64,000 nt of DNA, taken from positions 23,312,001 to 23,376,000 of the forward strand of contig OZ024762.1 in the NCBI GenBank assembly GCA_964016885.1. Direction: 5' to 3'. The translations under genes were made by a program, and so were the position numbers. The notes below the pieces were generated by a model that saw only the letters and a program-made list of their open reading frames with translations, was not told the DNA's origin and searched no databases. Of this stretch, positions 1 to 64,000 are shown in pieces; the first letter of the stretch is position 1, and every line of letters begins with the position of its first letter. Source of the DNA: Eledone cirrhosa (lineage: Eukaryota).

Positions 1-13229: not shown

Positions 13230-13990
13230 CTGATGATAGTGATGGCTTATTGTAGAGGGGGAAGAAGTAGATTGTTTATGATGATGATGATGGCTTATTG
13301 TAGAGATGAGAGAAGAATCTAGATGATGATGATGGCTTATTGTAGAGGGGGAAGAAGTAGATTGTTTATGATGATGGTGATCGCTTATTGTAGAGATGAG
13401 AGAACAATGTAGATGATGGTGATGGCTTATTGGAGAGGGGAAAGAAGTAGATTGTTTATGATGATGGTGATGGCTTATTGTAGAGATGAGAGAAGTAGAT
13501 TGTTTATGATGATGGTGATGTCTTATTGTAGAGATGAGAGAAGAATGTAGATGATGATGATGGCTTATTGTAGAGGGGGAAGAAGTAGATTGTTTATGAT
13601 GATGGTGATGGCTTATTGTAGAGATGAGAGAAGAATCTAGATGATGATGATGGCTTATTGGAGAGGGGGAAGAAGGAGCATATTGTATATGATGATGGTG
13701 ATGACTTATTGTAGAGGGGAGAAAGGAATAGTATATAGGTGATGATGATGATGGCTTATTGTAGACGGGGAGAAGGAGTAGATTGTATATGATGATAATG
13801 ATGACTTATTGTAGAGGGGAGAAAGGAATAGTATATAGGTGATGATGATGATGGCTTATTGTAGACGGGGAGGAAAAGAATGTATATGACGAGGACGGTT
13901 TATTAGTGATGATGATACTGATGATGGTGATGGTTTATAGGTGATGATGATGATGGCTTATAAGTGATGAGGAGGATGAGGATGTGTATG
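13230..13990. repeat. ~41-45 bp purine-rich minisatellite (GATGATGGCTTATTGTAGAG...)
   Basis: Repeated core atggcttattgtagag with alternating spacers. Confidence 0.85.
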
Positions 13991-14011
13991 ATGATTGAAG
14001 TTGTTGCTGGC

Positions 14012-14097
14012 AGAGTTGACCTCGGCTGGATTTGAACTCAGATCGCCGGAGTGAATACAATAAAGCCTTCCATCCGGCGCTCTCCCGACTCTGGCAA
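14012..14097 (-). mobile_element. Diverged SINE head (relative of the Meta-SINE family)
   Basis: gttgacctcggctggatttgaactcag matches the family B-box region. Confidence 0.55.
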
Positions 14098-14164
14098 ATA
14101 GCGACCTATACTATAAATATAGAACGCTCCAAATTAATTTTTTGTGAGAATAAATAACACAAGA

Positions 14165-14590
14165 CACTCTACTCCACACAATTTCGCTTCACTCCACTCC
14201 TCCACTCCACTCCTCCACTCCACTTCACTTCACTCCACACTATTCCGCCCCACACCACTTCACTCCACTCCACACTACTCCGCTCCACGCTACTTCACTC
14301 ATCCACACCACGCCACTTCACTCGACTCCACGCCACTTCACTCGACTCCACGCCACTCCGTTCCACTCCACGCCACTCCATTCCACTCCACGCCACTCCG
14401 TTCCACTCCACGCCACTCCGTTTCATTCCACGCCGCTCCACTCCACTCCACTCCACTCCATTCCGCTCCACTCCACTCCATTCCACTCCACTCCATTCCA
14501 CTCCACTCCATTCCGTTCCACTCCACTCCACTCCATTCCGCTCTACTCCGCTCCACTCCGCTCTACTCCGCCCCACTCCGTTCCACTCTA
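14165..14590. repeat. (CTCCA)n pentanucleotide repeat
   Basis: Direct inspection. Confidence 0.9.
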
Positions 14591-15348
14591 CACCACGGCC
14601 GCTTCTTTCCCAATAACATTTTTCCACAGGACCTCTATTAACTAGGAAAACTTGATCCGTCCATTGATTGTAGGCGTTTATGCGTTTAGTACGTGAAGAA
14701 GGAATTCAGTGGGTTAAATAAGATATTCACTATCGAAAGCGGTGGAGAACCCGGCACAATTGCGGTTTCTTTCTTTGCGGGGGCTTTTCCTTGTTTCTAT
14801 TACTTGATTTTTGTAGGGTTTTTTTTGGGGGGGGGGGGGGGGGGGGGCTGGCTAAGGTTCTTATCTTCGATACAAAACTAAAACGAAGGGAAATCAATGG
14901 ATTCGTTGATGTGAAAATGAAATTGTAGGGAGAATGACAGAGGAATAAAAATATCAACTATAAAAGGCAACAGGGATGATGTATAAACACGGAGAGAAGA
15001 CAGCACGGTTTTCTACTGTCCAGAAAAATAATGGCGGAAACGAGAAAGAAGACATTTTGTTTTGATGTGTCCTTCAATAATATATTTTTATCATTTCTTT
15101 TATTGTATTGTTTGTATGGTCTTCGTGTGTTGTGTTGTTTGTTTGTTTCTTTGTCAGGTGTCAACCTCGATAAATGTTCAGAAATGTGTTATTTAGCCGC
15201 TAGCTATGATTGTGTGTGAATATATATATATATATATATATATCGGTGTGTGTAAGTATGTGTGTTTGTGTGTATGTGTATATATATACACACACGCACA
15301 CATATATACATACATACATGCACACATATATATATCGCTGTGCGGGTA

Positions 15349-15383
<35 letters not shown>

Positions 15384-15812
15384 GTAGGAGGTGAGTTTTA
15401 TTGTAGTACAATAAAGCAATGCAGATATCGGATAAGAAGCACTCTACAGTTTGTGGGACTGGAGTATGCATAATATAAGATCAAAAGATGGTTAAAGGAG
15501 TTCAATATATTTTATTATGCGCATTTCAAAAACAAACATCATCAAACAATAATATTTGTGTTTTCATCAGATAAAACAGGAGAACATGATATGAAGGCTA
15601 AAAAAACACTTGTTGATAGTGCAGTTTTAAATCAACATATGATATGTTGATTTAAAACTGCACTATCAACAAGTGTTTTTTTAGCCTTCATATCATGTTC
15701 TCCTGTTTTATCTGATGAAAACACAAATATTATTGTTTGATGATGTTTGTTTTTGAAATGCGCATAATAAAATATATTGAACTCCTTTAACCATCTTTTG
15801 ATCTTATATTAT
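15384..15812 (-). mobile_element. Penelope-like fold-back insertion, family A (tail + 343-bp palindrome with two hammerheads)
   Basis: Arms 15470-15640 and 15642-15812; hammerhead ttttat-CTGATGA-stem II-GAAA-tgcgca-TA-ataaaa at 15706-15772 (+) and 15510-15576 (-); tail 15384-15469 shared with 51461-51553. Confidence 0.75.
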
Positions 15813-15977
15813 ATATATATATATATATGTATGTATGTGTGTGTATATATATGTATGAGTGAAGTAATTCGGAAAGGTACAGGAAAAAAGATATATATAT
15901 ATATATATATATGGGTATATCTCTGAGTACGTATTTGTGGATATAGATGTAAAAATGTGCTTATGAATATATATGCT

Positions 15978-16018
<41 letters not shown>

Positions 16019-16101
16019 TATGCGTATGTGCGAAGATGGACACACACACAATATTCTATTTTTGTCACAACCTATTGATGTATCTATATTTTCCATTATT
16101 T

Positions 16102-16290
16102 GGCGGTGGATTGGCAGTATCGGCAGAGGGTCGAACGCCATGCTTTGACGCATAGAGTTACGGCCCTTGCCATTCTGAGTTCAAATTCCGCCGAGGTTAA
16201 CTTTGCCTTTCATCCTAACGGGGTCGATAAAATAAAGTACCAGTAATGCACTGGGTATTTGCTCGCCTTGTGCCTAAAGTAGAAACAATT
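16102..16290 (+). mobile_element. Meta-domain SINE, full length
   Basis: Family consensus with A/B boxes and tail. Confidence 0.85.
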
Positions 16291-16475
16291 ATTTGGTAGA
16301 ACAATTCACTTATTTTTCCTTGGCTACAAGGAGTTATTGGTAGTTAAACGTAGAGTACAGCAACATTTCGGATGTATTTAAAGTTAACTGTTGCATATAA
16401 TACAATATCTGATGTTCTAAACACCCGGACAATTCGTCACCTATATAGAGTACTTCCACAGGTGAATGTGTAGCG

Positions 16476-16500
16476 CAGAGGTTCTTAAACTTTTGGGGTC
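16476..16500 (+). mobile_element. Possible hAT/Charlie-type terminal inverted repeat
   Basis: CAGAGGTTCTTAAACTTTT resembles CAGGGGTTCTCAAACTT; no partner end seen. Confidence 0.25.
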
Positions 16501-16592
16501 ACCGCCCTCCTCACGGCTACGTAATACCCTAACTGTCACTCCAAATCTATTTCCAGATAGACCTGCCTACAGGTAAATTGTAAGTAAGATAT

Positions 16593-16774
16593 AATTGTTT
16601 TCTACTTTTGGCACAAGGCCAGCAATTATCTCAGTGCATTACTCGTACTTTGTTTTATCGACCCCGTAAGGATGAAAGGCAAAGTTTACCTCGGCGGGAT
16701 TTGAACTTAGACCATAAATGGCCGTAACTTTATGCTCCAACGCATGGCACCCAACCCTCTACCGATACTGCCAA
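16593..16774 (-). mobile_element. Meta-domain SINE
   Basis: Family consensus. Confidence 0.85.
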
Positions 16775-17022
16775 ATAATATATAATAAATAAAGTAAATA
16801 ACATTATATATACTATGTATATATTAGTATATATATATTATTTATACATAGTATATAAATATGTATAAATAAACATTTTTATTTTACTATATTTATATAA
16901 AATATGTATTATTTGATATTTTATATAATACTATACAAGAAAAAATCGGAGGGGATGGCAACAGCTCTTGTGTCGCAGAAGAGGGGCGAGGGATGAAGGG
17001 GGTGGGTGATTAGGTTTTGGCC

Positions 17023-17200
17023 CTAGAGCAAGAGGGCAGAAGTGCTGCGACCCGCTGACAAAACGGCAAAAGTATTCCCACAGACGATGGCCTGTGACAC
17101 CCGCTGCAACAGCCACCCAACCTCACGGGGCTCCCTCCTCAGACGGGCTGCCAACGCTCCGATCTTGCAGAGGAGCTCGGCAGTGCGGGATCCAAATACG
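17023..17200 (-). mobile_element. CRE-like non-LTR retrotransposon 3' fragment (restriction-like endonuclease C-terminus)
   Basis: ...REPREVGWLLQRVSQAIVCGNTFAVL fits the QRxSxAIxRGNA motif; homologous to 29086-29279. Confidence 0.6.
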
Positions 17201-17273
17201 TCTAATATAGACTGCTCCAGCTGGTCTAGACGATTTTGGCTGATATTTCCAGCGTCAATATAAGCCCAATATA

Positions 17274-17390
17274 AGGCGTGTGGCTGATTGGTTAGAGAAC
17301 TGGATTCGCAATCGTAAGGTTGTGAGTTCGATTCCTGGACCAGGCGATGCGTTATGTCCTTGAGCAAGACACTTTATTTCACGTTGCTCC
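17274..17390 (+). mobile_element. tRNA-derived SINE head with V-domain-like segment
   Basis: Same family as 242-348. Confidence 0.75.
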
Positions 17391-18111
17391 TTCTACCTGG
17401 ATTTGCGACCGATAGATAGTATAAGCAATTGGAAAGACCAACGGAAACCTTGTTTCCTCGGTCCGATTTGACGAAGGTCGATCACCTATATGAGCCCATT
17501 GTATATTTCTATTACATTAAGTGGAAAATGTTCATAAGGTGGAGCAATTCAAGAAGGCAGCTTCTGTAGATACATGGAGTGAACAAAGCAATGGTAACGA
17601 AACCGGACTTAGGGATTTTAGGAACTCTGGTACGTCTGTTACGTCATACGTCCTCATACGTCCTCATACGTCAATGCCCACAGAGACCTCATTAGGCTTT
17701 TTGACTAGATTCAGATATTGCTTGTATCATATGGAAGGTGACAGCCTTTACCGAATTACGTCACTTATCTCTGCAATTCGTACTGTTGACTTCAAGAGCG
17801 CTACTTATCGCTGCTAGCTCATCTTTCCGCTTGCTAACATCACACGATATATAAATACACCAGAGACAATGATATCAGTATCTTTAAAAGCAACTATGAA
17901 TAATAAAACAGGGAGATAGAAAAGAATTGAAGTGAAGTAGAGAAATGGGGGAAAGGAGAGAGAGATGTGACAAACTAAAGAGGAGAGCTCGCTTTACGTA
18001 TTTCAGTACGACTGTAAACTTTTCTCTAAATGCATCTGTGTGACTTCTAATGGCTGACATTCCGAAGTCCATTGGGGTGAGGAACAATGCATAGATACAA
18101 GTGTGTGTGTG

Positions 18112-18167
<56 letters not shown>

Positions 18168-18559
18168 TGTGTGTGCATATATATATATAGATGTTTGTGT
18201 GTGCACGTGTTTCCATGTATGCATGTATGTGTGCATATAGGGATGTGTGTGTGTGTGCATGTGTGTTCATGTGTGCATATGTGTGTGTGTGTGCTTGTGT
18301 GCATATATGTGTACAGGTGTTTCCCTGTATGCATATGTAAATTCATGTGTATGTCCGTGTGCAGATGTGTGTGTATATGTGTATACGTGTGTCAGTTTGC
18401 ATACATAGATGTGTGTGTGTGTGTGTGTATACGTGTGTGTGTGTGTGTGAGCGTGTGAGTGTGCATATATGTGTATGCATCTATATATATGTGTGTATAT
18501 ATGTGTGTGTGTGTGCGTGTACACATATATGTGTATATATGCGTGTCCGTGTGTGTGTG

Positions 18560-18627
<68 letters not shown>

Positions 18628-18869
18628 TGCGTACTGTGGCCTAATAGCTACCGAATTCTGTGCATTGTATCAGCAAATAAATCGCTTATTAGGTCGTATT
18701 GAGAGAGATAAAACGAGATTGAATTCTATTTAGCAGATATCAAACTATAATAGAACATGGAAGATTCATTGGGACTATTTAAACATTCATCGGCAAATCT
18801 GCCTTTAGAAAGGGGGACATGACCAAATATATGTAAATCTGTCCGGAGGCACTGAGAGACAAACACAAA

Positions 18870-19209
18870 TGCGTGTATATATATATGTATGTATATATAT
18901 ATATATGTGTATATATATATATATATGTGTATATATATCTATATGTGTATATATATCTATATGTGATTATATATATATATGTGTATATATATATATGTGT
19001 ATATGTGTATATATATATGTGTATATGTGTATATATATATATATGTGTATATATATATGTGTATATATATATGTGTATATGTGTATATATATATATATGT
19101 GTGTATATGTGTATATGTGTATATATATATATATGTGTGTATATATATATATGTGTATATATATATATATGTGTATATATATATATATGTGTATATATAT
19201 ATATATGTG

Positions 19210-19254
<45 letters not shown>

Positions 19255-19337
19255 GTGTATATATATATATGTATATATATATATGTGTATATATGTATAT
19301 ATATGTATATGTATATATATGTATATGTATATATATG

Positions 19338-19400
<63 letters not shown>

Positions 19401-19825
19401 GTATATATATGTATATATATATATATGTATATATTTATATATGTATATATATATATATGTATATATATATATGTGTATATATATACATATGTATATATAT
19501 ATATGTGTATATATATATATATGTGTATATATATATATATGTGTATATATATATATATGTGTATATATATATATGTGTATATATATATATGTGTATATAT
19601 ATATATGTGTATATATATATATGTGTATATATATATATGTGTATATATATATATGTGTATATATATATATGTGTATATATATATATGTGTATATATATAT
19701 ATGTGTATATATATATGTGTATATATATATGTGTATATATATATATGTATATATATATATGTATATATATATATGTATATATATATGTATATATATATGT
19801 ATATATATATATGTATATATATATG

Positions 19826-19866
<41 letters not shown>

Positions 19867-19902
19867 GTGTATAGATATATATATGTGTATATATATATAT
19901 AT

Positions 19903-19936
<34 letters not shown>

Positions 19937-19939
19937 ATG

Positions 19940-19970
<31 letters not shown>

Positions 19971-20063
19971 GTATATATATGTATATATATGTATATATAT
20001 ATATGTATATATATGTATATATGTATATATATATGTATATATGTATATATATATGTATATATG

Positions 20064-20112
<49 letters not shown>

Positions 20113-20307
20113 GTATATATATATATGTATATATATATATATGTATATATATATATGTATATATATATATATGTATATATATATATGTATATATATATAT
20201 ATGTATATATATGTATATGTATATATATATGTATATGTATATATATATGTATATGTATGTATATGTATATATATGTATATGTATATATATGTATATGTAT
20301 ATATATG

Positions 20308-20342
<35 letters not shown>

Positions 20343-20393
20343 GTATATATATATGTGTATATATATATGTGTATATATATATGTATATATATG

Positions 20394-20424
<31 letters not shown>

Positions 20425-20441
20425 GTATATGTATATATATG

Positions 20442-20496
<55 letters not shown>

Positions 20497-20548
20497 GTAT
20501 ATATGTATATGTATATATGTATATGTATAAATATATATATAAATATAT
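18870..20548. repeat. (TA)n/(TATG) microsatellite array
   Basis: Direct inspection. Confidence 0.95.
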
Positions 20549-21483
20549 ATGTTGTTATATTTGGGGAGGGTCATATTTGCGTAATATTGCCAGAATTAAT
20601 AACAGAACACACTCACTGTTTGGTTGGTTTTCGCTTCTCGCTGTCTTTTATATATATATATCTGCGATCTAACTTACTCGGTCCTCAATGTTGCCATTGA
20701 CTGACCGGCGGTCAAAAATAAAATAATACAGATACAATATAGACAAACACATATATATATAGTTTACATAAATCTTTCGTTGCACATCTGCAACATCGTC
20801 AGTGGTGTTATATTCATTGTTCCTCCTGTTGTGTTGTATGTCTACGCCATTTTTTTGTTCAGTCCGTCTATATATTTATTTATTTGTTTGCTTGTTTGTT
20901 TATCTTATTTTATTTTGTCTTCTTTGCGCATGCGTTTGCGTGTGTGATGTGTGACTAGTGTGTATAGTGTTGTCTCTGCTGGGTGACTAGTGTGTGTTTA
21001 TGTGCTTGTGTATGTATTTATTTATCTTATTTTATTTAATTTAATTTACTTATTTATTTATTTATACTTCTCTTAGGTCAGTGTTGTTTGTTTGGGTGTT
21101 GTTGTTGTTCCACTCATTCTTTCTGTTTAGCTTTGGTCTTCTAATTTCTATTTCACTGGCCTCTTTGATTTGCCTATCTGCTGGGTCATTCCTATGTTTA
21201 GATATTATTCTAATTTCTATGTTGTCTATGTTACCGTCATGATGTTGTCTAGCATGTTCGTATAGTACTGACCCGTTTTTTTCCTTTTAGTTCCCCCCAG
21301 TGTTGGTCTATCCTTTCACCTATGCTACGAGCTGTCTCACCTATGTATGTTGTTGTCGTGTTTCTACAAGTACCCTCTGTACATCTTATGCTATAGACTA
21401 CGTTTCTAGTTTTACAGTTTATCCCCAAATATAACAATATCTGTTTCGACACACGATTTCATATAAAAAACCTCGCAAAACTA
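20549..21483 (-). mobile_element. Penelope-like element 3' fragment, family B (GIY-YIG end + pLTR + inverted tail)
   Basis: Minus-strand GIY-YIG peptide, then pLTR with hammerhead CTGACGA-t-gttgca/tgcaac-GAAA (20765-20807, stem I weak); 21422-21483 is the family tail in opposite orientation. Confidence 0.8.
21249..21425 (-). pseudogene. GIY-YIG endonuclease fragment of Penelope-like element
   Basis: [13 protein letters not shown]...C...YIGETARSIGERIDQH: VVY/YIG plus conserved R and H, with Cys residues as in PLE endonucleases. Confidence 0.85.
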
Positions 21484-22094
21484 AATATATATGTATGTAT
21501 ATATATGTATATATATATCTATGTATATATATATGTATCTATATATATATGTATCTATATATATATGTATGTATATATATATGTATGTATATATATGTAT
21601 ATATATATCTATGTATATATATATATATATGTATCTATATATATATGTATGTATATATATGTATATATATATCTATGTATCTATATATATATGTATCTAT
21701 ATATATATGTATATATATATCTATGTATATATATATGTATCTATATATCTATGTATCTATATATATATGTATCTATATATATATGTATCTATATATATAT
21801 GTATCTATATATATATGTATGTATATATATATGTATGTATATATATATGTATGTATATATATATGTATGTATATATATATGTATGTATATATATATGTAT
21901 CTATATATATATGTATGTATATATATATGTATCTATATATATATGTATGTATATATATATGTATGTAGATATATATGTATGGATATATATATGTATGGAT
22001 ATATATGTATGGATACATATATGTATGTATACATATATGTATATATATGTATGGATATATATGTATGTATATGTATATATGTATGTATATATAT

Positions 22095-25000
22095 CTATCT
22101 ATCTAAGGCGGGTAAAATTCCCGAGATCCATGGACGAGTTCTCTCCAGCGGTCTCTGTCCCTCATTATCGCTGCCATATCCTGCATCTCCAACAGACCAG
22201 TGTCTGTCCTTAGGGCATCAACATATGTTAACCTTGGTCTTCCTCTTCTAGTGTGTCCATGTAGGGGCTCCCAAAGGAGCACTGAGTGCAATGTCAACTC
22301 TGGATGTCGGTGAGCATGTCCAGCCAACCTCAGTCTTCTCTGTGTCACTTTTGAGATGACTTTTGGGATGCTCCCATACAGCTCTGAGTTTTTCATCCTC
22401 AGTGTATACTGATTAATGTTCAGAGCCTACTCAGCATTCTCGTGTAGCACCCATTCACCATCTGAGTGAGTCTCTTGGTCAGTGTCCAAGTCTCAGACCC
22501 ATACAGCAGCACAGACTCCACTACAGCAATGAAGAGGCGGATTTTCAGGTCTCTACGAAGGTCCGACTTCCACACCGATCTCAAGCTGTGACACGCCGCC
22601 CAGGCCTTGCTCTTCCTCTCAACCACATCATCTTCCGTATTCCCAATCTTTGCTCCCAAATACAGGAAGTCCTCAACCAATTCCAGCGGCTTCCCGCCTA
22701 CATTAGTGATCCCCTCTGGCTTCTCAACATTCTCTACCAGATATTTTGTTTTAGTCTCATTCATTCTCAGCCCCACACTCATCGACACAGTCTCAACCTC
22801 CCGCATCAAATCCTCTGCCTCCTTCACTGTATTTGTCACCAAAACTATGTCGTAGGCAAATTCAGCATCCGATACCTTTTTCGCCCCAACTCTCCTGCTC
22901 TGAGCCGGTGCTACAATAAAGCCAGAGTCCTGGTGTTTCTCCAGTGCAAGGCGCATACAATAGTCCACTACGATGATAAAAAGGTAGGGAGCCAATGTAT
23001 CTCCCTGGAGCACTCCAGCCAGTATCTCAAAGAACTCTGTCATCCCATCAGGTGTAATGACTTGGGCTTTGGTGTTGGTGTAGAGCAGTGATATCAGGTC
23101 CACTATCCTCTTGGGGATTCCATAAGCCTGTAAGATCTTCATCAGGCAGTAACGGTCCACAGAATGAAAGGCCTTCCTAAAGTCAATGAAAACCATGACC
23201 GCAGGAAGGCACTTTGCTCTAGCTCCCTCTAATATCCTCCTCAGCATCAGGATGTGACTGGTGGTTGATCTACCCTCTCTGAAGCCGTTCTGGTTGTCCC
23301 TGAGCTTCTTCTCCATCTCAGGATGGATCCTGTTAAGAATCATCCTGTTGAGGGTCTTTGCCACAAGTGACGTCAATGAGATCCCCCGGTAGTTGTTGGT
23401 GTTAGAGAGATCTCCCTTCTTTGGCACTGGGACGATGTTACTGATCCTCCACTGATTCGGGGAAACTCCTTTCTCCAGTGCCCCGTTACAGAACCCCAGG
23501 ATGATATCATCAAAATCACACCTCTTCATCACCTCTGATGCCACTCCATCCTCTCCATGAGCCTTGCCCTCCTTGATCTTCTTCTTGGCTCTCTGAAGCT
23601 CCTCTCTGGTGAAGGGCTCTGTCTCAACATCCAGTTCCTCAAACAGCCGCCTGATCTCCCCAGTGCTCTGGGCTGTGGAGGGTGGCTCTCCTAATAGGGT
23701 CCTAAAATGGTCTAGCCATTTCCTCTTCCTATCCTCGGGCCCCGTTCCCTGGATCTGACTCGAACACCTTTTCTTCCTCCCTGTGATCTCGTTGATGATC
23801 ATCCAGCTCTCCTTACATCCAGATCTGTCAACCGCTCTCTCCACACTTCTGATCTTCTCTATCAGTGCCTCCTCTCTGACCTCAGTGTAAGCGGTACAGA
23901 GCTCTTCCCTCATCACCTCCACAGTCTCCATCCTCTCCTCCGTAGGATCAGCATAGAATTGGTCCCTGGCAGCTTTCAGGTGTTCTCTGGCTGCACACAC
24001 TTTTGGGTTTGCACAGCTGACGTGCTTCCCTTTGTTCTTTTTCCTCGGCACCAGGGTTTCACTTGCTTTCGCCACTGCATTGGTGAAGTGCCCGTACCTC
24101 TTCGTCACACTCTCCTCAGTCCATCCAATCTCTCTCTCCTCTGACTCTCCACACAGAGCACTAAACCTGTTTCTCACTTCCACTGTGAACCTCTCCTGTA
24201 GCTTATCATCTTCCTTGAAAGCTCCCCAGTCATAGATTGTTCTCCGGGGCTGAGCCTTGCTCTTTCTTAAGCTCACGCGGACCTCACTCATAACAAGCCG
24301 GTGGTCACTACCCAGTGTACTGAAATAGCTGTATGGTTCCGTGTTCAGAACACTATTCCGCCACTTTTTCCTCACCAGAATGAAATCAATCTGGGACTTG
24401 GACAGGTGCATATCTGAGATGTAGGTCCACATCTTCCCCAGATTCTTCCTAAACCTTAGGTTGGTCGCCATCAAGTTCGCCTCCAGCAGGGTGTCTCTCA
24501 GTAGTCTTCCATTTCGGTTGGTGTTGTTATGGAAGTACCAGCAAGGATCTTCACTGCCCTCCTTACTCAGATGTGCATTGAAGTCCCCCAAAACAAGCAG
24601 GATATTGTGTGCCTGAGTGGTGTTGACAGCTCTACACACCTCCTCATGGAACTCCTCCGCATTCACATCACTGTCCCCCTCGGTTGGACTATAGGCTGAG
24701 ATGACTGTCAGTCTTGGGTTTCCATTGAAGGTCACCCTCAACACTCGCGGGGAGATAGGCATTATTTCCCTCACCAACAGATTGGTTTTTGCACTGAACA
24801 CAAAACCCACTCCTCCTACTGCAGCGTTTGTTGTGTTCTTCACTGCCGATGTAGTGATGAGCTGGCTCTTCCTCCCGATCATCACACTCCTCACGGGCTC
24901 ATCGTGTAGAATCCTGTGTTCTTGGATCGCAAGTATCTGTATACCACTCTCCTCGAACAGATGTCCCAACTCCTCTCTCTTCTCCAGCGTTCGAATAGTC

Positions 25001-25260
25001 CTCACATTCAAAGTGCCCATTTTGATGGCTCTTCTGCAGGACAAAACTGCATTCTTTATATTTGTCTCAGAGACAGCTGATCCATCATCCACTGGCCCTC
25101 TCTGTGGCTCTAAGCCAGCAGAGTCATAACGACCAGGCTGATCCTTGACAGTGTAATTAGGGGCTCTAACGCTAGTGCTGTTAGATCGACTCTCCATATT
25201 TCTTTTCAATGGCTGACAATACCTTACCGGCGCCACTCGAGTAAGGTAGTTATTTAACCC
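22095..25260 (-). mobile_element. Near-full-length RTE-clade LINE flanked by (TA)n, with (TAGA)n 3' tail
   Basis: Single APE+RT ORF; 3' end also present at 60543-60810. Confidence 0.92.
22103..25236 (-). pseudogene. LINE ORF: apurinic-like endonuclease + reverse transcriptase (lightly disabled)
   Basis: APE motifs GTLNVRT, AIQE, LGDFNA, QIDFIL, SDH; RT motifs [32 protein letters not shown]; FADD appears as FAYD and KAFD as KAFH; 1-bp frameshift near 22428 separates the 938-aa and 97-aa ORFs. Confidence 0.9.
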
Positions 25261-25270
25261 ATATATATAT

Positions 25271-25306
<36 letters not shown>

Positions 25307-25409
25307 GTATGTATATGTATGTATATATATATATATGTATATATGTATGTATATATATGTATGTATGTATATATATGTATGTATGTATATATGTATGTAT
25401 GTATATATG

Positions 25410-25440
<31 letters not shown>

Positions 25441-25445
25441 ATATG

Positions 25446-25476
<31 letters not shown>

Positions 25477-25704
25477 ATATGTATGTATGTATGTATATAT
25501 GTATATATGTATGTATATATGTATATATGTATATATGTATGTATATATGTATATATATATGTATGTATGTATGTATATATGTATATATGTATATATGTAT
25601 GTATATATGTATATATATATGTATGTATATATGTATGTATATATGTATGTATATATGTATGTATATATGTATATATGTATGTATATATGTATGTATATAT
25701 GTAT

Positions 25705-25770
<66 letters not shown>

Positions 25771-26511
25771 ATGTATATATGTATATATATATATGTATAT
25801 ATGTATATATGTATATATATATATGTATATATATGTATATGTATATATATATATATGTATATGTATATATGTATATGTATATATTTATATATATGTATAT
25901 GTATATATATATATGTATATGTATATATTTATATATATGTATATGTATATATTTATATATATGTATATGTATATATTTATATATATGTATATGTATATAT
26001 TTATATATATATGTATATGTATATATTTATATATATATGTATATGTATATATTTATATATATATGTATATGTATATATTTATATATATATGTATATGTAT
26101 ATATTTATATATATATGTATATGTATATATTTATATATATATGTATATGTATATATTTATATATATATGTATATGTATATATTTATATATATATGTATAT
26201 GTATATATTTATATATATATGTATATGTATATATTTATATATATATGTATATGTATATATTTATATATATATGTATATGTATATATTTATATATATATGT
26301 ATATGTATATATTTATATATATATGTATATGTATATATTTATATATATTTATATATATATGTATATATATGTATATATGTATATATATGTATGTATTTAT
26401 ATATATGTATGTATTTATATATATGTATGTATATATATGTATATATTTATATATATGTATGTATATATATGTATATATATATATATATATATATAGATAT
26501 ATATATATATG

Positions 26512-26706
26512 AATTAGTTTAGCGAGGTTTTTTATATGAAATCGTGTGTCGAAACAAATATTGTTATACTTGGGGAGGGTCATATTTGTGTAATATTGCC
26601 AGAATTAGATCGCAGATATAAAAGACAGCGAGAAGCGAAAACCAACCAAACAGTGAGTGTGTTCTGTTATTAATTCTGGCAATATTACACAAATATGACC
26701 CTCCCT
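26512..26706 (-). mobile_element. Penelope-like family B fold-back remnant
   Basis: Tail 26512-26572, short arm gggagggtcatatttgtgtaatattgccagaatta, inverted arm 26608-26706. Confidence 0.75.
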
Positions 26707-26721
26707 ATATATATATGTATA

Positions 26722-26797
<76 letters not shown>

Positions 26798-26843
26798 TAT
26801 GTATATATATATATGTATGTATATATATATATGTATATATATG

Positions 26844-26876
<33 letters not shown>

Positions 26877-27079
26877 GTATATATATATATGTATATATAT
26901 ATGTATATATATATATATGTATATATATATGTATATATATATATATGTATATATATATGTATATATATATATATGTATATATATATATGTATATATATAT
27001 ATGTATATATATATATGTATATATATATGTATATATGTATATATATATATGTATATATATATATGTATATATATATGTA

Positions 27080-27124
<45 letters not shown>

Positions 27125-27354
27125 GTATATATATATATGTATATATATATATGTATATATATATATGTATATATATATATGTATATATATATATGTATAT
27201 ATATATATGTATATATATATATGTATATATATATATGTATATATATATATGTATATATATATATGTATATATGTATATGTATATATGTATATATATATAT
27301 GTATATATGTATATGTATATATATATATGTATATATGTATATGTATATATGTAT

Positions 27355-27436
27355 ATTTCGTTTCTGAATTTGTTTAGCAAGATTCTGGTGCGTGTGTTTC
27401 TTATTGGCAACATGACCCTCCCAAAGTATAACAATA
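27355..27436. mobile_element. Penelope-like family B' minimal remnant
   Basis: Tail end ttcgtttctgaatttgtttagcaagattct (as at 55382) joined to the oppositely oriented pLTR end (as at 55703-55752). Confidence 0.65.
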
Positions 27437-27690
27437 TATATGTATATATGTATATATATATATGTATATATGTATATGTATATATGTATATGTATATATA
27501 TATATGTATATATATATATGTATATATGTGTATATATATGTATATATGTGTATCTATATATATGTATATATATGTATGTATATATATGTATATATGTATA
27601 TATATGTATATATATGTATGTATATATATGTATATATATGTATATATATGTATATATATATGTATATATGTATGTATATATATATGTATG

Positions 27691-27721
<31 letters not shown>

Positions 27722-27852
27722 GTATATGTATATATATATGTATATATATGTATATATATATATGTATATATATATATATGTATATATATATATGTATATA
27801 TTTATATGTATATATATATATGTATATATATATATATGTATATATATATATG

Positions 27853-64000: not shown

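Follow-up and report, generated by a model that had tools for sequence, protein, structure and literature searches.

The insertion and its setting

The window analysed here, a stretch of 64,000 nucleotides of the Eledone cirrhosa genome, is AT-rich and dense in microsatellites, and its 85 complex islands total 35,706 nt. The focal island consists of 935 bp on the minus strand, enclosed by TA-rich microsatellites; with flanks of this kind on both sides, a target-site duplication, of variable length in PLEs, would be hidden in them. Repeats were compared by masked BLAST, because an exact-repeat search was swamped by the microsatellites. The features of the island and its flanks are as follows.

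18960..20548: TA/TATG microsatellite flank, the probable target; left boundary approximate
20549..21483, minus: whole insertion, read as a Penelope-like element (PLE) copy truncated on its 5' side, where it carries an inverted 3' tail; TA-rich microsatellites flank it
20552..20574, minus: ATG and first 7-8 codons of the element ORF, forming a short 3' end without tail
20767..20804, minus: minimal type-I hammerhead, core at 20802, predicted cut after 20769
20805..21061, minus: 3' UTR, or upstream part of the pseudo-LTR (pLTR), family B; 89% identical over 480 nt to the copy at 39.8 kb
21062..21286, minus: second half of the endonuclease (EN), with the two His of CCHH, the R..E helix, the LN.K.EW end and the stop codon; profile A2, E 7e-16
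21276..21288, minus: A-rich stretch containing the +1 shift of the reading frame, either a real mutation or a sequencing error
21288..21422, minus: first half of the endonuclease, with the pre-GIY Cys, VVY, the two Cys of CCHH, YIG, the catalytic R and H; Pfam PF01541; profile A2, E 7e-16; 62% identical to P0001
21422..21483, plus: inverted family 3' end with long tail, carrying codons 4-23 of the ORF start on the plus strand; 95% identical (59/62 nt) to 26576-26515
21484..22100: TA/TATG/TATC microsatellite flank

Read along the element, the order is endonuclease, stop codon, UTR, hammerhead and ORF start. An AT-rich stretch lies between the endonuclease stop (21064-21062) and the repeat, and homology to the 39.8-kb copy begins within about 60 nt of the stop codon (alignment from ~21066).

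The GIY-YIG endonuclease and its relatives

An earlier reading of the island, made from the sequence only, had placed a GIY-YIG endonuclease peptide on the minus strand, and it is indeed present in frame 21458-21252, where its score with Pfam GIY-YIG (PF01541), 22.7 bits, just passes the cut-off of 22.6. That reading had also called the start of the listed ORF a junction artefact, with a switch at ~21422 to the family tail in opposite orientation. Both points were borne out: 21422-21483 is the reverse complement of the tail, and the residues upstream of INCK are artefactual because they arise from the join with this inverted tail. The coding sequence proper begins at the Ile codon spanning 21422 and matches INCK/VNCK of its relatives, which carry a zinc-finger linker where the focal frame has these upstream residues. 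The inversion junction at 21422 has cut off the 5' side of the first half, and by this truncation only the last Cys of the PLE linker is left in the window copy.

The peptide had been said to run straight into the hammerhead-bearing family B repeat. The hammerhead lies on the minus strand at 20802 as claimed, but the peptide does not reach the repeat directly, since the endonuclease continues for 74 codons after a +1 frameshift (open frame 21286-21065, minus) and then meets the stop at 21064-21062. The two pieces align in order to P0002, residues 293-347 and 345-401, which places the frameshift within 21288-21276; P0002 had itself been found through the first piece. Pfam gave no match for the second half. 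Profile A2, an alignment of 23 relatives seeded through the first endonuclease piece and not the second, was run against all 2076 six-frame segments of the window and matched only the two endonuclease pieces, at E 7e-16 each, the next best segment having E 1.5. A profile check against PLE endonucleases had been suggested in the sequence-only reading. Searched alone against 1.84 billion representative proteins, the second half retrieved 22 at E<=0.001, and those inspected belonged to the same group; a word-index protein search with this half found none of five candidates. Read through with an X at the break, the endonuclease is 33-48% identical to the stored relatives in near-full-length matches.

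Together the pieces carry the pre-GIY Cys, CCHH and, at the catalytic positions, Y, G, R, H, E and N. CCHH is described as a hallmark of PLE endonucleases in the portions of PMC8557442 consulted. The CCHH residues, the R/H/E/N catalytic positions and the C-terminal endonuclease of the relatives, joined there to a reverse transcriptase (RT) of apparent PLE type, support the assignment of the endonuclease to the PLE type, as a nearly whole domain in two frames.

The 47 stored relatives were retrieved with endonuclease queries and hence are not an independent sample. In every one of them the endonuclease ends no more than 73 aa from the C-terminus, an RT YxDD motif lies upstream of it in 14/47, and a C-x(2-5)-CxxC zinc-finger linker is found in 34 of the 36 that have more than 30 aa upstream of the endonuclease. 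In P0018 (740 aa), DKG-like, RT2, A, B', C and thumb motifs occur in PLE order, as judged by eye against figures S1 and S7 of PMC8557442. Its AlphaFold model is poor except in the endonuclease and parts of the thumb (pLDDT 58, pTM 0.29). The modelled endonuclease residues 614-706 align to the catalytic domain of I-TevI with Z 11.2 and an rmsd of 2.1 A over 88 residues. A Foldseek search with the P0018 model returned no match at E<=0.001, with I-TevI ranked first, and VIA-align returned no RT row for it; as the model is poor in the RT, this is no argument against an RT fold. Atlas features of the relatives fall in RT, GIY-YIG and HTH_animal clusters at 0.96, and an Atlas search with the fingers region gave unnamed clusters only, at 0.91. 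Pfam RVT_1 was undetected in 7 relatives and in P0002, NCBIfam assigned 0 families to 3 proteins, and PDB sequence searches gave two weak bacterial RT rows only and nothing for P0018.

Two PLE groups are excluded by a C-terminal endonuclease with CCHH. In Naiad/Chlamys the endonuclease is N-terminal to the RT; here a stop codon and UTR follow it, and the RT of the relatives lies upstream. The Hydra clade is without CCHH and has a C-terminal CxxC/CxH, and the focal endonuclease has CCHH and no C-terminal CxxC/CxH. The focal end of the protein and the compact linker of the relatives look most like the Nematis clade when compared by eye with figures S1, S2 and S7 of PMC8557442. As far as these figures and the associated text go, that clade shares with the focal endonuclease the CCHH residues, the Cys before GIY and a short R..EA...P.LN.K.E C-terminus without the GLN extension of Neptune/Naiad (figures S2, S7), and with the relatives a compact linker (C-x4-CxxC); it is also described there as having TA-repeat targets, an inverted 5' copy and a one-sided tail, as in family B.

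The nearest relatives differ from Nematis in an RT with GGAIG at motif B' and a long A-B' spacing. GGAIG occurs in 9/9 relatives that show motif B', and P0018 and P0015, the two relatives covering the whole stretch from A to B', have distances of 126 and 129 aa, against ~59 in the Nematis row and ~114 in human TERT by hand counts on figure S1 of PMC8557442. The Nematis trait of no insertion-in-fingers between A and B' is therefore absent in these two proteins, a statement that concerns the relatives and not the element in the window. We kept the classification at the PLE level and did not assign the element to Nematis, the comparison with named clades having been made by figure alignments only.

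A separate observation on the relatives is that four of them in alignment A2 (P0018, P0015, P0004 and P0012) share a conserved insertion of ~70 aa between A and B', at the telomerase IFD position, together with GGAIG and a C-terminal endonuclease. Canonical PLEs with C-terminal endonucleases have no such fingers insertion in the parts of PMC8557442 consulted, and no description of such a lineage was found in the open-licence literature. The RT-bearing relatives may represent a PLE group with a telomerase-sized fingers insertion, of possible interest to specialists.

Family B/B' insertions, ORF start and hammerhead

Besides the focal insertion, BLAST identified the following copies of family B and its subfamily B', giving 8 insertions in the window; a weak family B trace of 29 nt at 61.3 kb was left out of the count.

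26510..26706: family B, inverted; long-tail end inverted and short end forward, with 3 nt of microhomology where they meet
27357..27437: subfamily B', inverted; long-tail end inverted, short end forward, 2-nt microhomology
39769..40300, minus: family B, non-inverted, short end, hammerhead at 40012
42298..42700, minus: subfamily B', non-inverted, short end, hammerhead at 42492
51606..51955, minus: family B, inverted; long-tail end forward, short end inverted; hammerhead core broken
52525..52830, minus: diverged family B, non-inverted, short end, hammerhead at 52751
55380..55754, plus: subfamily B', inverted; long-tail end inverted, short end forward; hammerhead core at 55560, with G at the cleavage position

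All eight are single insertions with at most one hammerhead each, and the focal one is the only one (1/8) to extend into endonuclease coding sequence. The island had been singled out for retaining coding sequence: the endonuclease is kept and is nearly whole, but it is not the sole coding sequence, as the tail is itself a PLE ORF start. Read from the conserved ATG, the 3' end holds an open 23-codon frame in 3/3 long copies that include the ATG. Variable columns of the tail fall on third positions in 13/20 cases over 11 ends (p 0.004), and in 11/18 (p 0.014) when two columns at the microsatellite boundary are left out. The tail differences between B and B' are synonymous in 6/11 cases against an expected 20-25% (p 0.034). 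This frame is the only stop-free one of the six; a shadow frame on the opposite strand reaches 5/11 synonymous differences, but contains a stop. On this sequence evidence we take the tail to be coding and to be the start of the PLE ORF. In the Pen2a_Av element of Adineta vaga, the pLTR likewise holds the first 12 aa of the ORF, or 22 aa with the tail (PMC3846280, as available to us). At ~45-59 nt, the family B tail is longer than that of Pen2a_Av or of PAc (Poseidon of Anolis carolinensis), the papers giving 30-40 nt. The endonucleases of these Penelope/Poseidon elements are without the zinc-finger linker that the relatives here have, going by the accessible parts of PMC11167929 and PMC3846280. 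In PAc the ORF starts in helix II, whereas the ATG of family B lies ~200 nt downstream of the hammerhead (PMC11167929, same limits).

The catalytic core of the focal hammerhead is complete, with an extra nucleotide (U) after A9. Helix II has 6 bp and is closed by G-C, helices I and III have 2 bp each, and helix III is part of a six-base palindrome. The motifs, once seen, were cast into a strict descriptor, which finds 7 sites in the window; in 500 shuffles of the 85 islands it found 0.002 on average. It matches the focal hammerhead and matched 0/5000 shuffles of the focal island. Helix II is paired in 36/36 cells across 6 B/B' copies, and its two compensatory changes separate B from B', so that they amount to a single contrast between subfamilies. 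In the minimum free energy fold, helix II is the only hammerhead helix to appear. Rfam gave no match in the whole window at gathering thresholds, and for the island at E<=10 it returned only microsatellite-driven miRNA noise. Within the parts consulted, PMC4209133 describes PLE hammerheads as having a helix I of 2 bp and a small helix III that is palindromic, and minimal PLE-type motifs as showing no activity as monomers and low activity as dimers. The focal motif, known here from its sequence, shares the traits listed there for PLE minimal hammerheads of the D. virilis / rotifer / shrimp variant and differs from that variant in having no bulge in helix II. By analogy, the focal hammerhead would probably cut poorly as a monomer and need dimerisation or the element's protein.

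Two short motifs upstream of the hammerhead are kept between B and B' on the minus strand (20935 and 20853; 40144 and 40063; 42592 and 42552). They resemble what we take to be NRF1 and YY1 binding sites and, as sequence motifs, could possibly form a candidate pLTR promoter.

An inverted 5' piece occurs in 5/8 insertions (21.4, 26.5, 27.4, 51.6 and 55.4 kb). Each of these five has exactly one long-tail end, which is the inverted end in four, and all three non-inverted copies end at the short site. The probability of such one-long/one-short pairing by chance is 0.13 over the 10 ends of the inverted copies or 0.025 over all 13 ends, so that its being non-random is suggestive only. Exact microhomology (3 nt, 2 nt) was resolved in 2/4 tested junctions, the focal junction not being among them.

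Origin of the insertion and neighbouring repeats

We read 20549-21483 as a single dead, 5'-truncated insertion of an endonuclease-bearing PLE with a C-terminal GIY-YIG domain and a probable Nematis/Neptune-type linker, and the family B/B' hammerhead repeats as shorter truncations of the 3' end of the same element, in which 3' UTR, hammerhead and ORF start make up the pseudo-LTR; we put the probability of this reading at about 0.9. It supports part of what the sequence-only reading had claimed, namely that the endonuclease fragment ties the hammerhead islands to PLEs and identifies the likely mobilising machinery. The tie holds for family B/B' with its 8 insertions and does not extend to the other hammerhead families, in which neither a nucleotide match to B nor a PLE coding relic was found. 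The machinery is pointed to by a PLE-type endonuclease, but the fragment itself is truncated, frameshifted and non-functional. Having no RT and no linker and being frameshifted, the focal copy is unable to mobilise anything; its endonuclease fragment is a passenger that indicates the machinery. A profile search over six-frame segments found no PLE RT in the 64-kb window, where no RT-joined copy of the family B repeat occurs either, and the likely link of family B to an RT runs through protein relatives at ~33-48% identity.

How such an insertion could form is suggested by work on other PLEs. As presented in the available part of PMC11167929, the two strands of AT-rich DNA are each cut by the RT-EN protein and extended, reverse transcription of an RNA longer than one unit being primed at two internal positions near the start of its ORF; these RT start sites lie inside the ORF, and the sequence between them is the tail. 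A TA bias, tails confined to one end and 5' copies in inverted orientation are also known in PLEs (PMC8557442, parts consulted). On this model, a full-length master elsewhere in the genome would have supplied the RT-EN protein, its RNA would have been longer than one unit, and the endonuclease would have cut TA-rich DNA. One target strand would have been primed at the short site and copied for ~870 nt into the endonuclease gene before synthesis stopped; the other would have been primed at the long site and copied for ~60 nt. The two cDNAs may then have been linked head to head through microhomology of a few bases, and the frameshift would have arisen later, unless it is a read error.

The joining step in particular could have gone differently, with the inversion produced by RNA self-priming or by template jumping on an antisense template in place of a priming event on each target strand. 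For rotifer Penelopes, inverted junctions have been attributed to self-priming at palindromes (PMC3846280, in the portion consulted), but the junctions resolved here show 2-3 nt of microhomology and no palindrome by eye. Each inverted insertion, moreover, has its ends at two different positions of the tail, which is what two start sites would give; we consider this route unlikely. It is a long shot that the parent element belongs to an unnamed PLE lineage combining a C-terminal Nematis-type endonuclease with an RT that has a telomerase-sized fingers insertion, and that the one-long/one-short rule is genomic evidence for different RT start sites on the two target strands. If true, such strand-specific start sites would explain both the tail and the head-to-head inversion.

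Family B could also be an independent non-autonomous element, retrozyme-like or SINE-like, with short masters that use PLE proteins in trans, the focal copy being an older and longer relic. The absence of endonuclease sequence from 7/8 B/B' copies fits this, and animal retrozymes have been proposed to derive from PLE pLTRs (bioRxiv 10.64898/2026.07.22.740005, as far as consulted). Tandem arrays are absent, however, the 5' ends are staggered, and the tail is kept codon by codon between B and B', which implies that the source copies were translating the ORF. We give the proposal little credence, and it is compatible with the reading as a PLE relic, the two not being mutually exclusive. The animal non-LTR retrozymes of that preprint, in the part seen, carry type-I hammerhead repeats related to PLE pLTRs, as here, but are tandem and non-coding with canonical hammerheads, whereas family B is dispersed with staggered 5' truncations. 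A non-LTR retrozyme in the strict sense, made of tandem non-coding units with a type-I hammerhead each, was rejected for the focal element, as 8/8 insertions are single and one contains endonuclease coding sequence.

Chance adjacency, in which a PLE fragment and a family B repeat inserted separately in the same AT-rich target and the endonuclease is not part of family B, was taken as a real rival since other repeat families do abut B in the window: family C lies beside B at 52.8 kb and beside B' at 55.8 kb. The AT-rich stretch that separates the stop codon from the best-conserved UTR, and the occurrence of the endonuclease-repeat join in a single copy of eight, also speak for it. A private variant nevertheless makes it highly improbable: in the ORF start, AAA stands as codon 5 at 2/2 ends of the focal insertion and at 0/9 other informative ends, two further B/B' ends that stop short of codon 5 being left out of the count. 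Shared by both ends, this variant places the endonuclease inside one insertion with family B sequence on each side. Strand and order are moreover those of a PLE 3' end, and the inverted tail abuts the coding sequence directly, as in 4 other inverted insertions.

Mobilisation of the hammerhead islands by the neighbouring APE-RT LINE (22109-25254) and not by a PLE can practically be set aside, for although the one long RT ORF of the window belongs to this LINE (RVT_1 E 9e-30), which also lies in TA-type repeats, the 3' end of the LINE has no nucleotide match to family B, 0/13 ends finish in its 3' terminus, the family B ends fall in a PLE-type ORF start with inverted tails, and RT motifs A and C of the LINE copy are altered.

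The arrangement of hammerhead, pLTR and PLE is ordinary and already described, and the anatomy of the island is that of a textbook PLE. Publications have connected hammerheads with pseudo-LTRs and PLEs in general since 2014, so that the finding illustrates something known and is no discovery; the link between hammerhead repeats and PLE pLTRs is also covered by bioRxiv 10.64898/2026.07.22.740005, in the part consulted. What is gained is that one dispersed hammerhead repeat family in this genome is now identified, with the endonuclease, the ORF start and the UTR as probes for the master element. The dense, short inverted insertions also offer an easy genome-wide test ground for the origin of PLE inversions and tails, a question that is open in the literature.

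Other hammerhead-like repeats occur in the window. Family C is present at 41115-41304, 52855-53048 and 55784-55998 (cores at 41206, 52966 and 55881), two of its copies adjoining B/B', and its hammerhead has a 4-bp helix II, a palindromic ACGU helix III and a helix I of 3-4 bp. The hammerhead-like family D, at 591 (plus) and 41464 (minus), combines a long helix II with a palindromic helix III made of AU repeats, and a long-loop hammerhead-like group is found at 15570, 15712, 41602 and 51280. By BLAST, none of the three has a nucleotide match to B, and profile A2 has no match to them in the window; a PLE origin is plausible for all of them. Large, near-perfect palindromes with hammerhead-core-like motifs on both arms form a further repeat family (15404-15790, 41581-41682 and 51205-51536), possibly representing head-to-head PLE ends of another family.

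The APE-RT LINE at 22109-25254 (minus), presumably RTE-like, is near full-length and ends in a TAGA repeat; a 3' fragment of it, 97% identical, lies at 60553-60789. A frameshift near its 3' end, together with the altered motifs A and C, makes it probably inactive. At least 11 copies of a repeat of ~190 bp, 80-93% identical, are scattered through the window (1099, 10640, 10930, 16100, 16590, 33950, 34370, 38035, 53890, 61085, 61570 and others); it is probably a SINE, and a tRNA gene search of the window called none. Long inverted repeats at 38575-38882 / 39250-39557 (308 nt, 97%) and at 45950-46790 (~200 nt, 94%, with an internal duplication) are possibly non-autonomous DNA transposons or fold-back elements. 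Minisatellite arrays occupy 7701-8084, 13228-13995, 28685-29156 and 30212-31090, with units of ~54, 90, 79 and 100 nt, respectively.
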